Assembly: GCA_951406725.2 (NCBI GenBank) | Contig: OX597816.1 | Coordinates: forward strand, 62,496,001 to 62,560,000 | Direction of reading: 5' to 3' | DNA length: 64,000 nucleotides | Origin: Octopus vulgaris | Taxonomy: Eukaryota | Shown: positions 1 through 64,000 of the stretch, in pieces | Numbering within the stretch: the first letter of the stretch is position 1 | Layout: every line of letters begins with the position of its first letter | Program-made: the position numbers and the translations under genes | The notes under the pieces: model-generated | Seen by the model: only the letters and a program-made list of their open reading frames with translations | The model's database searches: none | What the model was told of the DNA's origin: nothing

Positions 1-201
1 CTTTCTACAATGCCGGAAAATTTTGAGGATAGGGGATATGCGATAACATCGAATCCAGTACTCAAATAGTACTCATTTTATCGAGCCCGAAACTATGACG
101 TGCAAAGTCGACTTCCGCGGAATTTGAACTCGGAACGTAAACACGGACGAAATGCCGCTAAGCCTTTTGTCCGGTGCGATAACGATTCTGACAGCTCTCG
201 C
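1..201 (-). mobile_element. SINE family A (tRNA-derived), diverged copy
   Basis: Reverse strand has an A-box-like start, B box GAGTTCAAATTCC and the GTCGACTTTGC...CGATAAAATGAGTAC central block shared with other copies in the window. Confidence 0.8.
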
Positions 202-562
202 ACTACAGTTATGAAAATATGAGAAACTAAACGATAACGGTTAAATAGAAATGAATATATTAAAACAAATTTGTGAAGGTGTCTCTATTACGACTGAGAA
301 CATCTGAAATCAAAAGATATCATATTCAGAGGTAATTGGGATATTTGGTAGTTATGATTAAGGCTGAGATTGGTCAAGAGGTATGATGATTTATTATTGT
401 AAACAAGTATGTCTGGTTTGCTTTGAGATCGACGTACAAAACGAGCAATTAAATATATGTCAGGATGTTAATTACTCATTTATAATGGAAGAGAAAGTAA
501 ATTTTGATTTTCACGAATACTTGAGGATAGGAATATATGTGCGTATATGAGTGTTCATATGA

Positions 563-615
<53 letters not shown>

Positions 616-999
616 ATACAAAGTATGATAACAAAGGTTGAAATTAATTAATTAAAAGTAATCAGTAATTTCACCACGTAGAATTCGGCATGGAAAGGAC
701 CATTTCGTGGTAAGCTTAAGTAATACTTTATAAACCCTATTTATGAAACCTATTTATAAAGTATATATATATATACGTTGATAAAAGCATACATAAACGT
801 AGCTATTTAGGACACATGCATACATAAAAGGTAAATGCATTTTTGGTTATGTAAACATAATATGTACAGTTATATAAATGAATGTTTCGAATCTATGCAT
901 GCTTTGTATAAATACACGCACACACACACAAAGATACATCACACATACACACGTATATAAATGCTTACAAATATACAGATTTGACTATATATACATATA

Positions 1000-1036
<37 letters not shown>

Positions 1037-1040
<4 letters not shown>

Positions 1041-1528
1041 GTGAATGGAATAAATGGAGTTGAACGAAGATTGTACAGAATACCTTTTATTACATTCTAC
1101 ACATGTTTCGAAGGCCACAAATTTCCAAATTCTGTTTAAATAAGGGTACCATATTGCGGCTTTCTCTTCAGGAGCATCTTCGTTTGAATTGCTGTGCCTC
1201 TGTTATGTTTTGTCCTGTCAACGGAATTCCTGTTTTTTTTTTCTGAAGAGAAAGCCGCAATATGGTACCCTTATTTAAACAGAATTTGGAAATTTGTGGC
1301 CTTCGAAACATGTGTAGAATGTAATAAAAGGTATTCTGTACAATCTTCGTTCAACTCCATTTATTCCATTTACTAATAATATTAAACTTCAATTATCCGC
1401 TCCAACGCACGGTTGCAACACCAAATGGTCTTATCTCCAACCGTGCTGTTTTCCGCTGTGATTTTTGCTACCCAGGTATCGGTTAAACCTTTGAATAATC
1501 TGTTACAAGAAAATTCATCTTTCTATTT

Positions 1529-1535
<7 letters not shown>
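1037..1535. mobile_element. (TA)n-flanked fold-back element with hammerhead-like motifs (Penelope pLTR-like, non-autonomous)
   Basis: Near-perfect 135-bp inverted repeat (1037-1171 vs 1243-1377). Each arm contains CTGAAGA-stem-GAAACATGTGTA. (TA)n on both sides. Confidence 0.65.
1243..1320 (+). ncRNA. Minimal type-I hammerhead ribozyme-like motif (mirror copy on - strand at ~1094-1177)
   Basis: CTGAAGA, stem II GAAAGCCGCAA/TTGTGGCCTTC, GAAAC-ATGT-GTA. Stem I is weak on this arm. Confidence 0.5.
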
Positions 1536-1560
<25 letters not shown>

Positions 1561-1565
<5 letters not shown>

Positions 1566-1935
1566 TTAAGAAATAGAGTTAAATGCAGGTGTTATTCAAA
1601 TCTTTATACTTCCGACATATGTTTCGAAGAAAACATTGGTATTATTCCTAAGGGAAAAAGATGATATAAAACAATTCGTTTAAAATGGCTTATTCATGTG
1701 TTTTGTTTCTCTTTTTTCTCTGACGTAATGATTACATTGTTTTACATCATTTTATTCCCTGAGGCATAATACCAATGTTTTCTTCGAAACATATAACGGA
1801 AGTATAAAGATTTGAATAACACCTGCGTTTTAATCCATTTCTTAATTTATCTATGTTAATCAAAAACATTTCACTCAACCCTGGAATATCTACCTTTACA
1901 AGTAACATCCTTGGCATTTATAGGAATTTCTGCTA
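1561..1935. mobile_element. Second microsatellite-flanked fold-back element with degenerate hammerhead motifs
   Basis: Imperfect ~115-bp inverted repeat (1561-1675 vs 1736-1850). Arm consensus TTCC-CTGAGGA...GAAAC-ATAT-GTC-GGAA. Confidence 0.6.
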
Positions 1936-1937
1936 TA

Positions 1938-1938
1938 C

Positions 1939-2024
<86 letters not shown>
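1938..2024. repeat. (GATA)n microsatellite
   Basis: Direct reading. Confidence 0.95.
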
Positions 2025-2025
<1 letters not shown>

Positions 2026-2034
2026 CAAAATCTG

Positions 2035-2235
2035 GAGTTATGAGAGCTGATGCGAGTCGGTTACATCAATCACAGTGCTTAACTTTAATAACCTCCGAAA
2101 AGATGAAAAGTAAAGTTGACCTCGGCGGTGTTTGACTTCAGAACGTAAAACCGGAAGTAATGTCGCTAAATATTTTTTGCCCGGCGTGCTAATGATTCTG
2201 TTGCACAACGTAAAGATTCTGCCAACTCACCATCG
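2035..2235 (-). mobile_element. SINE family A, diverged
   Basis: GATGAAAAGTAAAGTTGACCTCGGCGG...CAGAACGTA block matches family A. Confidence 0.7.
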
Positions 2236-2660
2236 TAGATATTGATAACATAATGTTATGAGAGTGAAGTGACAATTGCAACCGTGCTACAGACTCGGTT
2301 TGGAGAATCTTACCTGCTTTCATATGCTCAGTCGTATTGTGTTGTTATATTAGTCCATTGCAGTTCACATGTTTATCATAAAGTGTGTCCTTTCTTTGAG
2401 GAAACTTTTGTCAAAGACAGTTCACATCTTGTATTTGTTTTCAGAAAAAAATATATCCAGTGTAACTTTACTATTTTAATTGGCTTGCACATTTGTAGTC
2501 CTCTGCATTACGATGGAATCAGTGTGTTCTCTCTATCAACCACGGTCTGATGCGTAGGACCTGAGCTTGAGCTTGAGATCACATTGGTTTCATGAGCCTA
2601 CTCTGCTACATTGTTTCGACACGGATTGGCAGAGGAATGCAGCTTTTATATTCATTCAGT

Positions 2661-3071
2661 CGCAGGAGTGGCTGTGTGGTAAGTAGCTTGTTTACCAACC
2701 ACATTGTTCCGGGTTCAGTCCCACTGTGTGGCACCTTGGGCAAGTGTCTTCTACTATAGCCTCGGGCTGACCAAAGCCTTGTGAGTGGATTTGGTAGACG
2801 GAAACTGAAAAGAAGCCCGTCGTATATATGTATATATATTTATATATATAAATGCGTGTGTGTGTTTGTGTGTCTGTGTTTGTCCCTCTAGCATTGCTTG
2901 ACAACCGATGCTGGTGTGTTTATGTCCCTGTTACTTAGCGGTTCAGCAAAAAAGACTGATAGAATAAGTACTGGGCTTACAAAAGAATAAGTCCCGGGGT
3001 CGAGTTGCTCGATTAAAGGCGGTGCTCCAGCATGGCCGCAGTCAAATGACTGAAACAAGTAAAAGAGTAAA
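2661..3071 (+). mobile_element. SINE family B (tRNA head, CORE-like domain, internal microsatellite), full length
   Basis: A box TGGCTGTGTGG, B-box-like GGGTTCAGTCCC, CORE-like GGCACCTTGGGCAAGT, central (TA)/(TG) tract, tail GAAACAAGTAAAAGAG. Confidence 0.9.
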
Positions 3072-3099
3072 AAAAAATTAAAAAAAGAGTATTATCAAG

Positions 3100-3267
3100 G
3101 AGGAGTGAAGTCGGTTACATTGAACCTAGTGCTCAGCTAGTACTTATTTTACCAACTCTCCACTGTCAATAAAATAAGAACGAGCGGAATTTGCAGTCAG
3201 AACCTAAGGACGGACGAAATACCGCTAAGAATTTCGGCGTTTTAACGATTTTGCCACTCCACCGCCT
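3100..3267 (-). mobile_element. SINE family A, diverged
   Basis: GACGAAATACCGCTAAG...AACGATTTTGCCACTCCACCGCC matches the family A head. Confidence 0.65.
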
Positions 3268-4006
3268 TTCCGTTTTTGTGATACGCAGGTTATTTATTTA
3301 AAGAATATTTTATTTGTATTTCCAGCAGATTGACCCATATTGTAGAGATCCAGAAGGAAGAATCCCTTTACCGCAGGCCAGTTTTTACTTGCATTCAACA
3401 ATAAATCCGTTCGCTTTAAAAACTCATGTGAATAAAGCTTTTTAAGCATTAAAACTAAAATAGCAAGTTTGATAATAAATTGCCGTTATATGAATTTGTA
3501 AACTAAACATTTGAGAAGTTCCAATGCAGGAAAATCTGGGCCCTTAAGTTACCATGTAACTGCTACCAGTTAACATTAAAAATAGTTAAAATAAAATTTA
3601 CTCAATTTTCTAAGAACAGATGCAGCCACACCATTTATTTCCCAATAATAAACAACTAAAATAAAAATGAAATTTAATTTCTGGTGGCTTAGCAAAAGGT
3701 TCTCTGTGAACAAAAGAGATTTGCTAATGATTTCTTTCGGAATCCAATCTCTTGTACAGAAGGTTTTTAAATTCCGTTCTGTTTCAGGGGCTTCAATAAG
3801 CTTCAGTCTACCATCTCGGTTCATATAATATTCGGTAAATTCAAAGCGATACAAACGATGAATTGCTGCATAGGAGGCTGGAACTAAGAACCACAAGATT
3901 ACGAAGTGAACTTCTCAAATACACAGCTTTGTTTGCGCCTTCATATTTGCCTATGAATCTTTCTAGAATAGAGTGGTACTAAAGAAAATTCTCCCCCATG
4001 GATATT

Positions 4007-4400
4007 TATTTGTTTATTGCCCACAAAGGGCTGAACATAGAGGGGACAAACAAGGACAGACAACGGGATTAAGCCGCTTACATCGACCCCAGTGCGTAAT
4101 TGGTACTTATTTAATCGACCCCGAAAGAATGAAAGGCAAAGTCGACCTCGGCGGTAAAGACAGACCAAATACCTATTTCTTTACTACCCACAAGAGGTTA
4201 AACACAGAGAGGACAAAGAAGGATAGACAAACGGATTAAGTCGATTATATCGACCCAAGTGCGTAACTGGTACTTATTTAATCGACCCTGAAAGGATGAA
4301 ATGTAAAGTCGACCTCGGCGGAATTTGAACTCAGAACGTAGCAGCAGACGAAATACGGAGACGCAATTCGCCCGGTGTGCAAATGATTCTGCCATCTCAC
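4007..4400 (-). mobile_element. SINE A dimer (full monomer plus 5'-truncated monomer)
   Basis: Junction at 4172/4173. A single TSD CCCCATGGATATT flanks the pair at 3994-4006 and 4401-4413. Confidence 0.85.
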
Positions 4401-4464
4401 CCCCATGGATATTGGCAATCTCTTATGGACTTGGATGTAGCTTAGCCACAAACTAAGAGACAAC

Positions 4465-4863
4465 CCTTTTCTACTCTAGGCACAAGGCCCGAAATATTGG
4501 GGGAGGGGGCCAGTCGATTAGATCGACCTCAGTACGCAAATGGTACGCAAATTTATCGACCCCAAAAGGATGAAAGGAAAAGTTGTCCTCGGCCGAATTT
4601 TAACTCAGAAGGTAAAGACAGACGAAATACTATTTCTTTATTGCCCACAAAGGGCTAAACATAGAGGGGGACAAACTAGGACAGACAAACGGATTAAGTC
4701 GATTACATCGACTCCAGTGCGTAACTGGTACTTAATTTATCAAACCCGAAAGGATGAAAGGCAAAGTCGACCTCGGCGGAATTTGAACTCAGAACGTAAC
4801 GGCAGACGAAATACGGCTACGCATTTCGCCCGGCGTGCTAACGTTTCTGCCAGCTCGCCGCCT
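4465..4863 (-). mobile_element. SINE A dimer, second monomer with an alternative 3' tail
   Basis: Junction GACGAAATAC|TATTTCTTTA at 4630/4631. Tail variant GGCCTTGTGCCTAGAGTAGAAAAG. Confidence 0.85.
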
Positions 4864-4883
4864 TAATTAAAAGACAATCCTAA

Positions 4884-5095
4884 GGCGACGAGCTGGCAAA
4901 GTGGTGAGCATGGGCGAAATACTCAGCGGCATTTTATCCGTCTTTAGATTCCGAGTTCAATTTCTCCCGAAGTCGATTTTGCCTTGCATCCTCTTCGGGG
5001 TCGATAAAATAGGAACAAGTCAAGCACTGGGGTCGATGCAGTCGAGTTATCCCCTTCATCACACCTGCTGGCCTTGTGTCAAAATTTAAGATCAA
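4884..5095 (+). mobile_element. SINE family A, third tail variant
   Basis: GGCGACGAGCTGGCA start, B box GAGTTCAATTTC, tail GGCCTTGTGTCAAAATTT, imperfect ~17-bp TSD. Confidence 0.8.
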
Positions 5096-5269
5096 ATTGA
5101 AAGACAATTCTACCACGGAGACTGGCCTTTATAACACTGATAATTAGGTAGCTACATAATATCAAACAACTACTGCAAATCCAATGAAGTATGCACAAAT
5201 ATTTGTGTTATATATTACTGGGAGTGCGCGTCTACCTTGTTCTAGTTTTTTTTATCGCTTGTTATCCGG

Positions 5270-5465
5270 TAATGGTGTGTTTACGTCACCGCAAAATCAC
5301 AGTCCGTCACCAACCAAAAAAAAAAAAAAAAAGAGAAAAGAGAGAACCGGTACATTAATCGTAATTATAACAAAGTACTTAGATCCATTTGCTCAACATA
5401 AGCCCTCTAAGTAGTGCCCCAGCATGGTCGCAGTCCAAAGGCAGTAACCAATAAGAGAGTAAAGA
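5270..5465 (+). mobile_element. SINE B 3' half, diverged
   Basis: GGTGTGTTTACGTCACCG and GTGCCCCAGCATGGTCGCAGTC blocks. Confidence 0.7.
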
Positions 5466-5510
5466 AGTAAATTAAGGAATATTGTATGACATACTTAAGA
5501 CTGCAATATA

Positions 5511-5658
5511 TTTCTCTATATTTCTTACTTAATTTTAAAATGTTCATAATATACTGTATTGGTCTCTGTTCTTTCGCCCTGTATCTACCAAATGATCTCT
5601 AGAAGGTTCAGTAGTTAGAATATTCGGCTCACACCAACACACACACACACACACACAC
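5511..5658 (+). repeat. ~120-bp direct repeat, copy 1, followed by (CA)n
   Basis: Near-identical to 6781-6904. Confidence 0.9.
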
Positions 5659-6039
5659 TGTGATTTGAGGTAAAAGATTTCGCTTGTATTTCTATCGGAT
5701 CGAGCGACTACGTTGAGGTTCTTCATCAGCATGCATATCCTGCGGTGAAATATGCGAACACAATTCACATCGACACGATGCGAAAGATATAAAACGCATT
5801 TTATCTTGCTTTTGTACATTTTATATATATTTTCCTAGATTTTACATGTGTCCTACAGATAAGTCTCTCTTTTTTTTTTCTATGTTCTTGTATTTACATC
5901 TTGAAGCATTATTTATTTTCCTTTGCCTTCGACTTTCAAATCCTTCTCATCACATTCAAATGTCAAACGTGATTCCTCATGACGAACGAAATAACAGTTC
6001 TTGTCACTATCACGTCTTCTATCTGAGCTTTTAAAACCA

Positions 6040-6081
6040 CATACATACATACATACATACATACATACATACATACATACA

Positions 6082-6150
<69 letters not shown>

Positions 6151-6181
6151 GTGTGTATATATATATATATATAAATATATG

Positions 6182-6241
<60 letters not shown>

Positions 6242-6270
6242 CTCACTATATGTATATATATATGTACGTA

Positions 6271-6302
<32 letters not shown>

Positions 6303-6354
6303 CATATATTTATATATTTATATGTGTGTGTATATATGTACACACACATCTATA

Positions 6355-6389
<35 letters not shown>

Positions 6390-6445
6390 GTACATGTCAC
6401 ATGTATAAATATATATATATATACACATACACATACACGCACACA
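6040..6445. repeat. Compound (TACA)n/(TA)n microsatellite
   Basis: Direct reading. Confidence 0.95.
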
Positions 6446-6780
6446 TCTATGTGCGTGTGCGGTGTGTGCGGATGCATGTATGTAAGTGTTAATATTTATA
6501 ATTTTATATATGACATTAATCTCATTTTTGACTAATTTTGGTATGTTTTTTTTCTTCAATATTTTGCCTTCCATTTTATTAAAACTTCATTCATTCAATG
6601 TTTCTTTTTTGTCTGCACCTATTCGTTTTCTTTCTATCTTTCTTTACTTCTTTCTTTCTTTTATCCTCTTTCTTTTTCCTTCTATTCCTTTCGTTATTTC
6701 ACTTTTCTTCTCTTCTCACAAGCTTATCTCCTCCTTTCGTTTCGCTTGTTCTTATCTTGGTTTCTCTCCTTCATTCTTTA

Positions 6781-6897
6781 TTTCTCTATATTTCTTACTT
6801 AATTTTAAAATGTTCATAATATTCTATATTGGTCTCTGTTCTTTCGCCCTGTATCTACTAAATGATCTCTCGAAGGTTCAGTAGTTAGAATATTCGG

Positions 6898-6956
<59 letters not shown>

Positions 6957-7000
6957 GCACACGCACACACACACACACACACACACAAACACAATACACA
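6781..7000 (+). repeat. ~120-bp direct repeat, copy 2, followed by (CA)n
   Basis: Near-identical to 5511-5634. Confidence 0.9.
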
Positions 7001-7130
7001 CATGTATATACATTCAGTCGATCAACCGCCTACTAGAAGAGATTAAACCGTGAACGTATTCAGTTGCATATCTGAAACAGCTGTAAGCGTGTAATAAATA
7101 AAGGGATATAACCCATGATTTCTCTGTGTG

Positions 7131-7287
7131 TTTCATTTGACTGCCGCCATGCTGGAGCTCCGCCCTTAGCCGAACAAATCGACCCTAGGACTTATTCTTT
7201 GTAAGCCTAGTACTTATTCTATCAATGTTTTTTTGCCGAACCGCTAGCTAACGGTTCTCAAGCGATGGTGGGGCAACAAACACAGAT

Positions 7288-7329
<42 letters not shown>

Positions 7330-7348
7330 ACATATATGTATATGTGTA

Positions 7349-7395
<47 letters not shown>
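7131..7395 (-). mobile_element. SINE B 3' half, truncated at its internal microsatellite
   Basis: CATTTGACTGCCGCCATGCTGGAGC...GACTTATTCTTTGTAAGCCTAGTAC. Confidence 0.85.
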
Positions 7396-7397
<2 letters not shown>

Positions 7398-7519
7398 GTA
7401 CTAACAGCAAATATTAATGATGTTCCCACATCTACTCACACATGATTTTTATTCAGCTGTGAAGTCTCTTCTAGGACCAACTACCATTTTCGGAAGGATC
7501 GTGATACCGGTTTATTGGA

Positions 7520-8098
7520 TAACAGAAGTAGACGCACTGAGAGAAGCTCGTTTCAGAATGAGTTGAGCGGATGATAATTAAAATGGTCAGCAATGACCCT
7601 CAGATAACAACTGCAGTGTCCAAAGCCAATTTAACAGCTATCAGAGTTTATGTTTCAAGGTCGAAAATTACTCTGACCCTCAACTGAATGCGTATCCGTT
7701 GACAAGATGCAATTGTTGAAAAAACAATTAACTGCATGTTTAAAGTTTTGCGAGAGACTTTCTGAAGAGGCATAGATGATTTGGCACACTGTTCTGTGGT
7801 CTGACGAAACCAAACTCGAGTGATTCAGTCACAACGATAGGACCACCGCTTCGAGGAAAAGACGAGAAGCCATCAATCTGAAGAATGCCATCCCCACCAT
7901 CGAACATGGCAGAGGTAGCATAATGAGGTGGAGCTCTTTTTCTTCCAAAGGCAGTGACTGGTAAATTCCAGTCGAAAGAACGATAAAATAAGGGAATTAT
8001 CTCGATGTTCTGAATGAAAATCTGAAGTCATTAGCGAAGCAACAGGAATTAGGATGCTGTTATATCTTCATACAAGGCAATGATGCCAACAATACCCC
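7520..8098 (+). mobile_element. Tc1 transposase pseudogene fragment
   Basis: Translates to WHTVLWSDETKLE...PTIEHGRGSIMRW...YLDVLNENL...FIQGND, matching Tc1 DDE motifs, with stops. Confidence 0.85.
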
Positions 8099-8120
8099 AC
8101 TTTTAATCTCTTTTAATCGT

Positions 8121-8211
8121 TCTCTTTTGCCAAACCGCTAAGTTACGGGACGTAATCACACCAACATCAGTTCTCAAGCAATAGTTGGGGGAACGGACAA
8201 GCACAGACACA

Positions 8212-8254
<43 letters not shown>

Positions 8255-8400
8255 CGATGGGCTCCTTTCAGTTCCCGTCTACAAAATCCACTCACTTTGG
8301 TCGGTCCGAGGCTATAGTAGAACACACTTGCCCGAGGTGCCACGCAGCGGGACTGAACCCGGAAGCGTATATCCTTGGTAAGCAAACTACTTACCTCACA
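8121..8400 (-). mobile_element. SINE B, partial
   Basis: Family B blocks on - strand with internal (TA)n. Confidence 0.85.
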
Positions 8401-8440
8401 TACATACATACATACAAACATACACATATATTTATAGATG

Positions 8441-8511
<71 letters not shown>

Positions 8512-8989
8512 GGACCAGTAAATCGATACCTCTTGCATCGTATACATATTCCATCTCTCTTGTTATCCTTCCTTTATACTGCATAACAATTGTCCGTGGT
8601 TCTTTGCATTTTCTTTTCACATCTGTCCTAATCCCTTCCTTGCAGTCCTGACCTTCTGTTCATTTCCCCTATTCTTCTTTCCTTTGTTGATTTCTTTCTA
8701 CTACTTGTATATTGTTTATTACATTCAGCCTTTCCAGTTCTTTCTTTCTGTATTCTTCGTTATGTTTCTTTGTCCCGCATCTTTATTACCCTTATATCTG
8801 CATGTTCCACTGACACTACTGCAATCCTTCGTCTATACTGTCGACATTACGAATGTGTACTACTTCACTAACTCTACCAATAACGCACACTGCAATTGTG
8901 TCCGTACTACCCATCGCGCTACTACACTGCCAGAACTACACTCATCGCTACATTGCGATTTCAATTATACACCACTGCACAACTGCTAC

Positions 8990-9005
8990 TATACAACAGC
9001 AACAG

Positions 9006-9038
<33 letters not shown>

Positions 9039-9055
9039 ACACCACCACCACCACC

Positions 9056-9089
<34 letters not shown>

Positions 9090-9152
9090 ATAATAATAAT
9101 AATAATAATACTAATACTAATACTACTAATACTACTAATACTAATACTACTA
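8990..9152. repeat. Compound trinucleotide microsatellite (CTA)n(CCA)n(CTA)n(TAA)n
   Basis: Direct reading. Explains ORFs 8684-9247 and 8853-9317. Confidence 0.95.
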
Positions 9153-9354
9153 CCGTTTCTATGGCGTATGTGTTCCACAGCTGGCGGGACGCCAGTCCAT
9201 CACAGCGTTACTTATTTTTGCCAGCCGAGTGGACTGGAGCAACTTGAAATGAAGTGTTTTGCTCAAGAACACAACGCGTCGTCCGGTCCAGGAATCGAAA
9301 CCACAATCTTACGATAATGATACTGACACCCTAACCACTAAGCCACGCGCCTCC
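9153..9354 (-). mobile_element. SINE family D (tRNA head, CORE-like body)
   Basis: GGAGGCGCGTGGCTTAGTGGTTAGGG...GGTTTCGATTCC, GTTGTGTTCTTGAGCAAAACACTT, tail GATGGACTGGCGTCCCG. Confidence 0.85.
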
Positions 9355-9799
9355 ACTATATTGAACTATAAGTCTACCACTAAAACAACAACAAGACATT
9401 GCACCCTGTACCACAGACACTGACGCACTTACACTACTACACAGGTATTTTTACGCTGTCACTGTAATGTCACCTCGACTGTCAACACTTACACTGCAGT
9501 ACCATACGGTCGATACTAAACATCTACAACTACCACGCTTCTATCGTTTCTCAGTCTCTTTTAAGGCCACTATTTGCACTACCACTACAACACTGGCTGT
9601 ATTGAACTACTACAGAAGTATTATTCGTTGTTAGTGCACACACGTTACAACGTAGCTGCAACCACTTAAAGTGGTTGCTTTTACACTGCTGAGATTATAC
9701 AGCCACTAATAACTACACTGCAACAATCTATCAGTCGTTGCCGTAAAGCAAGTATTTACACGGCCTCTTCTACAACACTGATAGTACGGCACAATTACA

Positions 9800-10020
9800 T
9801 ATTTCTTTATTGGGGATAAACATAGAGGGGACAAACAAGGACAGACAAAGGGGTTAAGTCGATTACATCGACCTCAGTGCGTAACTGGTACTTAATTTAT
9901 CGACCCCGAAAGGATGAAAGGCAAATTCGACCTCGGCGGAATTTGAACTCGGAACGTAGCGACAGACGAAATACTGCTAAGCATTTCGCCCGGCGTTCTA
10001 ACGTTTCTGCCAGCTCGCCG
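9800..10020 (-). mobile_element. SINE family A, young full-length copy
   Basis: Intact A/B boxes. 12-bp TSD GGCACAATTACA at 9788-9799 and 10021-10032. Confidence 0.92.
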
Positions 10021-10299
10021 GGCACAATTACAACTACACAGACATTATTGTGCTACGTCCAGGCATACACGTTACCACTCTTGCATAACTGCGTGACATC
10101 TACTAAACTACCCCAACTACGCAGTCAGTTTTACACAGTTGATTATATACTGCCATTAGCAACTACGCTGCCGCTTTACAAATCACTAAGTACAGTCAGA
10201 ACTGTGCGCTAACTTGAGGACTCTTGCGTCGCCTCGTCGAATAAGAATTTGTGCAAGACACAGATGTGTGATGCTTTTCAAATCTGCAGAAACCCCTAT

Positions 10300-11390
10300 A
10301 CCACCTCTGTGCAGCGTCAAACTGAAGACCTCCAATTGGGTCCTGTACTTATTCTCTATATTTACTATTAATGATGCCAGTGTCTTGATTTTTATTCCCT
10401 ATATTTACTAGTAATGATGCTAGTGTCTTGATTTTCTGAATAACCAGCACGATGATAATATTACTATATTAGGCATGACTGGTGCAGAGCAAGTACCTTT
10501 CTCTGGTCCTTCAAACTTGTATTGGGCTGGAGTAATAGGTGTCACGCGTGTAGTAGTTAGCAGGATGCAGAACTTTTATGAAGATACCTTCTCTTAGATC
10601 AGCATCTAAAGAGCTGTTTGTGAGTGACCTACTTCCTGAGACAATTCGGTGACATACTAAATACTCCATAGTTGACACCCTGCTATTCCATCTAGATCAG
10701 AGTAGACCCGATGAGAATTGGGGCTAAGAGGTGACACCACGCTCACCCAAACGCTGGAATGTTTGAACCAAGGCTTTAAAAGCCATCCAGCACTTATTTA
10801 CTTTTTTACAGTCACATTCAGGATAACTGCTACACCACTTAATAGACACCCACTTTGCATAGCCATTCTCACACAAGCACAGATAGATTTCTTGCACATT
10901 TCTATTAACAGAAAGCCGCTGCTATACATATACGGTGACTGATACCTAATGCATTCTGACCTAAATAAGTTTGTTTCTACCATAAATAACATTATTGTAA
11001 TCTGCCTTCTTAATGTCCAATGGGGTCAATCTAAGTTTAATGTAACTGGGACTCTGGACATATCACATTCCATTACTATATCCACAATCTTTTGATCAGA
11101 TCTCTTATATTCTCTCAACGAATGATATCTTATAAATTTATCTTTGATACCAGAAACTTCAGTTCGCTTCATCCATCCGTATGGGCAAACACATTGGAAA
11201 AGGCTACATCAGAATGTCAATAATTGCTTCAGAATTTGTACTGTAATTGATTTAAGACAAATCGATCAGATGCACAGAACTATCACATTTAAGAACCCAA
11301 GTATCCTAATATTCTTATACTGCAGAAACGCCTGTCGGAACTTAATATGCAATAACAAATTTTTATTAAATAAGTTTCAATGATGTATCA
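10300..11390 (+). mobile_element. Highly degenerate CR1/L2/Jockey-like RT remnant
   Basis: LGPVL...IND-like motif near 10335 and RTITFKNPSILIFLY near 11275, with many frameshifts. Confidence 0.35.
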
Positions 11391-12631
11391 TTCTCCATAC
11401 TTCATTACGTTGTCTCTCTCTCTCTTTCCTTCTATCCTTCTCTCTCCCTCTCTCTTTCCGTCTCTCCTCCCCTCTCTCTCTATATATAAATATATGAATA
11501 CATATGTATATATACATACACACACTTACGCACACACATATATGTGTGTGTATGAGTAATTATTGGATAATAAAATAAGTGGTTTACACCTGGTTGCTTA
11601 CTGGTTAAGCGCGGTCACAACCACTAAGAATTTTTAATTTTAAACCTCTCTTTGTGACTATTATCTTATTCCTTTTCATTATTTGAAATTCCTATTTCTG
11701 GACATAGTCTATTTTATTCTGTTCTTCGGTTTACTCGCTTTTCACAATTTTTTTCTTCTATTTAACTATTTTCTTCTATCTAACTATTGTTCATATTATA
11801 TCTCCACTAAAGTCAACCCCCATTGGCAACCAATTTAACCCCGTTACATTTTTTACAAAATTATTGTTGCAATTAGATGGAGATGCTTGTTCATTGGCCT
11901 GTATAGATTATATTATATATTCTCACATAAGTTTAGTTATTCAGTATTATCATAAATGTCTGATGAACCTCTAAGTAACAGATTGTGAAGATTTTTTTTT
12001 TCAGCTTTAATAAAATATTATATGTAAATATGTATAGACACGCACTCACATATTGTCAGCATCTTAAGTAAAGCAAGCTGAAATATATTACTTGGGTGGC
12101 ATGGTGTCTTACGAATGTAATGTAAGATTTTAGTAGATATATATTCTCAGGAAAAAGAGAAGCGAATGTTTGTGTAGTGAAGGGTGGATGTACTAAAATT
12201 GAACGAAATGTTTGCTGAGTAAGAGAGGGGGTAGTAATAAAATAAAATATTACTTATTTTGAATGACTGATATTGGATGAAATATTAGCTGTAGTGAAGT
12301 GACTATGGAATATCTGTTTGTTCAAAAACAAATGAAAAATGTCTGTAAAGATAAGATGTTTATTTCTAGATGCTTATTGTGATAAAGGAAATATTTCTTT
12401 AGAATATATCTCAATAGATATACATGGTGTATAATCCTATTTATGATGAAGTTGCACTTATAACCTGGGCCAATGTTATATTTAAAATTACAGTTATGTA
12501 AGCAACTAAGTTTAGAGTGGGGGAATATTTGCACGTATGCAATAAAGTCGTTATTTTCAGTATATAGCATGAATTATATAACATACATAGAACTATCTGA
12601 ACTTACTGCAATGTAATTTGTTTTAGTATAT

Positions 12632-13160
<529 letters not shown>

Positions 13161-13199
13161 TCTAAAGATGACATTTATTTTCTAAGACTGAAACTTCAT

Positions 13200-13480
13200 A
13201 CAAACCAAATTCCCTTCTACTTGGCAACCAGCCACATGAGTAACAGATGAAGACTATGCTGATGCCATAGCTCACTACACCAGCAGCATCTATTACGTTA
13301 TCCCATTCAACAGTAGATATTAGATAATACTCTGATGACTTAAAAGATGCATACTTCCACTGCATTCCAGAAGCGTACAAAAGGCACCAAAAGGAAAAAC
13401 AAACAGTGAAATCTCTAATAAAAACATCGCATCCACAGATTGGTCTTAGTGTCATATGAAAATTACCGATACCTGACGAC
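13200..13480 (+). mobile_element. Possible RTE-like RT remnant
   Basis: VTDEDYADAIA resembles ITDLDYADDIAL, with IGLSV downstream. Confidence 0.35.
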
Positions 13481-13563
13481 CTTAAGAGAAGCTTCTTTTA
13501 TGCTTCTCTGGTATCTGTGCCATTGTACTGGTTTTCTGCTTGGTCACTCATCAAATCTCTGGA

Positions 13564-13659
13564 CAGTTTTAACTGATGTGAAATTAGTCCGGTCAGTTTT
13601 AACTGATGTGAAATTAGTCCGGGCAGTTTTAACTGATGTGAAATTAGTCCGGGCAGTTT
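13564..13659 (+). repeat. 30-bp minisatellite, ~3.2 copies
   Basis: Unit CAGTTTTAACTGATGTGAAATTAGTCCGG(G/T). Confidence 0.95.
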
Positions 13660-13996
13660 ATACCTAGTTATTATTTGGGTTTTGCAATTTATGATCAAAA
13701 CTGAATTTAGGAAGACTTTGTGGTAAGGAAAAGACTAGGGAGGCTCGTTAAAACTTAATTCAAAGAAGCTAGCAGTAAGTCCGTCGTATGTTACAAAACG
13801 TGTATTCGTTATTTCACAAACTTATTGCGAATGAATTTGTGATTTAATAGGTAAGTTATAACAGAATGAAATTGCGAGATATATTATTAGAAATGAACGT
13901 GACTGGCTTAAGTTTATATTGTTTAAAATTTGCTGCAGATTCGCATAATTGGTGTTTCGGGAAGATTTGAGTATGATTTCCTTCTTTTTTTTTTTC

Positions 13997-14033
<37 letters not shown>

Positions 14034-14255
14034 GGGCAGCGAGCTGGCAAAATCGTTAGCACACCGGGCAAAATACTTTAAACAACATATACTTTACGTT
14101 CCGCGTTCAAATTCCACCGCGATCGACTTTCCCTTTTATCCTTCCAGGGGTCTATAACAGACGTACCGGCGAGATATTGGTGTTGACGGGTTGACATAAT
14201 CGACTTAACGCACACCCTGAAATTGTTGGCCTTGTGTCAAAATTCGAAACAATTA
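14034..14255 (+). mobile_element. SINE family A, diverged, third tail variant
   Basis: GGCAGCGAGCTGGCAAAATCGTTAGC, GTTCAAATTCC, tail GGCCTTGTGTCAAAATTCGAAAC. Confidence 0.8.
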
Positions 14256-14835
14256 TTTTTGTCTGTAATGTATGTGTGTGTGAGCGTGTGTATATTATAG
14301 TGGGATATATTTAGGTAATAGCTTAGAAAATAAGTTTGCTAATTGGGTAGTTAATTGTAGACTGGTCGTTGGATTATCACAGAAGCTTGGGTCCTCACTC
14401 TTACCCATGGATTTCGATATATTTTTTCAATGAAACAGTTTCGAATAATTGTATCACTGTAGTAACATGAAAAGTCACTGAAGACTTGTTAAGCACCCAA
14501 GAGCTCAGAAAGACGCACGAAAATGTGTTAGCTCAACTTTCAGCTGCTAATGACACTTGCTAAAGGTTTTATTTATCAATGCAAACTTTCAGTCACTTCC
14601 ATTATATATCCCCCAACAAATAAACATACAGTTGAAACTAGTTTATTTCAAATTCCATTAGCACCACACTCATAACATACTCATATGTGTATATTCGTAA
14701 ATTCAGAAGGTCCTTGAGGGAAATTCTTAGAATATGCCATAGGAATTTATGATTAAAATATAAAATTTGGAGGGGGATTTTATCCGCACATATGCTACAG
14801 AAATATGTTAAGATATTTCCATTACCATTTGCATA

Positions 14836-15073
14836 TGATTCACAGACCGGGCGTTGTGAGTGTTTATTGAGCGAAAACACCTAAGGCTCCACGAGCTCTA
14901 GAGGGGGGGGGAATCCGTGCTGTACTCTTTCGCCATAACTTTCTCTCACTCTTTCTTCTGTTGGCCTGCTCCATTAGCCAGCGAGCTGGCCTCATTTGAA
15001 GGCTAAAACAATGCGAAGCGCATTGTGACCAGCGATGTGTAGCAACATCTGATAGTCTGGTCGATCACGTGAT

Positions 15074-15080
<7 letters not shown>
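14836..15080 (+). mobile_element. SINE family C, 5'-truncated, alternative tail
   Basis: Body GACCGGGCGTTGTGAGTGTTTATTGAGCGAAAACACC as at 52683. Tail shared with 43899-44001. Confidence 0.8.
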
Positions 15081-15129
<49 letters not shown>

Positions 15130-15345
15130 CAAAATGAGGGTGAAAAATTGGATAATAATTTGATAACATCAATTTTTACACCAGTGGTCTAGCATATGAA
15201 AAACTGAGATTCAGTAAATAGTATTTCATGCATAAATATAAGAGGGAATTTTTTAACCACTATGTGGAAACTCTTATGCTAGAAGAAGATCTGCTATTGT
15301 CTCAACCATAGCGTGAAGTTCTACAAATTATATCTTGCACAGAGG

Positions 15346-15422
15346 ATCATACTGACGATCTACAGATAAATTGTGTAAGTAAAATTACGTAATTTATTGA
15401 TAGTGAAACAATTGTTTATGAT
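15346..15422 (+). ncRNA. Minimal type-I hammerhead ribozyme candidate
   Basis: ATCATA-CTGACGA-[long stem ATAAATTGTGTAA/TTACGTAATTTAT]-GAAAC-AATT-GTT-TATGAT. Perfect 6-bp stem I, palindromic stem III. Confidence 0.7.
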
Positions 15423-15542
15423 TTAATCTATATTTTTGTTACTTTTCATTTGTCTTGCTCACTTACGTTTCTGGTGTGCTAAATTTTCTGGAGAGCATAT
15501 CCCTATTTTATGAAGTTTATTTTTTATTTATGCTCCTTTTTC

Positions 15543-15817
15543 AAGCCTAGTCAGCCTCATGGGCCCGGTTTCCCGGTTTCTGTGGCGTATGTGTCCCCCA
15601 CCCGACTGGACGGGACACTAGTCTATCGCAGCGTTACTCAAGAAACAGGAAGAGAGAGTGAGAGAAAGTTGGGGTGAAACAGTACAACAGGGGTCGCCAC
15701 CACCTCCTGCCTCGTGTAGCTTTAGGTGTTTTCGCTCAATAAACACACACAACGCCCGGTCTGAGAATCGAAACAACGATCCTCCGACCGCGAGTTTGCT
15801 GCCCTAACCACTGGGCA
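15543..15817 (-). mobile_element. SINE family C
   Basis: Reverse complement matches 52616-52898. Confidence 0.88.
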
Positions 15818-15959
15818 TTTTATGATGTACCGTATAAATAATTTACTACGTCACGATAGTTTACTGAGTCTTATAGCTTAAAACCATAATTTATAAATGT
15901 CAATAGAATATGAAATGTAAGATAGCATCACCTTTTACTAAATACATTCTGTTAGTTTT

Positions 15960-16700
15960 CTCATATGATGGATAAAGCACAAAGCATCATACATATACCT
16001 TCATATTCATGGAACAAATGTTCGCTTGCGAGAGCATGTGAAGTATTTCATGTCTACACAGTCTCTTTGAATACTCCAATAGTAGCCTGCTGTCATGTGT
16101 GTGTTCCATTGGCCTTGATATCTCTCCTCCATAATCTTGATTGTTTGATGAAAACGCCCACCATGATCATCTCTCACGTCTCCGAAATTAGCAGGAAATT
16201 CATCGAGATGGCTATTGAGGAGAAGTTTTATGTTCATGTTACAGCCCAAATGATGAAAGCTATCGCGTAATAATTCCCCTCCAAATATTTGTAGTTGGCA
16301 GCCTTTTCACTCCTCTCCAAATCCTTTCACAACAGTCACAACTGAATCCCATGTTCTTTTTTCTATGGCATTTCGTCAACCAAAATGTTACAGAAATTGT
16401 ACCAAATATGTCCTAGACGTGAACAGCAGTTTTTCTTCCCTTTCTAAATGAATTATTCTATTATTGCATGATGGAACATGTTATACCATATTGTTTACTC
16501 CTCTCGTCAACTCTGATCAAATTGGCATTAATCAAAACGAAATGAAGCCAATATCATCCCATCCAATTTTATTGTAGAGTATATCGAGATAGCATTATCC
16601 ATGAGATATTTTTCTTTAAAGCACATGAAGCAATTGCAGTGAACGTACGTCAGCGTGCCAGGCGTTTTAGGTTAAACGCGATGTAGCTTGAATAAAGAAG
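15960..16700 (-). mobile_element. DNA transposase C-terminal remnant (Chapaev3/CMC-like)
   Basis: LNSHLDEFPANFGDVRDDHGGRFHQ..MEERYQGQW...YYW resembles the HSHLD..SDEQGERFHQ motif (family name recalled from memory). Confidence 0.7.
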
Positions 16701-16806
16701 GAAAATTTCCGTTAGTATCACGTTACCAAATGCAAGTTCATCTATAGGCTTTTACCGAAAAATCAAAAATACAAGTTTATATGTATGTAGCATTGTAATC
16801 CTAGGA

Positions 16807-17505
16807 CTAGCCGGACCCGTGAATATTTCACGGAATTAATGGAAAAGCTATTGGGTTATTTTTGAAAACATTATCCCATATAACTGAAAGCGTAGCCTGT
16901 GTTGTGTGTAAATAAGCGTGAATACTTCACGGAATTGCACTGATGTGCATGCGTTGAGAGGTGATATAAAAAAAGACTTCAATTAAAAAAATACAGAATT
17001 CACTATGCAGTCACTACCGCCACCTTCAGCACGATCCACCTCGACCACCACCACCACCTCTATGTCCACCACCACTACCACTATCATCATCTCTTCATCC
17101 CTCCATTCGCTCTCTCTCCCCGTCTCTCTATCTTTTATAGGCTCATCCTCAGAACATCATCCCTCCGCTAAAATCATATTTCTAACTCTCCTCCTCTAAC
17201 TTCAGCTAATTCTTATAACCACGTATTAGATATTACGTTCTCCCTACCCCACGTCATGGACGCTTCTCTCTCTCGTTTTTTCTTTCTTCCTCTTTCTGTC
17301 TCACTCTTCACCTTATCGTCGTTTTCTCTCTCTCTCTCTTTTCCTTATTCTCTCTTTCCCGTCAACGAATCGCATGAAAGTGTTACACTTACATTCTCTC
17401 TACCTGGTGTCATGGAAACTTCTCTCACCCTCTTTTCTTTCTCCTCTTTTTCTCTAATCACGTGAAAGCGTTACTGACGTAACGACAAGGCGAGTTATTA
17501 TAAGG
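16807..17505 (-). mobile_element. Non-autonomous Helitron-like element
   Basis: CTAG terminus at 16807-16810 next to hairpin CCGTGAA-TAT-TTCACGG. The 5' TC end is degenerate. Confidence 0.55.
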
Positions 17506-17731
17506 CTAAAAGAGAAATTAGACTTTCTTCACGCTGAGGTGGTACCCATCAAAGTAGGAAGCAGTGGTATGAGGGAGATATGTTTCTTTTTTATTTATGG
17601 AATGTTAGTCGAGAACGTAGAGATCAAACCATTCCTATTCTTAGCACTGCAAGGTATGATTTAAGGGAGATTTGTGTGCTATTTTTAGTAAATTCAAAGA
17701 CAAAGTGGAAATATGCCTACTGGCATATGGC

Positions 17732-17762
<31 letters not shown>

Positions 17763-17792
17763 TAATAATGATAATGATAAATGATAAATGAT

Positions 17793-18560
17793 AAATGGCA
17801 AGAAAACCCTCTCTATGGCAAATACCCAAAGAGAGCAAATAATGCAGATATTGACAAAGCCCTGACCCATCAATGACTAATGGCCTCTGGCTTAAAATCT
17901 GAAACAGAGGGGTTTATCATAGCAGCTCAAGATCAATGCCTACCAACAAGAAACTACCAGGCCAACATATTAAAGATCAGAAGCAGTCCAACGTGTCGTG
18001 TATGCCAGCAACAAAATGAAACCATTGACCATGTGGTCTCCAAGTGCAGTCTTCTAGCGCCTACAGAGTATCTCAACAGGCACGATAGAGCTGCACAATA
18101 TATTCACTGGGTAATCTGCAAAAACCTGGATTTGCCCCATGAAAAAAACTGGTGGGAACACAAACCACCCCCAGTGCTTGAAAATGACCACATCTCACTC
18201 CTCTGGAACTTCACCATTCAAACTGACAGAAAGATAGATGCAAATAGGCCAGACATCATATTGAAAGACTTCAAACAAAGAACATGCCTCCTCATTGATA
18301 TGACTGTCCCAATCGATATAAACGTATCTGTCAAGACCTACCAAAAACTGAGTAAATATAAAGATCTTGAAATAGAAATCAGCAAAATGTGGAACCTGAA
18401 GACTAAAACAATACCTGTTGTCATAGGTGCCCTGGGAATGATAGCAAAAGGGGCTGATAGCTACCTAACTCAGATACCAGGAAACCCAAAAATGGCAGAA
18501 ATTCAAAAGATAGTGCTCATGGGAACTGCTCATATCCTACGCAAAAAACTTTCTATGTAA
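17793..18560 (+). pseudogene. Zinc finger plus restriction-like endonuclease region of the RLE LINE (ORF 17880-18560 open, in-frame TGA at 17874)
   Basis: Frame continues upstream as KWQENPLYGKY...HQ*LMASGL, where the stop replaces a conserved Trp. Confidence 0.85.
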
Positions 18561-18777
18561 TCTCAAGGTTTAAAACAAACATAATTTTCGGTTTAAAGGG
18601 AGAGGGAAAAGAAAAAAAAAATTTTTTTTTTAGACATTCATTAGTACAACCCCCCCACCAAATATATGGCACACTAGGCATAACAACAACATGAACTTCC
18701 AACCTGTTGTCTCTTGAGGTCTCTGGGTGAGACTTGGAGCCAACTTGTACAAATATAAAGCAAAACTCAAACATAGA
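17793..18777 (+). mobile_element. 5'-truncated R4/Dong-like (RLE) non-LTR retrotransposon
   Basis: ETEGFIIAAQDQ, CCHC finger CRVC..H....C, RHD, RPDI..LID..P..K..KY endonuclease motifs. Flanked by (TAA)n on both sides. Confidence 0.92.
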
Positions 18778-18866
18778 ATAATAATATTAATAATAATAAT
18801 AACAACAAAAACAACAACATCGAAAAATACCTTAGGAATGAGAACCCAGGTTCGAAATTTCCCCAA

Positions 18867-18912
18867 GACACCTGATGAAGGCTGGAGGGTATATCAGCCG
18901 AAATGTTGTGTC
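18867..18912 (+). ncRNA. Minimal type-I hammerhead ribozyme candidate
   Basis: GACAC-CTGATGA-A-GGCTG/CAGCC-GAAA-TGTT-GTGTC. Perfect 5-bp stems I and II. Confidence 0.7.
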
Positions 18913-19079
18913 AACAACAAACAAGATGAGGACAAATATCCGTCAAATATAAATAATGTAAATAATGTGGAAATTTCTTGTATAAAGTATATTGGGTGTT
19001 ACTCGGTAAATATTGGCCTGCGATTTCTAGGAAGTAGATGATATATGTTTGTCCAGAAAAAAGGTTGTCCAGAAAGTAA

Positions 19080-19272
19080 ATAAACAATGAGAAACATTTA
19101 GTAAAATTACAACGGGAATTGGATAACATAACAGTGATTAAACTATTATTGTCATTAAAATAAACTTGAATAGTAACATAAACATGCAACAAAAATTTAG
19201 TTGTCTCCTCCATTGAGATTTTCGAAATTACTTCTTGAAATTGTCTAAACACTTTGTGGTGGGCACCCTGTA
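19080..19272 (-). mobile_element. Tc1/mariner-like terminal fragment
   Basis: Ends GGGCACCCTG-TA, i.e. a TA-CAGGGTG type TIR. Confidence 0.4.
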
Positions 19273-20290
19273 CTGTTTAAAGCGGTAGACGATGAGTTGA
19301 CTGAGAGATTTAGGTGTTATTTCTAACCCGTCAATCGATCACATAAAATATTCCTTCCTTTTACTTGTGTTTTTTAACGTATATTTGAAGCTGGTCGGCT
19401 GTGATCTGATAGAGATACGGTTGTTAAATCCTGCAACTCATGTAACCACGTAGAAGCTCATTTGTTGGCGCATCCTAATCTTTTTTATGCAGATTTAGCA
19501 ATGTTTCACATGTGAGGTCACCACCATAAGAAATCGTCAGACACCATTACGCCTAGCATGTAAAGTGTTATATGTAGGAGGATAAAATACTTTTTTTATT
19601 CCTCTCCACAAACTTTTTTTATATACACTTGCCTTGCTTGGCCCTGTTTAAATGTAAATCTAACTTCGAATGTATCCTCATATATAAATGCGTATTTTAT
19701 ACAATCTTTATTCTTTATCGTTTTCCTCCTTCCATTAAACTTTTAAATCCTTGCTTCCAAACACACACACACTCTCTCTCTCTTACTCCCGCGCGTTTTA
19801 CTGGTTTTCGAGTTTGCTTCCTTATTTCCTCTTTCATTCTCTCTTCCAGTCTTTCTTCCTTCTCTCAGTTTTTCTTTTCCTTTCTTAGTTTCTTCATTTC
19901 AGTTTTATTCCTTCATTTCTCTTTTCCTTGTTTATGTTTTTTCTTCAGTTTTGCTTTTTATTGTCTTTTTTTGCTCTTCTTTTTCTTAATGTTCCATTCT
20001 AATTTTGAAGACATCTTATGGAATATTGTCAGGTTATCAATGTTTGTGCAGGAAATCAGAATGTAGAAAAATTCTTATTTCTGTATTTATATATTTCTTT
20101 CTTTGTATATTTGTTTAATTCATATTTATTACTTTTGTAACGGCTTATCAATCATAGTATATTTAATCTAATGCATCATCTGTTGCTGACAGCTATCAGC
20201 CTTCTCCGTCTCCCTCTCTCTTCCACTCTCTCTCGTCCATTCTCTCTCTCTCTCTCTCAATCCTGTACCCTATACATAAATACATACATA

Positions 20291-20596
<306 letters not shown>

Positions 20597-20636
20597 GCAT
20601 GTAAGTTTGTATATATGTATATGTATATGTGTGTAA

Positions 20637-20678
<42 letters not shown>

Positions 20679-20912
20679 AAATTTATAAGTATTTATGCTT
20701 GTATACGCATATATATCATCTTATTCTTGCCCGCACACATATATACATTCATGCACACACACACACACACGCGCTCACACTCACTCACACACACATCTTA
20801 TTTATATTTCTGACTGCATCTCACTCTTTTCTTTCCCTATTCATACATACATAATGCATGCATTAATATATAAACACATATAAACATGTATGTATGTATG
20901 TATGTATGTATG

Positions 20913-20985
<73 letters not shown>

Positions 20986-23900
20986 ACATAGTTGTATGCA
21001 AGCACATGTATACATATATAGGCATACAGACATATGTAAAGGCATATGTAAATAAATGCTAACATCAGTATGTATGTATGTATGTATGTATGTATATATG
21101 TATGTAAGCAGTACATACATGCAAGCGTACATGGTATCAACTCCAATACAAAGAATAAGTAAGTCCAATAAACTACACATCGGTATGTTTATTTTTCTTT
21201 GCGGTTTTTATCCATTAATGTTTATCATATTGATTCAGGGTATCTCTGCGTGGTTTGGTGTTTGCTTGTGTTTTCCTCTATTCTCTTCTTGTATGCGTTC
21301 CTAAAATTGTTTGAAACAAATGTGTGGCGTATAGATTAAAGAATTGTAAAATAGAATTTAAAAACATATAGAAAGTGTGCATTTGTGATTTTTAAATTCT
21401 TTTGCGAGAACTCAAACAAATAACATTTCAGGTTTGACAGGAAATCTGATTTCAGAAAACGTGGTTAATATACTTTGCAATTTCTATCCATGGGTAAACG
21501 AAGCATAGAAGCACATATGCCTGAAGGAAATCAATTTCTTTCTTTAGCTATTCAAATAAGCCTGCGCGTTTTCCTTGTGTAATTTCATATAATAAATGTA
21601 TTGGAGTTGTAGTTGACCTTTAACGTGGATTTTCATACTTTACAGATGATGTCACTGGTTAGCCTGGTCAAATGCTGTTTTATGTAGTTTTTTTTTTATC
21701 TGTCGAATATGAAACTACTATTGTTCTATGTTGATACGTGTGTAAAGAAAGCAAGGTTGCAGAGCTGAGTAAGATGTGAGATCGATAGCCATAAGAAAGT
21801 TGGTATCACAGCAATAACAGCGTTGCCATGCAGTTGAATTTACAATTTACAGTGAATAATATCCAAGGGTCAAAGTTAACCTGAATAAATGTGGACGCAG
21901 GAAATTTGTTTGAGATTGGTGAAGCAGGATGGCCATCCAGTAGGGAATGCCCCCGTTAAATGATCTGCCTCCTTTACATTTTTACTTATTGATATCTTCA
22001 ATAAATAAGAAAGCAATATAAGGTTTTACAGAATAACTGGTGATGTTTTGGAAAGGAAAATGCCAAAGTGATGGCCAGGGGTTGGAGATCGGATGAAGTA
22101 TTTAGATATTTGCTTTCCTTGATGTGTTTTCCGAAATAAATAACTAACAGTTAATTTTAAGTATGAAAGGGTTTTGTTTTTTTAAAATTAATACCGATGG
22201 TGGTCAGCCTACACTACAATGCCAACAATAATGACCCTAATAATTCAGTTTTCCCTGCCAGAACTTAGCCCCCTCCTGAATATCAGTGCCAGGTGCCATC
22301 GTGATTACACACCATAACTGGATCACGTGGCATCAATTGATTTCAGAACTGCTGAGGACAGACTCACTCCATTTGATAAGCTCTGGCACTTATTAACCAA
22401 ATCTCTAATGTCTTGTCCGTGAGTATAGGAAGTCTTGAAATAAAGCAGAATTCTCTGATGCCGTTGACCGTCTGTTTTAAGGCGGTTCCGGAGGATTGGA
22501 AATTCTGGTAACCTACTGTAGCTAGGAGGTACCAGTCATCTAGGGTCTCTCTTATCCTTTAGCTTTCTCTCATTCACAACCAAAATAGTTATTTTGTGAA
22601 ATGCGTCTCCCCCAAACTTCTGTAAAACTTCATTGCATAAATGATTGATCTTGGATCATGTATGGGAGAAATGCAAATTTAGGTGATGGGAGAATTTGAA
22701 AACTTTTCCACTTTTTACAATTCCTGGTCATGAAAACACGACTACCGAGGCATTGCACATAGCAACTTTCTGTAAAAATAATAATAATAAGCAAAATCTA
22801 CCACCCATACATTTCACGTGAATATACAAAGTAATCAATGTTGTCCGAGGGGTAAATCGCTCCCAGATTAGAACTACCATCACAATATGTAAGCTAATGT
22901 ACTTAGGTGAAGATATCACTGCATTTGAGCAAGTTACTTGGAGAGGGGTCTTTTAACGGATTTTGTGTAAATATATCGTATTCTGAAAAGGTTACACTGA
23001 AGGTAAGCATCAGCAAAATGTGTCAGACTTTGTAGGCATGAAAAGTCCGCTGCCTAAATTGACTATGCAACTAGTGGCTATCAGTAAGCGAAAAACGTAA
23101 CATAGCATTAATCTAGATAGATTACGCTATGCTACCTTACTCAATGCTTCGGTAAAAACTCACCCATTCAATATTCAGACTAAAGAGTGCTTCTACGTAC
23201 GAAATTAGATCCTGAGTAAGATACAATACAGTACAAATTCATGCAAATGAGTGGCTTAAATGTGACATTGCCGGGTTCTTACACGATAAGGAATCATGGG
23301 ATTAGAAAGTTTGATCTTAAAACAAACAGTAATTGCATCAGGGTGTTTTATATCAATGCCGATCACAAATCCACTCTTATCAATACCACCACATAGCAAA
23401 AGAATAAACCGAAATCTTCGTGGGTGCAACATGGATCTTAATATTAACGTTTTATCGGAGACATTAGATATTTTATTTTCTGCTTATCAGAGAGATGTTA
23501 TACATTCGAGAGGTCATCAGTCGACATAAATAAAGGTTTTATTCAGATATCTAGAGCAATCCTTTTATAGTCTCCAAAATCGCAGTGGCTATGTTCTTGG
23601 CAGTCCTGATATTAGTAAAGACTATTAGTAATCTAAACTAGTCAAACAGGTTGTACAACAAACATCACACCGAGGGAGCTGCAAATATTACGAGTGCCGT
23701 ACACATACGGTTGGGTTCAGCATATTTGTATTCCTTGATGTGGTAAATGGAAACAATTTTAGCATTCGTACATCTCTCGAATTCTTTCGTCTCGTGAATT
23801 ATTGACTAGTCTATCTCTTGATGTCATTCCATTCAATAGCATTCGTCCATGTCTTGAATTGCAGACTCCGATTTCAAGCCTTCTGGAAAAAGGTACTTCA

Positions 23901-24518
23901 GCAATGTGTTACAAAGATTATTGTCTTCTTTCAAGATATTTATCAAAACCAAGGAATGTCAGGAAAAAAATAAAAATGAAAAATGTTTCTTCAGTACTTC
24001 AATGCAATCAGCAGTTTCTTGAATTAAACATAGAAGCCTTCAGAGTGACTTTAGAACCCAACTTTACATAATCTAAGAAAAATAGCTGCGAGCTCTTTGA
24101 ATCTCTTATGTAAGATAGATTGCAAAAAGTTCCTAAAAGCTCCGGAAATTTTGATACATTCACAAATAAGTAACATATACAATTATAAGCAATCTGTGGC
24201 ACACTATTTTTACATGGGACAAGTCAAATCGTTAGATGGCATATCTATACTGAATTCCAGTCCATTACAGTGGATTGCAGTGGAGAATTCCTCGGTTAAT
24301 TCATAAATTAGCGTAAACCATTTAAATTGAGCGAGTATTGAAGGGTTTTGGGAAATGTTCGTTGTCCCTGACGTTGACGATGCATCCTTCTTGTGTAGAT
24401 CAGATAAGATTCTATAAGCGATATTGATTGGAAATTGTTATTTCTGTAGCATAGCAATGAAGGGCTGTTTTCAAAATTCATTGAATAAGGAATCTAGAAT
24501 GTAAATGTTGGGCATATA

Positions 24519-24734
24519 CTCTTTTACTCTTTTACTTGTTTCAGTCATTTGAATGTGGCCATGCTGGAGCACCACCTTTAGTCAACCAAATCGATCCTAG
24601 GACTTATTCTTTGTAAGCTTAGTACTTATTCTATCGGTCTCTTTTGCCGAACCATTAAGTTACGGGGACATAAACACACCAGCATCGGTTGTCAAGCGAT
24701 GTTGGAGGGACAAACACAGACACGCAAACACACA

Positions 24735-24786
<52 letters not shown>

Positions 24787-24880
24787 CACATATATACGAC
24801 GAGCTTCTTTCAGTTTCCGTCTACCAAATCCACTCTCAAGGCTTTGGTCGGCCCGAGGCTATAGTAGAAGAGTCTTGCCC
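24519..24880 (-). mobile_element. SINE B, 5'-truncated
   Basis: Family B blocks, central (CA)n(TA)n. Confidence 0.9.
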
Positions 24881-25392
24881 ATCGTCTAACAAGTATTCAG
24901 GTTTTTTTACTCTAATTTTTGCGTGTAAAACACGTACTGCATGCAATAGACCCATTGCACTGGAGACTTCAGTACAACAACATGCAGAGTCTTGATAAGA
25001 TATTTCCTGTCACTTGGTGATATAAGATTACTCAGACTGAAATGTTTCATTGAACCAACGCCAACAGTATAGAATTTTTACTCTATAAACAGCAACCGAG
25101 ATGACGTGAACTTTTGTGAATAACTATTTTTCACATCTCATGTAGAATCTTTTACGACCAGTCGAGGCTGGCCGACGCCTGCGTAAGGACCGAAAATAGA
25201 TGCTTAAATAACAGCTGAAGAACACTTTGGAAGAGAGTAATGTCAACCTTTTGAAATTGCAACACATCGCTATACGCCGATAATTTCGACACTCCTACTA
25301 AGGCAATAGGTATCGATAATGTAAAGGAGAAAAACAGTAAATACCACAGGAAAAGAATATAATAGAGACATACACGTGGAGTTATAATTGTA

Positions 25393-25912
25393 CTAGCAGC
25401 ATATCCCGGCGTTGCCCGGGTATGTAAGAGCCCCTAGTAGGCTACGACTAATTCCAATCTAGTCCTTTCCCTCTAATTTCTTGCCAATTTGTGAAAGATA
25501 TTGTCGAAAATATGTCATCTTGAATTTGAACGCGATTTCCCAAAATGGCATGATTTTATCGATTTTTTCTGATGGTAAGGTATTGCATGGAAAACTAACG
25601 TCAGGATTAAGTTTCTTAGGGTAACATTAAGCTTCACCATGAGTTTGGTGAAAATCGATTGCAAGTTGCGAAAACTTCAACAGAAAATGTGTTGCATATA
25701 AAAAGCTTAGATTCTCGGCCCCATGTCCAATTTATCGATTTTTTTCAGAACTGGGGGAACTTTTCAAAATTTTCGCTGCGTTAGTTTTGAATTATGACAT
25801 TGGGCTATGTGTGTGTCAAGTTTCATCAGAATCGGTTGAAAGCTGTGGTCAGGGTGAGGGTACAACCTGACAGACACACAGACAGACAAACTGCCGTTTA
25901 TATAGAGAGAGA
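25393..25912 (-). mobile_element. Non-autonomous Helitron, apparently complete
   Basis: On - strand: A|TC 5' end, subterminal hairpin CCCGG-GCAACG-CCGGG, CTAG|T 3' end, no TSD. Confidence 0.85.
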
Positions 25913-26692
25913 TAAGGGACTTCTAAAACAGCTTAGATATCCCTCTTGTAACCGTGATTCTATTCGAAGGATTGCTATGTGTAAGCGCTATCATGAAGTG
26001 GAAGATGAGGCTGGTCCCTCTTCATGGGATAGGAATAATATCCAAAACCAATTTCGCAAGGAGACATAAAACGTTAAGAATACTCGTGGAAGCAGTTATA
26101 ATAAGTCATAATAAGTTAAATCAGTGCGATGTTTGTGTTTGTAGGATGATATATAGAAAGAATAGTTTCCCTCGACATCTCCATCCGAGGAAGTTTGTTT
26201 TAGATTAACTTCGCAGGTAGTGAGGCCGTCAAAGAAATATCATCAGTTAGGAGTGTTTGAAGTGTGATAAAAAAAATCATATGAATCTAGAAAACCTTTG
26301 AAAAGTGACGCCCAGTTATAAGAAAAGAAGGATTGGTTTTTACATTTGCTTTTGTGATATAGATAACATTCTATTAATTCGAGTAACGTATTTAATAAAA
26401 CGGAGAGTGAACGAACTTTGATTACTTGTTGTAGATAACGAACATTTAAGAATAGTAACGAGATATATTGTTTTCAGATTTTGAGAAGAGTATTGTTAAG
26501 TAGTTTATGTTAGATGAATGGGGCGGTATTGGTTTGTTCATTACCCTATATCATACAAATAATTCGGATTTCGAACTATAATTTATACATATTTAATAAA
26601 CATATTTAAACTAATCTCGAATAAGGAGCGAGATAACGTTCACGTATCAATAATAAATGAGGATTAATAACTTATCAGCAGAAGTTACTTCT

Positions 26693-26884
26693 TGGAGTAT
26701 TTCATTCTTGAACAAATGATTTGTACGTTCTGTCATATATTAAGTATGAATCGTTTAAATGTAGAAGGGGTGAGAGTGAAGGAACAATGAAAGATTTTCA
26801 CTTGAATACTATGAAGTATTACTTTGAAGTAATTATATCGAAAGTAAACAGGGAACTGGAAGGTAGTAACATGTCGAAATACCA
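26693..26884 (+). repeat. Segment duplicated at 41241-41419
   Basis: High identity with one short indel. Confidence 0.9.
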
Positions 26885-27085
26885 AGTGCTGAGTTCATAC
26901 AATTTTGAAATATATGAACGACGTCAATGAAAGGAAAGAAACTTAGTCGAAAATCTAAACCTGGCCCACATCAGCATGGTTTGAAATTTGGTTTTTGTTT
27001 AAACCAAACTTATCTTTGATTTAACAATCCAAAATCAAAACTAGATGTGACCGTTTCATCTCTTTGTGTGTTTTTTTAAAATGTA

Positions 27086-27478
27086 CGTAGGAGCGGCTGT
27101 GTGGTAAGTAGCTTGCTAACGAACTACATGGTTCCGGGTTCATTCCCACTGCATGGCATCTTGGGCAAGTGTCTTCTACTATAGCGTCGGACCGACCAAA
27201 TCCTTGTGAGTGGATTTGGTAGACGGAAACTGAAAGAATCCCGTCGTATATACGTATACATGTATTGCATATGTTTGTGTGTCTGTGTTTGTCCTCCCAA
27301 CATCGCTTGACAAATGATGCTGGTGTGTTTACGTCCCCGTAACCTAGCGGTTCGGCAAAAAGAGACCGATAGAATAATTACTAGGCTTGCAAAGAGTTGG
27401 TCCTGGGGTCGATTTGCTGCGATAGAGGCGGTGCTCCAGCATGGCCACACTCAAAATGACTGAAACAAGTAAAAGAGT
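27086..27478 (+). mobile_element. SINE B, full length
   Basis: All family B blocks. Confidence 0.9.
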
Positions 27479-28172
27479 ACTACATTATCCATTGTGCTGC
27501 TTGTTCGTTCTTTGTTTTCAGATACCCTAATGTGATTTGAGGAAGATTTTTCTGCTATTATTAATATCATGGATGATGTTGCTGGCGGCGTTTAATTATT
27601 TCTTTCGCATTCAATTACTCAATTAAAATCCATTACGTAGAGCGGCTATAGGTGCACGGCAAGAGAAGAAGATATCTCATACATTCTGAACCATCAACCA
27701 ACCTCATGTTTTACACCATCTTTCTCTCTTCCCAGTTCTTGATATTCCTCAAGCAACCTTTTTACCGACAGCCCCCCCCATCACCACCACCACCACCACC
27801 ACCACACATACACTACACTCCTTCAGACAAACACACTAAAAAAAAATTTTGCAAGCGAAAACACGAACATGTATTCTGAAATGGGAGGAGAACTCAGATT
27901 TCATACTTGAAGTTGCTTTCTTCCGTGGAATTATTTCTGAAGAAGTATGATGCTTAGAAAATTGAGAAATGGAACGTAGGTACATTACATTTACTAAACA
28001 AAATACAGTCTCTAAATATAATAAATTTTATAATTTATCAATTATATTATTAGCGTTTTCATGACACCTAACAATGAATTCGGCAAAAAGATTTTTTACA
28101 TTCGTCCGGATTGTGATTCCAGGTTTATCGGTATCAATTTTTTAACATTAAAATAACTGTACTATTATAAAC

Positions 28173-28213
<41 letters not shown>

Positions 28214-28756
28214 TGAACAATTTTAAAGAATTTTCATATTCTTAGCATTGTATTAAATATTTATGAAATTACTTTTATCGTTGTAAAGCTGCTAGACTTT
28301 ATAAGCAATCAAAATGAAAAAAAATTCCAGTTGTAAAGGCATTTTCAAAATGATCAGTAAATATAAAAATAATCTAAATTTACGATGAATTGTCTCGTTA
28401 GATATTGTGTTTCATTTTTTCCTCATTTATTTTATTCCTTATTTTTTCTATGATCAATTTAATTTTTTATTTTTCAAATTTCAAAAACGGTAAACAAAAA
28501 TTGTAGATTGAAAAAACAACGAACAAAAAAAGAAAGAACAAGAGAAAAAAAACCCCACGAACACTACGATAGCAATATTTTTCTAACTAGTTCAAATAAA
28601 ATTTAAATGGGACAAAATGATAATGTGGATCAAATAACGAATGAATTTATTTGAGAAGCAATACACGCACAGAACATATAAGTGTGAAAGTGATACGTAG
28701 ATAATATTAAGAGAAAAATATTACGCGAGGTCTAAGATGATAAGAGTTACTTAAAG

Positions 28757-29087
28757 TTCCGGGTCCAGTGCTACTACGTGGCACTTTGGGCAAGTGTCTT
28801 CTATCATAGCCATATGGCCGACTAAAACCTTGTGAGTGGATTTGGTAGACGGAAAAAGTCTGTCGTATATATATCTTTGTGTGTCTGTGGTTGTCCTCCC
28901 AACATCGCGTGACAGATGCAGGTGTGTTTACGTCCCCGTAACTTAGCGGTTCGGCAAAAGAGACCGATAGAATAAGTACTGGGCTTACAAAGAATATGTC
29001 CTGGGGTGGAATTGCTTGACTAAACGCGGTGCTCCAGCATTTGCCGCAGTCAAATGACTGAAACAAATAAAAGAATAAAAGAATAAA
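28757..29087 (+). mobile_element. SINE B, 5'-truncated
   Basis: Family B blocks, tail (AATAAAAG)n. Confidence 0.88.
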
Positions 29088-29904
29088 GTGAAAGGCAAAG
29101 GGTCAACATTTAAAATATGATTAGAAATATATAAGTGAATATGTGAAAACATATGGGGATTGAAGTAATTTTCTAATAAGTTAAAGGAGTTGCGTATTTT
29201 CTATTAGTAAAAGTAGCAGTAAAGAAGGAAAAATTATTTAATTGAAAGAACAAATTAGATTTTAAATATAAACAGGAGAGTAAAGGCGAATGAGATATAA
29301 TATAAAAATAATAAGAAAAATGTAGCGAATAGAAGGATAAATATAGTAATATGGGCGTAGTAAGCAGTGCTAAGAGCGCAAAAAAAGGATGTGTAAAAAA
29401 TTTTAATATATTTTTATGAGGACCACAAATGAAATCATAAACAAATTTAAGATATTCTTATGTAAATATGAATTAAATTATTAAAGGGGACAGGAAGGGG
29501 AATGGGATAAAAGGGGAGAAATATAATTGGATTAAATAAAATTTAAGAATAAAATTTCCAAAGTAAATTGGAGAAAGATGAAGAGATAATATTTGATTAA
29601 ATAAAATAAGGTGAAATAAATGAGGGCAAAGTTTGAATTAGGCAAATGTAAAGATAGAGATACCGAAATAAATCTAAAATTATTAGAAAAGAGTATGCCG
29701 TAAAGATTTATTCAGTTTTAAAAAGCTAAGGAAATGTGAGGGTAAAACTACATGCAAAATGATCCTAGGGGTTAGAAAATCAAGAAAGAATATTGATGTT
29801 AAATGGATTTAAAAACTAATTGTAATAGAGACAACTAAAATTCTTAGAAAGTTGTAAATAATCAACTACTTTGTATCCGATAAGTTCGGCATTAATATAT
29901 CTCA

Positions 29905-30616
29905 TAAGTGGTCTGATCAATAAGTATCCGGACTGCTGGCATAGTAACGAAGCTAAAGCATGCACAGATTGATCTTGAACTCTGCTGTGCAGGAATGCTA
30001 CCTTTTAACGTTCAACCTCACTTCCACTGCTTACGGCAGTGCTTGAAAGGCTGGTGTGTTGCATGTGATCGTTGCATTGACCATGACAGAAAAATTTGTG
30101 CAGAGAATTTTATCAGATTTTGGCACAAACTAGGCAGACACGCAGCTCATACTCGAATCTTCAGTGATAACGGACTGAACTGAACAGTAACTAATCTGCA
30201 CATCCTCACATTCGACGATTTCCCCTCACAGCTGCACGCACATCTGCGAGGATTTTTCTCAATTCCGTTGGTTGTGGGTCTCCCTGAACGTACGTCAATA
30301 TCGACATTTTTCGGCCATCTCGGAAACGTCTGAACTATTTGTATACTTGAGAGCGGCTCATACACTCCTCTCCATACGCTTTCTGCAAATTTGCGTCGGC
30401 CTCTGAGCAGGTATCGGCATGGCAGCTTTATCTATCATTGTAAATGCGACAATCACATGCTACACACCTTTCTTCTTAGCACTGCTGTAAACAGCAGAAT
30501 TGTGCTAGTTCAAACACAGTACGCATGCGCAACAGATTTCATAGTCAATTTGTGCCAAGCGGATTCACTCTGCGTACAGGAGCCTCATTACGGGTACTTA
30601 TTGATCAGAGATTGTA
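29905..30616. mobile_element. mariner-derived non-autonomous element built from two inverted 5' ends
   Basis: TIR TCTGATCAATAAGTA(T/C)CCG at both ends. Transposase N-terminus on both strands (GEECMSRSQVY, RSGRPTT on -). Confidence 0.75.
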
Positions 30617-31073
30617 TATACGTTATATTCCAAATTACTGGTATGTATATATATATATATATATATACGATTCATTACAAATTCCTTGTATCTGAAAAAT
30701 GCTGACAAATGGTTGATAAAGCTTTAAATAGTTATATATATACATATATATACTATAAATAAAATATAAATATATGCATACATACATACATGTACATACC
30801 TACATATATAAGTATATTTACATGCATATATGGGTACAGGACATCCAAAAACGTTGAAGACAATGAGAAACGAAAACATAAAAACAAAAATATAGAAAGG
30901 AACTTTTTCGAACAACGAAAAAAAAATAAACAGAGAAACGAGACATACAACATACAACAGTTGTAAAAGGATATATATAATCTTGTTTAAATTAAATTTA
31001 AGTGTTATAGAATAATAAAGAAATTTTTTTTAAGAAAGGGAAGGAATTTAAAAAAAAAATATTGCAGAACATA

Positions 31074-31492
31074 GGCGCAGGAGTGGCTGTGTGGCAAGTA
31101 GCTTGCTTACCAACCACATGGTTCCGGGTTCAGTCCCACTGCGTGACACCTTGGGCAGGTGTCTTCTACTATAGCCTCGGGCCGACCAAAGCCTTGTGAG
31201 TGGATTTGGTAGACGGAAACTGAAAGAAGCCCGTCGTATATATGTATTATTTTTTTATGTGTGTGTGTGCGTGAGTGTTTGTGTGTCTGTGTTTGTCCCC
31301 CTAGCATTGCTTGACAACCGATGCTGGTGTGTTTACGTCCCCGTAACTTAGCGGTTCGGATAAAAGAGACCGATAGAATAAATACTAGGCTTACAAAGAA
31401 TAAGTCCTGGGGTCGATTTGGTCGACTAAAGGCGGTGCTCCAGCATGGCCGCAGTGAAATGACTGACACAAGTAAAAGAGTAAAAGAGTAAA
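31074..31492 (+). mobile_element. SINE B, full length, young
   Basis: Closest to the consensus of the window's copies. Confidence 0.93.
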
Positions 31493-32104
31493 AAAGGTAA
31501 TATAAAGTAAATACATTTTTGTTTCGATAAATGCAAGGGTTTTCGTTTTCAGAAAGCGATTCCCCGGTTTATTATTGTTTTTGTAAAGTTATAGTAAATG
31601 TTATTTGTGTTGATTTTATTGTTCATGTTTCTACTAGTGTAAATTCTGTTTGATGATGTAGGAGACCTATCACAGGATGGTAATCCTGTTTCAGACTACA
31701 TACTATGAAGATTCAGGCGTGTATATGCACACACAAATATACGTATACGCACTCATACACACATATACATATGTATATGCTCATACCTCATATATATATA
31801 TATATATATAAAATAATAATAATGAAAATAAAAATAACAATAAATTAAAAAATTAAAAAATTAAAAGTTTAAAAATTTATAAATTTAAAATTTGAAAATA
31901 TAAAAAATATAACAAAAAATAAAAAAAATATAAAAATTTATAAATATAAATTAAAAATTTTAAATTTAAATAATTTAAATTCTAAATTTTGTATTTCATA
32001 TATTTTGTATATTATATTAATTATATTAATTATATTTATTTTTATGTTTTGGTTTATGTCTTTCACTGTTTGATTTGCCTAATAGTAGTTTTATCTCTAA
32101 TTTA

Positions 32105-32188
<84 letters not shown>

Positions 32189-32588
32189 AACACACATATA
32201 TTGTCATAAATTGCAGAGAAGTATTTAGATGAAGCTTTATTTACGGACAAAAAATCCAAATATGACGACACATTTGTTTCATAACGTAGAAAAATATGTA
32301 AATAACTTATATTGACATATTTAATAATAAATAAGCTACTTACATGTCTGCACTAATACAAAATGTAAAGAATTCTTTCAAAATAATACAGAATTCGAGC
32401 TACGTCATTAGGTGAAATATATTTTATGACAACGCTCCTTATGTTTTTCTCTGTTACTATATAGTATATATAGTTTGTACAATGACACATTAAGAAGCTT
32501 TTTTCTATGAATGCTACCGGATTACTTGAATCCATACATTGTGATTTGAATACATACATACATACAAACATACATACATACTTATATA

Positions 32589-32649
<61 letters not shown>

Positions 32650-33099
32650 ATATAAATATACATACATACATATATATTTATATATATATGTATGTATGTA
32701 TGTCTATATATATATATATAATGTAAATATATTAATTCATATACATAGATACGTGTATGTCTTCATTTTTAGACGCATGTTTCATACATCCATGCTTCTA
32801 CTTATATATACAGGATAGCGGGCGTGTCATTATACGTATATCAAGAAATACACGACATTAGTATAAACATACCAACATGCTAAATTTCTATTTCTGTCCA
32901 ATCAGAGAAGTCACTTGTGTTTATTACATCTAAGTTATCATTTAATAAAATTTTGTATTGGCGTCACCGACTGAAAGACAGTAGGCGTATATAGTCAGTG
33001 TTGTGTGTTAAGTAGAGCATAAAGTATCGAGGCTTTGTTTGGATTAGTTAATACAATATAATATTCTTTCGTTAATCTCTAGTCGTTCAGTCCCTTCAC

Positions 33100-34310
33100 C
33101 AGTAGAAATGGATGAGAAAAAATAGTTAGGTAAGACCTGCCCTCCATAAGTATCTCTCTATTCACCCAAGGGTGGTTATCTTGTCTATGATTCCCTGATT
33201 TGTTGGCGTTCTACCGTCATTCCTTATCCAAGTTTCATAACCGATTCTCGATAACCTTTGCATGTTATAATGAAGACTAGATTTTCCGGCTTGTACGCGA
33301 AATTGTTTTTAATTGTGGCAGTATGAACCTATTTATGTAGAATTTGGGTCTCTTAAACAAGCAGCTAAATATGCCATAGCTTACATTTACATTAGCAGTT
33401 TTAAAGGTATGCGTACATAAATATCCTTTTAGTGAGTTTGTTTGTGATTTGCTTTTTCTAATTACTTATTTTTTCGTGGACGTTTTTAAGCTTTTGATCC
33501 TGTAATAATAGTGACAGGTGTTGATAGATGTTAAAAATTTCGGTATTGCTTTGGATAAAAATTGAAATATATTGAAATTGCATTTCTTTTCTTTTTTTTT
33601 TAATGTTATTTGAAGTTCTCAGATGTAAATTAATTTCTCTTTTTGAATTCTAAATTAATTCCCGTTTATGGAGCATTTACTTATCATATATACCTTTCCA
33701 TTTTGTTCCAGGGTTTGGTGCAATTGTGCATATTCGTTTCGCCAGACTGAACGGAATGTTGTTTTGGATGTGTTTAAATTCACGCGATGAACAGAAGAGG
33801 CCTTGTCTTGAGTCTAGATTGTGTAAGAATGGGAGTTTATCATTCCTGAATATCACTGCGAAGTGAATATGTCGGTGTATACTGTTTACAATGTTTTGAA
33901 ATTGTCAGTATCTAAGTATTTTCCCTCCATAAAATGAAACAATCGTCCAGAAACCGCTTTCAATTTACTTTAAAAAAAATAACAACGCGTTACCGGATAT
34001 GAAGCCAATGTTTTCTGTAAGACAGAAACCATCTTCAATAAAGTTCTTATCTCCGCATTCTAGTACTTCATACGTTATTAAGTCAAGTTAATATTCGATA
34101 GCTCCGGTTCCATAATTGTGAGGAATGCTACTATATAGATTCATAACATCAAATATGATAATATACATATTTACATTATTTATACGATTTAGTATGTCCA
34201 AATCATCTCGTATAAAACGCTTTATGCACTTCAGGAAGGGTTTTAACAATGTGTTTCCAATGGTGATAAGACGTTTACACATTCTGTTCCTACACGTGTT
34301 TCATTAATTA
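33100..34310 (-). mobile_element. Penelope-like retroelement RT pseudogene
   Basis: LLKPFLK..FIRD, FDVMNLYSSIPH, KRFLDDCFI, KLPFL, NIPFSLAKRICTI motifs, internally deleted. Confidence 0.85.
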
Positions 34311-34742
34311 GTTTATTCATATATAACTTACATAGTCGATAGATGTTGCTTGCTCTATATTTGAAGAATGTAAAGCAATTCAATTCTTTAGAACTAGGAG
34401 TATATTATAATTTATATATTTAATCGAAAGAGTTACTCAAATCGTAATATTAGTATTATTCGCGGTAGTATTACTACTATAAGCCAGCAGCCATAAGGAG
34501 AAAACCACAACCAGCACCGTATGAATTTCCTGAACAGATATCATGAAAAATTGATTTAATTTATTTCAATATATTTTCTTTCTTTCCCATCATGCAGAAA
34601 TCGTCTTTAAAATGATTGGGACGGGTAGCATATTCTTATAAATCGTATACATATTTTATATATTTGTCCATAATAAAGTTCTGAGCTCATATTCTTCATA
34701 AATTTACAAGTGTGAAACCTCTTTGCCTTTCAATATGAATAT

Positions 34743-34794
<52 letters not shown>

Positions 34795-34918
34795 GTACGT
34801 GTATGTGTGTGTACCTGCGTGTATGTGTGTGAGTATGTTTTTGCGTGTAAATCGTATTTGTGTGCATCTACGTGTGGGTACCTGTGTGCGTGCATCTACG
34901 TGTGGGTACCTATATGGC

Positions 34919-34974
<56 letters not shown>

Positions 34975-35609
34975 GTACATAATATATATATATGCACATG
35001 CATATACACGTACACATATATAGGAATACACGTGCGTACTCCTATTTCAGGTATGTATGCGTATGTAGTTGACTGCGTGGTTTACATGTGTATATAGAAA
35101 TGAATACTTATTCCTACTCATATCAATTTCGAACGAACCAAAAATATGATTTCTTCATAGATATCATATTAAATGCGATTGCTTGTTGCTAAGGATTTAG
35201 GATTATATGATAACTGTATGAATGTAATTGCTAAAATTAAAATAGAGAAGCAGACTTTCTTACAGCTTATTTTGGAGTTTCAAAGCAATTACTGCTATTG
35301 AACGAGGTTTAATAGCATTAGGTAGTTCATTGTTACACGACTTTAATGAAATTCGTAGATTAGTAATAAAGGCCAGCTAATATAATAGCTTTATTTATAA
35401 TGAAGTGTTCTTCTGGCAAGAAACTTCCGATAAATGTTAATAAAATTCGTAATGTTAAAGGACTTTTCTGACAAATACTACAAGATTTCACCGCAATAAT
35501 CGATGAAACATTAACTCACGTATCGCACGCATAAATACGTAATTACATACTTATAGATATACGTGCATGTATACATACAGACATACATCTATATGTATAT
35601 GTATCTCTT

Positions 35610-35684
<75 letters not shown>

Positions 35685-36444
35685 GTGTGTATCTACAAGT
35701 ATTTATGTATATAGGAATATATACCATATCTACCTAGGTATCTACATATCTATGTATGTATGAATGTATGTATGTATGTACGTATCTGTCTATCTATCTA
35801 ACTATACATATCTATACATGTGTGTGTACTGTACACACACACAATATATATATATATATATATATATTTATTTATATACACATACATACATACATACATA
35901 CATACATACATACATACATACATACATACATACATACATACATACATACATACATACACATACATACATACATACATACATACATACATACATACATACA
36001 TACATAGACATATATTAGCTGATCCACAATTGCTAAATCTATTTTATATGAAGTCAGAGTTAGGTAGCAAAGGGAATTCTAGATATAGAATTTAGTTATT
36101 AAAATGTATTGTAAACACACATAGAATTCGGGATATATTAATATTGAAAGCGAGAAATACGAGAAATAAGATTGTGTTCTTAACGCGAACAAATAGCATT
36201 CGAGTTCCGTTTTGCATTTACTGATTACAAAACATTTGCCTGAAGATCATTATTGTTTCTTGTATACTAAATGAACTTTCATGAATATCATATTCGATGG
36301 CATATCTGTGTGGTTAGGAATTTCAGTGGGTATCGATGAGGTTTCAGGTCTCATCCCACTGCATTTAAACATCTCTAAAACGTAATGTGAAAAACCAACA
36401 AACCACAAGTAGTGGCGAATGTTCAAAGTCACCTTATACAAAAT

Positions 36445-36509
<65 letters not shown>

Positions 36510-36536
36510 CAATATGTGTGTGTGTGTGTGTGCGTG

Positions 36537-36841
36537 CAAAGGCTCATGGTTCAGTGATTTGATAGTCGGGCTTAGTACCATTAGATAGTGAGTTCGATTC
36601 TGGGACCAGGCTGTGTGTTGTGTTCTTGAGCAAGACACTTCATTTCATATTGCTCCAGTCCAGCTGTTGGAATGAGTTGCGAACGTCACTGGTTCCAAGT
36701 TGTATCGGCCTTTGCTTTTCCTTTGGATAACATCGGTGAGGTGGAGAGGGGAGGCTGCTATGCATGGGTGACTGATGGTCTTCCATAAACCACTCACATG
36801 GTTCGGGGTTCAGTTCCACTATGTGGCACCCTGGGCAAGTA
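36537..36841 (+). mobile_element. SINE D-like copy with a different tail, followed by a SINE B head fragment
   Basis: GAGTTCGATTC, GTTGTGTTCTTGAGCAAGACACTTCATTTCA, then CACATGGTTCGGGGTTCAGTTCCACT. Confidence 0.75.
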
Positions 36842-37465
36842 AAATTATTTCCTAATGTCTGTTGATATCAACCAAACAATAATTAATTGCAATACGCACA
36901 GTGAACTTAGAAATCTCGAGGATGGCATACATTTTAATTTTGAATACATTTCAGCAGATTCGAATGTGACTCAAAGGAAATTATCATATTCGTATTCTCA
37001 TCTATCGGAACATATTAAGAATGAATATGTATGTAATTGTGTTGATTCTCGTTATTCAATGTGCATATAATAATTTAGCATCTTATGTTTTGTGTAAATG
37101 TTGCCCATACACTTGAGAGCAATGTAAATCTATGAACAACCACTAAGGAAACTGGTTTTCGTTTCCTGTGACGCGGTACTTCTTATGACGTAAGAGTTCA
37201 TTTGTGGAAGTACAGAAAGATTATGCTAAACGAACTCTGTTTCATTTTTGCAGTCTCTTTTTTCCTATCCCCTTCATGACTCAAATCAGCAAAAGACTCT
37301 TTTATTGTGTGACTTGCGTCAACAACTAATCCCTTAATTTTCGGTAACCATGTAAATTTAATTGAACAAAAGCGGTTTGGACTTGCCGCCAGATTGACTG
37401 GAAACTACCTTCATTTCTGCCTCCTTTTACCACTACAATATTTGTACTTTTACTCTTTTTTTTTT

Positions 37466-37663
37466 ACTCTTTTACTTGTTTCAGTCATTTGACTGTGGCC
37501 ATGCTGGAGCACCGCCTTTAGTCGAGCAAATCGGCCCCAAGACTTATTCTTTGTAAGCCTAATACTTACTCTATCGGTCTCTTTTGCCGAACCGCTACGT
37601 TACAGGGACGTAAACACACCAGTATATGTTGTCAAGCGATGTTGGTGGTGGGGACAAACACAG

Positions 37664-37736
<73 letters not shown>

Positions 37737-37905
37737 CGTACACACACATATATACGACGGGCTTCTTTCAGTTTCCGTCTACCAAATCCACTCACAAGGC
37801 TTTGGTCGACCCGAGGCAGAAGACACTCGCCCAAGGTGTCACGCAGTGGGACTTGAACAATGTGGTTGGTAAGCAAGCTACTTACCACACAGCCACTCCT
37901 GCGCC
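37466..37905 (-). mobile_element. SINE B, full length
   Basis: All family B blocks. Confidence 0.92.
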
Positions 37906-38039
37906 TTTTGCTTTTTTTTTTTAGTTCACAAATCTTTAATGTCTCATAAGAGGAAAGAGGACGAGGATAGAATCATTTTGATTTCTAGTGTAACCGCCTT
38001 GAATGATGGAGCAGAAAGTTTTGGGCTACATAATTTTTT

Positions 38040-39480
38040 TTTTTACATTTATTTCCAGTATGATATTTTCGAACGTAACTTTGAAGCCATCTAAGTTTGC
38101 CGAACATTTCAATAAAAAAATGTGATAAAGTAGATGGAAATGACATTGAATAATTGATCGCCGAGAAATTCCACCAAAGTTGGGATTTGGATTAATAGAA
38201 AAACCTTTACTTCAAGCATTCTATTAAGATGCCTATCAAGGGGTTAAGGAAGAAAAAAAAAACTTCACTGCATCGGATCGGTGAGTGATTAATGAAATCT
38301 TGTGAAGTAGAAATGATCAAGATTGTTCATGGTAAAAATGCGGAAAAAGATGTGTAGCGGGTACTAAGATCAAAAGACATCATAAGAAATGCCATTGTGG
38401 ATATGAAACAGTGTAGCTTTGAGCTGTTGACATCAATGAAAGTACGATGAAATTATCACTGCGGTCGTATGAGTCAACAAGTGGTTCCAACTGTAACTAA
38501 GATTATTTTTGCTCGATGTATCAAGGAAGAACATGTGAGAGAACTCATTTTATTCTGTGAACCACTGGAAATAACAGGGAAATTACTGAATGCATTCAAT
38601 TTTGTTTCTTTTGCTTGGCATGGATTTATTATATACATCATAGGCTCTCTTTGCACTGGTGGTGAGTTATTTATGTTTGCGGAAAGTATCTGGATTCTCT
38701 GCGCTCATAAGAATGAATATTCCAGACCCACATATTACTCACTGTCTTCTTCACCAACATTCTTTGGCAGCGGAAATTTTAATTCATAATTTGCAAAGAG
38801 TGTTTAGCATATTTGTAAATATTATCAATAGAATGACAGGATCCCTTTCAGATATAGTTCACTCCAAATATTTTACGAAGTCATGAGTTACGAACAAAGG
38901 AATTTTCATTTAGTGTTCAACGTTGGAATTGTTATTCCGTGAACAGGTTTTGGACCTCATATTTGTGCTTCGCGAAACGCGATCTGGAGCATTTTTGAAC
39001 AACGATTGTCCAAATCACAAGAGTTTGTATAAAGGTTAGCATTATTTTACAAAGTGATTCTTTAAAGAAAACCAAGAAACGTAGCTATTGTATGAATGTG
39101 CCAGACGCCCATCCATTAAAGAGAAAATTCCGTTATAGACGAGAAATTTTGAAAACGGAAACCTGTCAAGATTCTTGTCATAGGAATATTTTAATGAAGA
39201 CGAATAATTTATTTTAAACTTTTCAGATGACTATTTCTTAATCAGTACTCTCAATGTTTTTTTATGACTTCTCCGCTGGATATTTGGATGTGAATGACCG
39301 CTGGTTAGGCAATCTGCTTCGTTTCAAAATTTGTGACAGGCTTGGCCATTTTCTTAACATAAAGAAATAATTGAAAAAGATAGTCATCCAACAGAAATGG
39401 ACTTCAATTTAAATTGACTTAGGACTTACAAGTTCCAAATAATTCGAAATGAAAAAATGAGCACTTTTTAAAAGTGTATT
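38040..39480 (+). mobile_element. hAT (Buster/Charlie-like) transposase pseudogene
   Basis: ELILFCEPLE, LCTGG, SGF..., THCLLHQHSLAA (CxxH motif), frameshifted. Confidence 0.8.
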
Positions 39481-39600
39481 CTTCGTATATAATGGCATAT
39501 ATCAGGAAAATGGGGTTCCGTCGCTATCTTATAACTGCACAAATTTTATTATCGTGATATGACTTTTTTAATTTTGTGATTACAAAAATTACAACACAAA

Positions 39601-39637
39601 GATGCAGGAGTGGCTGTGTGGTAAGGAGCTTGCTTCC
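39601..39637 (+). mobile_element. SINE B head, left part of a split copy
   Basis: GCAGGAGTGGCTGTGTGGTAAGGAGCTTGCTTCC, continuing at 41089. Confidence 0.85.
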
Positions 39638-41088
39638 GTGCATGCGTCACTCAGGGTGCACTTGGTTTGTCGTTTGTGTGCGAGGTTTTTTTTGGGGGTG
39701 ATGTACAATATATATATTTTTTGGGGTGATGTACTCAGGGGTGATGTACTCAGGGGTGATGTACTCAGACTTTAGCCTGCCTGAGTTGTCTTCAGCAGAG
39801 GAGGAGCTGGTAAGAGCGGTCATAAAGATGGACGGAGTGTTGGAGAAGACAAGAAGTTTTGCTGAAGCCACGGAGATGAAGCGAAGGGTGTTGGATTTGG
39901 CTGGCCTGAAGATGTATGAGATAATGGTACAGAAGGTGGGAGGTGACGTGAGGATGTCGCTCCCCCCAAGGCATTATGGAGCGGATGGAGAGAAAACCGA
40001 TCACCTATAAGGTGTTCTCGTTAAAAGGAAAAAAGGCCGAGCAGGTGGAAACTGAAACAGAAAAGACGCTAAGGGAGCGGTCAAAGAAAATAATATACAT
40101 AACTAAAGGAAGGAGATATGGAACAATGGTCGTCCAATTTAGGACAGTAGATGAGGCGAAGAGGCTGGCGAGTGTGGCGGTGAAAACAGAGGAAGTAGTG
40201 CTTCTGCTCACATACCTTGGAAGATGAGGGTAGAAGCAATCCCACCTGATATAGAGGTGGCTTGGGCGGCGGCGGCTGTCCTTGTTGGAAGTGAGGAGAA
40301 AGTGGCTGTCCTTCAAGCCACTGAAACAGAAGAAGGAGGGTGGAAAGGGAAGACACTAGAATTAAATATACAGACGGAGGACAACTGGAGAGTTTGGAAG
40401 AAACGGTGACATTGGGGAAGATTGTGCTGAGAGTGTGGGTAGAAGGCAGAGTACCACATTGTTTCAAATGTGGCCAAAAGGGCCACATTAGAGCATACTG
40501 CCCTCTACAGAGGACAATAGCAGAGGAAACAGTTGTGGAGACGGAATAGAAAAGAGAAGAAAAGAAAGACGGAGGAAAGGAGGAACAGGAGGAACAATGG
40601 AGAGTAATAGAGAGTAGAAGGAAGAGAAAAAAGAAAGAACAGTGAGTATGACGTGGTACCCCAATCAACTCCATCCCACCCAAGACCAATCGGACCCACT
40701 CTCCCCATACAGACACCAAACCCACCCACCCCGTTTCCCCACAGGAAAAAAAGAGCATATAGCTCAGAATTTAGAAGAACTCTCTCCCGGTGGAAAAGGT
40801 TACGAGAGAGTGCAGTCATGGAACGATAGTGGAACTGGAACAGAGACTAAAAGGAAATTAGTACTCAGAGGCGGCAAGTTGTGTTGCTCAGTGTTGGGTG
40901 ATTAGCATACTCTTCATATTTTCAACTATCACGCATGTTAACATTATTTTAATTTGTTTTTCATGTTCATTTTCATGTTTCATTCATAATATTATGTTTC
41001 ATTTTTATATGTTTTTAATGTTATATGTCCCCACATGTGTTGTAGTGCCCCCTGTATGTAATGCCTTTATGGAAGAAATATTGAAATA
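39638..41088 (+). mobile_element. ORF1-only (gag-like, CCHC knuckle) non-LTR element with Tx1-like 3' tail
   Basis: Frameshifted ORF1 with RVWVEGRVPHCFKCGQKGHIRAYCP, no EN/RT, tail TGTAATGCCTTTATGG..GAAATAAA, imperfect 15-bp TSD. Confidence 0.8.
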
Positions 41089-41647
41089 AAGAAACTTGCT
41101 TACCAATCACATAGTTCCGGGTTCAGTCCCACTGCGTGGCACCTTGGGCAAGTGTCTTCTACTACAGCCTTGGGCTGACCAAAGCCTTGTGAGTGGAGTT
41201 GGTAGACGGAAACAGAAGGAAGCCCATTGTATATATATCGTGGAGTAATTCATTCATGAAGAAATGATTTGTACGTTCTGTCATATATTAAGCATGAATC
41301 GTTTAAATGTAGAAGGAGTGAGAGTGAAGGAACAATGAAATATTTTCACCTGAATACTGTGAAGTAATTATATCGAAAGCAAAGTGGGAACTGGAAGGTA
41401 GCAACATGTCGAAATACCACTCATCGTATGTGTGTGTGTATGCATTTGTGTGTCTGTGCTTGCCTCCCCCCCAACATCGCTTGACAACCGATGTTGGTGT
41501 ATTTACGTCCCCGTAACTTAGCGTTTTGGCAAAGAGTAGGAAAGGATAAGTACTAGGCTTGTAAAGAATAAGTCCTGGAGTCCATTTTTTCGGCTAAAAG
41601 GTGGTACTCCGTCATGGCCCTAGTCAAAAGACTGAAGTAAAAGAATA
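41089..41647 (+). mobile_element. SINE B, remainder of the split copy, with a 179-bp insert in its microsatellite
   Basis: CTTGCTTACCAATCACATAGTTCCGGGTTCAGTCCC onward. Confidence 0.88.
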
Positions 41648-41968
41648 AATGAATATTCTGATTGGCATTATTCATCTTCATTCGTTTGAATTTGATTGTT
41701 TTATACTTCAACTTCATGGGAACAAGATGATGCTGTAGTTACCACTGGATGTAGATCATGAAAGCAGTTGAGAGCTGATTTTATGATCATGCAACCTGCA
41801 AGAAATAGCAGTTGTATATACCACAAATCAAACCATACAAGATGTGCCGACACCGTTTTCCTCCTAACGAGAAAAAAGTTACGTCTGTGTAGTGATGAAA
41901 AGTAATATTTATTTATAGAACTAATACTCAGTTCGTTCTAGAGTTAGTTCTTTGTTAGTTCTACCATA

Positions 41969-42158
41969 GGCGTAGGAGTGGCTGTGTGGTAGGTAGCATA
42001 CTTACGAAACGCATAGTTCCGGGTTCAGTCCCATTGCGTGGCACCTTGGGCAAGTGACGTTTACTACAGCGTCGGGCCGACCAAAGCCTTGTGAGTGGAC
42101 TTGGTAGACGGAAACTGAAAGAAACCCGTCGTATATATGTATATATATATATATATCA

Positions 42159-42199
<41 letters not shown>

Positions 42200-42441
42200 T
42201 TTGTCTGTGTATGTGTATATGTGCGTGTGTGTATGTTTGTGTGTATGCTTTTGTGTCGGTATTTGTCTCCCACCATCGCTTGACAACCGATGTTGGCGTG
42301 TTAACGTCCACGTTAGCTAGTGTTTCGGCAAAAGAAACCGATAGAATAAGTACTCAGCTTACAAAGTATAAGTCCTGGGGGCGATTTGCTCGACTAAAGG
42401 CGATGCTGCAGCATGGCCACAGTCAAATGACTGAAACAAGA
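41969..42441 (+). mobile_element. SINE B, full length
   Basis: All family B blocks. Confidence 0.9.
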
Positions 42442-42659
42442 GTATCATAAATAAATGAAATAAAAAATAGCAAAACTAAAGGGATATATATATATATATA
42501 TATATTACATCAGGCATTTATAAATAGCGCGTCAATTGATGTTCCTAAGAGGTTGAAAGACCATAGAGAGTTTGTATTTAGAAGGCGATTTTGAATGGTT
42601 ATATTTTCTAAATTCGTGTTCTATTGTTGGTTTTTAAATTTCTTTTCTCATTATTCGTG

Positions 42660-43620
42660 TTCTTGACTTGGTTTTGTTGAACTTATTTTTTTGAAAACGA
42701 CTGCTCACACATGGAGGCGTTGCTGAACACTGACGCCATATTTTTTTGTGTGCGTGATAGGAGAAATTTAAATGCATCTCGTGTTCTATATAGATATTTC
42801 ATTAAGAATCCATGTAGAGATTCGCACTCTGCATGGAATTTAGCTTTTAATAAATCATGCCATTGTATCTCAAGAAGTTCCATTTTCGGCATCGCTGTAC
42901 ATTTTCGCATCAAATAGAATACAAAATATTCTGAAATTATCTGCGTGTTAACGAATATTACCAAACCGTGATTTAGGTAGAGAATATGGCCCTGAAATCA
43001 CGTTTCGCAGCCAAAAATATGCAGCTTGTCTGTAAGCTTTGTCTCTCTGAGGTGCAGAGATTGATTTTTTTTCGGCTGGCATATCCGCAGTTGAAGTTTT
43101 GTTTCAAAGACGAGTATGTATCGCCATACGTCATGAATCATCTGAGATTCTTCTATGTAGCAGCAAATTTATCTTATTTTATTCTCAATGAGTTAAATCA
43201 AGTAGATATGCTGGGCTTTGAAAGTCGTTCTAAATAAATGCGTAGAAACAATCTGTCTTCACAGTGCATGTATTCTTGCAAGCTTAACTCCTTGATTGAT
43301 CCAAACAACGTCGCAGTGTTGTAGCAAGTCTTCGTACCGAGTCTCTAATTTCGACAATACTTGCCGAAAATGATAGAGGTTCAATTTCTGTGACAAGATC
43401 AGCTCTACCGCTTATGTCACTGCGTCGATCGGGTCCTTCAGATGATTTTGCAATGTTGCATTTAATTGCGAGGCTTGTCCTTCGTCTTTAAAGTAAAGCT
43501 ACGATATTTTTATTTTGTTCAACGCAGCGCTTACTTCTACGAGCATTGAGACGTGTAGATTTCTGAATGATGAATATCAACCATCCTGCTCATTTGCTTC
43601 TTTTCTAGAGCTAATGTCAG
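42660..43620 (-). mobile_element. hAT (SPIN/GTF2IRD2-like) transposase C-terminal remnant
   Basis: MELLEIQ and MASVFSNASMCEQSFS resemble the hAT dimerisation motif FGSTYxCEQxFS. Confidence 0.65.
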
Positions 43621-43841
43621 AAGTCGTTCGTCCATTCACGGAAATATCAATAATTCCTTCTCTATCTTCTCTCCCCCTCTCTCTCTCTCTCTCCCTTTGT
43701 GTCCCTCTGGCTGCCTATCAGTCGGTCTGTCCCTCTGGCTGCCTATCAGTCGGTCTGTCTCTCTCTCACACACACAAACGTTATATATACATGTACGCGT
43801 ATGTTTATGTATATATATATATATGTATATGTATGTGTATA

Positions 43842-43898
<57 letters not shown>

Positions 43899-43902
<4 letters not shown>

Positions 43903-44001
43903 CCTGCTCGCTTAGCCAGCGGGGTGGTGTCATTCGAAGGCTAAAAGAATGCGAACGCATTGTGACCAGCGATGTGTAACAACATTTGATGGTCTGGTCG
44001 G
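43899..44001 (+). mobile_element. Isolated 3' tail module shared with 14961-15063
   Basis: GGCCTGCTC..TTAGCCAGC..GAAGGCTAAAA..GCATTGTGACCAGCGATGTGTA. Confidence 0.8.
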
Positions 44002-44752
44002 AAAAAAAGGAAAAGAAAAAAAAAGAAGATATATATATATATATGTATGTATGTATGTACATATATATGTATCTGTGTATCTATATATTTATCTATCTAT
44101 CTATCTATCTTTCTATCTTTCTATATATCTTTCTATCTATCTATCTAACTAGCTATCTATCTATCTGTCTATCTACTTTTTGTGTATATTCCACATACAC
44201 AAGTACAAGCACACACAGAAAACACGTACACACGTTAACAAGGGTGACATATAAGCAGTCATCAGAACTGCTTGAAATGTGAATCAGTTCACCCTAAAAT
44301 CAAATCCCAATCTTTGCAATAAGAAACAGCGAAGTGTCAGATACTAATTTTGACATGAGATGCACACCATTTTCGAAGCAAAACATAATTATCTTGATAC
44401 GTTATGATTTGAATGCCTCCGAATATCTATGTCTGAAGGATCTATGCAGCCATCTGAGAAAAAGATAAGAGAAACGCATATATACATATATTCTAACGAA
44501 TAATTATGAATGCAAAAAAAAAAATGTCTTATAAAAGAGAGGAGCAATGTTTGAACAGTTGTTATCTCCCTTCCATAAGTTTGTGATTTGTGTTTGCAGC
44601 TATTCTTATTTTCTAACAAAAAAACAGTAAAAAAAAATATTCCTTGCTCTGTTCTACATAAGCTCGAAAGACTTTATCTGCAACAGTCTCTGTGTATGTC
44701 TGAGAATACGTACATACATATATGCATATGTATGGTATGCATATAGAACTAA

Positions 44753-44818
<66 letters not shown>

Positions 44819-44837
44819 TTATATATATATATTTATG

Positions 44838-44868
<31 letters not shown>

Positions 44869-45585
44869 GTATACACATACCGCATATAAATACGTATATA
44901 TACGTATATAAGTGTGTGTATACACACATGTATTTGCAAATTATATACATTTACATACATACATAATACATATATACATACAAACACAGCCACATAAATA
45001 TGTACGTAGGTGGTATGCGTGTACATATGAATATATAAGGCATGCAATTAGTATTTAACCCATCACAGAAGCATTTCCATCCCGAGTCTTGTAGCAAAGA
45101 ACCCATGTTTGTTATAATTTTTTCCGCCTATTGTCTTATCTATATTTTATTTTCCTTCTCTCCTGTCACCTTATCTAAAACAATTATCTATTTAGACGCT
45201 TCGCACCATATTACACTATATTACATTAACTTATCTTTGTCCGTAACATACTTACACTTTTTCCTAGCATCTCACAAATACATCATACAAGCAAGCAGCA
45301 CCCCCGTGGCCTAGTCTTTCTGATTTTCTGTCAGAACTGTGAGATGGATGAACTTCTAAAGTGGACACAGCAACGAAGATAACAAATCACTTAGTCTAGA
45401 CTTTAATTGTGTGTTTGTCACTGACAGTAGAGCAAAAACATTTCTCTCCATCCTATCTTTCTTATCGTTGCTGTAATCTCATTGCTCTCATATACTCGGT
45501 AAATTCATCCTATCATATACTGTGCTGGTTGCTATTTATGTATTTATTTATTTACTTGGTTATTGTGCGTGCGTTTCAGCTCTCA

Positions 45586-45624
<39 letters not shown>

Positions 45625-45721
45625 TTTTTAGCATAATTTTAATCTTCATTCGCGTAGTCTCTCTCACTTTCGCTCTATTATGGATGTATATATGTGTATG
45701 TGCGTATATGAATACATACAT

Positions 45722-45796
<75 letters not shown>

Positions 45797-45986
45797 CACA
45801 CATATATATATGTATATATATATATATACACGTATATATATAAGTAAATATATTTATATATATATATATATATATATAAATACATATATACATATATACA
45901 TATATACATCTGTATTCATATATGCATGTATTTATGTGTATGTGTGTAGTGTGTATATCCATACATATAGACACACATACATACAA

Positions 45987-46025
<39 letters not shown>

Positions 46026-46510
46026 ATATCTCTAAGTATGTATACAGATACATACGGATTGATGTACATATATATATAGACATAACTATGTTTACACACA
46101 AAAGTTTATATGTATACATATACAAGTATGTATATATATATGTCTGTGTGTGTGTGTATGCAGATATGTATGCATGAATATATGTATAGATATACACATT
46201 TATGTGCATAGTTATGCTTCCATTGTATATAGCTGTATGGTTCCTTTATGTGCGCCGGGAGTTTTGAATATATTATTACCCTTACACTTTCGCTCAAAGC
46301 ATCTTCACAAGAAAATAAATCTTCTGATTATGAGATAGGACATGGGTCATAAGGTGAGAGACAGCGTCGGAATCTTTCATGTGTATCTGTCTATTCGCGG
46401 GGTGTGTTTATTAGTATATATGTATATACTTTTGCATATATGTATTTTTGTATACATATATAGACTCTTACATACACAGACACACACACACACACACATA
46501 CTTGTATATG

Positions 46511-46554
<44 letters not shown>

Positions 46555-46570
46555 AATACATACATATATA

Positions 46571-46603
<33 letters not shown>

Positions 46604-47274
46604 GCATATATATATATATTTACATTTGGGTGCATACATAGATGTATGTATATATATATATGTATATATATGTGTGTATAAATATATATATATATACATA
46701 TGTATGTTGCTGTGCATATGCATACAGACACATTCTCATACATTTATGGACACATATATACGTGTATGTGTATATAAATAGACATCCATGGAGATATATA
46801 AGTCTTTATCTTTATTTACATATTCATATTACATACACACACATAGATGTGTATATATATATATATATATATATGACCGGGTGTATGGTAATTTGCAATG
46901 GGAATGTGTATGCACGAACTGTGTTGATACATGAATGTATACGTGTGTGTATATATTTTATATACACACGATCTAATTGTTATTAGATATGTCTGTCCAT
47001 TTTGGTACAAGCTTGAATTTTCAAGTGTGTTGCTTATGTCTGATTATAAATTTCTGTTTTTATCCTTTTCCCCTCCGACTCTCTCACATTCTCTATCTCA
47101 GGGCATTCTCTTTCTCTCTCTCTCTCTCTCTTTCATTTTCCCCTCTCGTGTTTCTCCGTACGATAATTCACCAAATCATTTGAATATTTCATGTTTTGCA
47201 TATTGCACTCAGTATGCATCCCTACACGTATGTTCGTATGCTTGCATGTATTTATGCGTGTATTCCTTATCCTT

Positions 47275-47458
47275 TCTTTTATTCTTTTATTTGCTTCAGT
47301 CATTTTCACTACGGCCATGCTGGAGCACCGCCTTTAGTCGAGCAAATCGACCCCAGGACACATTCTTTGTAAGCCTAGTACTTATTCTATCGGTCGCTTG
47401 TGCCGAAGTACTATGTTGCGGGGACGTAAACACACCAGCAATGATGTCAAGCGATGTT

Positions 47459-47545
<87 letters not shown>

Positions 47546-47684
47546 GACGGGCTTCCACTCACAATGCTTTGGTCGGCCCGTGGTTATCATAGAAGACACT
47601 TGTCCAAGGTGCCACACAGTGGGACTGAACCTGGAACCATATGGTTGGTTAGCAAGCTACTTACCACACAACCACTCCAGCGCC
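47275..47684 (-). mobile_element. SINE B, near full length
   Basis: Family B blocks. Confidence 0.9.
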
Positions 47685-48351
47685 TATATGTGTAAATGCA
47701 TACATGATTGTTTGTATGTATGTACGTATGTAGAAGATGTGCGCTTATACAACTGAGAAACCCTTGCATGCTTTGCCTGTTGGCCCTAAAGGACCAAATA
47801 CGCAATACATATGCTGTCATATACAAGTGCCAATACCCTCTAGCGCTCTTTGCACGCAGACATGTAAATCTTTGAGTTTGCCTGTTCCTCTGTGTGTATA
47901 TGTGTGTAGTGCGTGCGTGAGCGTGTGTACGCGTATGTGTGTGTATGTGTGCGCGCGTGAATGTCTCTGTGTACGTGTGCGTGCGCCCTTCTACGCTCGT
48001 TTTTTTTTATTGGTTATTTGTGTGTTTGTATGTGTGTGCCCGTTTAGCGTGGTATCGTTTGTTGTTGGTTTGTACGGGTCAATCATTGCTTCTGTTTCAT
48101 TATGACGTGGCAAGGAGGTGCCTGTAACTTGATGATAATCATTCCAAAATTACTGAACTTTCATCTATTCGTTACATCCTTTGCCAATATGTATTTATAT
48201 GTGTGTGTATGTATGTGTGTGTGTGTGTGTGTGTTTTGTCAGGTTTTTGTATATGTGTTTGTGGTGTTCTGATTCTCTAGATTGTCGAGGAAAGGGGAAA
48301 GGTGTACTGAATAAATTCATAGAATATATTAATATAGACTCAATTTATTTG

Positions 48352-48394
48352 TCTCGTGATATGAGTTTCATGACACCGCCATCTTCAGTCGAGA
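48352..48394 (-). ncRNA. Degenerate minimal hammerhead motif
   Basis: TCTCGA-CTGAAGA-TGGC/GTCA-T-GAAAC-TCAT-ATC-ACGAGA. Confidence 0.5.
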
Positions 48395-48959
48395 ACATCT
48401 TTTCTTTCAGTGGTTAGTGTTAATTTCATACAAGACGAAATTGGTCACCTTTTTGTGTATTTTTATTGATGTCGTTGTTTCATATTAAATGCTGTTTTTT
48501 ATTGTTTTAGTAGGATTCGTTTTCTGTGTTTATTAATTTTGTAGATTGGCATTCGATAATAAATTACATTAGAGTTTTGAATCGTAGTTGTAGTGACATC
48601 TTTTATTAACTCGTTCTTTGTAAATTGTTTTTATTGTTTGCACTTGGTTATTTATAAGTTTATGAATCTGAATATTTCAACTGTTTCCGATGTATTTTTT
48701 TTTCTGATAAAGTTTTCCTTATTTCATATCCTTGTTATCCAGGTATTTTTGTTACCCATTTAATCGTTTGTAACTGCAGATATTTTTTCCTGCGAAGACT
48801 CACGTATTGTTATTTATGTTTCACGTTTTTTTTACTGAGATTTCATTTATGTACAAAAAATGTTACAAACTCACACACATACACACACAACATACTCATA
48901 CATATAGTAGTTGTTGAACCGGTCATCTATTTTTACCTTACACGTTTATCTGTTTAACA

Positions 48960-49041
48960 TTTATCTAATGATGGCGGGATTTTGACATGGTATAACCAAT
49001 AAAAAGCATCAATAAAACGCTGCGGAAACAGCTGTTGTAAA
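48960..49041 (+). ncRNA. Degenerate minimal hammerhead motif
   Basis: TTTAT-CTAATGA...GAAAC-AGCT-GTT-GTAAA. Core carries a G>A change. Confidence 0.45.
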
Positions 49042-49099
49042 TTTTAAGACTTACTTGTGTTCTTTTCTTATGCATATAAACATACATATATACATAGAT

Positions 49100-49800
49100 A
49101 CAAGAGTTTATTCCCCAATCATGGCTGCTGAAGTGTCTCCATTTGGCAAAATGCCTGCCCCCTTAATTGCTATTATTGAAAGGCTCACAAATGCTTGAGT
49201 CACTTAGAACAGAGTAATGCAACGGCCATCCCCAATGCTATGAATATATCAAAGGGATTATTACAAGGAGATATGTCTCTGTGCTTCTATTCATTTTGGC
49301 GTTAAATCCATTATCATTCATGTTAAAAAATACAAATGCTAGGGTCTGCAACTGTTAGAGATATTCATTTAGCCCTTAATTTCTTTGTGGATGACATTAA
49401 GAATTATGCTAAAAATAAAAATATTAGCAATGCCAAAAAACAACTGGAATTTATCGCATTTTCAGCTGACATAGGAATGGAATTTGGCCAGAAGAAATGT
49501 TCTTATTCAGTTCTCCCAGTCACAAAACCTGTGCATCAATGATCTCATATCTCTTCTGTCCCACACAAAAAATGCTACAAGTAACCTGGCATTATATATA
49601 TAATACCAATTTACTGTGAATAAAGATCGAGTGGCCCAAGAATATTATACCAGACTAATATAACTATGGCACTCCAAACTCTCCTCTTACAACTAGGCAA
49701 TATCCCATAATGCATTTGCTGATTCCCACATTTGGCTTACTTCACTGGTCGGTAGAAGAAATCCAATCCATAGACATTAAAACCAGCAAGATTCTAACGT
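49100..49800 (+). mobile_element. R4/Dong-like RT pseudogene fragment
   Basis: PQSWLLKCL, KGLLQGD, LALNPLSF, FFVDDIK, FSADIGMEFGQKKC. Confidence 0.85.
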
Positions 49801-50045
49801 CATGTCGCATAGAAAGGTAGTACCTTGATGACATTTTTGGGCAGCTGCTAATCACATGCATGACGTCTTACACAAATATGACATAATCTACATTTGCGGT
49901 TGGATCCTGGAACTCCAAGTGCGTCACTGTCTCTTCTGTTGATCAGGTATTTAGTAGCAACCTCCTGTTCTTCGATGGCAAATACATAGCCTTCGAAGTG
50001 AATCCTAGCTAGAAACTTCAGAAATAGACATTGACTTCTATGCAG
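49795..50045 (-). mobile_element. Inverted zinc-finger fragment of an R4/Dong-like LINE
   Basis: FEGYVFAIEEQEVAT...CRLC...HVISSCPKMSSRYYLSMRHD. Confidence 0.85.
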
Positions 50046-50548
50046 ACGAATGAACAGCAAATAACTACGGCACAGAGAGCCATGGAAAGATGTATGCTGT
50101 AAATACCTATTTCTTTACTACCCACAAGGGGCTAAACGCAGAGTGGAAAAAACAAGGACAGACAAACGGATTAAGTCGATTATATCGACCCCAGTGCGTA
50201 ACTGGTACTTAATTTATCGACCTCGAAAGGATGAAAGGTAAAGTCAACCTCGGCGGAATTTGAACTCAGAACGTAACGGCAGACGAAATACCACTAAACA
50301 TTTCGCCCGGCCTGGTAACGATTCTGCCAGCTCGCCGCCCTGTATGCTGTAAATACCGTTGCAGAAGAGTATTCAAAATGAGATAAGTTCACGAGAGAGT
50401 GGAATAAACGAGGTGTTTACAGAATGCCAAAATCACAAGTTTTACATGGTACACAGACAAGAGACACATGCATTTGTTGACTGGTATCCAAGAAAAAAGA
50501 TCAGGGAACTCTGATGGGTGATCTCCAACAGAAGATGGCGTGAAGATG
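50045..50548 (+). mobile_element. RTE-clade LINE C-terminal fragment, split by SINE A
   Basis: TTAQRAMERCML...DWYPR...RRWREDD. Confidence 0.7.
50108..50340 (-). mobile_element. SINE family A, young full-length copy
   Basis: TSD TGTATGCTGTAAATAC(C) at 50091 and 50341. Confidence 0.93.
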
Positions 50549-50551
50549 ATA

Positions 50552-51435
50552 TACAAGGGGTACAAAAAAGAAACTGTAATTTTGCAATGTTATTTTATTC
50601 ATTTAGTTTTACATGTTTTCACTTTTATCGCCTTCAAAGTATTCTTCATTTGAAGCAATACATCGGTTCAGACGCGTTCGAATCGGTCCTAGAACTCTTG
50701 CGAAGTGATACCTTTTAACGCATCTGTTGCTTTTTACTTTACCTCTTCCACATCTGCAAATTCCGTAGCACCAGTTTTCGTCACAGGTGATAACTTTCGA
50801 AAAATGGTCCGGACCATCTTTCAACTGTTTTTATAATGCACGATGCGCATTGAGTCGTAACTGGTTTTGATCTTCTGTGAGAGCAAGCGAGGCACAAATT
50901 TTGCTACAACCCTCTTCATTCACAATTCATTGCTGAAAATTCGTTGGCAGAAGCTCCAGGACAAGTTCACCAATTCTCCGGAGACGGTGTTCCCAGATCA
51001 TTTCATGAATTTTCGTGATGGTTTCACTCGTTCAGGAGATCGATGGTCGTCCTGAACGAGGTTTGTCTTCATGCGACAAGATTCTATTCCTAAAGCGTGA
51101 AAACCACTCACAAACTTCTGTTTTGCGCATGGCAGCGTCCTTGTAAGCTGTCTGAAGCAGGACAACTGTTTCATGCGCCGTTTTCCCCAGCAGAAAACAG
51201 AAATTCACGGAACACTACTGTTTCCTCGTTTCAGCCATCGCAAAAATCAACCAACAGGAGAGAAACGCTGCAAAACAAATGCACATCACGTAGCAGTACG
51301 ACTCGCCAGGAAGACGCCGGTTGCCTGACTGACGCTTGAGTGTGGCATCAAGTGGCTTATAGTGGCAGAAGCGGGAACTACAACGGGCTTGTCCGACACC
51401 GAACGTCTCCGGTCACTTTTCGATACCACCTTGTA
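50552..51435 (-). mobile_element. mariner element, internally deleted
   Basis: VITCDENWCY and CIASNEEYFEGD motifs, imperfect TIRs TA-CAAGG..GTA. Confidence 0.85.
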
Positions 51436-52615
51436 AATTTTCCGTGGAAAAGGATGGTGCTACGAGGGGAAGAGATAATCAGGAATGTAGATTATATATT
51501 ACTGCATGTAGGTACATATATATTTATATATTATAAATATAGCTATATATACATATATATTTGTGTGTGTGTGTGTGCATGTTGCACTGTACCTTAGTCT
51601 TGACTCTCCCCTCATGTATTTAAGGCATAAATAAGATACCCCAATGCAACATATTCCAATCTGCGTAATCCATCTTAAATTATATGACATTTATGCCATT
51701 GAACATTATTTTACCGTCCAGAAATCACGGAGGAAATTGCTACATGTTTGTTAGATTTACAAGAGATAACATCCAAATCGTTCTCAGATTGTATCCTAGA
51801 AACCCAAACACCATTAAATAGCGTAAGTCGCTATAAATGATTCCTAGAGAAGGAATTTTATGATGACGTGATGACAGAGGCTGGAAGATTGATTTTAAAA
51901 TTGGTAAATCAGTGTGCTAAACAAGTATATCCTTATATTTAAACGAACCATATATAAAGTCACATGGTATTTGCATAACCATTAAGAAAATGGATACAAG
52001 AACAATTTGTAGTTCTAGATACAATATCCTTGCAAATAATACAACACTTTTACAGTTTTGAGTTTCTTTCCTCATAACTCTGCTTAAAAAGAGCTAATTT
52101 TGTAATAAACAACAGCAAGAGGTATGTTCAGAACGCATTAAACTAAGGTTTTAATGACGTATCCAAATAATTATCGTTACAGATGTTTGTATACGACGTG
52201 TGTCACAAATATCTAAGATCGTGAATTTATTCATTGTTTGATCTGGACGAAAGGGTTGTGTCCATGTCTTGGAGAGGTACGAGAAACTATGCACTTCGAC
52301 GTAGTTAAAGTTCTTTTTAAATAGATATAAATCGACGGCTGTTAGAAAGAAATACATGGGAAAGGAAGGACTTCTAGAGACCCTATATTGCAAGGATGAA
52401 AGCTTAGTTGTAGAGGTTAATTCAAAGCCTGGGCGTTGACTCAGTATGCATGAGGATAATTAGAGAGACGTCTAAGTCAGGGGGTTCTCAGTTGGGGTGA
52501 CATGGCATTAGCCATCCCTACGGAAGATAAACCATTTTTGTAACAGTAGCAAAGCCAAATATTGATCTAGTCACTGTATATAAATATATATATAGTCTCA
52601 TTATAATTGGTCTGT

Positions 52616-52898
52616 GGAGGCGCAACGGCCCAGTGGTTAGGGCAGCAGACTCGCAGTCGGAGGATCGCGGTTTCGATTCCCAGACCGGGCGTTGTGTGTG
52701 TTTATTGAGCGAAAAACACCTAAAGCTCCACGAGCCCCCGGAAGGGGGTGGTGGCGACCTCTGTTGTACTCTTTCGCCCCAACTTTCTCTCACTCTTTCT
52801 TCTTGTTTTTTGAGTAACGATGCTATGGACTGGCGTCCCGTCCAGCTGGGGGGAACACATAGGCCATAGAAACCGGGCCCATGAACCTGGCTAGGCGT
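52616..52898 (+). mobile_element. SINE family C, full length
   Basis: tRNA-like head GGCCCAGTGGTTAGGGCAGCAGACTCGC...GGTTTCGATTCCC, tail ATGGACTGGCGTCCCGTCCAGC...GAAACCGGG. Confidence 0.9.
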
Positions 52899-53382
52899 AA
52901 ATAAAAAAATAATAATTAGTCTGTAGGCTAGGGTTTAATCGAGCGAGCGACTTAAATGCGGTGACCTGTTATGATGATGTCGTTGTATGTAGTATCAACC
53001 TCATTGCAGATAATAGCAGTAATAGCATTGCTTAGTTATATCACGTGATTTATCAGTATATGGGGCGGGGATGAATTAAGTATTTCGTGACCAGTTTTTT
53101 TCTGGTGCAGTCATTATTGATGTTTCTAGCTGTGCCTTGTTAGTGTTTATGGTAGGTACGATGTTATATTGTTCAAATAGGGACTAACGCTGTGCTGTTG
53201 AACTAGACAAGACTAGCATGACAAAATTGGATTGGGAGATATGTTATTTTAAATGGGTGATATATCCTTGACAAAATTAAGGAAAAAGCGTATGTGATTC
53301 ATTTACTAAAAAAATTGTTAATATTTATTGATTGCGGTTGATACAGTACTGAACGTAAAAGGCTTGGGTTAGAGTGTCCATA

Positions 53383-53423
<41 letters not shown>

Positions 53424-53564
53424 ATAATTAAAATATGATAGATTATCAGTAACACTACTTAGCATAGCATTAATCACACCACTGTACGGGAAACAAAGAT
53501 TAGCGTTCATAAATCTAACAATACCCACATATACCATTTATACACACAAATACACACATACATA

Positions 53565-53632
53565 TTGATAGATAGATAAACTGATAGATAGACAGACAGC
53601 AGACATACAGACAAATAGACAGAGAGACAGAC

Positions 53633-53728
<96 letters not shown>

Positions 53729-53812
53729 GGACGGACGGACGGACGGACGGACGGACGGACGGACGGATGGATGGATGGATGAATGGATGGATGGATGGAT
53801 GGATGGATGGAT
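53565..53812. repeat. Compound tetranucleotide microsatellite GATA/GACA/GACG/GATG
   Basis: Direct reading. Confidence 0.95.
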
Positions 53813-54614
53813 ATGTATATATAATCAGAACAGAAATATCCTACAACCATTTCCATCAACCAACATCGAAATATTGTACGTTCTAAGCTGGTGTGTTGAA
53901 GGCATATATAAAATCGTAGAATGGTAATGGAGGTCTCCTTAATTGGATGTTTTTAGAAATGCTATAAATGGATAGAATTTCTGTAAAAAATAATCTGTTT
54001 CCATATTTCGTGGACAAACTGAAAGCAAAATAGGAGAATGGATTAAAGCAAAAATTCGGGTGTTCGATGCATTGGTTGATCAGCTTCTATTGAGCGTATG
54101 GATATGCAGTGTACGGTGAGAATTATGAGAGCTGGCGCCAGCGTAAGAGACAATAAAAAAAAAGAATAAGGTAAACTGTTGGCTTAATGTATGAATTGCA
54201 TTTAATTAATGATAAAACAATTAAAATAACCACAGAAACGACAAAGAAATATTAGGATGCACACGGGATTACAAAATAATTAGTTTGGCCGAGAGGTGAT
54301 GATGAATCTATGATCGAAAAATTTAATGGAATGTAAGATACTTATGCAGTGTTATATAGCCTACAACACAAGGGATTTATCTATAGAATGATGAGATTCA
54401 TGTGGCTGATCAGAGATGTATTTCCATAAAGAGATTAGAGAACGCCAGCAGATATAAAATCTGCACTGAGTGAATTAATGCCACAGAAGCGAGATGAGTA
54501 GAAGTTGAACGACGATGTATAATTATCTCGTATTTTCGGGTAAATTAAGCTGTTAGCGATGCAAGAAATTGAATGATCAAGGTTGTGGTCATAGAAGAGA
54601 GTGAGGTGTTTAGC

Positions 54615-54647
<33 letters not shown>

Positions 54648-55063
54648 GCAGAGAGTGGGGACGGGATAACTGACTGATGATATTCATTTCAATAATCAAC
54701 TTCCTCTCGATCCGTATATAAAGCAAAACTACATAACAGTGGAAAGGAGTGGTTACTTAAACATACAGCAACTAGAAGATCGTTTCATCTATTACAATTC
54801 ATCACACACACGCGCGCGAGCGCACACACACACACACACACACGCATATATATATACATGCACAAATATATGCATATATATGTATAATTATATACACACG
54901 CAAGTGCACACGTTCATACATACATGCATACATACATATATATGTACATATATACATGTGTATCCATGTATATGCTAGTTTATATATATATATATATATA
55001 TATGTAAAAATATATGTATACAAATATATATATATATATCCGCATATCTATATATATGTATGC

Positions 55064-55115
<52 letters not shown>

Positions 55116-55149
55116 CCACCTATCTATCTGATATATATATATATATATG

Positions 55150-55186
<37 letters not shown>

Positions 55187-55191
55187 GCATG

Positions 55192-55222
<31 letters not shown>

Positions 55223-55245
55223 TATATGCATGCATATGTATATAT

Positions 55246-55290
<45 letters not shown>

Positions 55291-56387
55291 CATATATACA
55301 TACATACATATATACATATGCATGCATATATATTTCTATATATATATATATGTATATATAAATATATATGTATGCGTATATATATAATTCCATCTATCTA
55401 TCTCATATATATATATATGCATGTATATATCTCTCTGTCTGTCGCAATAAATTCTGTACCGAACAACACCGCCTAAGCAGGAGATAGAGATGTAAATCGC
55501 ATTAAGCTTCAAAACACAACTTTGATCATGAACTCTCTCTTACGTCTTTTGTGTTCCGTTTCCTTTTCCTTTTCTTCATTTTTCTTTTCGCTTTTCCTTT
55601 TATTCATCTTTTTTTTTTATTTTATTTTTCCCCAGTTCTTTTTTTTTTCTTTTTCTTCTTCTTATTCTATTTCATTTTCTTATTCTTGATTTATTACTGA
55701 TATCAATCAGCCTCCTATTGTAAATCGTTCAAATAGGAAGTGACTCTTATAATACAACATTAACAATCATCCTTGATTAGCAGACAGAAAATTTTAACGG
55801 GTGAATAGACGTTTAGTTCAAGATTTTAACAGAACCATTGTTAAAGTTACTAACCTGAACAATTCTTTCATATGAAACGATCTTGTATTCGCTAGTTAAG
55901 CGCAATCGCGTTGATATTGGTCCTGTTACCACTATTGTTTGTTGCTTTTCTTGTTATTATTTATTATTTTTGTTGTTGTCAGTTATGCTGTTTACTCGGC
56001 TATACTTTTTTATTATAGTTTTTATATCAGTAACGTTTTGTATATTTGTTTTTGTTCTTGGTTCTGATTCTCAGTATAAACAATGAACGATTATTATTTA
56101 TTTTGTTTTATTTCATATGATTTAATTCTATTTACTTTTGGAAATGGAAATTACTTTCAATTGACGTCGATACTGTAATCTTTTATTTCTAGTTACTAAA
56201 ATGTCCAGCTCCTGGTGTAATGTAGATATCAGAAGCTAAGTCGTGGACACTTTGTACTTGGGTGTAATAGTTTACGAGGCGAGAAATCGCTTTTCATTTT
56301 TTTTACCCCTGGCAGGATTGGAGCAACGTAAAATGAATTAACTTGCCCAAGGAAACAGTGCACGGTTTAGACCAGAAACTGAACTAA

Positions 56388-56619
56388 GGCGGCGACCTGG
56401 CAGAAACGTTTACACTGCGGGTGAAATGCTTTGCAGTATTTCGTCTGCCGCTATGTTCTGAGTTCAAATTCCGCCGAGGTCGACTTTGCCTTTCATCCCT
56501 TCGGGGTTGATAAATTAAGTACCAGTTACGCACTGGGGACGATGTGATCGACTTAATCCCTTTGTTTGTCCTTGTTTGTCCCTTCCATGTTTAGCCCCTT
56601 GTGGGCAATAAAGAAATAA
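56388..56619 (+). mobile_element. SINE family A, full length
   Basis: A box TGGCAGAAACG, B box GAGTTCAAATTCC, Tx1-like tail. Confidence 0.92.
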
Positions 56620-57589
56620 GAAACTAAACCCAGTACCTAACAAGCCTGACACCAACTGCTTAACCACAATGAGACAGATTTCACACGCTCTTTGTTTTTG
56701 TTTTTGTAAAATGAAATGTGTTTTGCATAAATGTATAAACTCCAATACCCATGGCTGTATGCTGCTTGGAAAAGCATCGGCAAATTCGGCGCTAACATAC
56801 ATAATATACTGATCCAGAATATTTTAATTAAACTAAATTACACGTGTAGTAAGGAGAAAAAGAAAGTCATGTCTGTTCTTAAATAATTTTAGTTTGAATC
56901 TAAATTAAGTTTGCTGATATATCTAGTACCCTTCATCTTCGTCTACCTTCATCAACTGAAAATCTCTACCACCATTAATGATTAAAAGCACAAGAATTCA
57001 CGCGACTCGTTCGCAATTGACCTGCAACTGTACAGCACTTAGTATTTATCTGCCGTGAGTCACTCAGTTTGTGATGCTTACTATAAATTGCAATACGACA
57101 ATCGAGAGAGCCGATATGCTTTTCGACATTGACTGGATTAGATATGAAGATATTTTAGAGATAGTGGCGGCCTGTCAGAAAAATGAGCCCCAGCCCCATG
57201 AAGTGGAGAGTCTACTGCAGGGCGCTCCTGCTTTACCCCACCATTGTTTCTCCATTTTTTCCTTTTTATCATCTTTTTAAAGTGTATATTAATAAATAAG
57301 ATAGTGCAGACCTCTTTTAATCATTTGGTCAAATGTAGTCTCTGAAATACGGAATGATCTATATGTTATCAGTGAAAAGGCTATAAGAGCGTAACAAGCT
57401 TTAAATTTTTCCTTGACCACCTTCGTCTATAAATGCAAATTCATTTTCAGTAATTAATTCATTTTCAAATTATCTCCATGTTCTCTCCAGAATCATAACG
57501 ATTACCATTAATATTTGTGATTTCATCTCCAAGAAAAAGGGAAATTTCAGTTTCCTTACGATCAGTCTGTGCGCGTAACTATGTACAGA

Positions 57590-57674
<85 letters not shown>

Positions 57675-58437
57675 GCACACACACACACACACACGCACAC
57701 ACACTCACACGTATGCACACAAACACACACATATATGTGCATATGTGTGTGAGTGTACATACGTACGCGTACACACACACACACACATATGCACAAATAC
57801 ATATATGTGTGTGTGTGTGTGTTGGCGTTTGAATAACACTCATAACACGACCACATTTTGTCGGCACATTGGCTCATTTGTATTCCATGAATTGATCATG
57901 TATGTATGTATGCATGCATGTATGGATGGATGTATATTTGCATGTGTATGTATATATATATACACCAGAGTAAGTTCACAAATGGGAAAGTAGGTGAATA
58001 AAATAGTACTGGAATACATTGGTAGAATAATATGCTTTATTAACAAAGCTGCAAAGACCACTAGATAGTTTTTAAACATATTGGTATGCGTATATACGCT
58101 AGGGTGTATATATGTATCTTCTAGATACATACATACGTACATACATACATACATACATACATACATACATACATACATACATACATACATACATACATAC
58201 ATAAATACATACATTCATTTATACATATATATATAATCAATAATATCAGGGTAAGAAAAACAGTTAAGATTTTTTTTTTACTACGAGTGTTCTAGCGTGT
58301 ACAAAAATTAGTCAATAGACTATATATTATTTCCCTAATAATGGTTATATAACCCTAATAGTGGTTAGGATTTTGGCATTTCCTTCTAGCGTCCCAGGTA
58401 TCCTATGACGGTTACCTCTTATGCCTTTAAATGTAAA

Positions 58438-58503
<66 letters not shown>

Positions 58504-58583
58504 TTTCAAAATGTGACCTCGTGTGCACCGTTGGCGATTTTTTTCCCTCTGTCTTCCCTTCTCTGGATCTTTCCTTCTCCTAT

Positions 58584-58618
58584 GTTTCCGACGAAGAGCC
58601 CTGCTCGAAACGTTAAAC
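58584..58618 (+). ncRNA. Minimal hammerhead motif in a (TA)n-flanked repeat (58503-58706)
   Basis: GTTT-CCGACGA-A-GAGC/GCTC-GAAACGTT-AAAC. Core reads CCGA instead of CUGA. Confidence 0.55.
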
Positions 58619-58804
58619 CCTCCTTCTTTCCTTCTTTCCTGAGCGTCCAATAATACTATATTTGTTCCACATCCTCGCGTTGTTGTGTTTTCTTGTTTGG
58701 ATTAACTATATATATATATATATATATGTATGTATATACATATATATGTGTATACGCTTCCAGACATATTTAAAAACTGTTAGATGGTATTATATATAAA
58801 TATA

Positions 58805-59310
58805 CACAGGGTATCACCCAAAATTTGACGTAACTCGAAATGTGAATGTCTAAGTAACTACATGTCCTAGGCAAACGAAATTGAATAAGCTTTATGTTGA
58901 AGAATTAAAAATTTATTGATCTAAATTGAAAGAGATTCAGAAGGACATAGATTTTATAAGAGATTTCACAAAGTTTCACACATATGCACATCATCTCTGA
59001 CTCGACACACGCCGAGTTAGTAGTCTAGCTCCCGCCAGACACGCTGTAGCAGGTCTTGCATTAATGTCTCCAGTACCTCAGCGATTCTCAGGTTAAATTC
59101 CTCTAGCTCTGGAGGAAGAAGTGTGATATAGACCGGTCCTTTCAATCAGGTGAACACGGTGGCCTTCTCAACAGCTCATTGTCATTGTCACTGGTATGCC
59201 CAATCTGAACTTAGTTTTTGCACGTTTTGTTAAAATTTCAGATCATTTGTGCGAGAATCAGCAATGTTATAAGACACTGAAATGTTATCAATTTTTTGGA
59301 ACACGCTATA
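58805..59310 (-). mobile_element. Tc1/mariner (DD41D-like) deleted element
   Basis: - strand LKGPVY..LPPELEEFNLRI..DLLQRVWRELDY*L.VCR, weak TIRs CAGGGT. Confidence 0.6.
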
Positions 59311-59408
59311 CATACAGAGAGACAAAGAGACAGACAGACAGACATAAATACATATATACATATATGTATATATATATATGTATGTGTGTATATATATGCA
59401 TATATATG

Positions 59409-59527
<119 letters not shown>

Positions 59528-60384
59528 GTATATATATCAATATATGTATATATGTAGACACGCATTTACACAACCACGCGCACATACACAGGTATACACA
59601 CGCATATACATATATATATATATATATATACACATACATACATACATGCATACATACATATACATGTATGTATTTAGACACGCATTTACACAACTACGCG
59701 CACATACACACGTATACACACGCACACACATACATGCAGGATTGATTGAATCTATTAATGCTCCTTCGAATCGTATTTTCTGCTTTGTACGCCACCTACA
59801 ATGTAAATTATTCATCATTATATTCTATTTCGTTTTGCATCAAAATACATGAAATACGAAAGAAATTAACGTACAGCTAATAATGTTGAGCTGACATTCA
59901 TTAATAATTAGCCGAGTGAAAGCGTTAAATAATTCTGATCCGAAAGTTGCGTAATATTTCGAAAGATTGGAATATTCCAATCAATTGTATCACGCACGGG
60001 AGTCACAGCAAAATATCTGTTCAGAAGCTTTATAACATAGATGTTAGACACGGAAAGCAGCGCATTGCTTACATTGTTGATATATTCAAATCAAGCAATG
60101 CAATACAGTACATACTTCTGATCTGTGTATATTGTATATTCAATAACATTCTTTTATTATTAATGACAGTAATTATCACAAAACATGTAACGAGTTGTTG
60201 TCATGAAAATCATGAATCTGTCCATCCTCTGCTATTGTATATCTTGCAGTGTTCATTGTATACCTGATATCTTTTGTTCGATGGAAACCACATATTAAAA
60301 TCAGTAAAAACAATATCAGCTACATCTCACTCGAATTTGAACAGAAGGGAGAGCATTATACCTATAAAAATTAACAGTGATATA

Positions 60385-60578
60385 GGCATAGGAGTGGCCG
60401 TGTGGTAAGTAGTTTTGCTTACCAACCGCATGGTTCCGGGTTCAGTCCCACTGCGTGACACCTTGGGCAAGTGTCTTCAACGACCAAAGCCTTGTGAGTG
60501 GATTTGGTAGACGGAAACTGAAAGAAGCTCGTCGTATATATGCATGCATTTCATTCAACTACTTAAACACTTTATATA

Positions 60579-60623
<45 letters not shown>

Positions 60624-60642
60624 GTATGTATGTATGTATGTA

Positions 60643-60680
<38 letters not shown>

Positions 60681-60918
60681 CACATATGTATGTATGTGTG
60701 TCTATATGTTTGTGTGTCTGTGTTTGTTCCCCCAACATCGCTTGACAACCAGTGCTGGTGTGTTTTCGTCCCGTTACTTAGCGGTTCGCCCAAAGGAACC
60801 GATAAAATAAGTACTAGGCTTACAAAGAATAAGTCCTGGGGTCGATTTACTCGACTAAAAGGCGGTGCTCCATCATGGCCCCAGTCAAATGACTGAAACA
60901 AGTAAAAGAGTAAAAGAG
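60385..60918 (+). mobile_element. SINE B, full length with expanded microsatellite
   Basis: All family B blocks. Confidence 0.9.
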
Positions 60919-61347
60919 AGTGTGGGATAATCACGAGTGGACCGGCTCCAATCAAAGTTCTCTTCAATGAGGGATGAATAGGAGCTAAACTAGAATTTCA
61001 AATTTATACAAAAAGGGAGACTTAATGTTGTAGATGAACTTGTGGAATAATAATGAAATTTCCCTCACATCACAATCTACCATCTAAAATTAGGAGGGAT
61101 ATATCGTATCATATATGTCAAAGGATAATAAGCCTCGAAGAAAATGTCATGATTAATTGATGATAAAGAATGGAAAGCATTTAATCATAGTTCTTCTTTA
61201 TTAGAGTAATCCATGGGTTAAACAATAACAGCTAGTAATGCAACACGATCATCACTGGAACCTTCTGGATCATGAATAGTCTTGATCAGGTTGAGCTGGA
61301 GTTAAACAACGAATAAACTTAACGGCAACAGACTGTATTTCCTTCGT

Positions 61348-61523
61348 TTTTACTCTTTTACTTGTTCAGTCATTTGATTGTGGCCATGCTGTGGCACCGT
61401 CTTTAGTCGAGCAAATCGACCCCCAGGAATATTCTTTGTACTTATTCTATCGGAACCTTTCGCCGAACCGCTAAATTACGGGGACGTAAACACACCACCA
61501 TCGGTTGTCAAACACACAAACAT

Positions 61524-61554
<31 letters not shown>

Positions 61555-61564
61555 ACACACACAC

Positions 61565-61644
<80 letters not shown>

Positions 61645-61789
61645 AATACAACGGGCTTCTTTCTGTTTCCGTCTAACAAATCCACTCACAAGGCTTTGGT
61701 CGGCCCGAGGCTATAGTAGAAGGCACTTGTCCAAGGTGCCACAAAGTGGGACTGAACGCGGGACCATGTGGTTCGTAAGCAAGCTACTT
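61348..61789 (-). mobile_element. SINE B whose head is interrupted by the Tx1-like LINE
   Basis: On - strand it resumes at AAGTAGCTTGCTTACGAACC right after the LINE tail. Confidence 0.9.
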
Positions 61790-64000
61790 TATTTCATAAA
61801 TATTTGCCATGAAGGCATTACAAAGAGGGGACGAACAAGAACAGACAAACATAAAAGGGTGAAGTAGCTGTAGCGATTAAATATTACAATTTAAAATTAA
61901 CAATAATTTGATAAATATGTTTATATCTTTTGACTTAAGCGTTGCTCATTACAAATGAAATTTGTAATGGTTTCTCTGAAGGATAGGCATCCGACCATCA
62001 GGGTAGACCCCTTGCTTTTTCTTTCCTGTTTTTGGCTTCCACTTACCTGGTGCAAAACACTCCCAGCTTCCTCGCCACAGGCTTCCATCTTCTCATGAAT
62101 CTGTCTCGTGACAGGTACCTTTTCTCCAGCCTGATCTTATTACTGAGGTGGTAACTAAAAAAGTTAACCAATCCCTGGCCGTATATAAAGGCACCCGACA
62201 CTATGCCTCTCACACACGTCTTCCATACTGTTTCTTTCAGTATGGCTACTATGCAGAAAAAGCAAGACTTCCTTTCCCTGTTAGGGGAAGGGGGAGGCAC
62301 AATCTCGATGATAGATTCAGCTGATAGCTGTACTCTTCGCATCGATGACAACAGTTGCTTTACGAAAACTATCAGTCCCGTTAATTCCGGACACTCCACA
62401 AATGCGTGCAGGACGGTTTCCCTGTCCTGCCCGCACCTCGGACATGTCGGCGAGACGGCACTTCCGTGCCATGACAGTTTATCACGAGCAGGTAACGCCG
62501 CACAGAAGCACTGCCAAACCAGAGATTTTTGGTAATTGTACAGATACCCCGGCCCGAAAGTTCTCCGGAACATGTTGATTAACTGATTTTCATCGTAGTC
62601 CATGGTCTCTCCTAAGGCCTCATCGGACTTAACCTCCACTAACCCGCTATAGAAATCCGCGGTGGAACTCTTGTTGCCGGCATTGCCCGCCTGAGAGAGT
62701 AGCTGAAGTGCCTGGCGGCACTCCAACTACCAGTCCTCCAGCCTAGGTCTCTGCTTGATCCAATTACCAATGTCTGTTAAGGACGTTAATTGCGGAAGGT
62801 AGAACTGAACGTGCGGTGACCACACCAGCTCTCCATCCAGGTAAAGCTAGAGGTGCCTCAACCTTAACGCGAATTTTCGCATCCTCAGCCAAGGCATCCC
62901 TAGCCCACTCTTTAGCGGTTTCTGGCAGCTGACAGAGCGCTTCACGAGTGGTTTTCCTCCCTTCCACAAAAAGTGGAAAAGGATTCTCTCCAAATTGTTC
63001 AGCCACAAATCGGGGCAAGGTGATAACCGATGCTATAAACATCTGCACCACCTCCGCCTTTCCTGGCAAGGATAACACCCGCCCAGACCAGGTCTGGGTT
63101 AAAGCAATCACCTTGCTGGCCACCTCACCCCAATTTTTCTCTATCTGGAGGTCTGGCTCGAACCAGACTCCGAGCAGCTTAACAGGACCTTCCGTTCAAC
63201 GCCCCACGACGTTATTGGACGGCATCGGCTTGCTCCTCCAAGTGCCGAGCTGCAAACCAATTGACTTGTCCTTGTTAACCTTTGCTTCTGCCACTGCCTC
63301 GTAACTTGTGATAGCTTCTTCCACCACTGGAACCTGGCCTTCATCCGCTACGATGATGGATATGTCATCTGCGTACGCCATAGCTCCTCTTCCACACCAT
63401 AGATCATGCAGTGCGCCCCCTAGTGCCTCCAACCTCCGCAATAATGGCTTGAGAGCCAGTATATACAAAAGCGGGGACAGGGGATACCCCTCACGCACTG
63501 AGCGCTCGATCCTGAATGGCTTCGAAAGGAAACCATTCATTTTTACGACGGACTCGATGTCGCTGTACAACGCAGCAAACCATCCCCGGAAGGACCGCCG
63601 CCAAGTACTGATGGTCGACCCTATCGAATGCCTTAGACTGGTCTAAATGTACCAGTGCCCCCCCACCTGCGCCTGAAAGCTTCCCCACCCTCTCTAAGGA
63701 GTAGCGTATACGGTGGAGATGGTCATGAATCGTCCTACCCGGGATAGCGCACGTTTGCGTTTCCCCGACAAGTTTGTCCACGACCCGCGCCAAACTTTTT
63801 GCTAGCACCTTGGCCATAATCTTTAACTCTGTGTTCAACAGAGTTATGGGCCTCAAGTTCCCTATCTCGTCCCCCTTGCTCGAGTCCTTCCTGATCAACG
63901 TCACCATCCCACGGCTCGCAGATTGGGAATTCCCCCATTCTGCTGCCAAGTGGCGTAGACGCTGGCCAGCAAGTGCCCGAACAAGTCTGGCATAGTTTTG
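61790..64000 (-). mobile_element. Tx1/L1-clade LINE (ORF2 pseudogene plus 3' UTR), runs off the window
   Basis: RPITLLNTELKI, LDQSKAFDRVDH, GYPLSPLLY, YADDI, LLGVWF, CPRC..ETVLHAFVEC, several frameshifts. Confidence 0.92.

Follow-up and report, generated by a model that had tools for sequence, protein, structure and literature searches.

A dead ORF1-only element in Octopus vulgaris that shares a terminal motif and a SINE insertion site with an L1/Tx1-group LINE

TRE5-A.2 of Dictyostelium is an ORF2-deleted, ORF1-keeping derivative of a position-specific element of the L1 group; it is moved in trans, takes sites upstream of tRNA genes and hardly differs from its parent. HAL1 elements carry a 3′ poly(A) tail, and HeT-A is targeted to chromosome ends, with a zinc-knuckle ORF1 and a long UTR. 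In the available text of the literature HAL1 is described as non-autonomous and as encoding ORF1p only (PMC5753468, PMC5786205); it derives from the L1 clade, and stands beside HeT-A (Jockey) and Ag-Sponge (CR1) as a non-autonomous LINE that has kept its ORF1 (PMC5786205). The ORF1p of mammalian L1 is of type II, and in animals other than mammals a type I ORF1 is said to agree with the Tx1 clade (PMC5203782). LINE targets include tRNA genes and transposons (PMC4640811). Tx1-clade LINEs target other transposons, and in crocodilians Tx1-Mar carries SINEU to the same sites (PMC4494074). In the accessible portions of three papers on octopus repeats L1-Tx1 is given only as counts or is absent (PMC13282606, PMC8967140, PMC9115989). 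Our literature search found no Tx1-derived ORF1-only element and no LINE that targets an octopus SINE; repeat libraries (Repbase, Dfam and that of O. vulgaris) lay outside that search and may hold such a family.

Here we describe an element at 39638-41088 (i.e. 1451 bp) of a 64-kb window of O. vulgaris DNA, the window being the whole of the stretch analysed. The window is AT-rich, dense in microsatellites and SINEs, and has no long ORFs. The element splits a SINE, which breaks off in its head at 39637 and resumes at 41089 with an overlap of 15 nt. We think it probable that the insert is a dead member of an Octopus family of non-LTR retrotransposons that are ORF1-only, site-specific, non-autonomous and moved in trans. 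The features of the locus are collected in Table 1.

Like HAL1, which is mobilised in trans, the element encodes ORF1p only, lacks ORF2 and has a target duplication. It differs in that its ORF1 is of type I, poly(A) is missing, its 3′ end bears a specific motif in common with a LINE, and its insertion is apparently site-specific. The first-pass annotation had called it HAL1-like; this is apt as an analogy (i.e. ORF1 only) but not as membership, the ORF1 being of type I and not of the mammalian L1 type, and the poly(A) missing. The element would work in the manner of HAL1 or HeT-A, yet by ORF1 type and tail it is not itself a HAL1. With the HAL1, HeT-A and Ag-Sponge kind it has in common an ORF1 joined to a LINE 3′ end, the absence of ORF2 and, as its duplication indicates, insertion by retrotransposition, although HeT-A and Ag-Sponge belong to other clades and the octopus element, of 1.45 kb, goes into the head of a SINE. 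It differs from TRE5-A.2 in being inserted inside tRNA-like sequence and in having only a terminal motif in common with its candidate partner. Closer in their targeting are Tx1-Mar and SINEU of crocodilians and Tx1L in Tx1D of Xenopus, where a Tx1 LINE targets a transposon and a non-autonomous partner shares the target; SINEU, however, is non-coding with an snRNA head and targets DNA transposons, whereas the octopus element encodes ORF1 and its target is a tRNA-derived SINE (PMC4494074, in the text available).

Table 1. Coordinates of the element, its host SINE and the neighbouring LINE within the window.
Feature	Position	Strand	Basis or remark
Host SINE, 5′ part: tRNA-headed, A-box-like head up to the insertion site	39601..39637	+	Aligns to the 5′ end of other SINE copies
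Target-site duplication, left copy	39623..39637	+	12/15 identical to 41089-41103
Element 5′ UTR, G/T-rich	39638..39758	+	Fold z -0.59 for 39638-39770, no significant fold
Perfect 15-bp tandem triplication across the ORF1 start codon	39723..39768	+	TRF: period 15, 3.1 copies, 100% match
Broken ORF1, predicted type I	39759..40829	+	Homology to Octopus proteins runs from the ATG as far as about 40790
First RRM-like domain (predicted)	39979..40224	+	Homology to P0007 residues 97-183
Second RRM-like/ferredoxin-fold domain (predicted)	40221..40450	+	Homology to P0007 residues 182-266
CCHC zinc knuckle, C-x2-C-x4-H-x4-C	40460..40501	+	Pfam PF00098 zf-CCHC, E 1.2e-4, 22.4 bits, above cutoff
Element 3′ UTR, T-rich (40938-41037 is 56% T); remnants of ORF2 not detected	40830..41088	+	
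Terminal motif in common with the LINE; possible small hairpin, one pair broken here	41049..41088	+	33/41 identity
Target-site duplication, right copy	41089..41103	+	SINE alignment
Host SINE, 3′ part: B-box-like motif, CCTTGGG CORE-like motif, microsatellite, 3′ body	41089..41657	+	SINE alignment
Unrelated insert inside the host SINE 3′ part	41238-41419		Within the + strand SINE part
SINE 3′ part downstream of the LINE	61347..61789	-	Begins where the 15-bp target begins
LINE terminal motif	61790..61830	-	Adjoins the same SINE nucleotide
Broken L1/Tx1-group LINE, 3′ 2.2 kb: RT, zf-RVT, 253-nt 3′ UTR; candidate partner	64000-61790	-	Cut by the window edge

The ORF1 is broken into pieces at about 39759-39966, 39964-40224, 40221-40380 and 40382-40750, lying in three frames, so that the frameshifted gag-like ORF with a CX2CX4HX4C knuckle that had been described is borne out both by the frames and by the Pfam match to the knuckle. 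The reading frame shifts at least three times and is interrupted by stops at 40547, 40643 and 40649, and this copy is therefore dead. Mapping of homologues indicates that ORF1, though broken, is complete from the ATG to the C-terminal tail; its end is uncertain, with candidate stops at 40827-40829 or 40903-40905.

The architecture of the protein was approached through its homologue P0007, which is 43% identical to three of the window pieces. An AlphaFold model of P0007 made with a 23-row alignment (mean pLDDT 76) has two compact domains N-terminal to the knuckle, and the best Foldseek matches of the model are tandem-RRM proteins (E 7.7e-6). In VIA alignments of P0007, residues 97-183 superimpose on the La RRM (Z 9.0, rmsd 2.4, 79 residues aligned) and residues 182-266 on an ACT/ferredoxin-type fold (Z 8.8, rmsd 2.6, 79 residues aligned). 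An Atlas cluster at 0.90 comprises two ZCCHC3-type RNA-binding domains and a CCHC; an Atlas search with P0005 returned nothing above 0.82. When an alignment profile of ORF1 was compared with the PDB, zinc knuckles were the sole matches. Transposase_22 was absent by Pfam from the four ORF1 pieces of the window and from 25 homologues. As modelled on its homologues, the ORF1p is of type I, with two RRM-like domains and one CCHC knuckle.

The 15-bp repeats noted earlier in the 5′ region are present, and the ATG of ORF1 (39759) sits in frame inside them, but they should probably not be taken for a feature of the family. Survival of perfect repeat identity through 8-10% decay has a probability of 0.01-0.02, and the relatives P0005 and P0006 begin at the last 15-bp unit; for both reasons the triplication is probably private to this copy and arose by later slippage.

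The interrupted host belongs to a SINE of about 400 bp that is present repeatedly across the window. Its tRNA-like head and CCTTGGG liken it by description to the tRNA-CORE SINEs of Octopus of the OR2 type, the family name OR2 being a lead only. In the available text of the sources, CCTTGGG is a motif described for CORE domains (PMC5786205), OR2 of Octopus is classed as a CORE SINE (PMC4758252), and tRNA-Core SINEs are major in octopus (PMC8967140). ARAGORN found no tRNA genes in the window, although the SINE alignment shows tRNA-like boxes and CCTTGGG, and there was no tRNA among the 150 of 266 Rfam matches listed, all of which were microsatellite-driven miRNA or snoRNA below gathering. By our reading of the alignment the insertion site appears to fall within the tRNA-like head, with the A-box-like motif on one side of it and the B-box-like motif on the other.

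Both halves of the host are diverged from the majority of eight uninterrupted copies (10.8% for the 5′ half and 8.5% for the 3′ half), those eight copies being 1.8-10.4% from the majority themselves. Each copy of the duplication departs at two positions from what most other copies of the SINE have. With a decay of 8-10% in each copy, the probability of three or more mismatches in 15 is 0.40-0.55; given this expectation, we take the imperfect 15-bp repeat that had been remarked upon to be an aged target-site duplication. The first two A nucleotides of its right copy double as the end of AATAAA, so that the length of the duplication is 13-15 bp. The element has no poly(A) or A-run at its 3′ end, the terminus being the AATAAA that overlaps the target.

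At the edge of the window lies a second, larger retrotransposon, whose 5′ half and ORF1 fall beyond position 64000. Pfam identifies RVT_1 (E 3e-10 and 7e-8) and zf-RVT (E 4.7e-7) in this LINE, and its PDB matches are L1 ORF2p; the RT is of the L1 group with a C-terminal zf-RVT, and its motifs are ones that we take to be like those of Xenopus Tx1. The Tx1 label of both LINE and element is thus indirect, resting on this presumed likeness of RT motifs, on the targeting behaviour and on the fact that the ORF1 carried by the short element is of type I.

The tails of the two elements match, as had been claimed, and the match is confined to their very ends. Over the last 41 nt the element and the LINE are identical at 33 positions, with an alignment score of 40 that was reached in none of 2000 shuffles (mean 11.5); the next-best site for the tail alignment in the window scores 27. 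A joint tail pattern occurs at two places in the window and not at all in 100 shuffles. Detectable sharing is limited to the last 41-54 nt. Upstream of this the likeness of the UTRs is not significant: for nucleotides 300-50 from the end, 34-41 of 400 block shuffles reach the score, and for nucleotides 100-50, 22-44 of 400. Homology of the whole UTR with the LINE (p about 0.06-0.11 at best) was not accepted. A hairpin in the tail (z -1.85 in the LINE, and 0.26 in the element with one pair broken) is only suggestive of conservation.

The target site is also held in common, in agreement with the earlier claim. Both element and LINE finish in GAAATA immediately before the first base of the 15-bp target, and thus end at the same nucleotide of the same SINE family. 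Nine copies of the SINE have a recognisable site, and the two that are interrupted are broken at the identical base; the chance that a random second insertion would strike the same base in the same orientation is about 8e-5. Both of the tail-bearing insertions in the window (2/2) are at that base, and site specificity rests on just these two, which are too few for a published criterion of target preference, namely that more than 20% of copies are flanked by one repeat (PMC4494074, as far as its available text goes).

A shared site could also reflect one ancestral insertion instead of repeated targeting, had the junction of tail and SINE been copied within a composite SINE unit. One substitution is common to both downstream SINE flanks and absent from the other aligned copies, and in age the elements are roughly on a par with the SINE. 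Yet one shared change in 140 nt would be expected by chance about 1 time in 5 (a hand estimate), and the two flanks differ at many other positions. Moreover the two inserts differ throughout except in the last ~45 nt, the short element has a target duplication of its own, and the insert sets the promoter boxes 1.45 kb apart, which should stop transcription of the SINE type. We therefore regard copying of a single ancestral junction as very improbable.

There was no sign of the missing ORF2, in agreement with the report of neither endonuclease nor RT in the 1.45-kb insert. Pfam found neither domain in the four ORF1 pieces nor in six stop-free pieces of the 3′ region, and when the three plus frames of the element were compared with the three frames of the LINE the best E was 0.09, located at the shared tail. 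A candidate remnant of the ORF2 C-terminus at 40758-40826 was rejected; it gave no alignment to the last 227 aa of the LINE, and its DNA score was not above block shuffles.

As the two UTRs show no significant likeness beyond about 50 nt upstream, the element is not a simple deletion of the neighbouring LINE. It might instead be a one-off deletion product of a sister, i.e. a full-length copy of another SINE-targeting Tx1-like element that was inserted here and later lost ORF2 in the genome, its relatives then being ordinary autonomous copies. The distance from candidate stop to 3′ end is alike in the element and the LINE (259 and 253 nt) and the last 330 nt are roughly collinear, as would be so for the UTR of a sister family, although the collinearity is not significant. 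The ORF1-to-tail junction is known from a single copy, the relatives being protein records, and the abundance of L1-Tx1 in O. vulgaris (80 families and 56 Mb in the accessible portion of PMC13282606) would give many chances for such an event. Against this, a chance deletion must spare the whole of ORF1 and the whole UTR and yet remove ORF2 cleanly at both ends without a trace; if unselected, it would need both breakpoints to fall in short windows. So rare a product in one 64-kb window would be far likelier were it a repeated family, and on these grounds we favour a family over an accident. Long copies of LINEs are usually 5′-truncated, and two of the three close relatives keep the start-codon region, which is easier for a short element. 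A one-off deletion is in our view unlikely.

Restriction of the sharing to the last ~45 nt is also what a swap of tails would give. The element might then be a by-product of integration, made from a spliced or template-switched RNA, possibly combining the ORF1 of one LINE family with the tail of another, and put into the genome on one or a few occasions with no family arising from it. Exchange of tails is documented for SINEs (PMC5786205, in the text available). About 200 nt of the element's own T-rich UTR nevertheless lie between ORF1 and the shared motif with no visible seam, and dispersed relatives with neutral-like differences fit a family at least equally, so that we consider such a by-product decidedly unlikely.

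The reading as a family draws on 25 homologues of ORF1 (clusters at 50% identity) in three Octopus species. Of these, 21 were looked up, and all 15 that carried an organism annotation are from Octopus (bimaculoides, vulgaris or sinensis). The ORF piece at 39952-40227 is 66% identical to A0A0L8GU38 of O. bimaculoides. The closest relatives of the window pieces are P0005 (76% over 178 aa), P0020 (66% over 164 aa) and P0006 (58% over 151 aa); P0005 and P0006 have the same ATG and first four residues as the start at 39759, and P0020 follows the C-terminal half. A word-index protein search with residues 1-200 of P0005 returned P0005 itself only.

Nine of the 25 homologues entered a comparison of the share of conservative changes. 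For P0005, P0020 and P0006 against the window this share is 0.33-0.36, and neutral decay simulated at 7-13% per copy gives 0.29-0.35; for six more distant homologues it is 0.37-0.52. By this protein-level proxy there is no sign of selection among the close ORF1 copies, the differences of which fit neutral decay, and 7-13% per copy is the same range as for the host SINE. A tree was made for the first domain, with 19 rows (seven homologues with short or no overlap being left out); in it the piece from the window clusters with P0005 and P0006, with support of 99/97 and 98/96. This grouping, together with the neutral-like character of the relatives, indicates that copies of ORF1 were made to several places at a time close to the age of the host SINE. 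The three dispersed close relatives, known as protein records, would fit a dispersed family.

None of the 25 homologues has a Pfam endonuclease or RT domain, which is weak evidence, as ORF1 gene models normally lack ORF2 domains even in autonomous elements. Fused ORF1-ORF2 gene models of 665-2000 aa were not found among 8000 scored candidates, and this too is weak. A search of bacterial and archaeal genomes for related DNA (as contaminant contigs) gave no matches, and none of 398 pattern matches was confirmed. The homologue P0017 is on a contig of 1450 nt, close to the length of the element, and was treated as uninterpretable.

Several gene models fuse members of the ORF1 family to unrelated sequence, with C2H2 zinc fingers in P0005 and LDL-receptor repeats in P0019, and P0006 is also among the fused models. 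The family thus leaks into octopus gene models as fusions to zinc-finger or LDL-receptor exons. The fusions in P0005, P0006 and P0019 are probably artefacts of annotation, though they might reflect exonisation of the family into octopus zinc-finger genes. P0016 and P0022 have in common an extra C-terminal region after a low-complexity tail, a region that the window ORF1 appears to lack.

The claim that the element belongs to a non-autonomous family moved by site-specific Tx1 machinery accords with its ORF1-only anatomy, the shared tail, the same insertion nucleotide, the target duplication and the dispersed relatives of ORF1; the choice of the neighbouring LINE as mobiliser fares less well, since the UTRs share the last ~45 nt only. 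For a family moved in trans, we suggest the following route. A Tx1-like LINE that targets the SINE, either from the neighbour's family or from a sister family, would supply an ORF2 protein that binds the RNA of the element at its terminal motif. The endonuclease of the partner would nick the SINE in its head, between the motifs that resemble the A and B boxes, and target-primed reverse transcription would start at the AATAAA end, possibly aided by the two A nucleotides that element and target have in common; another nick, at a distance of 13-15 nt, would generate the duplication. The element's own ORF1 protein, with its two RRM-like domains, zinc knuckle and basic tail, could coat and chaperone its RNA in cis, and this would be a likely reason for the retention of ORF1 after the loss of ORF2. 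Such a family most likely originated by an old internal deletion in a Tx1-like LINE, with the UTR diverging since. The abundant SINE would offer many landing sites at low cost. Insertion of the present copy would have occurred roughly 7-13% divergence ago, and it would have been decaying since.

Such elements are listed for L1, Jockey and CR1 only (PMC5786205, as far as available); a case of Tx1 type that inserts sequence-specifically would make a fourth origin, and would support the notion that ORF1p gives an advantage in cis worth keeping when ORF2 is lost. Partner and dependent have no more than ~45 nt and a single target base in common, and the pair thereby points to the minimal RNA signal that L1-group ORF2p may recognise stringently. 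A LINE targeting the head of an abundant SINE would cap the activity of the SINE by splitting its promoter. A bolder proposal, that Octopus harbours a whole radiation of long-lived, selected ORF1 lineages without ORF2 that ride on SINE-targeting Tx1 LINEs by means of a ~45-nt tail, we regard as rather doubtful; if true, it would be a parasitism of three tiers (SINE target, site-specific LINE and protein-coding hyperparasite) and the Tx1 counterpart of the HeT-A radiation. The element is a known type of parasite in a group for which we found no report, its family may already sit unremarked in repeat libraries, and its relevance is mainly for specialists in transposons.

We note some further repeats in the window. 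The microsatellite of the split host SINE contains the second insert of ~190 bp (41238-41419), which has a sibling at 26690-26884 that is 87% identical. On the + strand, 17877-18560 is an open frame of 227 aa that belongs to the 3′ portion of a different LINE (zf-RVT, E 1e-5), and its motifs presumably recall the restriction-like endonuclease of the R4/Dong type. The elements at 1037-1382 and 1564-1854 are self-complementary (85% and 77% to their own reverse complements), i.e. MITE-like or fold-back. A direct duplication of 119 bp with 96.6% identity (5509-5627 and 6779-6897) brackets a long microsatellite, and is possibly a young local duplication or a feature of the assembly. A second SINE-like family is found at 4006-4868, 9792-10020, 50101-50345 and 56382-56619, with partial copies arranged head to tail at 4007-4321 (period 167). 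A third, with a tRNA-like head, lies at 14837-15063, 15545-15816, 43900-44000 and 52628-52896, and part of it is translated inside the gene model P0019.

Follow-up and report, generated by a model that had tools for sequence, protein, structure and literature searches.

Our analysis points, with considerable confidence, to a LINE lineage of the L1/Tx1 group in Octopus vulgaris that sits in the tRNA-like head of SINE B, at a single base just past the A box, in roughly 90% of the copies sampled; there its own endonuclease likely recognises and nicks the target, priming reverse transcription. Two insertions lie in the 64,000-nucleotide stretch of DNA analysed here (the window), and from these a sequence-only reading had proposed that a Tx1-like LINE uses the SINE head as its landing pad. 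The 3' junction and the orientation are fixed, the host SINEs are independent of one another, the target is duplicated over up to 15 bp, new copies enter the regenerated site in tandem, one branch is young and intact, and ORF1-only passengers occupy that site too.

The LINE copy in the window, assigned to family A, runs on the minus strand. Its 3' junction at 61790/61789 is as the sequence-only reading had it, with GAAATA followed directly by AAGTAGCTTGCTTAC and then by the SINE B body. The features of this copy and its host are:

61350..61774 (ends approximate), minus strand: remainder of the host SINE B (B-box region, body, microsatellite and 3' module)
61775..61789, minus strand: 3' copy of the 15-bp target-site duplication, AAGTAGCTTGCTTAC (from the sequence and genome-wide tail flanks)
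61790..62042, minus strand: LINE 3' UTR, ending GAAATA, without poly(A) (sequence read)
62043..64000, minus strand: decayed ORF2 of LINE family A, from the RT to the C-terminal zinc finger (Pfam RVT_1 and zf-RVT; tblastn and blastn against family C)

The ORF2 is 84% identical over 2.4 kb to that of a young, intact relative, family C, and a small hairpin motif, TGCC-N5-GGCA, is common to the tails of family A, family C and short elements. In the flanking genome sequence the element extends 1,053 bases beyond position 64000 (L061 3002-4054), and this part holds the beginning of the RT region, 165 bp of foreign sequence and the 5' UTR. The foreign sequence marks an internal deletion, with most of ORF1 and the endonuclease gone, and the copy measures 3.26 kb compared with 5.7-6.2 kb for full-length family A. 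At the 5' joint, where a SINE head and a duplication of ~15 bp had been predicted, the host SINE B head is present (L061 4055-4083), but the duplication comprises merely seven of the 15 bases (AAGTAGC). Because it is partial, the exact 24-mer of the prediction is absent beyond the window, even with up to three mismatches allowed. Family A elements also carry a T run ~20 nt from their start, where polymerase III transcription running in from the A box of the SINE could terminate.

The second insertion lies on the plus strand, and its claimed junction likewise proved correct: at 41088/41089 GAAATA is followed by AAGAAACTTGCTTAC, at the same SINE B position just past the A box. Upstream of the element, positions 39611-39637 hold the SINE head TGGCTGTGTGGT and then AAGGAGCTTGCTTCC, the latter being the 15-bp duplication with three mismatches. 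The features of this locus, with an empty target for comparison, are:

31074..31149, plus strand: uninterrupted SINE B head (empty target)
39601..39622, plus strand: host SINE B head, with the A box at 39611-39621
39623..39637, plus strand: 5' copy of the 15-bp duplication
39638..41088, plus strand: family B, a 1.45-kb ORF1-only element with a decayed gag-like ORF and CCHC knuckle (zf-CCHC above the Pfam cut-off), no ORF2, and a related 3' tail
41089..41103, plus strand: 3' copy of the 15-bp duplication
41104..41235, plus strand: host SINE B body, with the B box at 41120-41130

At both window junctions the insertion parts the A box of SINE B from its B box, as had been claimed. The description of the SINE B head as a landing pad holds for its sequence, with its fixed junction, and does not extend to promoter use; since the insertion displaces the B box, a LINE driven by the SINE promoter finds no support.

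The element at 39638-41088 had been regarded as a different one, but its ORF1 is 34-54% identical to those of families A and C and its tail is related, making it an ORF1-only derivative of the same lineage. No ORF2 match adjoins the family B tail or lies between the ORF1 matches and the tail, and the family also occurs as repeated 1.4-kb head-to-tail copies, each with 15-bp duplications. Judged by its coding content, family B is a HAL1-like ORF1-only passenger. A group of seven copies, family D (L182, L192, L194, L197, L202, L204 and L208), shares the first 16 nt of the young LINE, has related tails and occupies the same SINE B site; ORF1 matches are present in five of the seven and ORF2 matches in none, with 1.7-2.6 kb to the first tail where a tail was seen. 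Family D is likely a second ORF1-only lineage, and both would be copied in trans, probably via the tail they share with the LINE. HAL1 (half-L1) is, like families B and D, a non-autonomous LINE derivative encoding only ORF1, although it arose from mammalian L1 (PMC5753468), whereas families B and D derive from a site-specific lineage with which they have a common target. The 5' ends of families A, B and C look unrelated on related bodies (5' ends of L095 and L155; window 39638-39720), and 5' UTRs may have been swapped between them.

To tabulate flanks genome-wide, the 2.8-Gb genome was searched with the 3' UTRs alone, flank excluded, and the best 40 of 394 candidate tails were scored for family A and the best 40 of 251, with loci returned for 30, for family B, window copies included. 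The SINE B 15-mer follows in 38 of the 40 family A tails (35 with the SINE body after it and three with other sequence; two have neither) and in 26 of the 30 family B tails (24 with the SINE body, two with other sequence, four with neither), and two of these four exceptions still touch the site, via a deletion or a shortened duplication. Single-nucleotide targeting therefore holds well beyond the window, and far above background: a 15-mer match with up to four mismatches starts at 74 of 127,880 window positions, ~6 per 10,000, and nine of these 74 continue into the SINE body. Exact matching gave the same picture, with AAGTAG next in 51 of the 57 occurrences of a 21-mer from the family A tail. 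A pattern for young-type tails, which excludes T at position +16 and also catches some tails of short relatives, has 165 matches; the first 100 listed, counted by eye, comprise 92 in SINE B in sense orientation, two tandem, two SINE antisense and four other. All three samples (38/40, 26/30 and 92/100) lie above the 20% of flanks used in PMC4494074 to recognise insertion into a multicopy target.

The predicted SINE head and ~15-bp duplication at 5' ends were found in other copies across the genome. The young LINE's first 16 nt has 67 matches, all directly after target sequence, 58 of them behind a SINE head and nine behind another tail; 40 of the 67 loci were fetched, including the seven of family D. 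Exact tail-plus-target junctions number 705 genome-wide, compared with 78,523 exact intact targets. Only ~0.9% of exact heads are interrupted, so SINE B is a safe harbour for the LINE and not the LINE a brake on the SINE. As all these samples consist of best-scoring or exact matches, old copies are under-represented in them.

The same sequence after nearly every tail could also mean that the SINE body belongs to the LINE's own 3' end, as a composite or 3' transduction without targeting. Divergence argues strongly against this: across 47 young copies, mean divergence is 0.86% over the final 130 nt of the LINE and 10.6% over the 130 nt of SINE that follow, a 12-fold difference that identifies independent insertions, and LINE pairs only 0.09-0.2% apart sit in SINEs 2-12% apart. 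The sole result leaning toward a composite is that the distances of LINEs and of their host SINEs are weakly and positively correlated (rho 0.11, from pairs that are not independent). SINE heads also rejoin the element at variable truncation points. In the 40 family A copies, examined by eye at their 5' junctions, 19 join a SINE head directly, four have the duplication without a head (two behind another element's tail), four have short remnants, one lies off-target and carries a duplication of its own, and 12 lack a SINE head at the 5' end; ten of the 19 head-joined copies are truncated, each at a different LINE breakpoint, with duplications ranging from 15 bp down to small deletions. Variants private to one locus are present in both duplication copies of L079, L032 and L220. 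Finally, off-target copies lack the SINE; off-target copies L083, L117, L118 and L212-L216 have the GAAATA end and duplications of 14-16 bp, and most off-target flanks start with AAG or a near variant and show unrelated bases after +3. Variable truncation joints, SINE-free off-target copies and the gap between tail and host divergence together refute the composite reading, to which we attach almost no probability.

No clear duplication was found for L075, which, like the 12 family A copies lacking a head and the four with short remnants, counts against targeting. L211, considered as a further off-target copy, has no element upstream and was taken as a chance match. L215 and L216 (G000 C3:28525691 and C9:71553578) were inserted antisense to SINE B, where another TGGT/AAG occurs, and the duplication there overlaps the main one. 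At L167-L168 (G000 C9:2664539-2680886), three full-length young LINEs stand in tandem within one SINE B, with the duplication between each. Inverted structures also occur, with L062 showing the 5' inversion typical of twin priming and L221 and L082 showing head-to-head tails around a SINE site. When contigs from four public runs were compared with L166 in search of an empty site, they ended at a microsatellite short of the SINE head, and the joints derived from other intact SINEs; the young family is covered in all four runs, under two organism labels.

The young branch, family C, was found by a search with an endonuclease-containing frame. It is 5.44 kb long, with an ORF1 of 467 aa carrying a CCHC knuckle and an ORF2 of 1133 aa carrying an APE endonuclease, RT and zinc finger. 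Of 48 copies with both ends, ten have a full ORF2 and two (L155 and L157) have both ORFs intact. Across 42 near-full-length copies the median difference is 1.3% and the minimum 0.09%, and on this sequence similarity the branch looks recently active.

LINEs of the Tx1 clade encode, apart from ORF2, a gag-like ORF1 bearing a CCHC zinc knuckle. Here the 1133-aa ORF2 matches Pfam Exo_endo_phos, RVT_1 and zf-RVT (APE, RT and C-terminal zinc finger), and the gag-like ORF1, separate from it, matches zf-CCHC with an E-value of 4e-4 and 20.7 bits, just under the cut-off of 20.8; its Atlas neighbours have zf-CCHC and ZCCHC3-type RNA-binding domains. The best solved-structure match to the RT is LINE-1 ORF2p (E 1e-66), with R2 at 1e-19, placing it in the L1 group. 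The earlier description of the element as Tx1-like thus agrees with its architecture and RT group, and formal membership of the Tx1 clade is likely, while no protein named Tx1, Keno or Mutsu is among the homologues returned by the searches and the cluster look-up. The closest named relatives of the RT (P0003, P0268) are from Argonauta hians, at 63% identity, and the cuttlefish Acanthosepion pharaonis, at 50%, and many metagenome proteins are ~50% identical to it. Elsewhere in the window, a 227-aa open frame at 17877-18560 (plus strand) has a weak zf-RVT match and a PD..D-like motif, which we take to be, likely, the end of a restriction-like-endonuclease LINE.

Published octopus SINEs include OR1, OR2 and OK. 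ARAGORN and Rfam did not call the SINE B head as a tRNA. Aligned with the genome's own tRNAs, five SINE B heads score 49-54, whereas the highest scores among 200 shuffles of each are 38-45, and the A and B boxes keep their register in these alignments. SINE B was considered as the LINE's partner SINE and rejected, as it shares no tail with it; its 3' module scores 32. The tail is instead shared by a second tRNA-headed SINE, SINE A, of which the window holds one copy:

56388..56618, plus strand: SINE A copy, the last ~60 nt of which match the LINE tail

Here 42 of 58 aligned bases (72%) agree, with a score of 63 and a shuffle maximum of 48. The SINE A tail pattern has 104,871 matches. The SINE B site follows the SINE A tail in two of 97 local tails and in none of the first 100 listed; an internal site of SINE A's own head follows it in 39 of the 97 local copies and in ~54 of the first 100 listed, counted by eye. 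The latter arrangement gives tandem units of 184 bp that differ by 3-13% within one array (window 56388-56618, plus strand; L109 5940-7010 and L096 3400-4200, minus strand). These observations suggest that SINE A was repeatedly inserted into its own head by a sister LINE, with plain duplication as the alternative. The driver of SINE A is likely such a sister LINE with another target; among the fetched loci, no autonomous LINE ending at SINE A's internal site was found.

Target-primed reverse transcription is established for LINEs, and the anatomy of these insertions, as read from sequence, fits it. Because the 3' junction is fixed, the first nick would fall on the bottom strand at 5'-CTT/ACCA-3', with one or two bases of ambiguity owing to the run of A at the junction, and would prime copying from the GAAATA end. 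The second nick would be set by distance, at 15 nt, because unrelated off-target sites also yield a 15-bp duplication. Recognition likely extends beyond TGGT/AAG alone, because the opposite-strand TGGT/AAG of TT-type SINE heads was used two times compared with 92.

The 5' side of full-length young copies behaves differently, in that the 5' 'duplication' finishes with bases that follow the element and not the target. On this side all 16 such copies with a TT-type 3' target end in AAC, as is usual for the element, often carrying an extra T, and in L191 the target's private base is retained and the switch is confined to the last three bases. These junction bases make it likely that the RNA of full-length young copies starts with a few target-like bases, which would pair with the overhang of the top strand and take the place of the final bases in the 5' duplication. 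Heritable 5' junction alleles were considered and rejected, with the 16-nt variants unclustered on a tree of 42 copies (shuffles were as low in 187 and 500 of 500); the extra T therefore likely arises anew at each insertion, during joining. Neither a ribozyme (no Rfam match near the gathering score) nor strong structure (fold z-scores from -0.6 to 0.6) was found at the 5' or 3' ends.

Such junctions raise the question of whether the site is chosen mainly by RNA-DNA pairing, with read-through transcripts that carry downstream target bases annealing to the nicked strand and only a weak endonuclease preference. The lack of a poly(A) tail, the AAG or near variant that begins most off-target flanks and the 5' target-like bases that follow the element are all in keeping with pairing, as is an enrichment of the matching SINE subtype: 31 of 47 full-length young copies, about one third of them picked for a long ORF2, sit on the TAAC subtype, compared with 31,502 of 78,523 targets (40%; p = 0.0005). 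Over all young-type tails, however, a strong preference for one subtype is unsupported (TAAC 44/92, p = 0.14), and 48 of the 92 sense sites are on the TT and AAGAAG subtypes; off-target copies also stop precisely at GAAATA, and beyond +3 their flanks are unrelated. We consider pairing unlikely as the main determinant; it may assist, but it cannot place the nick. Less probable still is tethering, in which RNA polymerase III factors bound on SINE promoters would hold the LINE, much as happens to TRE5-A near tRNA genes, before it cuts at a short motif. The position of the site between the A and B boxes would suit tethering, and SINE A tandem units likewise begin between that SINE's own A and B boxes, but single-base precision in a single orientation would not, given that tethered elements land near their targets and not at fixed internal positions (PMC3706591). 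In addition, the LINE tail was present in none of 30 real tRNA loci examined, a small sample of eight isotypes, and new copies enter regenerated junctions without an A box, nine of the 67 5' ends following another tail. Recognition by the LINE's own endonuclease remains our preferred reading.

Mutsu and Dewa are members of the Tx1 clade, NeSL-related LINEs have a restriction-like endonuclease, and R2 5' junctions carry target-derived sequence. As in R2, the 5' target-like bases here follow the element rather than the locus, although they are few and no ribozyme was found; ribozyme processing in R2 is mentioned in PMC5035012 and PMC4494074. Known targets of the Tx1 clade include DNA transposons, LTR elements, U2 and microsatellites, together with 5S, U5 and satellites according to a figure legend (PMC4494074). 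Tx1-Mar and Tx1L (from crocodilians and Xenopus) offer a close likeness: both are APE-type LINEs of this clade that also prefer a site inside another interspersed repeat, form tandem insertions sandwiching a duplication, and share their target with non-autonomous passengers (SINEU; those here are ORF1-only instead). By analogy the octopus lineage would work like these two, although they land in DNA transposons (Mariner-N4, Tx1D, Harbinger) or LTR elements and not in a SINE head (PMC4494074). Keno (U2 snRNA), Mutsu (5S rRNA) and Dewa (tRNA-Leu spacer) likewise have a fixed 3' junction in multicopy small-RNA-type sequence (PMC4494074, PMC3706591, PMC4640811), but their targets are host RNA genes or spacers (for Mutsu and Dewa, see PMC3706591), whereas the octopus lineage targets a tRNA-like head of parasitic origin, which offers at least 78,000 exact sites. 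NeSL-1_TV, LIN15_SM and LIN25_SM also insert within tRNA-type sequence, but with NeSL-related enzymes and in real tRNA genes (PMC4640811), and sites of Dada DNA transposons cluster at the tRNA A box and anticodon, but involve a DNA transposase and real tRNA genes (PMC8869645, PMC3706591).

For Octopus vulgaris itself, a repeat annotation reports 13 recently active L1-Tx1 families, and the term 'target' is absent from its main text (PMC13282606). In the portions consulted, PMC8967140, PMC10294476, PMC5035012, PMC3747384, PMC3531059, PMC4758252 and PMC4824008 make no mention of a SINE-head target. Full-text literature searches turned up no LINE targeting a SINE head; one may be recorded in Repbase, Dfam or subscription journals, Kojima and Fujiwara 2004 among them, which lie outside those searches.

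Dispersed SINE heads are thus an addition to the targets of site-specific APE LINEs, and the precision, one base in ~90% of sampled copies, nearly equals what is seen in RNA-gene-specific families. How APE endonucleases gain a long recognition site becomes directly testable with the young intact copies, the natural off-target sites and the antisense look-alike that is rarely used. The shared tail ties the lineage to a second very abundant SINE and bears on octopus-specific SINE expansion. We tentatively put forward a wider picture, to which we give somewhat less than even weight, in which octopods host a still-active Tx1-type LINE radiation with tRNA-like SINE heads as dedicated landing sites, one branch cutting between the two promoter boxes of SINE B and a sister branch mobilising the 100,000-copy SINE A into its own head. 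If this is true, one LINE lineage drives a major octopus SINE expansion and also parasitises SINE promoters, with RNA-templated 5' junctions keeping the target regenerated.
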